This document shows, piece after piece, positions 1-64,000 of a stretch of DNA of 64,000 bases (position 1 is the first letter of the stretch; every line of letters begins with the position of its first letter). The DNA is from an uncultured cyanobacterium. GTDB lineage: Bacteria; Cyanobacteriota; Cyanobacteriia; Leptolyngbyales; Leptolyngbyaceae. A program made the translations under genes and the position numbers. The stretch covers positions 33,212 through 97,211 of the forward strand of contig CAVYAN010000041.1 in NCBI GenBank assembly GCA_963766075.1, read 5' to 3'. The notes under the pieces were generated by a model, which searched no databases, was not told the origin of the DNA, and saw only the letters and a program-made list of their open reading frames with translations.

Positions 1-261
1 CCTCGTGCCGATGGGGCTGATGCGGCCCTAGTGGCTGAGCGAATTGTTATGCAAGTTAGAGGACTCCAACTTGCCCATAAAACTTCGACAGCAGCCAGCT
101 ATGTGACACTCAGTTGTGGTGTGGCGACGGTAGACGTTGATGATAAGAAGTTAGGCAGCGCGGATTGGTCGGGTAGCAATTTAGTGGCAGCAGCGGATCA
201 AGCGCTCTATAACTCGAAACATAATGGTAGAGATCGCTTTACGCTCATCGATTATCCATAA
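1..261 (+). CDS. C-terminal end of a GGDEF (diguanylate cyclase) domain protein, truncated by the window start
   Basis: Translation ...AERIV...YVTLSCGVAT...LVAAADQALYNSKHNGRDR matches the GGDEF C-terminal consensus (TxSxGVA...ADxALYxAKxxGR). Confidence 0.85.
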   Translation, partial: PRADGADAALVAERIVMQVRGLQLAHKTSTAASYVTLSCGVATVDVDDKKLGSADWSGSNLVAAADQALYNSKHNGRDRFTLIDYP

Positions 262-444
262 ATTAAGATTGGATAAGAATTAGATAAGCAATACATGCAG
301 CCCAGTTTGAGTGCTTCCTAAGATCTGCCTGGGCACTTACACGGGCACTTACATAGTTGTGCGGAAACAAGCGTTCTGTACGGCTTCAAAGTTGCTTGGG
401 GAGCAAGCCAGGGATGCTCACTAAAGCAAGCGCTTCAACCAGGC

Positions 445-575
445 AAAAATAAAACCGACAGTGTTGTAAAACCCTGTCGGTCAGTCGTGTGTTCCCTGTT
501 GATGACTCGGCTAAAGTTGAGTCTCCTTTATTATGTCTTGGGGGTTCGAGGGAAGAAGCGATCTCAATCAATCTG
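445..575 (-). ncRNA. Putative small RNA resembling cyanobacterial PsrR1 (SyR1); 5' end uncertain
   Basis: Intergenic. Minus strand reads GACTCAACTTTAGCCGAGTC hairpin (523-504), ATCAACAGGGAACACAC linker, then terminator stem ACCGACAG/CTGTCGGT (481-454) and a T-rich tail. Family assignment is from recall of the PsrR1 core and is unverified. Confidence 0.5.
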
Positions 576-694
576 CCTTGTGATTCTGGTCACAGGTTAA
601 CCAGTATGTCAGGTATGCCAGGCGCTCGTCTGTCAGCGGGTTGGAAAAGTACGGGTAGACGGAGAGGGGCGTGGGTGGCCTGAACAGGGGGGGA

Positions 695-1771
695 TTATCG
701 AACGAGCAGTTGGCTGAACCAGTGCTCGAGGCGATCTCCCATGGCTGCTAAGGAATACTCGGCTTCGGCTTGCTGCCGACAAACGGCGCGATCAATAGAG
801 TGAATATTAGCGATCGCGGCTACTAGCTCTGACACATTGTCCGGTGCCACCAGCCAACCCGTTTTGCCATCTTGCACAATTTCGGCGGGTCCTCCCCGTC
901 GATAGGCAATGACGGGAACGCCACAGGCCAGAGCTTCAATGGCAACGTTCCCAAACGCTTCAATCCAATGGGGTGTCATCAGCAACGCGCGACAGGTGCC
1001 TAGGGCCTGCTGCAAGTCGGTGGTTTCTAAAAAACCGGCATAGTGAATGGGAGCGGTGGGATAGGTGCGACAAATGTGATCCCAGTACGCTGAATCTTGC
1101 ATGACGCCCCAAATTTTGAGGGGGATATTGGTAATCTGGGCAGCGGCGACAGCATCTTCCAAGCCTTTTTCGGGGGAAATGCGCCCGACCCAGCCAAGGT
1201 GGTCTGCGGGGGTCGGATTGAATTGGTATTGGGATAGATCGAATCCATTGCCCATTACTCGGCAGCGATCGCCGAAGCCAAAGGTATCTGCCTGGGCACG
1301 GCTGTGGACCGCCACCGTGTGTGGAAAGGCATCGGCAACCTGCGCGATCGCTGCATCCATGGCATCGCTGAGGGATCCCATGCTAACCAAATGGGCAATG
1401 GGGCGTTGCAAAAAGGGCGTGAGGTAGAACGGCAGCCAGTCATAGGCAAAGTTCAGAAACAGGTCATAGGTGCTTTGCACTTGGCGTGCATAGTCCCACA
1501 TATTGGCGAGGACCGAGTTACCAGGTAAGGTGATTGCTGCTGTCCGACCGGCTGTTTGGGCAGTGGTTTGCAGGACTCCGGGAATTTCTACTAAAGGAAA
1601 GACTGATTCTGATCCTGCGGGGGCGACGATCGTCATGTGATGATTTTTGAGAGTCAATGCCTTAGCCAGGTTGACTACGGTTAACTCCACGCCACCCCCT
1701 AAGCCGGAACCCAGCGGCCCAACGGAAGTGGACAGAAACAGGATTTTAAGGGGCGATCGCAGAGTGGTCAT
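695..1771 (-). CDS. Glycosyltransferase family 4 (GT-B)
   Basis: GGGVE N-terminal motif, GRISPEKG, EAFGNVAIEALACGVPVIA (Ex7E). Confidence 0.92.
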   Translation of the reverse strand: MTTLRSPLKILFLSTSVGPLGSGLGGGVELTVVNLAKALTLKNHHMTIVAPAGSESVFPLVEIPGVLQTTAQTAGRTAAITLPGNSVLANMWDYARQVQSTYDLFLNFAYDWLPFYLTPFLQRPIAHLVSMGSLSDAMDAAIAQVADAFPHTVAVHSRAQADTFGFGDRCRVMGNGFDLSQYQFNPTPADHLGWVGRISPEKGLEDAVAAAQITNIPLKIWGVMQDSAYWDHICRTYPTAPIHYAGFLETTDLQQALGTCRALLMTPHWIEAFGNVAIEALACGVPVIAYRRGGPAEIVQDGKTGWLVAPDNVSELVAAIANIHSIDRAVCRQQAEAEYSLAAMGDRLEHWFSQLLVR

Positions 1772-1814
1772 AGCATAGGTTTATCATCGCGTATCCAAGA
1801 TAACGGATCTGATA

Positions 1815-2888
1815 TTACTCCAGTTCTGTCAATGAGGCTGGGACTGGGTCTAAATCCACTGCCTCCGATGCCACGACTGCCGTGGTTACTGCTGTGTCTA
1901 ACGTAGGAATTGTTTGGGGTTTACTGAACTTTTGGGCTAACACATCCCGTTGATTGATCAAATAAATGCTCACTAGGGTTAACATGACCCCCAGCCATTG
2001 AATTGAACTCAGCATTTCTGCCAAAAACAAATTGCCAAAAAATAGAGCAAATACAGGCGTCAAAAATGTTAGGGAGCTGAGGCTAGTTAAACTACCGCTG
2101 GAGGCAAAGTAGAAAAATAGGCCATAGGCGATCGCACTGCCAAACACCGTGGAGTAGCTGAGCGCGATCAGATCGGCAGTTTGTAGATGGTTCCATTGCC
2201 CTGTTTCGCCTAACGCTGACAGCCCAAACAGCGGTAGTCCACCCAAAATCATATGCCACCCGGTCGCGGCGATCGGATCGGCGTGCCGACTGACATAGCG
2301 CATTAAAATAGTTCCTACAGCCATAGACAACGAAGCTAACAACATTAACCATTGGCCATTCTGGAACAGGGCTGTGAGCCAATCAAAACTCGGATCAAAT
2401 CCGTTTGCCAAGGTTCGACCTTGCCAAATGGCCACAATCCACTCATCGGGTAGCCCTAGCAAGCTAATCCCCACTACGCCAACTGCCAAGCCCATCCAGC
2501 CCCATAGGCCAATTTTTTCGCCAAATAGCCATGCCGCCATCAATGCCACGGCGATAGGCTGGGAGTCAATCATGACTGAGCCCAAGCCTGCGCCAGTGCG
2601 GACCAGGCCCTCTGCCAGAAAGCCCTGAAATAATGTGCCGTCCACCATGCCAAACAGCACAATCCACAACCATGCCTGGAGACCCTGGGGTTGGGGTTTA
2701 CCGAGGGCGATCGCTGTCCCCAGGACCAACAGTCCCGCTGGCAAAAGTCGCACCCCTGCCATAAACAGAGGCGTAGAATTGGGAATCACGCCCTTCATGG
2801 CGACCATCGCTGTACCCCAAAAGAAAAATGGCGCAATCAATAGCAGCAGGGCCAAGGGAGAGTTCGATCGAGTAAGCTGAGAGTCCAT
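1815..2888 (-). CDS. DMT/EamA family transporter
   Basis: About 10 hydrophobic segments in two EamA repeats; FFFWGTAMVAMK, SQPIAVALMAAWLFGEKI. Confidence 0.92.
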   Translation of the reverse strand: MDSQLTRSNSPLALLLLIAPFFFWGTAMVAMKGVIPNSTPLFMAGVRLLPAGLLVLGTAIALGKPQPQGLQAWLWIVLFGMVDGTLFQGFLAEGLVRTGAGLGSVMIDSQPIAVALMAAWLFGEKIGLWGWMGLAVGVVGISLLGLPDEWIVAIWQGRTLANGFDPSFDWLTALFQNGQWLMLLASLSMAVGTILMRYVSRHADPIAATGWHMILGGLPLFGLSALGETGQWNHLQTADLIALSYSTVFGSAIAYGLFFYFASSGSLTSLSSLTFLTPVFALFFGNLFLAEMLSSIQWLGVMLTLVSIYLINQRDVLAQKFSKPQTIPTLDTAVTTAVVASEAVDLDPVPASLTELE

Positions 2889-2980
2889 GAATGAGGAAGG
2901 GGAGAAGGAGAGGCAATGTCATCCTATCAATCTTATACTTATGTTAAGTAGCCTACAAAACTATTCCGGTTAGAATTCCT

Positions 2981-3821
2981 ATGATTTGGCCTTTTAAGCC
3001 CCGATTTCGGAAACAAATTGCCCGCATCGAGATATTCGGGGGCGATCGCGGGTGCCGCCCGTAAACATGTTCTAGAAGCACTCAAGACTGTGGAGGAGCG
3101 CAAGTTCCCGGCTTTACTGCTGCGCATTGATAGCCCAGGTGGGACGGTCGGGGACTCTCAGGAAATCTACGCAGCCCTCAAGCGCCTACAGTCCAAGGTG
3201 AAAATTGTTGCAAGTTTTGGTAATATTTCTGCCTCTGGTGGTGTCTATATTGGCATGGGGGCCCAACATATCGTCAGCAATCCCGGCACGATTACCGGCA
3301 GCATTGGCGTCATTCTGCGCGGTAATAATATTGAGCGTTTGCTGGATCGAGTTGGGGTCTCCTTTAAAGTTGTTAAATCGGGTCCTTATAAAGATATTCT
3401 GGCGTTCGATCGCGAAATGACTGAAGCAGAACGTCACATTTTGCAGGACTTAATTGACACTAGCTATGGGCAATTCGTCCAAACCGTTGCTGATGCGCGC
3501 AACCTCCCAATTGAAACTGTCAAAACCTTTGCTGACGGGCGGGTCTTTACCGGACAGCAAGCGTTGTCTTTGGGAGTAGTGGATCGCTTGGGTACCGAAG
3601 AAGATGCCCGACGGTGGGCCTGCGAGTTGGTCGATTTAGATCCCGAGAAAACCCGCTGCTTTACCCTAGAAGAGCGTAAACCCTTGCTGAGTCGATTAAC
3701 TGCTCGCCAGCAATCTGCTATCGGTCCGCTGCTTTCCTTGCGGGGATTGCAGGCTGGAAGCACTTGGTTAGAATTTGAACTCGAAACAGCAGGCGTGCCA
3801 CTGTGGTTGTATCGGCCTTAG
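2981..3821 (+). CDS. sppA: Signal peptide peptidase SppA (S49); apparent +1 frameshift near 3035, probably a sequencing error
   Basis: ATG 2981 gives MIWPFKPRFRKQIARIEI, which continues in the next frame as SGAIAGAARK...RIDSPGGTVGDSQEIY...SASGGVYI...TITGSIGVI...KSGPYKD. Confidence 0.9.
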
Positions 3822-4145
3822 CCATCGGTTTCACCAGAGGATTTGACCTGGAAGGGGGATAAGCAGTAGCCAATTGCCTGCGTAGTGGCGCAGAATTGCG
3901 CCATCCATCCGGGAATCGGGGCAAGATTTTTTGTCTTCATAGGGTACCCTCAGCTATCAGAGCGTTTCGGCTCATATGTCCTCTGTATTAAGAACGTAAT
4001 TAAACTTTAGGTAGATTCCACGCTTAGCTGCTGACGCAACGACAAATATCAGGCATCATGGGATCTGGGAGTTCCTGGGATGGTGGAAGCTACCCAGCTA
4101 ATGTTTCGATGTTTAAAGTTATGTTAAACGCACGGAGGTAGCAGC

Positions 4146-4574
4146 GTGGGTTGGCGAGTCAGAGCAGTTCGTGGGGCGACCACAGTATCCGAAAACACCG
4201 TCACCGCTATGCGGGAATCCGTGCATGAGCTTCTGGATGAATTAGAAGCCTACAATCGCCTTGATATGGAGGAGGTTGTCAGTGTGACGTTCTCTGTTAC
4301 TCGCGATTTAGATGCGGCGTTCCCCGCGGCGATCGCTCGCGAGCGTCCCAACTGGTCCAATGTGCCTCTGTTTGATGTTCAACAGATGCATGTCGCGGGC
4401 AGTCTGCAACGCTGTGTCCGGTTTCTCATTCATTTCAATACCCCTGACCCAAACATCAAAATTTACCATCCGTACCTGCGTGGGGCCAGAAATCTACGGC
4501 CTGACTGGAGTATTACGCCGGCGGTAGCGCGCTCTACCAGCGTTCTGAAACAGCACCACTCCGTGGGGCATTAA
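4146..4574 (+). CDS. aroH: Chorismate mutase, AroH class
   Basis: RAVRGATTV, FSVTRDLDAAFPAAIAR, HPYLRGARNLRPD; GGAGG RBS upstream of the GTG start. Confidence 0.95.
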   Translation: MGWRVRAVRGATTVSENTVTAMRESVHELLDELEAYNRLDMEEVVSVTFSVTRDLDAAFPAAIARERPNWSNVPLFDVQQMHVAGSLQRCVRFLIHFNTPDPNIKIYHPYLRGARNLRPDWSITPAVARSTSVLKQHHSVGH

Positions 4575-4641
4575 TTCGCACACTGTGCCCGGGTTTACAG
4601 CACCCAAGTTTTAGGTTGTTTGCAACAGACCGAACCTGCAA

Positions 4642-6384
4642 CTAGCGGGTCGTTTGCGTCGCAATCAAAGTGGTTGCACTCGTCGCGTCAATGGGGCAAG
4701 AGAACAAAAATCCTTGCCCGTAGTCACAGTCAAGTCCGCGCAAAATATCAACATGAGCGGGTTGTTCCAAACCTTCTGCTACTACTTTTAGTCCTAATCG
4801 TTTAGCCAGTTCAATAATTGTTGAAGTGATTTCTAAATTGGTTTGGTTGGTATCAATATCTTGAATAAACGAGCGATCAATCTTTAAGGCAGTCAGGGGT
4901 AATGATTGGAGATAGGAAAGCGATGAATAACCTGTGCCAAAGTCATCGATTGATAAACCAATGCAACGCTCTCGAAGGTGTTCTAGAATATCAACGGCAT
5001 CTTTAATATTTTCCATTAATACTGTTTCCGTAATTTCCAAGATCAAATTCTCTCCACTTAAACCGGAGTGATTGAGATTCTGATCAATGTGTTGGAGTAA
5101 AGTTGGACTCACGAGTTGCAGCCCTGATAGATTAACGCTAATTCGGGCAGGGGAAGCCTCGGCAAATTGGGCTTTCCAATACCCAAGCTGCTGACAGGCT
5201 TCTGCGAGTACCCAGTTGCCTAGCAGTACAATTAGCCCCGTTTCCTCTGCTAGTGGAATGAATTCTAGGGGCGAGATCCACCCTTGAGTGGGATGTTGCC
5301 ATCGGACCAAAGCTTCAAAGCCAATCAACCGCCCTGTGGCTAACAAGAAAATGGGCTGGTAGTGCACCTGCAATTGTTGCGACATAATGGCTTCTTGCAA
5401 ATTCACTTCCAAATTTAACCGCTCCATGGCGGTCTGTTGCATGCTGGCATTAAAGAAAATCGTGCGATCGCCGCTGCCCCGTCTGGCATAGTTAATAGCG
5501 GTGTCAGCGGCTCGGAGAAAGTCTTCAGGTTGCTCGTAGGAAAGATCGCTCAATACCAGTCCGACATGAATGAGTGACGATACAGCGATTCCATCCAGTT
5601 GGATTGGAGCCTCAAATAGCTGGTGTAGTTGTCTAACAGCGGCTTCAAGATGGGCTAGGGTTTCAACGGGCTGTAACAAAATTGCAAATTCATTCGTTTC
5701 TAGGCGGGCAACCGTTTTAGCGGGAACGCCCCACTGTGCCAACCGATGGGCAACTTCAATCAGCAGGCGATCGCTGAGACCATGCCCAAACCCAGATTTG
5801 ATAATCGAATACCGTTCAATATCAAGGAGCAACACGGCAAAGGCAGTGCCCTGGGATTGGTGGAGGGTGATGCTCTGGGTGACTTCTTTGAGTAATCCAT
5901 TCCGGTTGGGCAGGCCCGTGAGTTGGTCATAAAAGACCAAGTTGTGCAAGCGATCGAGGGCTTCCTGAAGTTGCTGCTGCTGTTCTTGCAAATGATGAAC
6001 ACAGGCCAGAGTTTTGTTAATGGTGATTTCTAGATCTTCAAAATCAATCGGCTTTGTTAAAAAGTCAAAGGCTCCGCGATTCATGGCGGTCCGAATATTC
6101 TTCATATCCCCATAGGCGGAAACGACAACGGCCTTGAGGGGGCGATCGAACTCGGCTAAGTTGGACAGTAGGGTTAAGCCATCCATCTCTGGCATCCGGA
6201 TATCGGTCAGAATCATATCAATCGAATGAGATTCTCGCAGAATTTGGAGTGCTTCTACACCATTTTGGGCGAACTGAAAACTGAACTCTCCGGTTTGAAT
6301 CTTTTTTCGAAACCGTTGCTGCATGAGACGTTGTATTTCCAGCTCATCATCAACCACTAAAATCAGATTCGATTTATTCTTCAT
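4642..6384 (-). CDS. Response regulator REC + degenerate GGDEF + EAL (probable c-di-GMP phosphodiesterase)
   Basis: ILVVDDE...TDIRMPEMDG receiver; YDQLTGLPNR with ETNEF in place of GGDEF; EALVRW, LEITE, IDDFGTGYSSL, KIDRSF, VVAEG. An alternative start exists at 6435. Confidence 0.93.
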   Translation of the reverse strand: MKNKSNLILVVDDELEIQRLMQQRFRKKIQTGEFSFQFAQNGVEALQILRESHSIDMILTDIRMPEMDGLTLLSNLAEFDRPLKAVVVSAYGDMKNIRTAMNRGAFDFLTKPIDFEDLEITINKTLACVHHLQEQQQQLQEALDRLHNLVFYDQLTGLPNRNGLLKEVTQSITLHQSQGTAFAVLLLDIERYSIIKSGFGHGLSDRLLIEVAHRLAQWGVPAKTVARLETNEFAILLQPVETLAHLEAAVRQLHQLFEAPIQLDGIAVSSLIHVGLVLSDLSYEQPEDFLRAADTAINYARRGSGDRTIFFNASMQQTAMERLNLEVNLQEAIMSQQLQVHYQPIFLLATGRLIGFEALVRWQHPTQGWISPLEFIPLAEETGLIVLLGNWVLAEACQQLGYWKAQFAEASPARISVNLSGLQLVSPTLLQHIDQNLNHSGLSGENLILEITETVLMENIKDAVDILEHLRERCIGLSIDDFGTGYSSLSYLQSLPLTALKIDRSFIQDIDTNQTNLEITSTIIELAKRLGLKVVAEGLEQPAHVDILRGLDCDYGQGFLFSCPIDATSATTLIATQTTR

Positions 6385-6431
6385 AACTCTAATAAAGACT
6401 CGTTCCCAGCGCCCTCCATGGTCACTATATA

Positions 6432-9400
6432 TCAAATAGCAATAGGATTATGTATTTTTGTTGTGGTTAACACGACGATAACCTCAGTGAATTCACTGAA
6501 ATTACTGTGGATCGCCAAAGTTCCTTGGTGTTGTTGAACAATGATGTCGTGGGTGATAGACAGTCCCAATCCAGTGCCTGCGCCCGGGGGTTTGGTCGTG
6601 AAGAAGGGATCAAAGATCTTCGCTTGGATAAGGGGGGGAATCCCACAGCCATTATCGTGAATGCGAATTTCTACCTGTTCTCCTGCCTGTTGGGTCGAGA
6701 TCACTAGGGTGGGGGTATAGTCTGCTGTGGTTTGAGCGGTCGCTGTTGCCAATTGGTGTTGTTTCATTCGCATAGCATCGCAGGCATTGTCAATCAAGTT
6801 AATGAAGGCCCGTGTCAGCGCACTGGGAATGACATTCACTACGGTTACCGCTGCGTCGTAATGGGTGTAGATGGTTAAGTGAAAGGTGTCGTCCTGTGCT
6901 CGTTTACTCCGGTATGACAATTGTGCGGCTTGATTGAGCAAGTCATGCAGTAGGATGGGTTGGGGGTTTGTCCGTCCATCATCCGTCCGGGCATGTTGCA
7001 TCATGCTGGCAATGATGTGGGAGGCGCGCTGACTATGATGGCAAATAGTCGCGGCATTTTCCTGTAGATCGCTAATCAGGATGGCAATTAAGGCCGCGGT
7101 TTCCGGATCTTGAGCTGGCGTGATGGGCTGTAACGCATCCAACAGGTCTTGCGTAAGTTCGATGGAACCTTCGGCATAATTTTTGACAAAGTTAAGGGGA
7201 TTGCGCAGTTCATGGGCGATCCCGGCGGTGAGCGTGCCTAAGGATGCCAGTTTTTCCTGGGCGATGATCCGCTCTTGGGCGGTTTTGAGCTCGACGGTGC
7301 GTTCTTCCACCCGATGTTCTAGGGTTTGAGAATAGTTTGCCAGTTGTTGGTTGGCGACTTCTAGCTGGTGGGCCTGCTGTTGGAGTTGGACTTCGGCGGC
7401 TTTGCGATCGCTGATATCCCGCACAATACCTTGCAGTCCGATCGCATTACCTTCGGCATCTTTAATGGGGGTCATGTTCACTGTTACCCATAGATAGCTA
7501 CCGTCTCGACATAAGTGCCGAAACTCTACGTTTTGCTGCTTCTCTCCTCGCTCCAGCGACACTCTAGCGGGTGCAATAGCTCTGTCTAAGTCATCGGGAT
7601 GAATCAATTTTGCAAAGGATTGTCCAATCCATTCAGATGGAGACAGTCCAAACATGGTCTGAAATTGAGGAGAGAGATAAGTCAACGTGCTGTCTGCTTG
7701 TGCCGCCCAGATCATATCGTTGGCTCCTTCCACGAGTCTTCTGAATTTGTTCTCACTCTCAGTTAGGGCGGCTTCGGCGGCTTTGCGATCGGTAATATCC
7801 GTGACCGTGCCGACATAACCGATGATGGTTCCCTCTGGGTCGTGTTCGGCGATCGCTTGGGCTAAGACCCAGGCTATTTGACCCGTAACGGCGTGCTGAA
7901 ACCGGCACTCCGTCTGAAATCGACGATTAGACTGTGCTGCTTGGTACCATTCTGCAAACACACGTTCTCGATCATCCGGGTGAATCGCACTGCTCCAGCC
8001 CTGTCCCAGAGCGGCTTTCATGGTGAATCCAGCAATTTGGCACCAGCGTTCGTTGGCATAGATGCAATCCCCTTGCAGATTCGTGCGAAAGATGCCGACT
8101 GGGGCGATTTGAGCCAACATATGATATTGGCTTTCGCTGAAGCGTAAGGCTTGCTCTGCCTGATCCCGTTCTGCTTCGCTGCGTTTGCGATCGGTGATAT
8201 CTTGAACTACCCCAATGAAATACTCTGGTTCCCCAGAAACATCGCGTACAAGAGAAGCAAACAGATTCACCCAAACGATGGACCCATTGGCATGGATGTA
8301 GCGCTTTTCCATCGCGAAGGAGGAGGTTTCTCCGGCGAGCAACCGGATAACATGGGCTTTGTTGTTTGCCAGATCATCGGGATGGGTAATACCGCTAATA
8401 TGCTTGAAGCTCAGTGCCGCTTCGGAATAACCCACAATGTCGCAAAATTTCTGGTTCATGCGGACAATATTCCCATGGGTATCCATTTCGAGAATGCCGA
8501 CAGCCGCTTGCTCAAAAGTGGCACGGAAGCGTTCTTCGCTGTCGCGGAGGGCAAACTCGGCTTGCTTGCGATCGCTAATCTCCATCAGAACGCCATCCCA
8601 TATGACCCATCCATTCGCTTGCCGCTTCGGTTGGGAGGCAACCTGCACCCATTTCACTTTCCCACTGAGTGTCATAATGCGAAACTCTTGTCGAAAGGGG
8701 ACGAGGTTCTCAGCCGATTGCCGGATTGCCTGAGCGATCCGAGACCGATCGTCGGGATGTTCAAAATCGCGTAGGCAGTATTGCCCTAAGATGATCGCTT
8801 CGGCGGTGACTTCATAGAGGTCGTGGCACCCTGAGCTGATATAGGATGTGAAAGAGGAGCCATCGTCAGGATTGATGCAAATTTGGACAATCACGCCTGG
8901 AAGATTATCCGATATGGTTTGGAAGCGCACCTCGCTAGAACGTAGGGCCTCCAGGGACTGTTGGGATTGTTGATAGAGTTGGGCGTTTTCCAGAGAAATC
9001 GCGGCTTGGGTACAAAGGAGGGTGAGGATTTCGATGCGATCGCGGGTAAACGCTCCCGCCGTCAGTTGGTTCTCCAAGTACAAAATGCCAATCAATCGAC
9101 CCTGCTTGAGCAGTGGCATACACAACGCTGCTCGGATCGGATGATGTTGCCAATAGGGATCGACCACAAAGGGGCCGGTTGCCTGCGGATCATCCAGAAT
9201 CAATGGCTCGCGATGATGACGCACCGCGTTCACAATTGTCAGAGGCAACTCCTGGCTCAGCTCCATCGGCAAAAATGGTAGCAGCACGGCCTGATCGGAA
9301 TCATGGGCGATCATGGCCACAAGGCTCATCTGGTTATTGTTTGGTAAAAGTAGGATGCCTTTGGTGGCTCCGGCAGTCGCCAGAATCACCTGCATCAATT

Positions 9401-12400
9401 TGGTGAGCAGGTTTTCTAAGACAATTTCTTCTGAGATCGCTTGAGCCGCCCTAAATACTGAGGTGATGTCTAGGGATTGATTCAGTAACATCGTGCTGTT
9501 GCCTGAGGCGGCTATATAGGGCCTATTTTGCAGGATAGATATCAGTAAGTGAGGATAGCGTTGTTCTAAATCATTGGTTTTGGCTTTGGCGTCCCAGCGG
9601 GCATAACCGTAGTGGGCTTCTTGCATATAGCCTGCCGCGATTTTTTCCTTTCCCCATCCCAAATAGAACTTGGCCGCGAGCTCGTTAGCTAAAGCCTCTT
9701 CCTGAACATAACCGTTTTCTTTGGCTCCCGAAATGGCGCGATCGTACCAATCTCCAGCTTCATAATTCTTTCCTAAAACCCGGAGTTTTTCTGCCTCTAC
9801 TAAATCAAATTTATGTTGATAATTCATCGGAGCGTGATGTCCCCAATGCTGTAACCTTGTTTGGTTTTCTGCAACTCGCTCTAACACCTCTAATGCCCGA
9901 TCTGACTGTTGATTCAATTGTGCTAGAGCGATCAAAGAATCATACAAATAAAATGCTGGCTCACCAATTGTTCCCATGCCCCCCATAAAATAGTTTCTGC
10001 ACTCAAGTGCATAGCTATTAGCCGATTCAATTTCTCCAAACAAAAAGCAAAGAGTCAACTTATATGAATAGAAAACATATAATCCATATAAATCATTAGT
10101 AGATTGCAACAGAGGAAGAAATTCTGTCTCTTGGAAAGCCAAGCCAGTCAGAATGGTCGGATCTTGTTCAAGATCTAATAAATTTAAAGTCACTTGCCAA
10201 TGGATCAGACAGTAATTAGCTGTTCCCAATTGATTCAATTGGACTAAAGCATTATAGTAAGTGCGCGTATCTTGCTCCAAGTTACCAAGGGGCTGACCAC
10301 ACCAAAAAGAATTCCGACAGAAATTCTGGCCATTATATCCGGCGAACTCTGGGTTTCCAACTTCTAGCCCAAGTGTATACCCCTCTCTCAAGAGGGGTAA
10401 TGTTTCTTTGATGTGAGATTTGCGATGGAGAATAAAACAACTCACGAGGAAAAATACTTCAGGCTTAACGGCTTTATCATCAAATTTTGAAGCCAAATTC
10501 CACGCCAACCGCCCAAACTGTTCAGCCAAATCAATATTTTGCGATATATTACAGAGAATTAGACTATAGCAAGCGTAGTTACCAGCGGAAATAGATATAT
10601 TGCCGTGCTTTAGAGATAATTTGACTAATAAGCTAGCTAGTAATGGATACAAAAGAGAGCCACTCGTGAAAGCGGCTGACAGGATGCTGCTGGCAATCTG
10701 AACAATGGCAATTTTGCTTGCTTCTGTCATGACAGGAAGGGAGATATAATCTTCAATCTTTCTGTCGCCGATTAGTTCGCTAATATCTTGAATGGACTGT
10801 TGGATATCTTCTAGCGTGGGTAATTCGGGTATTGTTACATCTAGCTTTTGTAGTATCTGCTTACCGAGTGTAATCACTTCAGTGAGTTTGCGCTGGGAGG
10901 TCTTTGCTTGGATTCTAAAGCGGTAAACATTGATCTGTTCCAGCAAGGAATGTGCCTGTTCAATGACAATGTCAATAAACCGCTCCATTGCCTCAAAATT
11001 ACCGTTTAGCATAGATACTTCCGCCGCTAATTCATGGAAGACAAGGCTGATTGCATACTGCCGTTGCCAAGTATTTTCTCCCAGCAGTAATAATCCCGCT
11101 GAGGCATATTCACATGCTGCTTGATAGGCCGTAGCAGTTCTGGCTTTGCGACAGGCGAGGAGGTTAAGCTGTGCAAGTTCATCTCGTTCAGATTGTTGGG
11201 GAATTAGCGCCGTCCCATAATTTAATTGATTCACTAGTAGAAAAATTTTCTCTTCCCTGGCGGCTGGGGAAATTTGTTGCAGGAGCAGTTGTCCGATTTG
11301 GTAATGAGTCGTGTATTTTTTATCCTCAGGAATCAGAGAATCGGCGGCTTGCTGGACGCGATCGTGCAAGAAACGATACGCACAGGAACCAGAATTCACC
11401 CTCCAGAATTCAGACAAATTGTCACTTCCGTCTCCTGTCTCCCGTCTCCCGTCTCCCGTCCCCCGTCTCCCATCTCTTGGCCCCTCCTGAAAAAACTTAT
11501 AGATTTGATTCAAGGGAATGATTAGCCCTTCTTGCAACGCCCGCCATAATGCCGTTGCCGTAGCGATCTCCGACTGCTCTGAGACGATCGCCAAAGTCTT
11601 CAAATCAAATTGGTTACCCATACACGCCGCCAACTTCAACACCTCCTGCGTCTCGATTGGCAATTTCTGCAACTGGAGCGCCATGAACTCTACAACATCA
11701 TCGGTCAAGGTCAACTGCCGCACTGATGTCAGGTCACATTGCCAGTAGCCCAAATCCGGTTGGAACTGAATCCAACCATCCCCATGGAGGGCCTTGAGCA
11801 ACTGAGTGGTGAAAAAGGGATTTCCTTGGGTCTTCTGATAGACCAATTCGGTCAAGGGTTGAGCCAGTGGGTGAGTGCAACTCAGGGTATCTGCCACTAA
11901 GTGATTCACCGTCGGTTCTGCTAAGGGGGCAAGGGTAATGGTCTGAACGGTTGCTTTGGCTTTCTGAATCTGTTCCAGCGTCAGCATCAAGGGATGAGCG
12001 GGAAACACTTCATTGTCTCGATAGGCCCCTAGAATCAGTAAATAGCCTGAACTGGCCTGACTCATCAATACATTGAGTAAGTTCAGAGAGGCCGAATCCG
12101 CCCATTGCAAATCATCCAGAAACATAACTAGGGGATGCTCCGGAGTGGTGAAGACCTGGATAAATTTTTGGAACAGTAAATTGAAGCGATTTTGAGATGC
12201 ATTTCCAGACAGTTCTGGCACAGTTGGCTGTCGCTCAATAATCAGTTCTAGTTCCGGAATCACCGCCACGATCACTTGTCCGGTTTCACCCAGAGCGGCA
12301 AGAATCTTAGCCTTCCAGGCGGCCAGTTGGGCATCGCTCTCACTGAGCAGTTGTCCCATTAAATCGCGGAAGGCTTGCACAAAAGCGGAAAAGGGAAGAT

Positions 12401-13499
12401 CGCGATTGAATTGGTCAAACTTGCCTTTGATAAAATAACCCCGTTGCCGAACGATAGGTTTATGGACTTCGTTGATCACGGCTGTTTTGCCAATCCCAGA
12501 AAATCCGGCCACGAGTAACAATTCATTGACACCTGCACTCACCCGGTTAAAGGCACTCAGCAGCTCCATGACTTCCGGTTCTCGCCCATAGAGTCGTTCG
12601 GGAATCAGGAAGCGATCGCTGACATCCTGCTGCCCTAAAGCAAACCAAATCGGTTGACCTGTGGCCTGGAGTTGTTCCAGGCATATGGCTAAATCATGTT
12701 GCAGGCCCAAGGGACTCTGGTAGCGGTCTTCGGCATTTTTAGCCATCAGTTTCGCTACGATTTCGGAGAGGATAGGCGGCACCGCTGGATTCAGACTGTG
12801 CACCGCTGGCGGTTGCCGGGTCAAGTGGCAGTGGAGCAGTTCCATGGGGTCATCGGCTTGGAAGGGCAGTTGTCCGGTCAATAGTTCAAATAGCGTGACG
12901 CCCAAAGCATAAAAATCACCGCGGTAGTCAATTCCCCGATTCATTCGCCCGGTTTGTTCTGGGGCCATGTAGGCCAGCGAGCCTTCTAAGACATCGGGGT
13001 TTTGAATTTCCTGGGTTTCTCGGGGGAGCAGTGAGGACATGGAAAAGTCAATGAGCTTCACCTGTTTCGTTTCCGGATGAATCAGGATATTGGCTGGTTT
13101 AATGTCTTTGTGGATGACGCGGTTTTTGGATAGGCCATGCAGGATGGTGGTGAGTTGCAGGGCGATCGCCAATACTTCCCGCACGCTCAAGGACTGATCA
13201 GCCTGGTAATCGGCGAGGGAACGACTGCCGTCATCTGGCATTACCAAGGCAAACCCGTGTCCAGCGGGAACTAGGTCGAGGGGCTGCACCACATTGGCCA
13301 AAGGCAGGTTTTTGGCGATCGTGTAATGGTTTCGCAGCCGCAGCAAATCATGCAAAGTCGGGAAATTGTCTTTTAACAACTTCAACACCACAGGATGCGC
13401 ATCGGCCAGACGCGTGCCCCGATAGACCAAGGTTCTGGCACCGCGATACAGCAGTTGACTGGGACGATAACCTTCGATAGCGGGAAAATCGGTGTCCAT
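6432..13499 (-). CDS. Multidomain Ser/Thr kinase / AAA ATPase / GAF / 4xPAS / histidine kinase (HstK-like)
   Basis: [19 protein letters not shown]; Walker [20 protein letters not shown] (LYLEN); four PAS/PAC modules ending in (D/E)I(S/T)[37 protein letters not shown]. Confidence 0.95.
11428..11476. repeat. Heptamer tandem repeat (CCGTCTC)x7, STRR-type, inside the kinase CDS
   Basis: ccgtctc ctgtctc ccgtctc ccgtctc ccgtccc ccgtctc ccatctc; encodes [17 protein letters not shown] on the minus strand. Confidence 0.9.
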
Positions 13500-13864
13500 A
13501 ATTCCTGACTCTGTGCTGTCCTTCTATACTGCCATTCCATGGGGCCTGAGCTGTTCTGATTCAGCTTTTCGGCTTAGGCCCAGAGCGGCCCAATTGGGAC
13601 CAAAATACTGGAGTCTCGGTTGAGACTGTACCCCATCGCTGATTTTTCAGCTTCCAAATGCGTTGCCCAGCTTCTCAACTCGGTCCGGTGGAACGCGCCG
13701 CACGGGGTTCCGGGTGTTGCCTGAATCCTTCGCTCGGATTACCAGCCAATGCGGCATAATGAGAAAGTTTTCTAGTGGCTCAGGCCGCATTCCCATGGGG
13801 GGCAACTCCCCTGTGATCGCCAGACACATTCTTTTCTTCGTTCCTTTCAGCCAGTCCAGAACCT

Positions 13865-15653
13865 ATGCGCACCCACTACTGCGGCGATGTCCGAGCCGAA
13901 CATATTGGTAAATCCGTCACCCTATTTGGCTGGGTCGATCGCCGCCGGGATCATGGGGGAGTCGTGTTTGTGGACCTGCGCGATCGCACGGGCATCGTCC
14001 AAATTGTCAGCGATCCCGAACGCACCCCCACCTCCTATGCCCAGGCGGAAAGCTTGCGCAATGAGTATGTGGTTAAAATCTCTGGACGGGTTACCCAGCG
14101 GCCCGACGACTCGTTGAACCCTCGGTTGGGGACGGGCGAAATCGAGATCTACGCCGATCGCGATCGAAATTCTCAGTGCGGTGCGCAAGCAACTGCCCTT
14201 TCAGGTGTCCACTGCTGACACGGAAACCGTGCGAGAAGAACTGCGCCTCAAGTATCGCTACCTGGATCTGCGGCGGGAACGCATGGCCAAAAATTTGCAA
14301 TTGCGCCACGCCCTCATGAAGACCATTCGCCGCTATCTGGAAGACCAGGAAGGCTTTATGGAAGTGGAAACCCCCATTCTGACTAAGTCTACCCCAGAGG
14401 GAGCGCGGGATTACTTGGTGCCGTCCCGCGTTAACCCTGGCGAATGGTACGCCCTGCCCCAGTCGCCGCAGTTGTTTAAGCAATTGCTAATGGTGGCGGG
14501 GTGCGATCGCTACTATCAAATTGCCCGTTGTTTCCGGGATGAAGACCTGCGGGCCGAACGTCAGCCGGAATTTACCCAACTGGACATGGAAATGAGCTTC
14601 ATGACCCAGGACGAAATTCTGGATTTGAACGAGGGCCTGATCTGCCATATTCTGAAAACTTTTAAAGGCGTGGATTTGCCCCGGCCTTTCCCGCGCCTCA
14701 CCTACGCCGAGGCCATGGATAGGTACGGCTGTGACAAACCCGATACCCGCTTTGGTTTGGAGTTGGTTGATGTGTCCGATGTGCTGAAGGACTCCGGGTT
14801 TAAGGTGTTTGCGGACACCGTGGCCAAGGGTGGAATTATTAAAATTTTGCCGATTCCCGGTGGTAATGAGGCCATTTCCAATGTGCGGATTAAACCAGGT
14901 GGCGATTTATTTAAGGAAGCTGCCGAGGCCGGAGCCAAAGGACTGGCTTACATTCGGGTGCGGGAAAATGGCGAAATTGACACCATTGGGGCCATCAAAG
15001 ACAATCTCACCGCCGAGCAAAAACAGGAACTCCTGACCCGCACGGGTGCCGAAGCGGGCCACCTGCTTTTGTTTGCTGCTGCGGACGCCAATACCGTCAA
15101 CAAAACCCTCGATCGCCTGCGCCAATGCCTGGGCAAAGAGCTGGGTCTGATCGATCCGGAGCAACTCAACCTGCTCTGGGTGACAGATTTTCCAATGTTT
15201 GAGTGGAATACCGACGAAAAACGCTGGGAAGCCCTTCACCACCCGTTTACGGCCCCCAATCCTGAAGATATAGCGGATCTGACTACGGCTCGGGCCTTGG
15301 CCTACGATATCGTCTATAACGGCTACGAAGCGGGCGGCGGCAGTGTGCGGATTTTCCAGCCTGATCTGCAAGCCCAAGTGTTTGCCACGATTGGCCTTTC
15401 GGATGAAGAAGCGCAAGAAAAATTTGGCTTCTTCCTGGAAGCCTTTGAATACGGAGCCCCGCCCCATGGTGGGATTGCCTATGGGATTGATCGTTGGGTG
15501 ATGCTGCTGACGGGCGAAGAGTCCATCCGGGATGCAATCGCCTTCCCCAAAACCCAACAAGCCCGCTGTCCGCTAACCAATGCCCCTGCCGGTGTGGATG
15601 TGAAACAGTTAAAGGAATTGCATGTAGCCTCCACGGCCAAACCCAAGCCCTAG
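13865..15653 (+). CDS. aspS: Aspartate-tRNA ligase; apparent +1 frameshift near 14159, probably a sequencing error
   Basis: MRTHYCG...[74 protein letters not shown]. Removing one base restores [13 protein letters not shown]. Confidence 0.95.
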
Positions 15654-15805
15654 CGCCCGTTGGCAGTCAGCAATCAATCGGCAAAAAGAAGACAGTGAAG
15701 AGCGGGGGTAAGGTCTGCGCGATCGCAGTCAGCTATAGGTCAGTCAGCGGTATGGCGGCTCAGTTACAATGGCGGCATACTAGCGAAATCGCATTGCCAC
15801 ATCCT

Positions 15806-16366
15806 ATGGTTCAAGCCCAGCCGCGATTTTTGAGCTTTGAAGAGTATTTGGCCTACGATGACGGGTCAGATGTCTTGTATGAGCTGTTCAATGGAGAACT
15901 GATCCCCATGCCGCCTGAGTCCGGTGAAAATGCCGAAATTGCTAGCCTGCTCTTTTTGGCGTTTGTGGCAGTAGTTGGGTCGAAGCGGGTCCGGGGGCAT
16001 GGGCTAGAACTAGAAGTGCGGGGAGAGCCCAAGAATCGCTACCCGGATTTGACGATTTTACGCGAGGAGCATGTGGCCTTATTGAAGCCACGGAATACCA
16101 TTCGGCTGATGATGCCGCCGCCGTTGCTGGTGGTGGAGGTGGTCAGTCCCGGCAAAATTCAGCGGGAGCGGGATTATACGCGATCGCAGTATCAGGATCT
16201 AGGCATTGGGGAGTATTGGTTGGTAGACCCACAGACTCAGGAGATTACGGTTTTAGCAATAGCCGCAACGGGATATCGCGACGTGGGCGTGTTTGCCGGG
16301 GATTGCTTGATCCTCTCCCCCAGCTTTCCCCGACTGGAGCTCATAGCCGGTCAGGTTTTTGCCTAG
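15806..16366 (+). CDS. Uma2 family (PD-(D/E)xK) endonuclease
   Basis: SFEEYLAY, YELFNGELIPMPP, RYPDL, LLVVEVVSP, GIGEYWLVDP. Confidence 0.92.
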   Translation: MVQAQPRFLSFEEYLAYDDGSDVLYELFNGELIPMPPESGENAEIASLLFLAFVAVVGSKRVRGHGLELEVRGEPKNRYPDLTILREEHVALLKPRNTIRLMMPPPLLVVEVVSPGKIQRERDYTRSQYQDLGIGEYWLVDPQTQEITVLAIAATGYRDVGVFAGDCLILSPSFPRLELIAGQVFA

Positions 16367-16626
16367 GTAGCCCGACGGGGCATGCCTTTAATTTTCCCTA
16401 TAACTCCGAAAATCAGAGCCAACTGCCAAAACTTGTATTACAATATTACTTCTGTAGTACTTGAACTCTGGAAGATGGCGACGGCGATTTCTTCTATAGA
16501 GAGCTTTTATCCCCGTGATGTGGCCCAGGCAGTGCCACAGGCTAGAACGATGGTCTGATAGGGTCCGATATTAAGGGTCCAATATTACAGCGTGTTTCGG
16601 AATGGTCACGAACTCAGGGAGTCTTT

Positions 16627-18441
16627 ATGGCGAAGTTTACTGACATTCTCCGCTACTACCGACACTATCTGCCCATTACGGTATTTAGTGTGGCAGCGAT
16701 GAGTGCGTTTGAAATTATTGATTTATTTGGTCCCTATGCGATCGGACAGATTTTGAATGTATTGTCGGGGCAGGCGATCGATGCCCCTTTGCAAGCCCTA
16801 ACCCAAACGTTGGCAAACCTAACGGGGCAGACTGTCAGTGCCAATTTTTCGCTGATTGTGCTGCTCGTGCTCGTGTGTCTTGTCTCTGTGGGGCGCGCGC
16901 CGATTCAGCCCTGGTTAGGTCCATGGTTTAACTGGGATGCAGCCTTTCGGGCACGGCGAGAGCATGCCCAAAAAGCGTTGGAAAAAGTGTTGACTCTGCC
17001 GCTGGAGTTTTATGACGAGAATAATCCCGGACGGATTGCGGCGCGGGTGGCTAAGGGATTGTCGAATCACACCTGGACCTATCCAGAGGTGACGGGACAG
17101 TTGTTTCCCAAATTCTTTCGAGTGGTTGGTATTTTTGTGGTGATTTGGCTGATTGATTGGCGCATTGCTATTTTATTGCTGGTGTCGTTTATCGGCATTC
17201 TGTGGATGGATCTGGCGGGTCTGAAGGCGATCGCCCAGCGGGAAGAACGCCTGGATAAATACATGGAGGACACTGAAAGTCGCAATTCTGAAATCATCAC
17301 CAACATCAAAACCGTCAAAGCATTTGCCACAGAGGCGGAAGAGTTAAAGCGCCAAACCACGCGGCTGGAGCGGGAGTTCAAGGTGCTGGACTATCGTATC
17401 CATATGGATTACGTCAAGTTGGGGACCTATGAACGGACCATTGTCCAAACCTGCACATTTTTGGTGCTGGCTTTAACCCTGTGGGCGACGGCAGCGGGCC
17501 GGATTTCCCTGGGACATTTTGTCACCACGCTGACGATTTCCAGCATGGCCTATGCCGAGGTGGAGCCGATTTGCAACATTGCTGAACACTTTGCCAAACG
17601 CTATGCCTCGATGATTCGGTTTCACCAGTTTATGCAATTGCCCGTCGGGCAGGATGCGGGCAGTTTGGTGGTGGATGCCAAGGCACCCGCCTACGAATTC
17701 ACCGGCAAGGTGCATTTTGACCATGTGCGGTTTAGCTACAATCCGGGTCGGCCTGTGTTGCAGGACATTAATCTGCTGATTGAACCTCGGCAAACGGTAG
17801 CCCTAGTGGGGCGATCGGGTTCGGGGAAATCAACCTTGGTGAAGTTGCTGTTCCGCTATTTTGAAGCGGAGTCAGGCAGTATTCTGATCGATGGTCAAGA
17901 TATTCGCCGTTTGGATGTGACGGGCTATCGCAAACGATTGGCGATCGTGCACCAGGAGGTGGATGTGTTCAACGGTACCTTGATGGATAACCTGCTCTAT
18001 GGCAATCCCCAGGCCACTTTGGAGCAGGTGAAGGAAGCCTGCCAGATTGCGCAAGCGGATGAATTTATTCAGCACTTACCCGATGGCTACGGGACGATTG
18101 TTGGTGAGCGTGGGGTACGGCTATCGGGTGGCCAACGGCAGCGTTTGGGGATTGCCAGGGCGCTGATTATGAATCCTGATGTCCTGATCTTTGATGAGGC
18201 GACATCGAGTTTGGACTATGAATCGGAACGGGCGATTCAGTTGGCCATGCGATCGCTGCTGGGTACCCGCACCCTGATCATCATTGCCCACCGTTTGAGT
18301 ACTGTGCGCGAAGCTGACCAAATTGTGGTTCTTGATCAAGGTCGCATCCTAGAGGTGGGCAATCACGAGCAACTGCTAACCCAGGGAGGGATTTATCAAC
18401 GCTTGCACTCCCTGCAAGAAACGGGTGAACTACTAGCCTAA
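16627..18441 (+). CDS. ABC exporter, fused permease/ATP-binding subunit
   Basis: N-terminal TM region; GRSGSGKS, LSGGQRQR, LIFDEATSSLD, IIAHRLST. Confidence 0.95.
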   Translation: MAKFTDILRYYRHYLPITVFSVAAMSAFEIIDLFGPYAIGQILNVLSGQAIDAPLQALTQTLANLTGQTVSANFSLIVLLVLVCLVSVGRAPIQPWLGPWFNWDAAFRARREHAQKALEKVLTLPLEFYDENNPGRIAARVAKGLSNHTWTYPEVTGQLFPKFFRVVGIFVVIWLIDWRIAILLLVSFIGILWMDLAGLKAIAQREERLDKYMEDTESRNSEIITNIKTVKAFATEAEELKRQTTRLEREFKVLDYRIHMDYVKLGTYERTIVQTCTFLVLALTLWATAAGRISLGHFVTTLTISSMAYAEVEPICNIAEHFAKRYASMIRFHQFMQLPVGQDAGSLVVDAKAPAYEFTGKVHFDHVRFSYNPGRPVLQDINLLIEPRQTVALVGRSGSGKSTLVKLLFRYFEAESGSILIDGQDIRRLDVTGYRKRLAIVHQEVDVFNGTLMDNLLYGNPQATLEQVKEACQIAQADEFIQHLPDGYGTIVGERGVRLSGGQRQRLGIARALIMNPDVLIFDEATSSLDYESERAIQLAMRSLLGTRTLIIIAHRLSTVREADQIVVLDQGRILEVGNHEQLLTQGGIYQRLHSLQETGELLA

Positions 18442-18471
18442 ACTTAAGCTAATCCCCGTGGAGTGGGTGAA

Positions 18472-18513
18472 TAAACCGAGTTCCTCGGGCCTTGGCTTGA
18501 GGAACTCGGTTTA
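18472..18513. terminator. Inverted repeat / probable terminator after the ABC transporter
   Basis: AAACCGAGTTCCTC ... GAGGAACTCGGTTT, 14-bp perfect stem. Confidence 0.65.
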
Positions 18514-18517
18514 AAAG

Positions 18518-18648
18518 GGCTTTGTTGCATAAGTCAAAAAGAGACGCGTTGCGGATGTGGTATTGAGCTTTCATAGCAGGTTTTTGTATGGTAACTGAAA
18601 TTTACCATGCCTCTCCCGCACCCAATCCTTCTTTCATACAACAACGCC
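18518..18648. mobile_element. MITE-like element with IS903 (IS5 family)-type terminal inverted repeats
   Basis: Left end GGCTTTGTTGCATAA; right end reverse complement GGCGTTGTTGTATGA; 131 bp, no transposase. Confidence 0.65.
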
Positions 18649-18752
18649 TGTTACAAGTGAAGGTAGCGAATCCAGTGCAATGGCTTTTGGAGGTGATGAC
18701 TGATGCAAACCCATCAGTTGAGTCCGGCGCAATTGCGGCAGATCGGTATTGA
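18649..18752 (+). pseudogene. C-terminal remnant of a probable PIN-domain toxin gene
   Basis: LQVKVANPVQWLLEVMTD... has no start, begins at the MITE end and overlaps the downstream small ORF as in TA pairs. Confidence 0.5.
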
Positions 18753-18906
18753 GGCTTTGGTGCAGGCGTTGGGTGCGGTGGGGATGGCGCGGTTTTTGCA
18801 GCAGTTTGAGCGGGGCAGCGGGGACTACACCCGCGATCGCCATACGGTTTTAGCTGACATTAACTTGGAAGCGGCGATCACTCAAATTAAGCAATCCCGA
18901 GAGTGA
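18703..18906 (+). CDS. Small putative antitoxin, a common partner of PIN toxins
   Basis: GGAGG RBS; RQIGIEALVQALGAVGMARFLQQFERGSGDYTRDRH. Confidence 0.7.
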   Translation: MQTHQLSPAQLRQIGIEALVQALGAVGMARFLQQFERGSGDYTRDRHTVLADINLEAAITQIKQSRE

Positions 18907-19048
18907 ACAGGTAAACGTAAAAAGACGTGCTGGGAGTTGGGATGAAGGTCAGTCAGGAGATTGACTAGGCGAGGAGAGAGATTATGGTCAAACAGAAGTT
19001 TCCTGCCGCGCTTGTCAAGGTCTTTTGTTCGTGATGACCTCTGGTCGG

Positions 19049-19249
19049 TCATTGACCATCGGCGGCATAGGCGAGGCAGGCGAGAATATCGGTGGGGGTG
19101 AGGTAGGGAAAATCGGCCAGGATTGCCTGGGGGTTCATGCCGGAGGCAAGGTAGGAGAGGACATCATAGACGGTGATGCGCATGGGGCGGGTGCAGGGTT
19201 TGCCGCTACGTTTGTCCGGTTCGAGGGTGATGATGTCTTGGTCGTTCAT
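19049..19249 (-). CDS. DUF433 family antitoxin-like protein, possibly C-terminally clipped
   Basis: IITLEPDKRSGKPC...RITVYDVLSYLASGM...ILADFPYLT..DILACLAYAAD. Confidence 0.88.
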   Translation of the reverse strand: MNDQDIITLEPDKRSGKPCTRPMRITVYDVLSYLASGMNPQAILADFPYLTPTDILACLAYAADGQ

Positions 19250-19572
19250 GGGGGGGAAGTGCGATCGCTTCTCATTTTAGTAAGGTGATTCTCCGGTGGA
19301 GAGGCTGCGCCAACACTCCCAAAACCACGAGGCTTTTCGTGTCAGGTTGCCTATCTCTCAAGATACAAGGGTTGGCACCGCCCACAATCAGTGAACCGTA
19401 TCATGTTGGTAGCTTTGGTGGGCAATGCCCGCCCTGCAGAATTTCTACTCGCTGGACATCTTGTAACAGCGGAGTAATATAGCCGCAACGCCAAATTCAA
19501 AAATTTAAACGGGGTCGAAGGCTTCCGCCATTGACCGAAATGGGAGCAGGGTGTTTCCTGTAGTTTGAGCTT

Positions 19573-19808
19573 TTGTCTAAACGCTGCTCACGTACAGAAG
19601 CGCTGCTTTCCATGTTGGAGACCCATGAAGATTGCCTTGCTTGTTTGGAACAATTGCGCTGGCGGGGTACACCCACTTGTCCATACTGCGGAGAAATTAA
19701 AGCAACTTCGTATAAAAAAGAACATCGATACAGATGCAATGGCTGCTTTACTTCGTATAGTGTGACAGTCGGAACATTATTCCATAAAACCCATGTGGAC
19801 TTACATAC
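19573..19808 (+). pseudogene. IS1595-family transposase N-terminal zinc-ribbon fragment, truncated at the IS630 left end
   Basis: EDCLACLEQLRWRGTPTCPYCG...YRCNGCFTSYSVTVGTLFHKTHVDL; DDE domain absent. Confidence 0.8.
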
Positions 19809-20920
19809 TACCCAGAGCGCCAAATAGTTAACATGGTAATGTAGCTATTCCAGGAAGAAGCCATGCAACTGAAAGATGCTCGACACCTATCTCCAGATGC
19901 GCAAGAAGCCCTGCGTTATCGGGTGGTCAGTGCAATTGAGAATGGCATGAGCAAGTCAGAAGCGGCTAGGGTCTTCAGTGTTTCAAGAACGGCTGTGCAT
20001 CATTGGACGAAAGCCGTCAACGAACAAGGCCGTCGGGCATTGAAGGCGAAAAAGCGAGGGCGATGCAGCTCATCTCGGTTAGCCCCTCACCAAGCGGCAA
20101 CAACGGTTCGCCTCATTACCCAGAAGTGTCCAGAACAATTAGACTTGCCGTTTGCGTTGTGGACGCGCGAGGGAGTGCGCCAATTGATCGAGCAGCGCTA
20201 TGGCATCTCGGTTTCGGTCTGGACGATTGGCCGGTATTTGAAACGATGGGGGCTGCCCCCTCAGAAACCGTTGCGACGAGCTTATGAGCAAGACCCCAAA
20301 GCGGTTAAACAGTGGTTAGAGGTGGATTACCCCGCGATTGTCAAGCTCGCAAAACAGGCGGGTGCCGAGATACACTGGGGTGATGAAATGGGACTGCGCT
20401 CAGACGACCAAACCGGACGCTCCTATGGCAAGCGAGGGCAGACTCCGGTGATTCCTGGCACCGGACAACGATTTCGTTGCAATGTGATCTCAACGCTGAA
20501 CAATCACGGCGCCCTGTACTTCAAGTTGTTCACACAAAACTTCAATGGCGACGTGATGCTGGACTTTTTGCGTCGCTTGATTGGGCAGATTCCCCAAAAG
20601 GTATTTTTGATTGTGGACAAGCACCCGGTGCATCTTTCGGCGAAAGTCCATCGTTGGTTGGAGAAACATGCTGAGCGGATTCGGATGTTTTTGTTACCCT
20701 CCTATAGTCCAGAACTCAATCCTGACGAGTTGCTCAACCACGATGTCAAAGCGAATGCTGTGGGGCGAAAACGAGCGAAAACCAAGCGTGAGATGATGGA
20801 GAATATTCGTCATCATTTACGTCGTCGGCAACGACAACCAGAAATTGTAAGACGCTTCTTTCATGAAGAACATGTGACTTATGCGGCCTAAAAAGTGTTC
20901 ACTATATCCTGCTCAGGTTA
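19809..20920 (+). mobile_element. IS630-family insertion sequence
   Basis: Imperfect TIRs TACCCAGAGCGCCAAATAGTTAACA and (reverse complement) TAACCTGAGCAGGATATAGTGAACA, TA at both boundaries, enclosing a transposase. Confidence 0.85.
19863..20891 (+). CDS. IS630 transposase, intact 342 aa
   Basis: HTH plus winged-HTH N-terminus; DDE motifs WGDEMG, IVDKHPVH, LPSYSPELNPDE. Confidence 0.95.
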   Translation: MQLKDARHLSPDAQEALRYRVVSAIENGMSKSEAARVFSVSRTAVHHWTKAVNEQGRRALKAKKRGRCSSSRLAPHQAATTVRLITQKCPEQLDLPFALWTREGVRQLIEQRYGISVSVWTIGRYLKRWGLPPQKPLRRAYEQDPKAVKQWLEVDYPAIVKLAKQAGAEIHWGDEMGLRSDDQTGRSYGKRGQTPVIPGTGQRFRCNVISTLNNHGALYFKLFTQNFNGDVMLDFLRRLIGQIPQKVFLIVDKHPVHLSAKVHRWLEKHAERIRMFLLPSYSPELNPDELLNHDVKANAVGRKRAKTKREMMENIRHHLRRRQRQPEIVRRFFHEEHVTYAA

Positions 20921-21084
20921 TGCGTGAAGAGAACACATCGGAATCGTTGCCCGTTATCACAGTTAGCAATGCTGATCGGCTTCTGAACGATTCTGAATAT
21001 CGAGGGCGATGTGTTGAAAGTTTGACTAAAATCGTACTTGATATTGATACTTATCGGGGTGCAAGACGGATCTTCATTCCATAG
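20921..21084 (+). pseudogene. C-terminal remnant of a DUF5615/PIN-like toxin gene
   Basis: REENTSESLPVITVSNADRL...YRGRCVESLTKIVLDIDTYRGARRIFIP resembles the C-terminus of cyanobacterial DUF433-partner proteins; 5' part missing. Confidence 0.6.
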
Positions 21085-21126
21085 TATCAAACATTGTCAA
21101 TCTCGTTCACATTGTTGAAAAACACG

Positions 21127-21213
21127 GCATAACAATCCCGTTGCACGCCGACCGTATTAAGTTGGCCGTTAAGACCGCAAGGCTTCTGCGGCGGGTGAAC
21201 GGGGCCGTTATGT
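21127..21213 (+). other. Integron attC recombination site (isolated)
   Basis: R'' GCATAAC 21127-21133, L'' CCCGTTGCAC with an extra G, L' GTGAACGGG, R' GTTATGT 21207-21213; 87 bp, about 40 bp after a stop codon. Confidence 0.85.
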
Positions 21214-21278
21214 GGCTAAGAGGGTGTTTTAAAAGTGAGTGAGAGCGTAGAAAAGCTTATCAGTATTAAGCATTAAGC

Positions 21279-21467
21279 CTGATTGACTGACAAATCTCTT
21301 GAGCACCTTGCCCAGAAAGGGCTTCAGTCTTTCCGGCGGCTATGCCTTGAAAGCTACTGCTGGAAGAGATTTTAGGAATCTACCAAGAAACCCGAAATCG
21401 ACCAAACCTGACCAAAACCTGAAACCTTTACACAATGGGTTTTCCAGGACTTTTGTCAGTCAACCAG
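21279..21467. mobile_element. MITE-like element with 16-bp terminal inverted repeats
   Basis: CTGATTGACTGACAAA ... TTTGTCAGTCAACCAG (1 mismatch); no transposase. Confidence 0.7.
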
Positions 21468-21512
21468 GGTTGTGGCAGCAAGTTAAGAATTGTCGGTTTT
21501 CGTAAATACGTA

Positions 21513-21542
21513 TTGACACTGTACATACGCCTTGTCTAGAAT
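21513..21542 (+). promoter_or_regulatory. Sigma70-type promoter of the brnT/antitoxin operon
   Basis: TTGACA-18 nt-TAGAAT immediately before the toxin start. Confidence 0.55.
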
Positions 21543-21543
21543 A

Positions 21544-21847
21544 ATGGGTATAGACGCTTACTTTGTGCTGAGTTGGCATTACCTTTATCTGGAATGCAGA
21601 AAAGGCGCGGATTAATCTCAATAAGCACGATGGGGTTAGCTTTCAGCAAGCGGCTGAGGCATTTTTTGATCCATTCCTCATTCTGATTAATGCCAGTCGC
21701 AACGATGAAGCAAGAGATGCCGTGATTGGCCTGGATACTCGCTATAACTTGCTCTATGTCGTGCATATTGAGCAAGAGGGGGATTGTATTCGGATTATTT
21801 CTGCGCGTAAAGCAACCCGACAAGAGAGGATGAACTATGAAAGTTGA
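21544..21847 (+). pseudogene. BrnT family toxin with a +1 frameshift near 21574 (absent from the ORF track)
   Basis: MGIDAYFVLS / GITFIWNAEKARINLNKHDGVSFQQAAEAFFDPF...LLYVVHIEQEGDCIRIISARKATRQER; WxxxKxxxNxxKH and RIISAR are BrnT hallmarks. Confidence 0.85.
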
Positions 21848-22130
21848 AGCCTTGAAGAAAAGACTGGATAAGAATCGGCCGATGTCCAGTGTGACGATTC
21901 GGATGCCGGAAGATGTTGTGGAAGACTTGAAGCGAGTTGCACCACTGTTAGGTTTCTCTGGGTACCAGCCATTGATTCGCGCTTACATTGGGCAGGGATT
22001 ACGCGCCGACTTAGAGCGATTTGAAGGTGAGACGGTGAGTGCATTGATTGCTAGCTTGAAGCGGCGGGGTGTGAGCGATGCCGTGATTGATGAAGCGCTG
22101 AGCGAGGTTGTGCAAGCGGCAGCCAGCTAA
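21837..22130 (+). CDS. Ribbon-helix-helix antitoxin (BrnA/CopG-like)
   Basis: Overlaps the brnT stop; SVTIRMPEDVVEDLKRVA..LGFSGYQPLIRAYI. Confidence 0.85.
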   Translation: MKVEALKKRLDKNRPMSSVTIRMPEDVVEDLKRVAPLLGFSGYQPLIRAYIGQGLRADLERFEGETVSALIASLKRRGVSDAVIDEALSEVVQAAAS

Positions 22131-22250
22131 TCCGTGAATAGAACATTATCAAGCAGAAGCTATCCAACAGGAGACTGCGGCCAGTTATCAGGCCAGAGTC
22201 TGAAACAGGGCCAGGTTTGTTAGTAATGCATCTGAAATGCATCTGAGTTT

Positions 22251-23426
22251 CTAGCCTGAAGCTCCTAGTCCAGCCAAATGGCAATGGCAGTCGGGCCGGG
22301 TGAGAAGAGATTCCGCCAGCGTATTGAGCACCGTAGCCGCGAGCATCCCGCCACCCACCGTACCCTCCAGGGTGATGTAGGGAATCGGGCTGTGGATCAG
22401 TTGCCGTTTCGCAGCGGGAGCGTGGCTGAAGCCGATGGGCAGGCCAATTACTAGAGCCGGAGCAATTTGTTGTTGGGCGATCGCCCGGTTGATCGCCAGC
22501 AATACCGAGGGCGCATAGCCCACAATCACAATGCTGCCCGCCGGAATTTTGGCAACGGCCCCCGGCCCCTGCTGCCAAAAGCATTGTTCAGCCGCCGGGG
22601 CATTATGCACATGGGGATCCTCAATCAGCACCGTAATGGCACAGCCCAGATTAGCCAGCCGGGTTTGATCCAGCGCCGAGGCCACGGCGGAAATGTCCAC
22701 AATCACCTGACAGCCTGAACTGAGGGCCTGCTGTCCAGCGGCGATCGCATCAGCACTGCGGCGCACAAACGGGGCGATGCTCACATCCCCACAGGCCAAC
22801 ACCAAGTTGGACAAGAGATCGCGATCAATTTCAGAGAATTGAGACAAATCCGGCAGCAACCGCTCCAGGGATTCTTGAAAGGTCTCCGGATGCTGATGCA
22901 CGGGCGCATCCAGATCGTGCCAAAGCTGGGTTAATTCGCCCAGGTTAGCTTGGCTGTCGGCATCCAGTTGCTTAATCTGAGCCAGCACTTCCGCTTGCAC
23001 GTCCTGGCAGTAATGATCTCGGCCCAACAGCCCTTCCAAGGCCAAGGCAGTGTGTCGCAACTGGGTCATTTGCCGCAGCACGGTTTGATACTGTCGCTGA
23101 AGCTGCTGGATCAAGGTAGGGGTTTGGTCCGCGTGGGGCACGCCTTCCAGCAATTGCTGAATATGGGAAAGCTGGAATCCCTGCTGCTTCAGGGCGACAA
23201 TCCGCTTGAGCCGCTGGACATCCGGCTCGGTGTAAAGCCGATAGTTACTGGGCGATCGCGCCGGGGGTGGCAGCAATCCCAGTTGATGGTAATGCCGCAC
23301 CATCCGGGGGGTCAGCCCACCCCCCACCGCATCGGTTAATTCTTTAATCGTCAGAGCCTCTTGAGTCCTCAGCGGCTCTTTAATCGTTAGCGGCATTACC
23401 ATTTCCCGATCCTCTCCTTGAGCCAT
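22251..23426 (-). CDS. coaR: MerR-family regulator fused to a precorrin isomerase (CobH/CbiC)-like domain; cobalt sensor CoaR/CorR
   Basis: LTIKELT...RMVRHYHQLGLL...NYRLYT MerR HTH; VGYAPSVL, LVIGLPIGF, GGGMLAA CbiC-like; C-terminal C-H-C; divergent from a P1B ATPase. Confidence 0.9.
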   Translation of the reverse strand: MAQGEDREMVMPLTIKEPLRTQEALTIKELTDAVGGGLTPRMVRHYHQLGLLPPPARSPSNYRLYTEPDVQRLKRIVALKQQGFQLSHIQQLLEGVPHADQTPTLIQQLQRQYQTVLRQMTQLRHTALALEGLLGRDHYCQDVQAEVLAQIKQLDADSQANLGELTQLWHDLDAPVHQHPETFQESLERLLPDLSQFSEIDRDLLSNLVLACGDVSIAPFVRRSADAIAAGQQALSSGCQVIVDISAVASALDQTRLANLGCAITVLIEDPHVHNAPAAEQCFWQQGPGAVAKIPAGSIVIVGYAPSVLLAINRAIAQQQIAPALVIGLPIGFSHAPAAKRQLIHSPIPYITLEGTVGGGMLAATVLNTLAESLLTRPDCHCHLAGLGASG

Positions 23427-23453
23427 TATGTCCCGATTCTAGCGCCTGGGGGC

Positions 23454-23485
23454 TTGACCTTAACATTAATGTCAAGGTTTACCCT
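23454..23485 (+). promoter_or_regulatory. MerR-type operator-promoter for coaT
   Basis: TTGACC-20 nt-TACCCT with dyad ACCTTAACATT/AATGTCAAGGT (23457-23478) overlapping the -35 and filling the spacer. Confidence 0.85.
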
Positions 23486-23512
23486 GGGAGGGTTATCTAC
23501 TGGAGTAAACCC

Positions 23513-25571
23513 ATGGTGGCTCGCTTTCGACCGCAGGTAGGGCTGGATCCCGAGGGTGTTGCCGCCCTACTCTGCGGCCTGTGCGTGATCGGGGGCTGGC
23601 TAGCGCTGCATTTTGCCTGGGTGGGCCTCGCCCTGCTGCTGTTACCGTTGGCCTACGGCATCGGGGGCTATGGCGGTGCGCGATCGGGATTGACGACGCT
23701 GCTGCAGGAGCAGGAATTGGATGTTGATTTGCTGATGATTGTGGCGGCCTTGGGCGCAGCCGGACTGGGACTCTGGCAGCGGGACTATTTTTTGATTGTG
23801 GATGGAGCCGTCTTAATTCTGATTTTTGCCATCAGTGGCGCGCTGGAAAGCTATGCCATGGGTCAGACGGCGCGCAGCATTCAGAGTTTGATGAAGCTGA
23901 CTCCCGACATCGCCCGCGTGTTGGCAGACGACGATCAGGAATCTCCACGGGCGATCGCCCAGTTGCGTGTGGGCGATCGCCTGCGGGTCAAACCGGGCGA
24001 ACTCATTCCTGTGGACAGCCAAATTGTGGCGGGCACATCCACGCTCAATGAAGCCGCAATCACAGGCGAATCGATGCCCGTCACCAAAACCGTCGGCGAT
24101 GGCGTATTTGCAGGCACGCTTAATGGACAAGGTTCCCTTACTCTATTAGTGAATCAACCGCCGGAAAGTAGCCTGATTCAGCGGGTGATTCGGTTAGTGG
24201 AAACCGCGCAACAGTCCGCCCCGCCCTCGCAGCAATGGTTGGAACAGGTGGAGCGGGGCTATGCCAAAGTCATCGTGCTCGTCGGTCTGGCGTTAGCGGT
24301 GCTGCCTCCCTTCCTCTGGCAGTGGGACTGGAAAACGACTATCTATCGCGCGTTGATTTTTCTGGTGGTGGCTTCCCCCTGTGCCCTGATGGCGGCCATT
24401 ATGCCAACGCTCCTGTCCGCCATGGCCAATGGGGCCAGACAGGGAATTTTATTCAAAAATGGGGCGCAGTTGGAGCGCCTGGGTCAGGTGCGGGCGATCG
24501 CCTTCGACAAAACCGGCACCCTCACAACCGGATCGCCCCAAGTGGTGCAGGTGATTGCGGCCTCTGGGTGGCAGCCCGCCGATGTTCTGCATCTGGCCGC
24601 TGCCCTCGAAAGCCACTCCGAACATCCCCTGGGACAAGCCATCTGCCGTGCCGCCTCGGCAAATTCGCTGCCCCGAAGCCCCATCACCGATCCGATCACC
24701 GCTGTCCAGGCGATCCCTGGTCAGGGCATTCAGGGCTGGCTGGGGGCGGAGGCGGTGCGGGTCGGCACTGCCGCTTTTGTCACGACTGCAGATGCTGCGC
24801 CCCTGCCATTAGGAGCGGGAGCAGTGGCGGAATCGATGGCAAAATCGGTGACGAAATTAGCAGAGCGCGCAACTAAGACTGGATCTGAGGCCACAGATCG
24901 CCCCCGATCTAGTGGCTCAAGGCCAGGGCTTAGCCGCAGCGGGGCACACCGTTGTTTGGGTGGCGCGAGCTCAAGCTATTGTCGGCATCATGGCGATCGC
25001 CGATACGCTCCGCCCCACCGCCGCCGCCACCATTGCCCACTTGCGGCACCTCGGCATTGAGCAGATAATTTTATTGACGGGGGATAATCCGGAAACCGCC
25101 CAGGCGATCGCTCAAGCCGTGGGCATCGATCAGGTCTATGCCGAACTCTTACCAGAGGACAAACTGCACCACATCAAACAGCTCCAACGCCGCTACAAAA
25201 CCGTCGCCATGGTGGGCGATGGCATCAATGATGCTCCGGCCTTGGCGCAGGCATCCGTGGGTATCGCCATGGGCGGCAGCGGCAGCGATGTGGCCTTGGA
25301 AACAGCCGATGTGGTATTGATGGGCGATCGCTTAGAAAAACTAATTGGGGCGATTCGGTTCGGGCGGCGATCGCAAACCGTCATCAAACAAAATGTGGGG
25401 TTTGCGTTGCTTTGTATTGGTGGGCTGCTTATCACCAACTTCGCAGGCGATCTGACCCTACCCTTCAGTGTGCTTGGGCACGAAGGTTCTACGGTTTTAG
25501 TCACCCTCAGTGGGCTTCGGCTCCTCGGAACTCCCTGGACAATTTCCAAAAATAATATGCCCGCTGGCTAA
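23513..25571 (+). CDS. coaT: P1B-4 heavy-metal (Co2+) exporting ATPase; apparent +1 frameshift near 24893
   Basis: TGES, SPC in TM, DKTGTLT, SEHPL, TGDN, GDGINDAP, HEGST; no N-terminal metal-binding domain. Confidence 0.88.
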
Positions 25572-25604
25572 GGGACTTCCATGAAAATAACCTGCCCGTG
25601 AACC

Positions 25605-25653
25605 AGGTTTCGACTGCGCTCAACCTTCAGCCATCGCGGGTTGAGCGCAGTCG
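25605..25653. repeat. REP-like palindrome (TTCGACTGCGCTCAACC / GGTTGAGCGCAGTCG)
   Basis: Inverted pair between convergent genes; same core as the repeats at 31043 and 52703. Confidence 0.7.
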
Positions 25654-25683
25654 CAGCTTCTATAATATTGGTCGGAAATCGTC

Positions 25684-26853
25684 TTACGACACCACCGGAT
25701 GAAAATAGAAGGCTAAACCTAAAACCACGTAGGCTGCCAATAGCAGCGTGCCTTCTAGCCAATTCGATCGCCCATCCGAGCTAATGGAATTGGCAATCAG
25801 CACCGCCACCGCCACCGCCACCAGCTCAAACGGATTGAAATCCAAATCCATCGGTTGTCCCACTAACCAACCCACGATTACCAGCACCGGGGCCACAAAC
25901 AGCGCAATCTGCAAGCTCGATCCCAGGGCCACCGATACCGACAAATCCATTTTGTCCTTCATCGCCACCGTGACTGCCGTCGCATGTTCCGCCGCATTGC
26001 CCACGATCGGCAGCAAAATCACCCCCGTAAACAAGGTTGTCAGCCCCAGCTTGTCGGTGGCGACCTCTAGCGAGCCCACCAGCAACTCCGACTCAATCGC
26101 CACAAACACCGTTGCCGCTAACAAAACCCCAATCCACAGCCCCAGATTTACCCGGTGTGGTGCAGCATCCCCCATTTCATTCGATTCCGTCTCGTTCAAT
26201 CCCGGAACATTGCGTCCTGTCAAGTTCGATTCCGCTAGATTCGATTCCGCTAGCTCTTCAACGTCGTGCTGGGCGATCCCCGCGTCATAAAGGTAAGCGT
26301 GGGTTTTCATGGAAAACAGCAGCGTCAGTACATACACCCCAATCAGAACAATCGCCACCGCCACCGATAGGGTTTGCATCGTGGCGTCATCCATCCCCTG
26401 GGAGGTGTACTGCATCGCCGTCGGCAATAGCATAGCAATGACCGCCAAATTCATCGATGACGCATTTACCCGCGCCACAATCGGCTGAAACTCCTGTTCC
26501 TTATAGCGCAACCCTCCCAGCAACATCGATAAACCCATCACCAGCAGCAAGTTTCCAATGATCGATCCCGTGATACTGGCCTTTACCACATCGACCAATC
26601 CCGCATTCAGCGCCACGATCGCAATAATCAACTCCGTCGCATTGCCAAAGGTGGCATTCAGCAAGCCCCCCAGGGATGGGCCTGCCACCACCGCAATTTC
26701 TTCCGTGGCGGTTCCCATCCACGCCGCCAAGGGCACAATCGCGGCAGCGGCAGTGAGAAATATCACCAGCGATCCCCAGTGGCAATATTCTGCGGCGATG
26801 GAGATAGGAATGAAAGCCAGGAGAACGATAAAGCAGAGGGTTTTAAGGGACAT
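25684..26853 (-). CDS. cax: Ca2+/H+ antiporter (CAX/ChaA)
   Basis: GGLLNATFGNATELII and PIVGNAAEH alpha repeats; SNWLEG. Confidence 0.95.
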   Translation of the reverse strand: MSLKTLCFIVLLAFIPISIAAEYCHWGSLVIFLTAAAAIVPLAAWMGTATEEIAVVAGPSLGGLLNATFGNATELIIAIVALNAGLVDVVKASITGSIIGNLLLVMGLSMLLGGLRYKEQEFQPIVARVNASSMNLAVIAMLLPTAMQYTSQGMDDATMQTLSVAVAIVLIGVYVLTLLFSMKTHAYLYDAGIAQHDVEELAESNLAESNLTGRNVPGLNETESNEMGDAAPHRVNLGLWIGVLLAATVFVAIESELLVGSLEVATDKLGLTTLFTGVILLPIVGNAAEHATAVTVAMKDKMDLSVSVALGSSLQIALFVAPVLVIVGWLVGQPMDLDFNPFELVAVAVAVLIANSISSDGRSNWLEGTLLLAAYVVLGLAFYFHPVVS

Positions 26854-27247
26854 ATCTAGGGAATTAACGAAAAAATCATAGCCCTGTAGTTTTGGCTTTT
26901 GGCAGTGTACCCTGCTCCTTCAGCGTTGTAACGATTCATTTCAGATTGGACCCAGAATGCAAAGTCTTATTGTGATCCCCTGAATTCGTTCTCAATTTCC
27001 TGCGACTTTACGTTTGAATGCGAAGACACGACGCGTGCAGTCGGGCGGAAATTCAAACTTCAAAACGCCAAACCCGGAAAGCTTTCATTTACCGCAACGC
27101 GGCATTAAAAACGCTAAATGCCAAATCAGCTATTCCTGTAATTTTGCATTTGTAATTTCTTCTAGTTAATTTCTCTAGCTTGTTTTTCTAGCTGCACTTC
27201 CATTTTCCGGTTTTTACTCACGCTCTTTACTCACTCATTGCTACTCT

Positions 27248-29941
27248 ATGCCCATCTCCCGCGATCGCTCCCCTGCCGCTTCCACCGTGCGTGGAGAACG
27301 TTCTACCTCTCTGCCCTCCTCCCAAACGCCAACGCCACAGGCCACTAAGGCATCGCCTGCGGCACTCACTACGGCCCAAGGCGTATACATCACCATTCAT
27401 GGGCACTTCTATCAGCCTCCGCGCGAAAATCCCTACTTGGATGCGATCGAACGTCAGCCCAGCGCCGCCCCTGCCCACAACTGGAATGAGCGGATTTACC
27501 ACGAGTGCTATCGCCCCAATGCCTTTGCCCGGATTGTGAATGATCACGGCGAAGTCATCCGGATTGTGAATAATTTTGAGTACTTCAGCTTCAATATTGG
27601 ACCCACGCTAATGAGTTGGCTGGAGCGCCATGATGTGCAAACCTATCAGCGCATTTTGGAAGCCGATCGCAAAAGCTGCCAGCGCCTGAATGGCCATGGC
27701 AATGCGATCGCCCAAGCCTATAACCACATGATTCTGCCCCTGGCCAACACCCAGGACAAACGCACCCAAATCCGCTGGGGTAAAGCCGACTTCCGTAGCC
27801 GCTTTGGGCGGGATTCCGAAGGCATGTGGCTGGCTGAAACAGCGGTGGACTACCCCACCCTAGCGGCCTTGGTCGCCGAAGGTATTCGCTTCATCATCCT
27901 GGCTCCCTCCCAGGCCCAACGCTGCCGCCCCCAACCCACCCCGGAGCAGCCGGATCCCCGTTGGCAGGAAGTGGGTGGCAGTCAAATTGATACCACGCGC
28001 CCCTATCGCTGCTATCTTCCAAATCCGGAGAATACACCTGAAAGCATCTCCGGGAATGGCCCTGAGAATCCATCCTTCATCGACATCTTTTTCTACGATG
28101 GTCCCATTTCCCGAGACATGGGCTTTGACGATGGCGCACTCAGCAGTTCCCACCAATTTGCCAATCGTCTGGGTCAAGCTGTGCGTGGGGATCATCGCCC
28201 TGCCCAAGTGATTGGTGTCGCCACGGACGGCGAAACCTTTGGCCATCACAAGGGGGGCACCGAAAAATGCTTGGCCTATGCGTTTACCCATGAGTTTCCC
28301 CAGCGGGGCTGGACCGTCACCAACTTTGCCCATTACCTCTCCTTGGCAGAGCCAACTTGGACCGTGGAACTGAAACCCGTGACGGCTTGGAGCTGTGCCC
28401 ACGGGTCAGATCGCTGGCAGGATGCCTGTGGCTGTGGCGCAGCCCCCGGCTGGCATTTGCACTGGCGCAGACCACTCCGCGATGCCCTTGATTGGCTGCG
28501 GGATCAGTTGATTGATGTGTTTTCATCGGCGGGCGCGCTGCTGTTTAAGGATCCCTGGCAGGCGCGAGATGCCTATATTCAAGTGATTTTGGACCGCAGT
28601 GCCGGGGCGATCGCCCAGTTCCTGAGCCAGCACCAAGCCCATAAGCTCTCCGCTGCTGAGCGGGTAGATGCCCTACGGCTCCTGGAAATGCAGCGGCATG
28701 CGCTGTTGATGTACACCAGTTGCGGTTGGTTTTTTGAAGAGCTGTCTCGCCCGGAAGGCGTCCAAATTCTCCGCTATGCGGCCCGTGCCCTGGAACTGGC
28801 CCGAGACGTGATGGGTATTCAGCTTGAGGCGGGTTTTATCAAGCGGTTGGCCCAAGCGCCCACCAACATCGCCGCGTTTAAGACCGGAGCCGATGTGTAT
28901 GACCAACTGGTCAAATCCGCGCAGGTAAGCTTAGAACAGGTGGGAGCCCACTACGCGATTAATTCACTCTTCACAACCTATACCAAACGCGAACCGTTCT
29001 ACTGCTATGGGGTCCATCAGTTGGATTATTACCTCCAGCGCCTCGGCAATCTCACCTTGGCAGTAGGCCATGTCGAACTGACTTCGGAGATTACCCAGGA
29101 GGCGCGCGCACTAGTATTTGCCGTGCTGCATTTGGGGGGCTGGGATTTTCACTGCTGCGTTCAGCCGTTTATGGGACGGCGGGGCTATACCCACCTGAAG
29201 GAACGCCTCTGCTCGGCATTGGCCCAGGCGAGTGCTGCCCCGGTGATTCTGGAAATGAGTCAATTATTTGAGCCCCCGTTCCACAGTCTGCAAAGCTTGT
29301 TTCCAGAGGAGCGGCAGCGGATTATGCAATTGCTGAGCCAGGAAACCCTAACGCGGCTGGATCAGCTTTATACCCAGGTGTATCGCGATAATTACGGCGT
29401 GTTGATGGCCTTCCATCGGGATGGGGTGACGGTGCCTCAAGAGTTGCAGGTTGCTGCCCAAATTGCCCTCGGACAGCGGGTGCTGGGCCTGTTGCGATCG
29501 CTAGAACAGGATCTCGCTGATCTCGCTGGTCCAGGAGCCCGCCTTGGCGTGGGCGGGAGCCAGTTGGCGGAGTTACAGGCGATCGCCACCGAGGCGGATC
29601 AGTTCCACTGCCATTTCCAGTTGCCGGAAGCGACTGCGATTGTCGAACGGTTGCTGCTGCAATCGCTGTGGCATCTAGTCCAAGAAAGCCATGCCAGTAG
29701 CCTGAAGGCTGATCTCCAGCGGGTAGAACACTTGATTCAAGTTGGACAACGCCTGGGATTGGGAATTTCCCTCGCCGCCGCCCAGGAACTCTATATCCAG
29801 CAAATGGCCGCTGAAGTGGCGGTGTCCGTTCCGGCGCAGACTGGACGTGGCCGGGAACCCGTCGCTGCGGCTCTCCTGTCTAACCCCGTGCTTCTGCGAC
29901 AATTGGGCAGTGTCCTAGGCGTAGGGATTTGTACGGCCTAG
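27248..29941 (+). CDS. Glycoside hydrolase family 57 with DUF3536
   Basis: HGHFYQPPRENP, YNHMILPLAN, GMWLAETAVD, ATDGETFGHH, MYTSCGWFF. Confidence 0.92.
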   Translation: MPISRDRSPAASTVRGERSTSLPSSQTPTPQATKASPAALTTAQGVYITIHGHFYQPPRENPYLDAIERQPSAAPAHNWNERIYHECYRPNAFARIVNDHGEVIRIVNNFEYFSFNIGPTLMSWLERHDVQTYQRILEADRKSCQRLNGHGNAIAQAYNHMILPLANTQDKRTQIRWGKADFRSRFGRDSEGMWLAETAVDYPTLAALVAEGIRFIILAPSQAQRCRPQPTPEQPDPRWQEVGGSQIDTTRPYRCYLPNPENTPESISGNGPENPSFIDIFFYDGPISRDMGFDDGALSSSHQFANRLGQAVRGDHRPAQVIGVATDGETFGHHKGGTEKCLAYAFTHEFPQRGWTVTNFAHYLSLAEPTWTVELKPVTAWSCAHGSDRWQDACGCGAAPGWHLHWRRPLRDALDWLRDQLIDVFSSAGALLFKDPWQARDAYIQVILDRSAGAIAQFLSQHQAHKLSAAERVDALRLLEMQRHALLMYTSCGWFFEELSRPEGVQILRYAARALELARDVMGIQLEAGFIKRLAQAPTNIAAFKTGADVYDQLVKSAQVSLEQVGAHYAINSLFTTYTKREPFYCYGVHQLDYYLQRLGNLTLAVGHVELTSEITQEARALVFAVLHLGGWDFHCCVQPFMGRRGYTHLKERLCSALAQASAAPVILEMSQLFEPPFHSLQSLFPEERQRIMQLLSQETLTRLDQLYTQVYRDNYGVLMAFHRDGVTVPQELQVAAQIALGQRVLGLLRSLEQDLADLAGPGARLGVGGSQLAELQAIATEADQFHCHFQLPEATAIVERLLLQSLWHLVQESHASSLKADLQRVEHLIQVGQRLGLGISLAAAQELYIQQMAAEVAVSVPAQTGRGREPVAAALLSNPVLLRQLGSVLGVGICTA

Positions 29942-30001
29942 ACCTAGCCTAGGCGTGGGCACGGCCTAGAATGGGCATAGCCTAGAGATGGGCTGGCCTA
30001 G

Positions 30002-31024
30002 ATGATGGAGAGATGGGGAATGGTCAAACAGTGGGTAAAGCGGTACTTTTGGTTACCCGTGCCAATTTTGGGGATGCTGTCGGTGTGGGGCATGATTTTA
30101 GCCAAGCAGCCTGCACCCCCTACCTCTATCTCTAATCGCCCCAGCCCCTTGCCCACCCTGACACCCCTGCCCGCCATCACCACAGCGCTAAGCAGTCCGT
30201 CTGCCCAGCCCAAGTCGGTTCCTAAAGTGACGACAAAACCCAGTCCCACGGCAGTGAAGCCGACGACCTATACGGGGCAGGAAGCCGCCATTAACCAAAC
30301 GGCTAAGGCCAAGTTGCTGGATGCCTCGGTGGACTCCTTGATTGAAATGCGCGTGGCGATCGCCCAAGGCCCCAACGTTACCATCGGCTCCTCCGACGGA
30401 GCCACAATCTTAGATAAAGATGGCAAGCCTCTGCGCCAGCTCCAGCCCGGACAAGGCTATACCGCGGGCAGTGATGGTGAAATTACGTGGGTGCAGCCCG
30501 TGGGTACGGGCGTCTTAGGCATTGGCAGCCGTCCCTATCGGGGCCGATTTTTACTCGTCACGAACGGGGGCAATACCCTGGTGGTGAACTATGTTAATTT
30601 GCGGAAATACCTCTACGGCGTCGTACCCAGCGAAGTCTCTCCCAGTTGGAATATGCAGGCGTTAAAAGCCCAGGCGATCGCGGCCCGCTCCTACGCCCTC
30701 ACCTACTACTTCAAACCCGCAAATTCTCTCTATCACATGGGATCGGACGAATATTATCAGGTGTACAGCGGCATGGAAAAAGAAGACCCGGCCACCAGCA
30801 GCGCCGTCGATACCACCGCCGGGGAATTTGTGAGCTATCGGGGTGGAATTGTGGAATCACTCTACGCGGCCTCTGACGACATTGTGGCGGAAGCCTTCGC
30901 CGGCAAAGGGATGAGCCAACTGGGGGCGCTCCACCTGGCTAACCAAGGCTACACGTACCAGCAAATCCTGGCCAACTACTACCCCAACACCGGCGTTGGT
31001 CGAATTGAAGCAGACCATGAGTAG
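30002..31024 (+). CDS. SpoIID/LytB domain peptidoglycan lytic transglycosylase-like protein
   Basis: N-terminal TM and P/T-rich linker; YLYGVVPSEV, ALKAQAIAARSYA, YQVYSG, GMSQLGA, QILANYYP. Confidence 0.9.
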   Translation: MMERWGMVKQWVKRYFWLPVPILGMLSVWGMILAKQPAPPTSISNRPSPLPTLTPLPAITTALSSPSAQPKSVPKVTTKPSPTAVKPTTYTGQEAAINQTAKAKLLDASVDSLIEMRVAIAQGPNVTIGSSDGATILDKDGKPLRQLQPGQGYTAGSDGEITWVQPVGTGVLGIGSRPYRGRFLLVTNGGNTLVVNYVNLRKYLYGVVPSEVSPSWNMQALKAQAIAARSYALTYYFKPANSLYHMGSDEYYQVYSGMEKEDPATSSAVDTTAGEFVSYRGGIVESLYAASDDIVAEAFAGKGMSQLGALHLANQGYTYQQILANYYPNTGVGRIEADHE

Positions 31025-31042
31025 AATCTTGGATCTAAGCCA

Positions 31043-31192
31043 TGAGGGCTGAGCGCAGTCGAAGCCCTCACTCCCATTCGTGGATTGAGCGGAGTCGAAA
31101 TCCACTGCCCTCATCCGTCGCCCTGTGGATTGAGCGGAGCCGAAATCCACTGCCCTCCCCCCATCCGTGGATTGAGCGGAGTCGAAATCCAC
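31043..31192. repeat. Cluster of four hairpin (REP-like) repeats
   Basis: GTGGATTGAGCGGAG(T/C)CGAAATCCAC at 31080, 31125 and 31167, plus variant TGAGGGCTGAGCGCAGTCGAAGCCCTCA at 31043. Confidence 0.9.
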
Positions 31193-31210
31193 CGCTATCC
31201 AAGCCTTGAT

Positions 31211-32068
31211 TCAGCCTTGCAGTTTCAGAAAATGGTCAAGGGCTGAAACCATAGCAGGGGACCAACGACGGACGTTTTTTACCCAATCGATATCCTTGTA
31301 ACGGGCGTCAATGCCCACGGCGGAGACCCATTCGCTTTCCGCTTCCCCTTGTTTGCCTTCAATCCACAGGGCAGCGGTGAGGGCAGCGCGGGGATCGGCA
31401 AAGGAGGGATATTTGCGGACTAAGTTGCGCATCGTGCGAATGGCCTCAGCGGTTTGGCCCAGTTGGTAGAGGGCGATCGCATAGTTACTGCGGGCAAACA
31501 CGTATTCTGGAGCCATGTCGGCAGCTTTCTTATAGTCGGCTACTGCGGCTTCCCAATCGCCAAGCCCCCCCTCGGCATTGCCCCGATTGTTATAGGCCGC
31601 TGGATCGTTAGGCTCCAGTTCCAAAACATGGTTGTAGTCGGCGATCGCTTCCGCAAACTTGCCGATCCCCTCGTAGGCCGTCCCCCGGTTTAGATAGGGA
31701 TCCGAGGCTTCCGGGGCCAGCTCAATCGCCCGGTTGAAATCAGCGATCGCCAAAGCCAATTTGTTCTGACTCACGCGCGAATTGCCCCGGTTACTCCAGG
31801 CAGCGGGATTTTGGGGAAACTTATCAATGGCCTGGGTCCAATAGTCTTCAGCGGCAGCAAAGTCGCCCTGATTGGTCAGTTCAAAGGCTTTGTCCGCCAA
31901 GGCATTAATTTCTTCATAGAGCGACATGGCCGATGCCGGGGTTTCGGGCACGGTTTTCGACTGGCCGGCCCACGCCACCGCCGATCCACTCCCACTCAGC
32001 AGCCCCCAACTCAGCAGGGTCATCAAGAGCACGGCACAGAGTGATCGCAAAGCGTGACGAAGAATCAT
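31211..32068 (-). CDS. Exported tetratricopeptide repeat protein
   Basis: Signal peptide; repeated AWSNRG / PYLNRG / AYNNRG TPR units. Confidence 0.92.
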   Translation of the reverse strand: MILRHALRSLCAVLLMTLLSWGLLSGSGSAVAWAGQSKTVPETPASAMSLYEEINALADKAFELTNQGDFAAAEDYWTQAIDKFPQNPAAWSNRGNSRVSQNKLALAIADFNRAIELAPEASDPYLNRGTAYEGIGKFAEAIADYNHVLELEPNDPAAYNNRGNAEGGLGDWEAAVADYKKAADMAPEYVFARSNYAIALYQLGQTAEAIRTMRNLVRKYPSFADPRAALTAALWIEGKQGEAESEWVSAVGIDARYKDIDWVKNVRRWSPAMVSALDHFLKLQG

Positions 32069-32142
32069 AAAATTAATCTAAGGGAAATTTACAAATCTTA
32101 ATTAATTTCAGCCTACCATCTTTAGCGTTTTTCGATGTCCGC

Positions 32143-32622
32143 CTAGGGTTGCTTATCCTGGGCGATCGCCCCCACCCCCGCCTGCGTTGCCCGTAAATAA
32201 TCCACCGGCTTGAGCAAAATCTGGACTCCCCGCAGACCCGCAGACACCGAAATCACATCAAACAGCTCCACCCATTCATCCACATAGACAGGATAGTCTT
32301 TTTTGCAGGCGATCGCCGTCACCCCGCCCCGCAGGTACCCCGTCAACGGTTGCACCTCCTTCAGCGCCACCGTTTCCACCTTGCGATTGCCCGACACCTG
32401 GGCCAACGCCTTCAGATCCAAGTGCATAGTGCCCGGAATTACCGCCAGCAGCACCCCCGTTTTATCCCCCCGCGCCACCAACGTCTTAAACACCTGTTCC
32501 GGCGGCAGACCCACCTTGGCCGCGACCGACTCCGCCGCCAAATCCTCCAGATCTACCGGATAGTTCCGCAACTCGTAGGCAATGCCCAAAGTATCCAAAA
32601 TCCGGACCGCATTTGTTTTCAT
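32143..32622 (-). CDS. ybaK: Cys-tRNA(Pro) deacylase YbaK
   Basis: MKTNAVRIL, QVFKTLV, TGYLRGGVT, VSAGLRG. Confidence 0.93.
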   Translation of the reverse strand: MKTNAVRILDTLGIAYELRNYPVDLEDLAAESVAAKVGLPPEQVFKTLVARGDKTGVLLAVIPGTMHLDLKALAQVSGNRKVETVALKEVQPLTGYLRGGVTAIACKKDYPVYVDEWVELFDVISVSAGLRGVQILLKPVDYLRATQAGVGAIAQDKQP

Positions 32623-32721
32623 CGCAGCAGGTTTTCATGGTTGGACTCATGATTTTTTAGTTTCGCATGCCCCATGACAATCTGATAAAATCATGAATCC
32701 CACGCCTATCCCCCCTTGTAA

Positions 32722-33732
<1,011 letters not shown>

Positions 33733-34062
33733 GGATTCTTGGCTGGGATGCCTCTTGGCAATGGGCTAAATAGGTCGTTGCCAGTAAACGGATAAACGGA
33801 TGATGGGCACGGCCAATTCCCTCTGCCCATCATTACGCTTAGCCCCAGGCACGTTGTGCTTTCCGCCGGTTGGATTACGCCAATTTCATGGTTAATTGGG
33901 CGGCTCGACTGAGCTAAGGCTGCGTTCGGGGAGATTTGCAAACCCCTAGGCAAAGCCTCCCCGGTACTATTTTGAGATGATTATTTCTCTAGATAGCTAT
34001 TTCGGGGGGTCCATCCGGCTGGAGTGGATGGTTGATCCGAAATCACCTCGTCCCAAGCAGAA

Positions 34063-34554
34063 TTACCGCTGAAACCAAGCCGTCAGTGCCACAGCTAAGC
34101 CATCGGCAGCATCATCAGGACGAGGAATTTCATCCAGGCTGAGCTCCCGAGCAACCGCCGTCTGCACTTCCAGCTTGTCAGCATTGCCGTAGCCCGTCAG
34201 GGCCTGCTTAATTTGGGCCGGTGTGAATTCTACAAACGGGACATCGTGTTGGGCTAGCACCAGCATGACAATCCCCCTAGCCTGGGCCACCAAGATCGTA
34301 TTGCCCATGCGATAAAAAAATAGTTTCTCAATCGCCACTAAGTCCGGTTGCCACTGCTTGAGGACGGTGTGCAAATCATCGTAAATCGTGATTAACCGCT
34401 GCCCCAGTTCCTGCTTTGCCTGGGTTTCGATGACCCCAAAATCCAGTACAGAGACATTTTTGGCGTTCGAGCCTGACGAGTCGCCTCGGCAGGCCAGCAT
34501 GCCAAAACCTAGCCGTGCCAGCCCTGGATCCAGTCCCAGAATACGTTTTTCCAT
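34063..34554 (-). CDS. ruvC: Holliday junction resolvase RuvC
   Basis: [38 protein letters not shown]. Confidence 0.97.
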
Positions 34555-34586
34555 GAGGGTAAGGGCTGCGATCGCGGCATTCTCGA

Positions 34587-35693
34587 TTATTCAGCCTGGA
34601 TTTCAAACACTTGATTAAACACCTTCTCGACCTTATAGCCCGAGTCGATGGATTCCAGGGGATCTTTGCGAAGACGGTGACGCAGACACAGGGTCACAAC
34701 GCGGCGAATGTCGTCTACGGTGACTTCGGTACGCTGCTCAAAGGCAGCGATCGCCCGCGCGGCCCGATTAGTCACAATATCACCCCGCAGCCCATCCACG
34801 TTCAACTCAGAACAGACCTGGGAAATCTTCACTCGCAGATCGTAGTCGATCGTCACTTGCTTCAGCAGATTTTGGGCATTGACGATTCTTTCGCGCAGAG
34901 CGGTTTGTTCGGCTTCGCAACGCACCAGAAACGCCTGAGGTTCTTGGTCAAACTCCGTGCGTTCCTCCACGATTTTCACCCGCAGAGCCGGTTCTCTAAC
35001 GGTATGAATTTCTGAATGCATGCCAAACCGATCCAACAGTTGGGGCCGCAGCTCACCTTCCTCGGGATTTCCCGATCCGACTAGGACAAAGCGGGCCGGG
35101 TGGCGAATCGAAATCCCTTCCCGTTCGACGGTGTTCCAGCCAGAGGCCGCTGAGTCCAGCAACACGTCCACCAAATGGTCATCCAGCAAGTTGACTTCAT
35201 CCACATAGAGAATGCCACGATTGGCCTTGGCCAGCAATCCGGGTTCAAACGCTTTCACCCCTTCGGACAACGCCTTTTCAATGTCGATGGTGCCGCAAAC
35301 CCGGTCTTCCGTGGCCCCCAGGGGCAAATCGACCATGATAATTTTTTTCTTGGCGATGGGCAATTCTTGGCCCTGCTCTACCAGTTGACGCACGGAATCC
35401 GCCATCATTTCAGGATCGCGGGGATGACTGTTGAAGGGGTCATCCGCCACGACTTCCATTTCGGGCAGCAGGTCGGCTAGGGCACGAATGGTGGTAGATT
35501 TGCCAGTGCCGCGATCGCCCATGATCATCACGCCGCCAATCTTGGGGTCAATGATGTTCAACAACAGCGCCAGCTTCATTTCTTCCTGTCCGACGATCGC
35601 CGTAAACGGAAACACCGGGCGATGATTGATCACAGACACAGAGGAAACGGACCGACCGTTTTCAGCTACGGGAGCACTTGCAGTAAATGTCAC
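34587..35693 (-). CDS. chlI: Magnesium chelatase ATPase subunit I
   Basis: [47 protein letters not shown]. Confidence 0.98.
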
Positions 35694-35964
35694 AACAGTA
35701 CCTTGAGTATTAAAGTCTTTTGTACAGGGTTTTCTTCGGTGTTTCTCATTGTGCCACAGAGGCTACCGGATTCAGCGCCCTTTTCCCGGCATTGATTTCC
35801 CGGCATTGATTTCCCGGCATTAAGCAATTAAAAATTCAAAGTAACTACTCAGCAGCAAAATCAGGAGAGATTGGGTCGCCCATGAATAGACTGGTGAGGG
35901 CATCGAAAAGAGGAATTCTACAGGGCCTTTCTACAGGGCCATCTCCGGGAGTTGGCGGAGGCTC

Positions 35965-36414
35965 TCATTCATCTTTTCCTATGGGAATAAAGCGCTCCAC
36001 CCACTTTGCTCCTTCGAGCACTAATACGGTGAGCAGGGTCCCTATACAGCAGGTCTGCCATAGGCCACAGGCAGCGGCAATCCCCAACGCTGCCGTGACC
36101 CACAGGGCAGCAGCCGAGGTTAACCCCTTAATCATAGGGATGCCCGGAGTCCGGGCGTAATGCATAATTTCTCCTGCGCCGATAAAGCCTACGCCAGTGG
36201 CTACGCCCTGGATGGCGCGGCTGACTGCATCCAGAGCCGGGGCGCTGGTTTCTACGGGCACAATCACAAATAGCGCTGCCCCAAGGCTCACCAGCATGTG
36301 GGTGCGAAAGCCCGCTGCTTTACCGTGGACTTGGCGATTCCAGCCGATCGCCCCACCAACCACCAAGGCCAACACCAATCGCGCCGTCAAGCTGACCCAA
36401 TTTGATTCTGGCAT
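35965..36414 (-). CDS. MgtC/SapB family membrane protein
   Basis: AAGFRTHMLVSLGAA, GVGFIGAG, GLTSAAALW. Confidence 0.92.
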   Translation of the reverse strand: MPESNWVSLTARLVLALVVGGAIGWNRQVHGKAAGFRTHMLVSLGAALFVIVPVETSAPALDAVSRAIQGVATGVGFIGAGEIMHYARTPGIPMIKGLTSAAALWVTAALGIAAACGLWQTCCIGTLLTVLVLEGAKWVERFIPIGKDE

Positions 36415-36457
36415 CGTCGTCCTTACTGCATCCAATACACATCCAATACAGGCAATT

Positions 36458-38212
36458 CTACTGGGAAGGCAAGGCAGGCGAGGCAACTTCGCTGGGTTTT
36501 ACGGCCAGCCTTGGGGCCAGGTTTACCGCAGGAGCGGCAGCGGCCATCATCCGCGATGGGGCAGTGAGGGATTTGGACACACTGGAGGTGGAGGATGCCT
36601 GCGGTCGAGGGATGGCGGGGGCAGGCCGTTTGGAGTTGGCGCTACCCATGGGACTCGCGTTGTCAGCTTGGGCGATCGCCCGATCCAATTGCTCCAGGGC
36701 GATCGGTTCACCGGGCTGTCCCGGCACATCCACAACCACCAAATAGCCGGTGTACTTTGGACCGGCAACAGTTTCCAAGGCCGTCAACAGTTTAGGCATA
36801 TCGGCATCTAACAGTTCCCCTTTCTCGGTATACAGTTCAAGTGCTGAAAGACAGCCAATCGTGGGGTTCCAGTTATAGCTATTCGGATCCTTGCCTTTGC
36901 TGCCAAAGAAATCGGGGGCATCGCCTGTGCCATGAATCCGAAACAGGCTCCGGCCCGCTTTACCCGCCCAGTACGTTTGCTGCATGGCCCATACATTACG
37001 CCAGGACGGCGGCAGTAAATTTTTATAGGCATCGATGCTCCCCGTAAAGCTCCCTGCTTTTCCGGGGAGAAACTGCTGCGCCCCCGGCTCAAAGGGCACG
37101 AACAAATTCACCAAAGGAAACTGCCCAAAGGCCCGGAAAAACTCATCATCGGGCTGGGGGACACTGCCCTCGATCCGATAGATGCCCTGGGGCGTTTGCC
37201 CCCGGGAAAAGTTCCAGGCTAGCCCGTGAATTGAACGCAACAACAAGGGCACAGACCACAGCTTGCCATCCGCATGGCGGACAAATTCCCCGTCGCGGTT
37301 TTTCAAAACGGTGCGGCACAGCACGTCACGATCGGGCTGACAGACCGCATACAGGTGCAACTGCTTAGGGGCGATTTCCCAGCGCAACAAGTCGCCCAAT
37401 GGTGGCAGGGGAGAGGGGGTGAGTCCTTCAGCCACGTCGCGCAGGGTGGTTTGCAGGTGCACGTTGGCGGGCCAATTGGGAAACCGGGTTTTAATCTGCT
37501 CAACCAGGGACTGCAGGACGGGTGGGGCGGTGCCCACTTTGGCCAAGTTGGCGAGGGAAACCGCCACCCATTGCGGATCACTGCTTTGGGCGATCGCCGC
37601 ACCAAACCGCTGCCCAAAACTGCCATAAAACTCGGGATTCATCAGATATAACTGTGTTCCCACCCGCATAGCCATATCCACTGTGCGCACCTGGGCCGCC
37701 GACAAATCCCGGCGCACCATCATTTCCAGCAGTTGGCCCACTCCGTCCCGCACAAACGCGTCCGTGGGCTGCACCACCGCCGTGGTCCAGAGCAAGTGAC
37801 GCCAGTGCTGTTCAGTCGCCGAGGTAACGGGAAATCGGCTAAGGTCGTAGTTATCGGGTCGAATCTGCCGCAGTTGTTCCTGCCGCAGGCCCGCCCGAAA
37901 GTCCGCTGTGGCGATCGATTTTTCGCCATTACTACCGACCAGTCCCTGCAATCCCCCGGCATTAGAGAGCGTAGCGGGCTTCCAAGAGAATGCCGTCAAC
38001 AGCACACAGACGACTAGTGCCACCTTGCTGTACCTGGGTACCCAACGCACGTCAACTGGGTCATCATCAGTCTGGCGGGGATTCCAGCGCCGGATGGAGC
38101 GGTAAGGAGTCCATCGGGGTGGCTTGAGGGAACCCAGAGACGTTTGATGGCAGCGCTCGGCCAGGTGGTTCAGCCAATTTTCGCGATCAGGTGCATGACG
38201 GGACTTGGGCAT
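36458..38212 (-). CDS. Hypothetical exported protein with a possible L,D-transpeptidase (YkuD)-like catalytic motif
   Basis: Hydrophobic segment near the N-terminus; GQTPQGIYRI ... FRIHGTG ... PTIGCL. Confidence 0.65.
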   Translation of the reverse strand: MPKSRHAPDRENWLNHLAERCHQTSLGSLKPPRWTPYRSIRRWNPRQTDDDPVDVRWVPRYSKVALVVCVLLTAFSWKPATLSNAGGLQGLVGSNGEKSIATADFRAGLRQEQLRQIRPDNYDLSRFPVTSATEQHWRHLLWTTAVVQPTDAFVRDGVGQLLEMMVRRDLSAAQVRTVDMAMRVGTQLYLMNPEFYGSFGQRFGAAIAQSSDPQWVAVSLANLAKVGTAPPVLQSLVEQIKTRFPNWPANVHLQTTLRDVAEGLTPSPLPPLGDLLRWEIAPKQLHLYAVCQPDRDVLCRTVLKNRDGEFVRHADGKLWSVPLLLRSIHGLAWNFSRGQTPQGIYRIEGSVPQPDDEFFRAFGQFPLVNLFVPFEPGAQQFLPGKAGSFTGSIDAYKNLLPPSWRNVWAMQQTYWAGKAGRSLFRIHGTGDAPDFFGSKGKDPNSYNWNPTIGCLSALELYTEKGELLDADMPKLLTALETVAGPKYTGYLVVVDVPGQPGEPIALEQLDRAIAQADNASPMGSANSKRPAPAIPRPQASSTSSVSKSLTAPSRMMAAAAPAVNLAPRLAVKPSEVASPALPSQ

Positions 38213-38624
38213 AGAATACAGCCAGGTAGTAACTTAACATGACTTGACAACAGAGAGTCCACAGTCCCGACCCAGGAACCTGGGACAGAGAGCACGGTAG
38301 AAGTAGAGCGGCACCGCAGACGTGAAGAGAGCGGACAAAAATGGAGAATGGAGCGGAAAAATTATTAGAGATGATTTTCTCCGTTTTAACATCCATTCTC
38401 TGGGCAATATTGCATAATTCCCTAATTTGTAAAGAAAAGTCGCTGAATGGGAAAGATTCGTTACTGGCATTGTCTTGTCAATGAGACGGCCTGAAAACAA
38501 TTCGGGAAAATAGGCCAGGAATCAGGAACTAATGGTGTGCTTTGGAATTCTTCATAATCAAGGGCACTGTGTTACCATCTGTATCAACTGAAGAGGCTGA
38601 ACGCCGTGCCTCAGTTAATTCTCG

Positions 38625-39725
38625 GTGGTGGAGGAGAGTATTCGAGTGAGTAACAATTTATCATTAGGCTATCCCAGTCTTTACGGACAACGAGGGCTTT
38701 CCGATCCTATACGCATTGGCGTAATTGGGGTGGGAAATATGGGTCAGCACCATACACGCGTGCTGAGTTTGCTGAAGGATGTGGAATTGGTTGGAGTATC
38801 CGATACCAGTGTTGAACGGGGAATTGATACCGCCAGCAAATACCGGGTTCGGTTTTTTGAAGACTATCGCGTCATGTTAGAGCATGTGGATGCTGTCTGT
38901 ATTGCCGTTCCCACCCGATTACACCATTCGGTGGGGATGACCTGTTTACAGGCAGGCGTGCATGTGATGATTGAGAAGCCGATCGCCGCCAGCATTGCTG
39001 AGGCCGAATCCTTGGTCAACGCGGCAGCGGAAACCCATCGCATTTTGCAGGTGGGGCATATTGAGCGGTTTAATCCAGCGTTTCAAGAGCTGAGTAAGGT
39101 GCTGAAGACGGAGCAACTGCTGGCCCTGGAAGCGCACCGCATGAGTCCCTATGCGGATCGGGCCAATGATGTTTCCGTGGTATTGGATTTGATGATCCAT
39201 GACATCGATCTCTTGTTAGAGTTGGCTGCGTCTCCTGTGGTGAAGCTCATGGCCAGTGGCAGTCGGGCTGAGAGTTCTGGCTATCTGGATTATGTCACGG
39301 CGACCTTGGGCTTTGCCAATGGCATTGTGGCCACCCTGACCGCTAGCAAGGTGACCCACCGCAAAATCCGGCGGATTGCGGCGCACTGTAAGTCCTCTTT
39401 AACGGAAGCAGATTTTCTCAAAAACGAAATTTTAATCCATCGGCAAACAACAGCCAACTGCTCGACGGATTATGGGCAAGTGCTGTATCGCCAAGATGGC
39501 CTGATTGAGAAGGTCTACACCAGCAATATTGAGCCTTTGCATGCTGAGTTGGAGCATTTTGTCCACTGTGTTCGGGGCGGGGATCAGCCTTCTGTCGGGG
39601 GTGAACAGGCCCTGAAAGCCCTGAAGCTGGCCAGCCAGATTGAACAAATGGCTCTGGATGGACAGGTTTGGCAGCCGCGTGATTTGCGGATGAATGAGCT
39701 GGGTGTGCCAGTAGTGGCGGCTTAG
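38625..39725 (+). CDS. Gfo/Idh/MocA family oxidoreductase
   Basis: IGVIGVGNMG, HVMIEKP, VGHIERFNP, DLMIHDID; start uncertain. Confidence 0.93.
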   Translation: MVEESIRVSNNLSLGYPSLYGQRGLSDPIRIGVIGVGNMGQHHTRVLSLLKDVELVGVSDTSVERGIDTASKYRVRFFEDYRVMLEHVDAVCIAVPTRLHHSVGMTCLQAGVHVMIEKPIAASIAEAESLVNAAAETHRILQVGHIERFNPAFQELSKVLKTEQLLALEAHRMSPYADRANDVSVVLDLMIHDIDLLLELAASPVVKLMASGSRAESSGYLDYVTATLGFANGIVATLTASKVTHRKIRRIAAHCKSSLTEADFLKNEILIHRQTTANCSTDYGQVLYRQDGLIEKVYTSNIEPLHAELEHFVHCVRGGDQPSVGGEQALKALKLASQIEQMALDGQVWQPRDLRMNELGVPVVAA

Positions 39726-39906
39726 CCCTAGGGAAGGTGGCGCGATCGCCCAGCCCTGGTGAGCGATCGCGTAATTAAAAATTAAATAGTCCAGCAAAAA
39801 TTAAACAGTCCGGTGTGAGTCGATTTCGGGGGATAGCGGAGCCGTTAATGCTGCTGGGATTGGCCAGGGTGTTTTTTGGGGTGGGTTTTCTGGGCGGGAA
39901 CTGGGT

Positions 39907-40392
39907 ATGGTGAATTTGCGGGTTGGAAATGGCTACGACATCCATCGGTTGGTGCCGGAGCGATCGCTGATTTTAGGGGGCGTCAAAATCGAGCATGATT
40001 TGGGCCTGCTGGGGCACAGCGACGCCGATGTGCTGACCCACGCGATTATGGATGCCATGTTGGGGGCGCTAAGCTTGGGGGACATTGGCCATTATTTTCC
40101 ACCAACCGATCCCCAGTGGCAGGGAGCAGATAGCTTGGAGTTGCTCAAACAGGTGCATCAGTTGATTCAGGATCGAGGGTGGCAAATTGGCAACATTGAT
40201 TCCGTGGTGGTGGCTGAGCGTCCGAAACTAAAGCCCCATATTGCGGCAATGCGCGATCGCCTTGCTGCCGTGCTGCACTTGGATGCCGATCGGGTGGGTA
40301 TTAAGGCCACCACCAACGAAAAGCTGGATGCCCCGGGTAGGGAAGAGGGCATCTGTGCCCATGCGGTAGTGTTACTCCTACGCCCAGACTAA
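39907..40392 (+). CDS. ispF: 2-C-methyl-D-erythritol 2,4-cyclodiphosphate synthase
   Basis: [36 protein letters not shown]. Confidence 0.97.
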
Positions 40393-40570
40393 TGCGTCAA
40401 GACTAACGCGCCCAAATTAACGCGCCCCGAGGGATGCACTTAGAGGGATGCCAGAGGGATGCACTTAGAGGGATCACTGGCCCAGGGACTACGGGAGCCT
40501 CCAAAAGTAGGGGCATGCGGGCGAATCGGCGCGGTAGGATAAATAAGTAGGTTTTGCAGAGGATGCCAGC

Positions 40571-41443
40571 GTGGTTGTTAAGCCGGAATGGTTGCGGGTA
40601 AAGGCTCCCCAATGGGAGCGGGTGGGCAGTGTTAAAGAAATTCTGCGGGATTTGGCCCTGAACACCGTCTGCGAAGAAGCGTCCTGTCCCAATATTGGTG
40701 AATGCTTTAACAACGGCACTGCCACGTTTTTGATTATGGGTCCAGCCTGTACCCGTGCCTGCCCCTACTGCGATATTGACTTTGAGAAAAAGCCTCAGCC
40801 CCTCGATCCCACAGAGCCTGATCGCCTTGCCGAAGCTGTCCGCCGTCTACGCCTCAATCATGTGGTGGTGACGTCGGTGAATCGCGATGATTTGCCCGAT
40901 GGGGGAGCGAGCCAGTTTGATCGCTGCATTCAGGCGATTCGCGCTGCTTCTCCAGGGACGACAATTGAGGTGCTTATTCCCGATTTGTGCGGCAACTGGG
41001 AGGCGTTGGCGATGATTTTGCAAGCCCAACCGGAAGTCCTGAACCACAATACAGAAACGATCGCTCGCTTGTATCGGCGGGTGCGGCCCCAAGGAGACTA
41101 TGCGCGATCGCTAGAACTGCTGCAACGCAGCCGCACCCTGGCTCCCGAAGTTTATACTAAAACGGGCATTATGGTCGGCTTGGGCGAGACCGATGCAGAA
41201 GTGCGCCATACCCTGCGGGATCTGCGGGCTGTGGATTGCGATATCGTCACGATTGGCCAATACCTGCAACCCAGCCAAAAGCATTTGGGTGTGCAGGAAT
41301 TTGTCACTCCGGAACAGTTTGATGGCTGGCGCGATTATGGCGAATCCATCGGCTTTTTGCAGGTGGTTTCGACGCCCCTGACGCGCAGTTCCTACCATGC
41401 CGAGAAGGTGCGGGTGTTGATGGAGCGGTATCCACGGCGATGA
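40571..41443 (+). CDS. lipA: Lipoyl synthase
   Basis: [20 protein letters not shown] (radical SAM), RSSY. Confidence 0.98.
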
Positions 41444-41476
41444 GGGCAGAGGAGTAGACCTATAGCGAGTGGATCC

Positions 41477-42413
41477 ATGAAAATTGTTATCCTGGGGGCC
41501 GGAGCATGGGGCAGTACCTTAGCAACCTTGGCAGCCCAAACCACCGATCATACGGTGCATCTTTGGTCGCGCCGGAGTCCTGAGCCCCTGGCGGAGCTTT
41601 TGACCACGGCGGATGTAGTGGTTTCGGCGATTTCGATGAAAGGGGTGCATGCGGTGGTGGAGCAGATCCAGGCGGGGACAGATCGCCCCTTCGACCCTTT
41701 TTGTTACCGCGACCAAAGGGCTAGATCCCGAGGCGATCGCCCCCACGGGCTTGCCCTACCTGCCTTCGCAAATTTGGCAAGCGGCTTTTCCCCAGCATCC
41801 GGTGGTCGTGCTGTCAGGACCCAATTTATCGCAGGAAATTACAGCCGGACTACCTGCCGCAACGGTGGTGGCCAGTGCCCAAACTGAGGCGGCCACTACG
41901 GTACAGCGAGTCTTTTCTTCCACAGCCTTTCGGGTTTATACCAATGCCGATGCCTTGGGGGTGGAACTGGGGGGCACCTTGAAAAATGTGATGGCGATCG
42001 CGGTGGGCACCTGCGACGGTTTGCAGTTGGGGACAAATGCCAAAGCGGCACTGGTCACTCGGGGATTGGCGGAAATTATCCGGATTGGCAGCTACTGGGG
42101 GGCAAAGCCGGAAACCTTCTATGGCTTATCCGGTTTGGGTGATTTACTCGCGACATGCAACAGTCCCCTCAGCCGAAATTACCAGGTGGGTTACGGTCTG
42201 GCGCAGGGGGCGACGCTGCCGGAGGTTTTAGCAACCCTACAGGGCACAGCGGAAGGGGTCAATACGACCCGGGTGTTGATTAAATTGGCCCAGCAGCAAA
42301 ATATTCCGCTCCCGATTACTTACCAGGTCCATCGACTGCTGAATGACGAGATTACACCCCAAGAGGCTGTAGCAGCGCTGATGCTGCGGGATACCAAGCC
42401 AGAAGGGTATTAA
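41477..42413 (+). CDS. gpsA: NAD(P)H-dependent glycerol-3-phosphate dehydrogenase; apparent +1 frameshift near 41678
   Basis: GAGAWG; ATKGL, LSGPN, GGTLKNVMAIA, GLGDLLATC, SRNY. Confidence 0.93.
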
Positions 42414-42532
42414 AGCCGAAGAGGGATTGAAGAAAAGATCAGGTAAGCCTGGGCGGGAGCGAAGAGGGGGTGGGACAGCCATCGGATAGCATAATTTGCT
42501 AGCAAATATGCCGATTATATTGATATAATGTT

Positions 42533-42576
42533 AAGTTGTACAAGCTTAAGTTGTACAACTTAAACTTGTACAAGTT
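42533..42576. promoter_or_regulatory. Three phased TTGTACAA palindromes, candidate operator
   Basis: TTGTACAA at 42536, 42551 and 42566 (15-bp period), directly after a TATAAT at 42524. Confidence 0.5.
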
Positions 42577-42929
42577 CGCTAGATGAGTTAGACGGTGGCA
42601 TCTGGATGGTGATATGCTGCTGCCCCGGCTTTCACGTACTCACTTTCCTGCAATGCTGCAAGACAAATCTAACCATTAAACGATTAAAAAAACGTTCGTC
42701 TTTTAGTCCGAGCGCTAGAATCATGTGGCCATAGTTGGCCTATTCACTTCTAGCCTTAGGCTGATCCTAGTTTTGAATTAATCATAATCAAGAGTTTTGT
42801 CGTAGTTCAATAGAAGGCTTGATTGTGGTTTTTGTGGCAAATTTAAGGGTTTCATTTTAGTTATAAAGATTTTAAAAAGGTGCCAGTTCCCAGTTTAAGT
42901 GCCCCCCAAAAGCAGGAAGAGATTGTCCT

Positions 42930-43585
42930 ATGCTATACCATGGTTTTACAGCAAAGCTGGTGGTTGACCCCGACGAAAACTTAATCAAGGGTAGGATTCT
43001 GGGTGTACAGCAGGACATTCGCTTTAGCGGAAAAACCGTCGAAGAAGTAAAAGCGCACTTTGAAGCTGCCGTCAACGAATTACTAAAAACGGGGGGGGAG
43101 ACAGCGAAAAGAATTACAAGGGACAAATTGCCTTTCGGACCGATGCCGAGACCCATCGTAATATTGCCCTTGCTGCTGAAAAAGAGAATTTCTCCGTCAA
43201 CGCCTGGATGGAAAAGACCTTGCAGGAGGCAACTAAGCGATCGCTGGCCAGTCGTGATGGGGTGGAAGATCCCAATTTGTTGCAGCATTTAATTGTGGAA
43301 GATCGCTATGCCTCGATTGATTTTTTCAGTTCTTTAGATACACTGCTAGTGCGGAACGATTTGTTTGGCCTTGCGGAGGCGGTGCGGCAGTTTATCATCT
43401 TCTTAGACGAAGCCTTGATTCAAGTAGCACCCTATTTGAATCAACCCAGTGATCTGGCTCTATTTTGGATGGAGGCGACTCAGGTGATTGGCAAATATCT
43501 CCAGAACCATGTGGCAGCTCAGAAACATTACGACTCGCCACAGGCAGTTACTGATCATCCCAAGTCAAAGGGGACTTTTAAATGA
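42930..43585 (+). CDS. HicB-family protein with a C-terminal extension; frameshift in the G8 tract 43091-43098
   Basis: YHGFTAKLVVDPDENLIKGRILGVQQDIRFSGKTVEEVKAHFEAAV / EKNYKGQIAFRTDAETHRNIALAAEKENFSVNAWME (HicB RHH), then about 120 extra aa. Confidence 0.8.
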
Positions 43586-43648
43586 ATTTCACCCAGGGAT
43601 TTCGCGTCGATCACTAGTCCCTAGGGCTCAGAAAGATGATTTAGATTA

Positions 43649-44335
43649 TTAAGAAATAATACCCATCTGCGTTGCGATTCGACAGAGGGCGATCCGAGAG
43701 TTGGCCGTTCTGTTTTCAACACTCACATTGAGCTTCTCTTTCAAGGCTTTGACATAGTTCTGGGCCGCTCGTCGAGATACATGCAGATGCTGCGCGATCG
43801 CCTCATCCGTAAGGTCTTCTTTGCAAAGTAAATTCAAAATCTGGATTTCTTGGGCTGTCAGCTTACTTTGAATTTCCGCCCGTGCATTCATTTCGGCCCG
43901 CAAGCTTGCCGGAATATACTTGCCCCCTGCTAAAGCAATCCGAGCCCGCTCTAGAAAAACATGCCGCTGTTCCAGCTTATTGGCAATGGCAAATCCGCCT
44001 CCATGGGCATCAATTTTGTGAGTCAAGGGATCAATGCGCCGATACTCACTGCTGTAAACCAAAACGTTCAATAAGGGGTACTGAGCCAATATGTGTTTCA
44101 ACAGTTGCAAGCCGTCTTCCGCAGACTGCGTTCCTCGAATATTACCGTAGAGCAAATCTACAACGGCTAAATCGGGCAACTCCAGGGATAGCTGGGCGAT
44201 CGCCTGATCGGGTGATTCTACGATGGTACAGTGGCTATGCCGACTTGGATCGACCCGTTTCAGCCATTCCTTATTGCTTTCAGCCATCTCGGGATGGTCT
44301 TCAACCACCAAAAACAGTCGTGGTCTGGAATTCAT
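43649..44335 (-). CDS. NarL/LuxR family response regulator
   Basis: FLVVEDH, AVVDL, LTAQEIQIL...IAQHLHVSRRAAQNY HTH. Confidence 0.92.
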   Translation of the reverse strand: MNSRPRLFLVVEDHPEMAESNKEWLKRVDPSRHSHCTIVESPDQAIAQLSLELPDLAVVDLLYGNIRGTQSAEDGLQLLKHILAQYPLLNVLVYSSEYRRIDPLTHKIDAHGGGFAIANKLEQRHVFLERARIALAGGKYIPASLRAEMNARAEIQSKLTAQEIQILNLLCKEDLTDEAIAQHLHVSRRAAQNYVKALKEKLNVSVENRTANSRIALCRIATQMGIIS

Positions 44336-44383
44336 AAGCGCCTGAGGAAAGATTTACCCTTCCCAGAAGTTTATCAAATTGGC

Positions 44384-46549
44384 CTAGGTTTTTGAATCGG
44401 GAGACGTTGGCATGTGCCAGTGTAAAATAACACACACACCTCCCTGGGGCAAAAATTTTGCCTCCCAGTCGCCCTCGGGCAGGCTGGCCGCAATGGTGGC
44501 CATATTTTTTGTGCCCATGCCTCTTGGATGATTCGGATCCACCGGAGAGCCGTTGTTTTCCACCATTAAGGTGCAGCGCTGGCCCTCTTTTCTTAGGGTC
44601 ACCTCGACCCAGGTTGCGTCGCCTTTGGGCGGTTGAGCATGCTTGATCACGTTGGCGATCGCCTCTTTAAAGAACCGAAAAATGTCTTCACGGTCATCCA
44701 CCCAAGCAATTTCTTGTTCACTGGCCTCGCTAAAAAAATCTTGGTTGCCGCGAATGCCCAGCCAGGAGGTTGCCACTAAATCGGGCTCCCGCAGCTTGTC
44801 GAAGTGGGAACGAACAATGATCCGCAGTTCGCCGGAAGCCAAGCGCAGGTCAAGCCAACGCGCCATCCCCTTGCCCAGCCCTGCAGCCAACTCTGGAGAA
44901 ATAGCCTGCTGCTTTTGCGCGACGGTTTGCATATCATTGAGGTGGTCGCGGATCGTTTGGCCAATGTGGGAAAGTTTTTCCACCAGGGAAATCGAGCCTC
45001 GGGTCGGGTGCCGCAGTTGCAGCAAATTGGCATCGACCTTGCCATCAAAGGTAATCATTTCGAGCTGATCCATGACGAGTTTCAGATCTTGTAGCGGTTG
45101 ATCATGAATGTCGGTGGCCGTGCGGGCTAGTAGCTTGCGGGTTTGGGAGAGAATAGCGGCCTGTCTGACGATGCGCTGTTGTTGCTGGGTGGTGCGGTCT
45201 AGCAGATGCCAGACACCCAAGGAAGCCAGGGTTGAACCGCCTGTCAATAGCCACGTACAAATTGGAAAACCAATCGGCAGAATCAAATTGTATTGCGTTA
45301 ATGCAATCACAACAATTACACCGTACAACAAGCAGCCAAAAGTGATCAGTGCCAGCCACCTAGAAGCTTCCTGAGGATTTTGAATATCTCTTAGAGAGAG
45401 TACTACTACAGTCAGGATCGTACCTAAAACTATAATTCCCAGGCTCCAGTATGGCCAGTATTGATCGACAAATCTATAAAAATATTTTCTGGAGTTGCCA
45501 GCTTTCATGCTAGCAAAAAGATTCGCTTGCTTAACAGCAAGTGAAAAACTATGGTTGCTTATGCTGATAGTATTGGTATCATCAGAAGCACTCACAATAA
45601 CGACTTTCCCACTAATTTTATTACGTGTATTAGATGTTAGTGTCTGCTGACACTGAGGCTTGATTTCTACAGCTTTCTTCGAGGAAATAATGGCTGGCTG
45701 ACTGGGAAGGGAGCCACAAATCTCGGCAAGCGATATTCTTTGAGAAATTAAACTATCGCCCCAGTTACTAAACATCTGGGGCGTTTTTTCTGTGGTATCT
45801 TCACAGGCATCATCACCATATAATTTCTCTGCTAAAACACAAATTGAAGACTTTAATTTTAATTCAAGCGGTTCTGACTGATTAAAACGTTTAGAAGATT
45901 GAAAAGACTTTTTAGAAAAATAAGGTATACCGGGATTAAGGTTGAGGTTAAATTTTCCAGGTTTACGCAGCCATGCATTAGGTAGGAAATCGAGAAAACC
46001 TTGATTCTCATAGGGATTTTTTTTAAAATTCTGAGGCTGATAACCTAAGTTAAGAGTTCTTATAAACGCCTGATTATTGACGTCAACGTAAGGGTTGGCT
46101 ACCAAAACGATCTTCTTTTGATGTTCTGAAAGCAGTTTTTGAAACTTCTGAATTGCTAGTTTTTCTTGTGCCGAATTTGGTCCCGGTGCTTCAGTTAACT
46201 CATTAGGGATATGGAGTAGAATTCCTCGGGCATTGGCTTTAATCAACTTTTGAATAAAATTAGTGTAGGTGAGTAAGTCCCCGAAACCGTGCTGCCCAGC
46301 ATCTTCCATATTCACCAAAACAATATCTTTATTTCCCCCGGGCTTTTTATTATTTCCTTCTAGCTCAATATCGGGATTCTCCTGTTGTTTTTGCTTTAAC
46401 AGACGCATCTTTAACTCAACCTCAAAGTTTTGCAGAGCGCTAGCGTCCGTCACCAAACTGGTTAAAGCAGAACTGGTAATGCATATCAGTCCCCAAATCG
46501 ATCCTAGGACCAGCGTTCTCCTTCGTCGGGGGGTGTATTTTAGGGACAT
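44384..46549 (-). CDS. Membrane sensor histidine kinase (CHASE2-like extracellular domain, 3 TM, HisKA_3-type core)
   Basis: N-terminal TM, DIVLVNM..., GKVVIV, three TM helices, ATDIHDQPLQ, EAIANVIKHA, VENNG, GMGTKNM. Confidence 0.85.
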   Translation of the reverse strand: MSLKYTPRRRRTLVLGSIWGLICITSSALTSLVTDASALQNFEVELKMRLLKQKQQENPDIELEGNNKKPGGNKDIVLVNMEDAGQHGFGDLLTYTNFIQKLIKANARGILLHIPNELTEAPGPNSAQEKLAIQKFQKLLSEHQKKIVLVANPYVDVNNQAFIRTLNLGYQPQNFKKNPYENQGFLDFLPNAWLRKPGKFNLNLNPGIPYFSKKSFQSSKRFNQSEPLELKLKSSICVLAEKLYGDDACEDTTEKTPQMFSNWGDSLISQRISLAEICGSLPSQPAIISSKKAVEIKPQCQQTLTSNTRNKISGKVVIVSASDDTNTISISNHSFSLAVKQANLFASMKAGNSRKYFYRFVDQYWPYWSLGIIVLGTILTVVVLSLRDIQNPQEASRWLALITFGCLLYGVIVVIALTQYNLILPIGFPICTWLLTGGSTLASLGVWHLLDRTTQQQQRIVRQAAILSQTRKLLARTATDIHDQPLQDLKLVMDQLEMITFDGKVDANLLQLRHPTRGSISLVEKLSHIGQTIRDHLNDMQTVAQKQQAISPELAAGLGKGMARWLDLRLASGELRIIVRSHFDKLREPDLVATSWLGIRGNQDFFSEASEQEIAWVDDREDIFRFFKEAIANVIKHAQPPKGDATWVEVTLRKEGQRCTLMVENNGSPVDPNHPRGMGTKNMATIAASLPEGDWEAKFLPQGGVCVILHWHMPTSPDSKT

Positions 46550-47240
46550 AGCGGGGTCCTCCTAAGGGCAACAGGGCAACGCGAAAACTACTTGATGAAA
46601 ACTACATACATGCCTCAGTGGAAGATGGAGAGAGGCTGAACTGGTGCTACGGGTGATGGATCCTTTGCCTGACTAGTTGACCAGCGATCGCCTGCAAACA
46701 CCAAAGCCTCAGCGCCAACCCGGCATTACCGACCCTTGCAGTGGCACGAACGACAGGGGCCATGTTAGCGAAATGGCGTAAAACGCCGGTAGCGATGCGA
46801 TGAATCCATTGGCAGATTAGCAGAAACTTCCAAATTCAGGTTGCGCGATCGCGCAATCAAATTGCGCAAGTGCCCTGTGGGGCTGCGTCAATGCCCAATT
46901 TTTCTGCGCTGAAAGCTCTGGCACCCCATCAATGCCAGAAGTACTGTTATGGAGTACTGCTGATATGCCTGGAGTATGGCCGTCTGAACTATGGATCGCA
47001 GGGTTTTAGGGAATGGCGATTAACTTCATCACAGGGGCTATCCCCAGACGGCCCTGTTGCACTAAATCAAAAACCAAATTCCAGTAGTTTATTATTTTAA
47101 GATATTAGTTATAGTATTGAAAAAACATACTATATTTGGTTTATAGTTATTTTGTACTATAAATGGTCGGGCCATAGCAAACCGCCAATGGGCAACGGTT
47201 AGACGGGCATTGGGGCAAACTTCCTACAGGGCGATGGATC

Positions 47241-49912
47241 ATGATGTCGAACGCAGCCAAATTCTTGTTATTGCTCGCACCGCAGTATGCCCAAGCCTTC
47301 GTTTTTCGGGGGACTGGCTGGGGTACGCCCCACATTGAGGCCCACATTGACTTGGCCAAAGACCATGGCCTGTCCGTGATTGTGGTACAGGAAGAGTTTT
47401 TCTCTGAAAGGCGAGACATAGAATATCGTCGAGGGGCGATCGCGGCACAGCAGTTCGAGCAGTTCATCCACGAAATCGCCGACGAAATCGTTTCTCTGGA
47501 CATCGAGGAATCGTTCCCTAAATTGATGTTGCCCGGTCAAGTTCTCCAGCAATTGAGCCGAGAAGATGGGAATTGGGTGGTTTACGTTCTCCGGAGTGAA
47601 CTGGATCGCAGTGCCGGACTACAGCCTTACAAACAGTCAGACGCTTGGGCAAGCGCCGCACGATATTTTCGTGTAATTGATGAAAATGATGGGCTAGATG
47701 ATGGGCCAGATGGGGGTTTAGATGGTGGATCGGGCCATGGTGGCTCATCGGGTCCGCACAATTTAAATCCGGGAGGAAGCCCGAGTTGCGAAACACGTCC
47801 TGACCTATCCAGTGATTCTTCCTCGCAAACACCATCGCCCACATCACGCCCTACAGAAGTCATCCAGAAAGCACCACAATCAAGAAGCCGCAATGGTCTG
47901 CTGGTCTGGTTGTTGGCCATGGCCTTGAGATCACCGGGTGGAACTACTCTTCAGCACGCTCTCACTCTAGCCTTGGGCCTATCTGCCCTGATCGAAGCGG
48001 CCTTTGCCTCTGCTGGATCGGTCGTAGAGCACTTTGTGGCAGCGGCAGTCCCAGCATCGACAGCTTCTCCAGCAACGGCGGCTTTGGCACTGTCCCTAGA
48101 GCCAATTTTGACCTCTCTAGCCATTGAGACTCCACCGCCAGCAACGTCTGGTACCGCTGCTCAGGTGGCAGAATCTGTAGCCAATACGTTTGTTCCAAAT
48201 CTATCGGCTGGAGACGAAGATCGCATATCTAGGGCGAGCACGCCAACTAGCTTAGAACAAGGGTTTCAGCAAGGGTTTCAGAAAAATGATAGCCCCTTGG
48301 CGATCTCAGAACATCTCGATCGCCATCTAAATACCATCGTCTCTAATATCGTCTCTCAGGTTATGAACCGAAATCTGCAAAATGCCAGCCTGGAGCCTAT
48401 AAGCCTGGGAATCGAGGCGACTATCCCGGGATGGGCGATCGCTGTTTTTCCCCAGAATGCTCTGTCCTGGCTCTATGCCCCGCAAACTCGTCGAAATAGC
48501 ATGATATCACAAATCAATATCGAAATCATTGGCCAGGATCGCCCTGTTCCCCCTCAAAATCCCAATCCAGTGCCCACGCCAATCCCAGGCCCCCTTCCTA
48601 TTCCCATCCTATTCCCATCCCTATTCCCAGCCCCAGTCCTAGCCCCAATCCTGGGCCTGATCCGGAAAAACCACCGATTGATGCCGCCGGGGGACAGAAA
48701 CCGGTCCCGGTGCAACAGGGCAGTGGCACAACTGTGATTGCTAACTTTGGCGGCATTGGTCAACGCGGAGAAATTGACAACGACGAAGGACGTTATCAAG
48801 AACTCGATATGCTGGTCTTGCAAGGCCCTGGGCTGACCGCCCGCCAAATGCTGCTAACGACGGAGAACAATGGCGACTTGCTAATCACCTTTGACGGCGT
48901 GGTAGATACTACCATTATCCTGAAGAACTTCCCCATTGAAGCTCTCGATAACTTTAGCTACGCCGCCAACCTCGATATCTCACGCGCCCTGGGCAATATC
49001 CGGTTTGCTGGAGATAGTTTGATTCAGGATAGCTTTGATGTGTTTGATGAGTGGTGGCAAGACGGTGCGCCCAGCGGTAACCCTGAAAATCCTTGGACGG
49101 GGCAGGTTTTGAGTCGCAATAGCGTCACCTTCCTCAATAACCACAACAATCGAGTGCGCGGATTCGACAATTCCGATGACGTGATTAACGGACTCGGTGG
49201 CGATGACTGGCTTGAGGGTGGCAGTGGTAACAATATCCTGCGCGGTGGCAGTGGTGCCGATACCCTGCTCGGTGGCAGTGGTGATGATTGGCTGGATGGT
49301 GGTCTCGGTCGCGATCTGCTGGTGGGAGGGACTGGCAACGATACCTTTATCGTGGATGATTTGGGCGATCGCATTCTTGAAGCCCCCGGCGCAGGCGTTG
49401 ACCTTGTGCGCGCTGCCGTAAATTGGACGTTGGGCGACAACCTGGAAAATCTAACCCTTACGGGAACGGAGGCCATTAATGCGATCGGCAATAGCTTAGC
49501 CAACCGCATCACGGGCAACAACAGCGATAACGTGCTAGACGGCGGTAGCGGCAACGACACGCTAATCGGAGGAATGGGCAGTACAACCTGTATTGGGGGA
49601 CTCGGCAACGATGAGATCCAACTGGGTACAGGCAAGTTCAATCTGGTGGTGTATCGGGCTGGTGATGGTTCTGATACGGTGAAAAATTTCCGCGCTGGAG
49701 CCGGAGGTGATTTGCTGCGTCTGGAAGGAATTGGGGCGATTGATGTCGTGACCAATGGCAGCTCAACTTGGTTCCGATTAAGTGACGGTATTAGTGGTAA
49801 TACGGGTTTTGGATCTGGCCAAGACCTAATGATTTTTGAGAATACATTATTCACTCAAAACATCAACTTTAATTTGATGCCGACGACAACGACACGATTC
49901 TTTTCTAGCTAA
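47241..49912 (+). CDS. Large RTX/hemolysin-type Ca-binding protein split by a frameshift near 48608 in a Pro-rich repeat
   Basis: Adding one C (ccc atc cct att) joins ORF 47241 to ORF 48710 through PIPIPIPSPSPSPNPGPDPEK; C-terminal GGxGxDxL nonapeptide repeats. Confidence 0.78.
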
Positions 49913-49914
49913 CT

Positions 49915-52542
49915 ATGATAAAGATAATCACAGAAAATATGAAGATTTTGTATGAGTCTAATTGGTTTCAAAATTATTTGAAATTGTTGTGTGAAACTAA
50001 TGAAGAACGCTCAAAAAATGTGGGCATGACAGAATTTTATATGCCCATGAAGGCCATTTATTCCCACGTATCAGATTTTGCCATAGTGCCTCGCCCTAGT
50101 TTGCAATGGCTGGAACAGAGCGCATCACTGTCTGTATTAAAAGGATTGCGAGACTATGCCCACAACCATGTTTTATTGATGGGTAGCCCCGGAATCGGTA
50201 AATCCACCGTGTTGAGGCAGTTGCTTCAGGAAGAAGCGCAACAGGGCGATCACATTCCGGTTTTGATTGAACTTCGCTATTTATTCTCCATGTCACTCCC
50301 CGATCGGATATTCCAACGCCTCCACCAGATTGATCCAGACCTACAACTCCAGCGAGAAGACTTCGATACTGATCTGCGGCGTGGAAAATTTCTAGTTCTG
50401 CTGGATGGTTTAAATGAATTGCCTGCCGAATCTCGATCTGCGGTAGAACAGTTTATCCAAGATCATCCGCGGTGTGCCATCGTTGCCACCACGCGAGATT
50501 CACTTCTGAACGGCACGTTTCGGATTCATCACACCTTAGCTATGCTGCCGCTAGATAACGAACAAATTGAACAGTTTGTGCGCACCTACTTCTGCAATTT
50601 CCCAGGGGTAGCAGGTGCCATGCTGCAACAATTGAACACGCTGCGGCGCAGACGCCCATTTTGCCAGGGACGGTTGGAGCAAACCCCCTTACTCTTGCGA
50701 ATGCTGTGTGACGAGTTTCGCCACAATAGAACAGTCTCAGAGGATCTAGGCACCTTATTTCGCAAGTTTACTGAGAGCTGCGTGATGAATGCGGCCCCTT
50801 TCGCTCAGGACGGATCACGGGAATGGTGGCAACGATTACTGCCCCAATTGGCGGGCGAAATGATGCACCCCGAACAGTTCTTCGTGATTGACAAAAAAGC
50901 TGCTCAGGAGACGTTTGAGGCATTTTTCAAAGCGTGCGATGTCCAACATCCGGGGGATAAAGCGTTCCAATGTCTTCAGGATTTGCTGAAGTATAGCAAC
51001 AACCTCCTTAAACATGCCAATGAACCCGGCAAGATTGAGTTTTTGCATCCACTGGTTCAGGAGTATTATGCCGCAGAAGCACTGCTGGCCCGCTTATCGG
51101 ATTTGACCGATGACCAATTGCAGCAAAATTATTTGAATTATTTAAAATGGACAGAGCCTCTAGCCGTGATGCTGGCCTTGGTAGAGAGCCAAGACCAAGC
51201 AATGCGAATTGTGGAACTAGCACTGCATGTTGATTTGGCTCTGGGAATACGATTGGCAACAGTGGTGCGTTTAGAATTCCGACATCAGGCTTTAGCACGG
51301 GTGGATGCCAAGATCAATGCAAAAGAGATGCCTGATTGGTTGAAAAACGCATCCTCCCCACGATCGCACACCAGTCTGGAACAGTGCACTGGCCTAGAAA
51401 TTGATCATCCTTATCTTCGAGAAAGTGCGATCGCTATTTTTGGCAATCTTGATTCCGAACGGACCATTCCAACTCTGCTCCAAGGCTTAGAGGTTGAGGA
51501 TCCTGAGCACCGGGGAATCGCAGCCTACACCTTGAGAGAACTGGATAATCAACAGGCGATTCAGGTCGTACCCGGATTGCTAAGACACTTAACCCACGAA
51601 GACTATGGTGTCCGTGGCAGCGCGGCCTACGTCTTAGGAAAATTTGGTTCTGGGCCAATGGCAGAACCGGTCATTTCAGCCTTGTTTACCACATTGAAAG
51701 ATGACCCAGATACCTATGCGCGTGGCAGTGCAGCGGAGGCACTGGGAGAAATTGGCAGCGAATCTGCCATTCCAGCATTATTGGCAGCATTGACCCACAA
51801 AAATTTTTGGACCCGGCGATGTGCCGCCAATGCCTTGGGCAAGTTCCCCGGCGATCGCACCGCGCCCATCCTACCCCAGATCATGCCCCTTATCCTGACC
51901 CGTGTGGGCAAAGAAGCCTTCCGCGCGCTCACAGCCATCCAAGCCAAATGCAAATTCTATAACTACGAAATTTATAACTATGAAATTATTCAACGGCAGC
52001 CACCCCCCTCTTCGTCCAGTAGCACCGATCTTCTGACAAGAATCGACCAAACCACCCAGGACATCAACAAAAGGACAAAAAAAATGCAAGAGCAATCTGG
52101 AAACGTTAGCATCAATATTTCTGGTGGAAATTTTCCCGGAATCAATAACTTCACACCCAATCAAGGCAGCCAAAGTTACGCTAAAATCGATACCCAAAAC
52201 AATTTTTTTGACACTGATAAAACGCTCGCTCAAGACATCACCGATCTAAAAGAATTTATTGCTGATTTAGAAACGAAGCATCCTCATCTCCAAACCCCCG
52301 CCGAAGCCGATGCTGTAATTGAAACGGAAATTATCAAAGTGCAAAGCGATAACCCAACCCGATGGCACATCCTCCGGCATCAAATGAGCCTGCTCAAGCG
52401 TCAACTGCTCGACCCGGAGCGCCATCTTCAGGCTACAAAAGCAACCCTCATTGAAGTTGTCAAAGGCGTTTCCGAAAAAAGTCTGATTGTCAAAGCCATC
52501 ATTACCTACCTGGATAAGCTCAGCGAAGAACCCCCTCGGTAG
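49915..52542 (+). CDS. NACHT NTPase with HEAT/PBS-lyase repeats
   Basis: Walker A GSPGIGKST, Walker B LVLLDGLNE, TTR, TPLLL, FLHPLVQEYYAA; RGSAAYVLG / RGSAAEALG / RRCAANALG repeats. Confidence 0.92.
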   Translation: MIKIITENMKILYESNWFQNYLKLLCETNEERSKNVGMTEFYMPMKAIYSHVSDFAIVPRPSLQWLEQSASLSVLKGLRDYAHNHVLLMGSPGIGKSTVLRQLLQEEAQQGDHIPVLIELRYLFSMSLPDRIFQRLHQIDPDLQLQREDFDTDLRRGKFLVLLDGLNELPAESRSAVEQFIQDHPRCAIVATTRDSLLNGTFRIHHTLAMLPLDNEQIEQFVRTYFCNFPGVAGAMLQQLNTLRRRRPFCQGRLEQTPLLLRMLCDEFRHNRTVSEDLGTLFRKFTESCVMNAAPFAQDGSREWWQRLLPQLAGEMMHPEQFFVIDKKAAQETFEAFFKACDVQHPGDKAFQCLQDLLKYSNNLLKHANEPGKIEFLHPLVQEYYAAEALLARLSDLTDDQLQQNYLNYLKWTEPLAVMLALVESQDQAMRIVELALHVDLALGIRLATVVRLEFRHQALARVDAKINAKEMPDWLKNASSPRSHTSLEQCTGLEIDHPYLRESAIAIFGNLDSERTIPTLLQGLEVEDPEHRGIAAYTLRELDNQQAIQVVPGLLRHLTHEDYGVRGSAAYVLGKFGSGPMAEPVISALFTTLKDDPDTYARGSAAEALGEIGSESAIPALLAALTHKNFWTRRCAANALGKFPGDRTAPILPQIMPLILTRVGKEAFRALTAIQAKCKFYNYEIYNYEIIQRQPPPSSSSSTDLLTRIDQTTQDINKRTKKMQEQSGNVSINISGGNFPGINNFTPNQGSQSYAKIDTQNNFFDTDKTLAQDITDLKEFIADLETKHPHLQTPAEADAVIETEIIKVQSDNPTRWHILRHQMSLLKRQLLDPERHLQATKATLIEVVKGVSEKSLIVKAIITYLDKLSEEPPR

Positions 52543-52702
52543 CGAACATACTCGGTAGGGAACATTTCTTCTGGTTGCCCATCCTTGCCCTCAACGAACC
52601 GTGTGCCGTAGGGCACCAGCAAAATTCGGAACACTGGCAAAATCAACTCCCTGATCAAACCCCCTGATCAAACCCCTCAGCCCCTTTCAAACAATGGGTT
52701 CA

Positions 52703-52769
52703 CAGTTTTCAGTTCGTTTCGACTCCGCTCAACGAACTGAAAACTGATCCCTGAGCGGAGTCGAAGGGA
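52703..52769. repeat. Two adjacent REP-like hairpins with complementary loops
   Basis: CAGTTTTCAGTTCGTT-tcgactccgctc-AACGAACTGAAAACTG followed by TCCCT-gagcggagtcga-AGGGA. Confidence 0.8.
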
Positions 52770-53091
52770 GCTATATCTTGATGTTATTACCTGACAATGC
52801 CTAACTCAGCAATCCCAAAAAAAGGCTAGCATTCTGCCCAGTACAGAAAATCAACGCGATGAGAAAATGGTGTAATTAGTAACTCAGGGTAATTCAGGGC
52901 TTGATGGGGTAGGAGATCCGTATGGTTCACGTCAAATGTTATCTAAGTTTAAAGTCCATATAAAGTGTTCAGGAAGAACGCGGGCGATCGCTTCTCTTTG
53001 CCCTGAACTTTTCAGTAGAATCGCTCATGGCGTGCTGCAACCTTCGGGGCACGCTGGTGAAAATGTCCTCGGAGCAACTGATTGAGTTCCC

Positions 53092-54753
53092 ATGCCTAGT
53101 CAAAGTCTACGGGTACTACTGGTCGCAGAGCACGCCTCAGCCCAATTTGGCGGTGAAGCAGCCCTGCCTTTGCACTATTTTCGGATTCTGCGACGGCGAG
53201 GAATTAATGTCTGGATGATTGTGCATGAGCGAACGCGATCCGAATTGGAAGCCGTATTTCCTGATGATGGCGATCGCATTTACTACGTGCCCGATACCAT
53301 TTGGCACCGTGCCGCCCATCACTTGGGCAAGTTTTTACCCGTGCCTGTGAACAACATCACCCTGGGTTACGCTTCCCGGCTATTAAGTCAGTTGATCCAG
53401 CGACGACTCATTCGCAAAGCTATTCGTGCCCATCAGATCAGCATCATCCACCAACCCACCCCCGTTTCCCCCAAAGAACCCTCTTTAATTTTTAGCCTAG
53501 GTGTTCCCATCGTCATGGGTCCCATGAATGGCGGCATGGAATACCCGCCCGCCTTTCGAGGATTACAAAGTCGATTTACCCACCTTTCCATCGGTCTGGG
53601 CCGGAAAGTCTCAAACTTTTTGAACTGGATGATGCCCGGAAAACTCCGGGCAGATGTGCTGGTTGTCGCCAACTCGCGCACCCGCAACGCTCTGCCCAAA
53701 GGGACGCAGGGGCAAGTGATCGAATTGGTAGAAAATGGCGTGGATCTCTCGATTTGGCGAGCCGCAGATAAGCTTCTAGAGAGCGAAGCAGGCTTTAGAC
53801 ATCCACCCGGTTTTTCTTATCGAAGAAGAATAGGTGCTCGCAGAAACTTTTTTGGTATTTTGTCCAATATGATGGCTCGCCGAATTCACACAACTCGGCG
53901 GATTGCCGCGACGGATATTTACTCCAAATATCGTCGCTATCTCCAGACTAAGACGCATTTAGATCAATTGGCTCAACTCCCCCCTAGGCTATCTCTAGAC
54001 CCACCCACGGTGCAGGCTGCCGCCCGGTTTGCTGGCAACGCTGGAGCCCATCCTTCTCTCACCTTTGTTTATGTGGGACGCCTCGTGGATTGGAAAGCCG
54101 TAGACTGCTTAATGTCAGCGTTTCAGCGGATTACAAAAACCGTCCATGCCAAGCTGGACATTATTGGCGATGGAGTCCAACGGGAGAGTCTAGAACAGCA
54201 AGCCTTGGACTTAGGATTGCTACATTCAGAACCCGATTTCCTGAACTCTGCCACAGGCCACCCCGGGCAGAGTCCCGCCCCCTGCCACCAGAGTCGCGTC
54301 GAGTTTGTGGGGTGGCTCTCTCAAGTGGACTGTGCCCAACGCCTGCAACATGCAGATGTTCTGATCCTGCCCAGTGTCCATGATTGTGGGGGGGCGGTGG
54401 TGTTGGAGGCCATGGCCATGGGGCTTCCCGTCATTGCCACCAATTGGGGTGGGCCTGCCGATTACTTGGATGATTCCTGTGGCATTTTAGTTAACCCAGA
54501 CTCCCGGGAAAGCTTTATTCAGGGGCTAGCTGCCGCTATGGAGCGGTTGGCCAATTCACCGCATCTGCGCCATAAGATGGGGCGGGCTGGACAGGCCCGA
54601 GTGCGGGAGCGGTTTGACTGGGATGCCAAGGTCGATCGCATCTTAGAAATCTATGCGGATGCGATTGCTGTGGCAGCTCACCCCTCTGTCCAACGTCCGA
54701 CACAATCCAGTGGGGATGGCGTGACCTCTGTACGCCCTCTTCGGAGCTTATAA
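53092..54753 (+). CDS. Glycosyltransferase family 4 with a long interdomain insertion
   Basis: FGGEA, ENGVD, YVGRLVDWK, DCGGAVVLEAMAMGLPVIA. Confidence 0.9.
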   Translation: MPSQSLRVLLVAEHASAQFGGEAALPLHYFRILRRRGINVWMIVHERTRSELEAVFPDDGDRIYYVPDTIWHRAAHHLGKFLPVPVNNITLGYASRLLSQLIQRRLIRKAIRAHQISIIHQPTPVSPKEPSLIFSLGVPIVMGPMNGGMEYPPAFRGLQSRFTHLSIGLGRKVSNFLNWMMPGKLRADVLVVANSRTRNALPKGTQGQVIELVENGVDLSIWRAADKLLESEAGFRHPPGFSYRRRIGARRNFFGILSNMMARRIHTTRRIAATDIYSKYRRYLQTKTHLDQLAQLPPRLSLDPPTVQAAARFAGNAGAHPSLTFVYVGRLVDWKAVDCLMSAFQRITKTVHAKLDIIGDGVQRESLEQQALDLGLLHSEPDFLNSATGHPGQSPAPCHQSRVEFVGWLSQVDCAQRLQHADVLILPSVHDCGGAVVLEAMAMGLPVIATNWGGPADYLDDSCGILVNPDSRESFIQGLAAAMERLANSPHLRHKMGRAGQARVRERFDWDAKVDRILEIYADAIAVAAHPSVQRPTQSSGDGVTSVRPLRSL

Positions 54754-54773
54754 ATCAATGGAGCCTGTAAAGA

Positions 54774-55862
54774 ATGACTACGAATGAAGCTAGAATCGCT
54801 CGCCGCATTGTGATTACGGGTGGAGCGGGATTTATTGGGGCGAATTTTGTGCATCACTGGTGCCAGAGTTATCCCGGCGATCGCGTAATCGTCCTCGATG
54901 CCCTCACCTATGCAGGCAATCGCCACAACCTAGCCGGACTGGAAACCACGGCGAATTTGCGCTTTGTCCAGGGGGATATTTGCGATCGCCCCTTGATTGA
55001 TGCCCTCTTACGGGAAGAAAACATTGACACCATCGCCCATTTCGCTGCCGAATCCCACGTTGATCGTTCCATTCTAGGCCCAGAAGCCTTTATCCGCACC
55101 AATATTAACGGCACATTTACCCTGCTGGAAGCCTTTCGCCAACACTGGAACGCCCACGACCAACCCAGTGACTATCGGTTCCACCACGTCTCCACCGATG
55201 AGGTGTACGGCAGCTTAGGACCGAATGATCCGGGCTTTTCCGAAACGACGCCCTATGCCCCCAACAGCCCCTACTCCGCCTCCAAAGCGGGCAGCGATCA
55301 TCTGGTGCGGGCGTATCACCACACCTATGGGTTGCCCACCCTGATCACCAACTGTTCCAATAACTACGGCCCCTACCATTTCCCCGAAAAGCTAATTCCC
55401 CTGATGTGCATCAATATTTTGATGGGTAAATCTCTACCGGTGTATGGCGACGGGTTAAACGTGCGGGATTGGCTGTATGTGGGCGATCATTGCAGCGCTC
55501 TAGATGCAGTAATTCATCGCGGCACAGTCGGAGAAACCTACAACATTGGTGGCAATAACGAAGTCAAAAACATCGACTTGGTGAACCATCTCTGCGCGCT
55601 GATGGATGAGTTGGCTCCCGATTTACCGGTGCGCCCCGCCCACACACTGATTACCTATGTGAAGGATCGTCCGGGCCACGATCGCCGCTATGCGATCGAT
55701 GCCACCAAACTGAAAACCGAATTGGGTTGGACTCCGGCGGAAACCGTGGAAAGTGGTCTACGGAAAACCGTCCAATGGTTTTTGGCCCATCAAGACTGGT
55801 GGCAACCCCTCCTATCCGAGGAATACCAAGCCTATTACCAAAAGGTCTACACCACTGTTTAG
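54774..55862 (+). CDS. rfbB: dTDP-glucose 4,6-dehydratase
   Basis: [45 protein letters not shown]. Confidence 0.97.
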
Positions 55863-55900
55863 TCCTGTCTAGTCACTGACTTACCTGCTGTAATGGCTGA

Positions 55901-56161
55901 CTAACCGCCGCTCACCGGGGGAATGAGGGCAACCTCATCCCCTGGCTGTAACAGCGTTTCGGGAGGGACAAAGTCTAAATTCACCCCAAACCGAGTGACG
56001 TCGCGCCATTGGCCAAGTTGGGGATGAGCTTGGATCAGGCGATCGCGCACCGCCACCACTGCCGTTCCGGCGGGCAAGTCCATCTGGAGTTCGGTAACCC
56101 CACAGGCTTCCTGATAGGCAGCAAAGAGTTTAACTGTTACAGTGACTCTGGATTCGGGCAT
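55901..56161 (-). CDS. moaD: Molybdopterin synthase sulfur carrier MoaD/ThiS
   Basis: VKLFAAYQE...GDEVALIPPVSGG with C-terminal GG; alternative start at 56227. Confidence 0.92.
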   Translation of the reverse strand: MPESRVTVTVKLFAAYQEACGVTELQMDLPAGTAVVAVRDRLIQAHPQLGQWRDVTRFGVNLDFVPPETLLQPGDEVALIPPVSGG

Positions 56162-56380
56162 TTCGATGTTGGATTTTAGAGTTTGGATTTTGGCTTGTGT
56201 CTCTTGTAATTCGCTGTCCCTAGGCATGATCAGCCTCCGGGAATTGGTCCGGGCAGAGATCTGGGCACGGGGTTGTGGTCTGCTGGGGACAGTGGCAGTT
56301 CAGGGACGCTAACGATGTTCGATCTTGAATTCAAGGCTTTGACCTGGACTCGATAACCTTGCTGTTTTTCCTAGATCATC

Positions 56381-57151
56381 ATGCTGGAACTATACCAATT
56401 TGAATTGTCTCACTATGCGGAAAAGATTCGTTTAATCCTGGATTATAAGGGGTTAGAGTATCGCAAAATTGAAGTGACACCAGGGATCGGGCAGATTGAT
56501 TTGTATCGTCTATCCGGGCAGCGCCAGGTACCTGTACTCAAAGACGGCAGTCGGGTGATTGCTGATTCGACAGCGATCGCCGAATACCTGGATAAAACCT
56601 ATCCCGATCGCCCAATTATTCCTACAGAACCCAAACTGCGCGGCTTGTGTCTACTGATCGAACAGTGGGCAGACGAAGTCCTCGGTTGGGATGCTCGCAA
56701 AGCCATGATTGGGGCCATGAACCAAGATGCCAGCTTCCGAACGGCCTTTGTGCCCAGTTCGATTCCGGCCCCGCTGAAGTCTTTGATTGGCGCACTTCCT
56801 GGCGATTTCTTAGGCTCCCTGAATCATGGCGTCGGCCTTGGTCCGGAAGGGGCCAAGCGATCGCTGGCTTACCTCTGTGAAATTCTGCTCACGCAGCCCT
56901 ATCTGGTCACGGATCACCCGACCCTGGCGGACTTTGCAGTGGCAGGGCTGAGTATGTACCTCAAATTTCCAGCGGGTAACTATCTGGATATTCCCGAGGC
57001 GCTGAAGGGTAAAGGCGTTCCTGGCATTGCGGATAGCGCCGTGTTTGAGCCGTTCTTTAGCTGGCGGGACAAGCTGTATACAGACTATCGTCAGGCATCT
57101 GCCACCCCTGCCGCACCGGGGGCAGGGCCACAAGCGATCAGCATTGACTAG
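56381..57151 (+). CDS. Glutathione S-transferase family protein
   Basis: LYQFELSHYAEKIR, QVPVL, DSTAI, PTLADFAVA. Confidence 0.93.
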   Translation: MLELYQFELSHYAEKIRLILDYKGLEYRKIEVTPGIGQIDLYRLSGQRQVPVLKDGSRVIADSTAIAEYLDKTYPDRPIIPTEPKLRGLCLLIEQWADEVLGWDARKAMIGAMNQDASFRTAFVPSSIPAPLKSLIGALPGDFLGSLNHGVGLGPEGAKRSLAYLCEILLTQPYLVTDHPTLADFAVAGLSMYLKFPAGNYLDIPEALKGKGVPGIADSAVFEPFFSWRDKLYTDYRQASATPAAPGAGPQAISID

Positions 57152-57358
57152 CTGTTCCGGCGAGCGGATCACATCCTGTGGTAGAGATGGAGCCTATGGC
57201 GATGCCCCTGACCCGATGGGCAGACTTTATCCGATGGGCAGACTTTTCGCCGTAGGCTGCCACCCCTGAATCTCCAGCCCATGAAATCGCATTTCTCCGC
57301 CGCGTTCGGAAATTCTCCCTGGATCACTGTAGAACACCCTAGCTATTACAGAATCCCC

Positions 57359-57610
57359 ATGCATCAAGAACCCACTCCGACCAACCCCCGGGCGATCGCC
57401 ATTCAGTTTTTATCCGGCGCAGGACTGGCCATGCTGCTGCTCGTGATTCCGGTGTCCTATACGCTCTTCTTTACTCCTGGCATTGGCCTCAGCGCCCTAC
57501 AAATAGGGCTTTCAGTGGGATTCATCCTGCTCTGTGGCGCGCTTTCAGTGATTTGGGGCAATCAAGTGTTAGAGGCATTGTCCAAGCTGTTGGAATCTTT
57601 GCCCGTGTAA
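57359..57610 (+). CDS. Small two-TM hypothetical protein
   Basis: Two hydrophobic helices; start uncertain (57281 or 57359). Confidence 0.65.
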   Translation: MHQEPTPTNPRAIAIQFLSGAGLAMLLLVIPVSYTLFFTPGIGLSALQIGLSVGFILLCGALSVIWGNQVLEALSKLLESLPV

Positions 57611-57720
57611 AGTTTGCCCCTAGTTGAAATCTCAATGAGAAAATTTGCAGTAGAAGGGGGTAAGGCAGGGTTAACCACAAATCCTCTTGCCGCCCTTTGT
57701 TACGTTGTGTGGGGTTTGCC

Positions 57721-59393
57721 ATGCGCCAAGTTGCCCAGAAAAACCAAATTTCCGTCAAAGCCTATGCCGGATCAACGGGAGTTTTGCTGGGCATTACCCT
57801 AGAACCGGAGCGCCGTTCAGGGCTATTGGGATTTGCCATTGCCCGCCGGGATGGTCGGACCGGCAAAAAAGAATGGTTGACAGGACTCCTGGATTTCCCT
57901 GGGAGTGCCCATCCGCCCGGTACGCCGATTCCTAGCAATCGCGCCCCATTACAAAAATTTCGCTGGTCCGATTACCGCGTCTACCCCGGCATTGTCTACG
58001 AGTACACGATCTATGCTGTCTACGGCACTCCTACCAAACTAGAATTGGTCCCTGGACCCACCGTTACCGTCACGACCGCCAGTCCTACGGATGAGCACTA
58101 TGTCCTCTTCAACCGGGCGGCAGCGGCCAGCCAAGCCTTTTCCCGCAAGTTTCCCGAAGTGGAACAGCAACTGGCTGCCGCCCGCAAAGCCAAGCAGGAA
58201 CCGCCACCGCTGTCGCCTGTCGTCCTAGACTGGCTCAGTCGGGGTGTCCTGGAAGAAATTATTGGCGTGATCAACCGGGCTGCTGATGCCACTTGGGGTT
58301 TGGATATTGCCATCTACGAATACGAACTCCCCGCGATCGTGGCAGCGGTAGTGGCAGCCCATCAGCGCGGGGCCCAAGTCCGCATCGTTTACCACGCTAA
58401 ATCCGATGATCCCCAAACGGCTGAAAATATCAAAAATCTGGTAGATTTGCCTCCGACCTGCCTCCGAGGCCGCACCACCAGCAAAATCTTCCATGACAAA
58501 TTCATCGTCCTTAGCCGGATTCAAGCTAACGGCTATAGTCCTGCTGTGGTGCTCTGTGGCTCAACGAATTTCACCCACAATGGCGTCTATCGGCAGGCCA
58601 ACGTGGTGCATCGATTAAACGATCGCGCGATCGCCCAGCAGTACCTGAACGTCTTTAACCTGCTCTTCAGTGGGGCCGATCCCAGCAGCACCCGGCGCTG
58701 GATCAATCAGAATAATCCCCTGCCCAATCCCTCGGCTACCGTTGCAACAAACAGCACTGTCTTTGCTGGGTTCTCGCCGAGATCGGGGGTGGGGATCTGA
58801 CGGGGTTTATCAACCGCATCCAGAGCGCCAGCCAGGATGTCCTCTTCTGTACGGCCTTCGATCTGTATGATCCCTTGGAACAGGCGCTCCTAGGGCAGCC
58901 CCACGACGCCATTCTGCGCTACGGTCTACAAAATAGCCGCAGTCAAATCACGGGCATCCATGCCGATCGCACAGCCGATTTTGTTACCACAGCGATGCTC
59001 TCCGAGGGGTTAGAGGGCTTTCTGAAGGAATCCACCAAGGGACAGAAAGGCAATATTCTGATCCACACCAAGCTGATGATCGTTGACTTCACCAGCGATC
59101 GCCCCATCGTGATCAGCGGGTCCCACAATTTGTCCAAAGTGGCATCCGAAGGCAATGACGAAAACTTTTTAATTCTGGAGGGCAACCTGCATCTGGCCGA
59201 CTGCTACGGCTGCGAACTGATGCGCCTTTATGATCACTATCGCTTCCGGTTTCGGACGAACAATCCTGACCCCCGCCATCCCACCGCGCCCTTAAGCTTG
59301 GTAGCCGATGATAGTTGGACACAGCCTTACTTTGAGGAGGGCAGCTTGAAAGCGCGCGATCGCCAATGTTTTGCCGGGGTTCATGTCCTATGA
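57721..59393 (+). CDS. Phospholipase D superfamily protein with two HKD motifs; apparent frameshift near 58790
   Basis: HDKFIVL...GSTNF in the first ORF, HTKLMIVD...GSHNL...NDEN in the second; a linking frame reads GDLTGFINRIQSASQDVLFCTAF. Confidence 0.85.
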
Positions 59394-59795
59394 CCTCGCG
59401 CTGGGAGCCGATGCTGGGGCCAACAGGTCGGGCATCCGCTCATTTTGTATAGAACGATACAATGGGCGATTACGCAAACTGGTCCACTAGTATGGGACAC
59501 TAGAATGGTCTGCATCTACAATTCTCTGAGAAAAGACCATCTCTTGCTGGCTCACCGCTCCCACCTAGAGGAGTCATTCACCTGCACGCATTGCATCGGA
59601 TTTCTGAGTTTCTGACGCTGAATATTTTACCGTAACGGCTATGTTTACCTCGGTGGCGGCAGCGATCTGTGTTCCTAGCCTTGAGCCACCTTCTCCAGCG
59701 ACTTGTCTGCTCTTTGGCCCGTCTGCTCTCTGGTCCCCATGCTATCCAACATCCTCACGTAATTGGTGCATCGCCCTCCTTCTTAACTGCTTGCC

Positions 59796-61178
59796 ATGTC
59801 AGACCCTTTTAACCCAGACTCTCCTGTAAATTCGGACCATCCGTCCCGCCCGATTGTCATTCTTCGCGGGGGTGGCTTCCAGCAAAACTACGCCTACGAG
59901 GACTTTCTGCGGGACTGCAACACCCTGTACGACTATCTGGCCACCCTCCGCAAAACGATCCCCCAAGCGGAACTGCTGGGTCGGTTTGCGGCCCTGTTTA
60001 TCGATGGCAGCGACTACCCGGAACCGGGTATCCTGGCCACCCTGCACCGCATCGTGACCTCGAAGTGGGCCGATATGGAGTTCGACAACGTCTTGAATCG
60101 GTGCTGCTACATCCTCGTCAACTACTGGTGGTCCAAGTCTGGGCTGGAACAGGGTACACCGCAACTGGTTTCTCTGTTTGATCCCCAGAAGCTAGAGATG
60201 CCCTCTGGATTTACCGACTTCAACGCCACTCATAGGCTGCGCACTCTGGTCAGCCAGTTCGCCCAGACCGAACAGTATGCCGTTTTGCAGGACCGTGCCC
60301 GTACCGTGCTCCACCGCCCTGGAACTCAACCTGTTAGCCAAGTCGCAGGACCTGCCCGCCGGATTCGCGACTTTATCCCACGCTATCCCTTCCTGTATAG
60401 CCATCTGTTCATGAATTGGGATACCAGCGCCGAAGGCCAATACGCCATTAAGCGCCTGCAAATTCAGAAGGAATGCAGCTATGAACAGGCACTGCACCGT
60501 TATGCCACAGGTCTTCTCCGGGGGCAGCGGACGGCTGGAATGCCGCTTGGGGTGGACGATGCCCTCAATCCTACCTTACTGACCAATCAGCAGCTTGCCA
60601 CGGCTATTCATCACTATGCAGGCAAGAGCGACGGGACACGGACTTACCAGGACACGGCCGATCGCCTCTGGTTTGATGTTAAGCGTGCTCCCTCGATGCA
60701 AGCGGCAAAGTGGCAGCTCCACGACTATCTCACGACCTCCATTTCCTCTAAATACGGTAAACACCGCTTTAATGGCTGGCTGCATGAGCGTATGCAGGAA
60801 GTCTATCCTCAATACGACACCCTCAAGCCCAATGCTTCGCTATTGACGCAAACCTGCGTGCATTTGCTGGATGCGCTTTTGGTTAGCCCCCGCCGTCTCC
60901 CCGAAAATCATCTCATTTTCCTAGACTTCAATGCGCATTCCGGTGCGACTCTGACCATGGGCTTTTTGCTCAAAATTATGCTGCTGTGCCGCAGCATGAC
61001 GTCCCGTTGGGATGCCATTAAGTCTCACGTTTCCAAGCAATTCGCCATTCTGTTAAAACATTACGAAGCGGGCATCCATACCGAACTGGAATGGCTGATT
61101 GAGTGCCTAGAAAATCTTCAAATTGCCTTTAGTATCCATTCTGGACGCACGGATTTTTCCTGGGTCAGATTGCTCTAG
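59796..61178 (+). CDS. Hypothetical protein, 460 aa, of a type recalled from cyanobacteria
   Basis: Long uninterrupted ORF; LNRCCYILVNYW, RYPFLYSH, LENLQIAFSIH; no catalytic motif recognised. Confidence 0.8.
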   Translation: MSDPFNPDSPVNSDHPSRPIVILRGGGFQQNYAYEDFLRDCNTLYDYLATLRKTIPQAELLGRFAALFIDGSDYPEPGILATLHRIVTSKWADMEFDNVLNRCCYILVNYWWSKSGLEQGTPQLVSLFDPQKLEMPSGFTDFNATHRLRTLVSQFAQTEQYAVLQDRARTVLHRPGTQPVSQVAGPARRIRDFIPRYPFLYSHLFMNWDTSAEGQYAIKRLQIQKECSYEQALHRYATGLLRGQRTAGMPLGVDDALNPTLLTNQQLATAIHHYAGKSDGTRTYQDTADRLWFDVKRAPSMQAAKWQLHDYLTTSISSKYGKHRFNGWLHERMQEVYPQYDTLKPNASLLTQTCVHLLDALLVSPRRLPENHLIFLDFNAHSGATLTMGFLLKIMLLCRSMTSRWDAIKSHVSKQFAILLKHYEAGIHTELEWLIECLENLQIAFSIHSGRTDFSWVRLL

Positions 61179-61306
61179 CGCATTGCTGCGTGACGGGTTG
61201 CCACAACGGATTGCGAACTACGTCGTGATCCGTCGTGGCATTACAGGACTGATCGGCATAGGCCCGACCATGGGGGCCTGACCGAGTGAGGTCGGAGTTA
61301 CGGCAT

Positions 61307-61534
61307 TTACCGATGGTCGGGGGTAGATCCGCGCATGCCCCGCGAGGCGACGCGAATCACAATGGGGGAGTTACGCAGGGGCACAATGGGACTCCATTCG
61401 CTGGCGGCGATGACGTTGAGGCGATGGAGCAGGTGGATCATGGCTTCGACGGCGGGGGCTTGGCCGCTGAGGGTGATGTTGATCCAGTCGGAACTGTGAG
61501 CCGCTGGGTCGCGGCTCGGGGGTGTCATATTCAT
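61307..61534 (-). CDS. Small hypothetical protein (75 aa) of a cyanobacterial family (..I.LLH.L.....EWSP..P)
   Basis: AAAGGAG RBS 8 nt before the ATG at 61534; ITLSGQAPAVEAMIHLLHRLNVIAASEWSPIVP. Confidence 0.75.
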   Translation of the reverse strand: MNMTPPSRDPAAHSSDWINITLSGQAPAVEAMIHLLHRLNVIAASEWSPIVPLRNSPIVIRVASRGMRGSTPDHR

Positions 61535-61569
61535 GGTTGGGTCTCCTTTGTTTGTTTGTGGGGGAAGAA

Positions 61570-61797
61570 GACCCAAAAACCACAGCCACCCCGAATGCGT
61601 TGCAAAACAGGGTGGCTTGTAAAATGAAACAAGCCGCCATGCTGGAGCTATCAGCTTGGGGGTTAGCGATCGCTTGGTGTTGGTAGCACTGGGCGATCGC
61701 GTTTTAAGACCGAGGTCTTTGGGCGTCTGGGCGAGTGCTAAACCTAAGCGCACTCACCTTAACGCAAGAGAATACCGAATTGCGCCGCACTTTGCAA
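61570..61797 (-). promoter_or_regulatory. Promoter and structured attenuator-like 5' leader of the small gene
   Basis: TTGCAA(61797-61792)-17 nt-TATTCT(61774-61769); 5' hairpin; GGCGGCTTGT/ACAAGCCACC overlaps the terminator-like stem AGCCACCCTG/CGGGGTGGCT followed by GTGGTTTTT. Confidence 0.65.
61631..61705 (+). ncRNA. Putative cis-antisense RNA of about 75 nt
   Basis: -10-like TAAAAT 61620-61625; ends in hairpin GCGATCGCTTGGTG-TTGGTAG-CACTGGGCGATCGC + GTTTT, which pairs fully (3 G-U) only as plus-strand RNA. Confidence 0.55.
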
Positions 61798-61866
61798 GTC
61801 CTATTTTGAGCAAATTTGGGATGGACAGGCATTTCTGCGGGGGTGCCATCCACCGATGGCTTGAGA

Positions 61867-61962
61867 TCAATATTCGAGAACCCGTATTCAATATTCGAGA
61901 ACCCGTATTCAATATTCGAGAACTCATATTCAATATTCGAGAACTCATGAACTCATATTCAA
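61867..61962. repeat. 21-bp tandem repeat, about 4.5 copies
   Basis: Unit TCAATATTCGAGAAC(C/T)C(G/A)TAT repeated head to tail. Confidence 0.92.
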
Positions 61963-61988
61963 GTTGCGCCCAGAGCCTGCGCCTGGAT

Positions 61989-62954
61989 TTAGGCATCTAA
62001 GGGACTGCGCACCCCCAAACCGCCCCGATTGAGCACATGGGTATAGATCATCGTGGTTTTGACATCCTTGTGGCCGAGGAGTTCTTGGACGGTACGGATG
62101 TCGTAGCCGTTTTGCAGCAGGTGGGTGGCGAAGGAGTGGCGAAAGGTGTGGCAGCCGATGCGTTTGTCGATGTTGGCCGCGCGAACAGCAGTTTTCAGCG
62201 CTTTTTGGATGTTGCTGGGGTGAAGATGATGCCGCTGCACGATGGCACTGCGGGGATCGCGCGATCGAGTGCTCGATGGAAAAACAAATTGCCAAATCCA
62301 CTCACGGTCGGCATTGGGGTATTTGCGTGCCAGCGCATAGGGCAAATAGACCGCGCCATAGCCTTGGTCTAAATCTTGCTGATGGGTGCGGCGGACTACG
62401 TTTAAATGCGTTTGCAGCGGTTCAATCAGCCGTGCGGGCAGCATCGTGACCCGACTTTCATTGCCTTTGGCGTCGCGAACGATCAGTTGTCGCTGAGCAA
62501 AATCCAGATCCTTGACCCGCAAATTTAGCCCTTCGCTTAATCGCAGTCCACTGCCATAGAGTAATTGCACCACCAGCCCTTGAACACCAAAAAGCTGTCG
62601 AAAAACCGTCTGAACTTCCGGCGGCGTAAGGACCGTCGGAAGGTAGCGAGAAGATCGCGCTCGGAGGGCATCAATGGTGTCGAGTTCTTGGTGCAGAACC
62701 TGGCGGTATAAAAAAAGAAGCGCGCTGAACGCCTGATTTTGGGTGGAGGCAGTGACTTGCTCTTGAACAGCGAGATGGGTGAGAAACGCTTCGATTTCGA
62801 CCTGGCCCATGTCTTTGGGATGTCGTTTGTTGTGAAACACGATGTACCGATAAATCCATTGAACATAGGTTTTTTCGGTACTGAAAGCATAGTGCTTGAG
62901 GCGGAGCACGTCACGCACTTGGTCTAACAGCTTACGCGGGCGAGGTTCTAGCAT
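61989..62954 (-). CDS. intI: Integron integrase
   Basis: [43 protein letters not shown], plus the IntI-specific insertion [26 protein letters not shown]. Confidence 0.97.
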
Positions 62955-62971
62955 GGGATATCCGTAAATTT

Positions 62972-62985
62972 AGTACTTATGTATT
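62972..62985. promoter_or_regulatory. Possible cyanobacterial LexA box upstream of intI
   Basis: AGTACTTATGTATT versus consensus RGTACNNNDGTWCB (1 mismatch), 17 nt from the intI ATG. Confidence 0.5.
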
Positions 62986-63082
62986 AGATAGTACTCGAAT
63001 TGATTCAGTAATAAGTCTAAAGATTTACGGAAGAAATTGGCGCACGGCTTTGTCCGTAGGATAGGATTTCAGTGAGATTAGA

Positions 63083-63230
63083 GATTCGGCATAACTCCCC
63101 CTATAGAGGTAGATATGCAGAATTGTTTCTGCATAATGTTCTGTAGGGGGTAGATATGCCGAATCTTTCTGCATATCTACCTCTAGGCAGGGAGTTATGT
63201 AGAAAGATTCTCTATAAAGAGTAGTTGTGC
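63083..63230 (+). other. attI region; recombination core GTTGTGC at 63224-63230
   Basis: GTTGTGC is the exact reverse complement of the R'' box GCACAAC of the downstream attC; preceded by repeated ~20-bp motifs. Confidence 0.8.
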
Positions 63231-63317
63231 CGCTTGAGTTCTCGGTGGTGGTGCAGTCGAAATCTCAGTCACTGATAAATTTGAGGTAGAGTGAGGACTG
63301 CCTATATCGTATTGAAT

Positions 63318-63650
63318 ATGTTGATTCCGAATGCAGAAAATGCAGTCGTCGATATTCGTAAACTACGCGGCTACTGCTTGAATTCAGAGCACGACGACGG
63401 AAAGCATAAAGCTCGGCTTTTTTCATCAATTCTTGGCATGACGGCTGATGACGCTGAAGAGTTACGCCAAATTTTGCTAGAAGTTGTCATAATTCATGAA
63501 GCTCAGGTGGGGCTGCAAGATGAGTTTGGGCAGCGCTATACTCTCGACTTCACGATTAAATGGCACAATAGAGGTGCAACTCTTCGGAGTGGTTGGATTA
63601 TCGAGCATGGCTCGGAGATTCCAAGATTAACAACCTGCTATCCTCTGTAG
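63318..63650 (+). CDS. Cassette gene 1: DUF6883-like putative toxin/nuclease
   Basis: IPNAENAVVDIRKLRGYCLNSEHDDGKHKARLF..LG...FGQRY...WII.....PRLTTCYP. Confidence 0.8.
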   Translation: MLIPNAENAVVDIRKLRGYCLNSEHDDGKHKARLFSSILGMTADDAEELRQILLEVVIIHEAQVGLQDEFGQRYTLDFTIKWHNRGATLRSGWIIEHGSEIPRLTTCYPL

Positions 63651-63668
63651 TACTTGGAGGTGATACAA

Positions 63669-63917
63669 GTGACGAAGAACACAGCTAAATTGCTAGATGT
63701 CGTGGCTTTGACAGTTGATTTGCCCGAATACAACCTTTGGTGTGGACAAGTCGGAACTATAGTTGAGCTACTAGCTGATGGTGAAGCGTTTGAGGTTGAA
63801 TTTAGCGATTGGGATGGACGAACGTTTGAGTCCATCGGATTGCGCCCAGAGCAAATCATGGTGTTACATTTTGAGCCAGCATCACCTGACTTGAAGCCTG
63901 AAATGGTTACAGCATAG
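63669..63917 (+). CDS. Cassette gene 2: DUF4926 family protein (putative partner/antitoxin)
   Basis: GGAGG RBS; LLDVVALTVDLPEYNL..GQVGTIVE....AFEVEFSD.DGRT. Confidence 0.88.
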   Translation: MTKNTAKLLDVVALTVDLPEYNLWCGQVGTIVELLADGEAFEVEFSDWDGRTFESIGLRPEQIMVLHFEPASPDLKPEMVTA

Positions 63918-63921
63918 CGCA

Positions 63922-64000
63922 GCACAACAACGCTGTTGCAACGGACGGTGTTCAAACTCTGGAAATGACTCGAAAACTTGTGCCGCCGCTGAACAGCAAC
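63922..64000 (+). other. attC of the first cassette; R' box lies just beyond the window edge
   Basis: R'' GCACAAC, L'' GCTGTTGCA with an extra G, L' TGAACAGC ending at 63997. Confidence 0.85.

Follow-up and report, generated by a model that had tools for sequence, protein, structure and literature searches.

A multicopy small-protein module of cyanobacteria with a probable antisense-locked leader switch

The window analysed here, a stretch of 64,000 nucleotides from an uncultured cyanobacterium, contains a unit of about 500 bp composed of a promoter, a 228-nt leader, an ORF encoding a 75-aa protein and a predicted cis-antisense RNA. Its comparison with related loci points to a self-contained antisense-locked module, and the leading explanation, which we consider about evenly balanced between right and wrong, is a selfish addiction module of the type I toxin-antitoxin (TA) kind with a new soluble effector. 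The antisense-locked switch taken on its own is likely, as judged from comparative sequence evidence. A first-pass annotation had noticed the switch at this single locus; the observation was confirmed as genuine, and it extends past this locus.

Anatomy of the module

The sense features lie on the minus strand. The sense promoter (61769 to 61797) shows the -35 hexamer TTGCAA (61797-61792) and the -10 hexamer TATTCT (61774-61769) separated by a spacer of 17 nt, as the first-pass annotation had placed them, and is conserved as TTG(C/A)..TAnnnT variants in paralogs and in other genera; from its position, the transcription start should lie at about 61762. The structured, bistable leader of about 228 nt (61535 to 61762) is supported by the leader alignment and by a folding z of -7.85, with none of 200 shuffles as good. 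It contains, from 5' to 3', the 5' strand of a putative long-range helix, P0 (61714 to 61723), whose ON-state partner at 61572-61581 is indicated by own-copy duplex energies; hairpin 1 (61666 to 61700), with a variable loop at 61680-61686 that reads UUGGUAG on the plus strand; hairpin 2 (61632 to 61664), with a variable loop at 61645-61651; the antiterminator strand A (61630-61644), which is the 3' side of hairpin 2 on the mRNA; the switch strand B (61608 to 61620), which would pair with A in the ON state or with C in the OFF state; a terminator-like 3' arm (61575 to 61593) formed by strand C (61593-61584) and U5 (61579-61575); and an anti-SD hairpin (61539 to 61574) predicted to sequester the RBS, whose SD sequence AGGAG is at 61547-61543. 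The 5' side of hairpin 2 on the mRNA shows a C5 run able to pair with strand C, and the strands of the anti-SD hairpin covary jointly between lineages on inspection of the alignment. The leader is followed by the ORF of the 75-aa soluble protein (61307 to 61534), which belongs to an unnamed cyanobacterial family. Leader, RBS and ORF are as previously described, and the two mutually exclusive pairings that had been drawn between A (61638-61629), B and C are in place, with comparative support for both A:B and B:C.

Hairpins 1 and 2 are shared by both strands: hairpin 1 would be the terminator-like 3' hairpin of the antisense RNA and the first target loop of the mRNA, and hairpin 2 the 5' hairpin of the antisense RNA and the second target loop. 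The predicted cis-antisense RNA, of about 75 nt (61631 to 61705, plus strand), contains these two hairpins and U4, and is supported by strand-biased folding, covariation and a covariance model. Its putative -10 box, TAAAAT (61620 to 61625, plus strand), is where the first-pass annotation had located it and sits in the loop of the A:B hairpin. The plus strand from 61628 to 61712 folds into two hairpins and then U4 with a z of -5.07 (0/200 shuffles as good), and the recomputed fold agrees with the 3' hairpin proposed earlier, with a 14-bp stem, three G-U pairs and U4 behind it. The stem of hairpin 1 at this locus consists of two HIP1 octamers. A simple consensus scan of the locus called no promoters and left the proposed terminator uncalled, its sole terminator-like site being the A:B hairpin; since the scan misses both promoters and the terminator, these calls rest on conservation and not on consensus strength. 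In this genome, the antisense promoter lacks both an extended TG and a -35 box at the usual distance. The multicopy family, the second variable loop (61645-61651), the long-range helix and the anti-SD hairpin are additions to the first-pass annotation.

Conservation of the antisense RNA, the switch and its loops

The covariance model of the antisense RNA (R1) was built from 40 leaders of nine genomes. In all 40, the antisense -10 hexamer (TAnnnT or CATAAT) is placed 13-16 nt away from a fixed anchor; it occurs in five variants (TAAAAT, TATCAT, TATGAT, TAAGAT and CATAAT), and 15 leaders have an extended TG. Folding of the two-hairpin region favours the antisense strand in 39/40 leaders. The antisense consensus structure is 95.4% paired, with compensatory change in 12 of the 21 pairs; no shuffle out of 500 is paired to that extent or attains the covariation score, and pairing in slid controls is 30-47%. 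The outer pairs of hairpin 1 are 96.7% paired and nine of the ten show compensatory change. The leaders are related to one another, so tallies of this kind make them look more independent than they are. Stem sequences of the HIP1 type are swapped in other lineages for other complementary sequences, with the pairing kept, G-U pairs included. The antisense stems covary in the leaders of homologues, where the first-pass annotation had proposed to look, and the cis-antisense RNA that it claimed, still a predicted transcript, gains comparative support from the constant -10 box and from hairpins that covary in a strand-asymmetric manner.

On the sense strand, the ON-state pairs are 88.8% paired and B:C 90.8% (0/500 shuffles), and substitutions in strand B are tracked by both A and C, so A:B and B:C covary via the shared strand; the covariation of the ON-state helices is mostly one-sided, and two of the five measures are no better than in shuffles. 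Strand A pairs downstream in 40/40 nascent folds in which C is not yet made, and A:B forms in 39/40 leaders once B:C is barred. The two states differ at the decision point by a median of 2.25 kcal/mol (range -6.3 to 7.6). B:C is dominant at equilibrium in most copies when the antisense RNA is absent, so the ON state would need kinetic folding. Bistability per sequence is modest relative to shuffles: 14 of 15 sequences fall below the shuffled mean, and only in five of the 15 are three or fewer of 40 shuffles as low.

Helix P0 joins the segment before hairpin 1 with the U-run and the first part of the anti-SD strand, and would thus compete with the conserved anti-SD hairpin. It was analysed in 98 of 112 leaders, with 14 left out for N, a contig edge or no C match. 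The own duplex has a mean energy of -23.1 kcal/mol versus -15.5 for cross-genome duplexes and -11.9 for shuffles; own is stronger than cross in 96/98 leaders and in 28/28 genomes, and sense is stronger than antisense in 86/98, figures to be read knowing that the A-run of P0 also templates the U-run of the antisense RNA in many lineages. A U-run of at least four behind C is present in 18/18 copies of this genome and in 62/98 overall, and in at most half of the copies in 8/28 genomes; P0 persists in genomes where the U-run is lost. Predicted RBS openness is higher without B:C than with the antisense RNA bound in 34/40 leaders (mean unpaired 0.39 versus 0.23); the copy of this window and the four or five paralogs nearest to it are exceptions, with no P0 predicted and an RBS that stays closed in either state. 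Since P0 is kept while the U-run is missing in several lineages, translational switching looks like the conserved core of the switch, and transcription termination is probably an added layer where a U-run exists. The transcription attenuation claimed by the first-pass annotation is no universal output of the family.

The 18 leader-bearing copies of this genome all have different loop pairs, with 16 and 17 distinct loops. Cognate loop duplexes have mean energies of -7.2 and -8.4 kcal/mol versus -0.7 and -1.2 for non-cognate ones; cognate complementarity is automatic for a cis-antisense RNA, and the informative result is the uniqueness of the loop pairs. Within three subfamilies, these loops diverge by 0.40-0.52 versus 0.01-0.09 for the stems, with 0.00-0.30 in other loops and spacers and 0.21-0.34 at synonymous sites, and the same contrast between loops and stems is seen in two further genome groups. 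The hairpins keep a loop size of 7 nt, and the loop content is variable. The loop UUGGUAG, on which the first-pass annotation had relied as a ColE1-type YUNR loop, is indeed found in two ColE1 RNA I loops and is the modal 3' loop of the family, with the modal base at every position, but that exact loop is present in 10/107 leaders overall and in one of the 18 copies here. Among 80 3' loops of 7 nt, 69 carry U at position 2 and 57 carry A at position 6, and YUNR is found in 52/107 loops versus 23% of random 7-mers. These counts (10/107 and 52/107) reject a strict requirement for UUGGUAG or YUNR; the likeness to the ColE1 RNA I loop is real as a loop type, with the exact sequence unnecessary. 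A cis pseudoknot joining the two loops was also considered and rejected, the loop-loop energy within the same copy being -0.09 versus -0.58 with other copies. The copy-specific loop pairs suggest a family of mutually insulated, possibly self-preserving modules.

The sequence anatomy, the covariation, the loop diversity and the purifying selection are direct observations, from which we infer transcription, kissing, termination and toxicity. During leader transcription, strand A would pair with B and melt hairpin 2, the freed C-run would be captured by strand C, and P0 would take up the U-run together with the first part of the anti-SD strand; without antisense RNA, transcription would read through and the RBS would be more accessible (ON). 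The 75-nt antisense RNA would kiss the two mRNA loops, zip across hairpins 1 and 2 and strand A, and force B:C, giving a terminator where a U-run exists and anti-SD:SD pairing everywhere (OFF). Since kissing would begin at the loops, their divergence would insulate each copy from the antisense RNAs of other copies, and a new loop pair would escape neutralisation by those of resident copies.

Protein family, distribution and genomic surroundings

The protein family shows the core xxLxGSxxxVxxxIHxLHxxxxxxxxxWSxxxxxxxxxxVxxIxxR. The paralog ORFs of three subfamilies have pN/pS values of 0.07, 0.00 and 0.03, which indicates strong purifying selection, and a maximum 19-residue hydropathy of 1.06 identifies a soluble protein without a transmembrane helix. 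The AlphaFold2 model is beta-alpha-beta (pLDDT 83.6). The ORF of this locus has no Pfam match and its protein no PDB sequence match; no Pfam or PHROGs family is shared among 118 members, nor an NCBIfam family among 18. In the ESM Atlas, the clusters retrieved (0.80-0.82) are all cyanobacterial and unnamed, with no named match that could be used; Foldseek finds nothing in PDB or BFVD at E<=0.001. The best hits of a VIA fold search are uS10 (Z 4.3, rmsd 2.2, 53 aligned), non-significant, and MinE (Z 4.1, rmsd 5.4, 64 aligned), non-diagnostic; neither the family libraries nor the fold search gives a toxin family or fold.

This genome contains 22 protein matches and 18 leader-bearing copies, 14 with an intact ORF and four with a broken one. 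A profile search finds the protein in 113/301 genomes of the class, often with at least 19 copies, and the family comprises 688 clusters at 50% identity. The covariance model matches 39/151 genomes of the class and 30/85 genera, with a maximum of at least 31 copies per genome. From 316 listed model matches, 69 were inspected: the top match in each of 29 genomes, and additional ones picked partly from genomes with more RNA than protein matches. The ORF behind the switch belongs to this protein family in 50 of the 69 and to five other types in 15, and the remaining four are incomplete or ambiguous. Since 15/69 switches front five unrelated ORF types, the switch is portable. These five types (loci L119/L123/L152; L125/L143-L148; L149/L151/L153; L150; L155) have no family matches; one such ORF shows a weak match to HTH_36, below the cutoff, and no Rep family was found among the alternative ORFs scanned. 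A possible 14-codon leader peptide lies upstream of a switch-borne ORF in genome G049. In genome G068, CRISPR-like repeat arrays are immediately preceded by switch copies that front an unrelated ORF of 72 aa (L184:5562-10400 and L190:6700-9900), and L184 has a WCX-domain gene upstream. Locus L017 (C109:5591-5701) shows the first 35 codons of the small ORF fused in frame to an AAA ATPase body, which we take to be RarA-like and which could be under switch control or an assembly artefact.

Rfam gives no match at the locus (E<=10) or, with its models run on 14 related loci, at E<=1. The protein has no match in 50,697 phage records and, with one query, is present in 13/72,556 plasmid records; among the six inspected, a tyrosine integrase lies close by in three, par and rep genes in one and a divergent HTH gene in one. 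A search for related loci gives two weak non-cyanobacterial matches in genome contigs, and nothing in metagenome and viral contigs.

Each switch-bearing copy is solitary among genes unrelated to it; TA, restriction or integrase genes and palindromic repeats are frequent nearby. Outside the switch, the neighbour in this window is an integron-type tyrosine integrase (61989 to 62954, minus strand), followed upstream on the same strand by a DUF6883-DUF4926 pair; it is the only full-length copy in the assembly, and a 3' remnant of it is found at five other module copies. The region 61989-64000 has the layout of an integron: the integrase, an attI-like long imperfect repeat (63072-63216), DUF6883-DUF4926 and an attC-like end at the contig edge. 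At C31, C65 and C17, the module occurs together with the same internally deleted integrase and the attI-like region, and one of these loci also has the same DUF6883 gene; since the integrase and attI-like region accompany the module at three other loci, this platform has been copied as a unit. Tandem-repeat arrays of about 21 bp, with three different units, flank many module copies (61870-61960 in the window; C117, C22, C76 and C10), and an unnamed family of about 135 aa recurs beside module copies in several genomes (L030, L073, L074, L185 and C117), the one member tested having no Pfam or PHROG match. Elsewhere in the window, at 57697-59393, a phospholipase D-like gene appears split in two, the resulting ORFs (367 and 172 aa) both matching PLDc_2.

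Some family members show a simpler leader type or none recognisable. The simpler leader consists of one or two hairpins just 5' of the RBS (L102, L103, L108, L109, L208 and L210); the four tested do not match model R1, and it is possibly a second antisense system. Members without the switch leader lie either opposite an XRE gene that adjoins an HNH nuclease gene within Dnd-type regions, or behind a DUF7662-HTH gene. A conserved unit is formed by an HNH nuclease, a convergent XRE gene, a divergent small ORF and palindromic operators, often beside Dnd (phosphorothioate) genes (L038, L041, L043, L046-L049, L054, L057 and L062). Since the gene often adjoins an XRE repressor where the leader is absent, tight repression appears general.

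Function, related systems and significance

The solitary multicopy spread, the purifying selection on each copy, the loop diversification and the mRNA that would be doubly locked favour a selfish addiction module; a toxin function of this type I TA kind is slightly short of an even bet, with the four broken ORFs among 18 and the lack of a transmembrane helix counting against it. Rather less probable is a wider reading of the family as class-wide selfish chromosomal modules with a natural two-loop RNA address code, in which new copies would need loop pairs orthogonal to the antisense RNAs of all residents, which would put about 10 nt under diversifying selection, the switch would have been recruited to several unrelated small ORFs, and the main cargo would be a new soluble toxin or anti-defence protein, alternatively controlled by an XRE repressor.

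The best-surviving rival keeps the same antisense switch and takes the protein as an establishment or zygotic-induction gene of mobile DNA instead of a toxin: an anti-defence factor, recombination helper or regulator that would fire once on entering a cell without the cognate antisense RNA, loop diversity letting each incoming element fire among resident relatives. The plasmid homologues near par/rep, tyrosine integrase or HTH genes fit it, as do the divergent, cI/cro-like XRE context in HNH and Dnd-type defence regions, the unrelated ORFs behind the switch (one with the sub-cutoff HTH_36 match) and the several copies of this genome that travel with an integrase remnant. We nevertheless consider it unlikely, because most copies are solitary between host genes without a downstream operon, phage records lack the protein (0/50,697) and plasmid records rarely have it (13/72,556, one query), and the 14 dispersed paralogs are under purifying selection, consistent with a benefit that accrues to the individual copy. 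A cis-acting leader switch that responds to a protein or ligand (autoregulation by the small protein would be one case), with the plus-strand features as by-products, would account for bistable helices acting on the sense strand, for the resemblance of the protein to half of an RNA-binding ferredoxin-like fold (the non-significant uS10 hit, Z 4.3) and for an inverted repeat round the -10 box that may be an operator; it is improbable, given that hairpins 1 and 2 are G-U-biased to the antisense strand, that the antisense -10 box survives through five sequence variants, that unrelated ORFs also lie behind the switch and that a shared ligand would conserve the loops, yet they diversify. A non-coding dispersed repeat (a MITE-, REP- or attC-like DNA hairpin on HIP1) with a passenger ORF, in line with the many copies, the palindrome- and HIP1-rich flanks and the nearby integron, is very improbable in view of an ORF pN/pS of at most 0.07, stems that lose HIP1 in other lineages and keep their pairing (G-U included), two conserved promoters and module boundaries at which inspection finds no target-site duplications or shared terminal repeats; G-U pairing on one strand also makes an attC identity of hairpin 1 a disfavoured assignment.

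Antisense-triggered attenuation is known from Gram-positive plasmids: in pT181 and pIP501, the leader has a cis-antisense RNA with two stem-loops, an exclusive terminator and antiterminator, and specificity borne by the loops. The module resembles them in its predicted cis-antisense stem-loops opposite the leader and upstream of the terminator, indicated by covariation and the -10 box, and in an exclusive antiterminator and terminator sharing one strand, for which the shuffle control is modest. In contrast to them, the switch controls a small non-Rep ORF (50 of the 69 matches inspected), the module is chromosomal, with up to at least 31 copies per genome and no Rfam similarity, and its U-run appears dispensable in some lineages, the predicted translational output being conserved. 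Both plasmids are named for transcription attenuation driven by antisense RNA in PMC5415839. ColE1 RNA I (RF00106) shares 7-nt kissing-type loops with the module, the modal UUGGUAG being equal to two RNA I loops, but has three hairpins where the module has two, and its target is a replication primer instead of an mRNA leader; the RF00106 model, which finds ColE1 itself, matches neither the locus (E<=10) nor the 14 related loci (E<=1).

Type I TA comparators are ldr-rdl, ibs-sib and hok-sok, and the cytosolic SymE and RalR (PMC12390103, PMC2887945). The module shares with type I TA systems a small ORF with a predicted cis-antisense RNA that has its own promoter, an RBS predicted to be sequestered in the primary transcript, and repeated stand-alone loci. 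It differs in that its protein is soluble and non-transmembrane, with no family shared by its members in Pfam, PHROGs or NCBIfam that would link it to a known type I toxin, cytosolic ones included, and in that its antisense RNA would act on a conformational switch lying roughly 100 nt 5' of the RBS. Type I TA systems were previously unknown in cyanobacteria according to a 2025 paper (PMC12390103). The cyanobacterial type I candidates, MsoT1/MsoA1 (PMC12390103) and Ncl1450/Ncr1470 (bioRxiv 10.64898/2025.12.20.695498), are described in the text available as membrane peptides; they share with the module a small ORF and an antisense RNA, and are set apart by description only, no two-loop leader switch or paralog family being described for them in the same text. 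The accessible part of PMC5126843 contains nothing relevant to the module family. A description of the family was not found in the literature covered, which consists of main texts drawn largely from non-subscription sources; tables of sRNAs and TSSs of cyanobacterial transcriptomes, or the candidate tables of PMC12390103, could list members. The module is unexplained by any library entry searched, and the regulatory kind itself is known.

The RNA family, which Rfam lacks, occurs in roughly one in four of the genomes sampled from the class. With 688 clusters at 50% identity, the small-protein family is abundant and unnamed, and the analysis offers a hypothesis for what it does. The unique loop pair of each copy makes the evolution of antisense specificity directly testable within one genome (18 x 18), and the family offers native orthogonal RNA switches to cyanobacterial engineering. 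If the two-loop address code is true, the family would represent a multicopy, non-membrane type I-like system in cyanobacteria, of which none was found in the literature searched, and a ready-made library of orthogonal RNA regulators.
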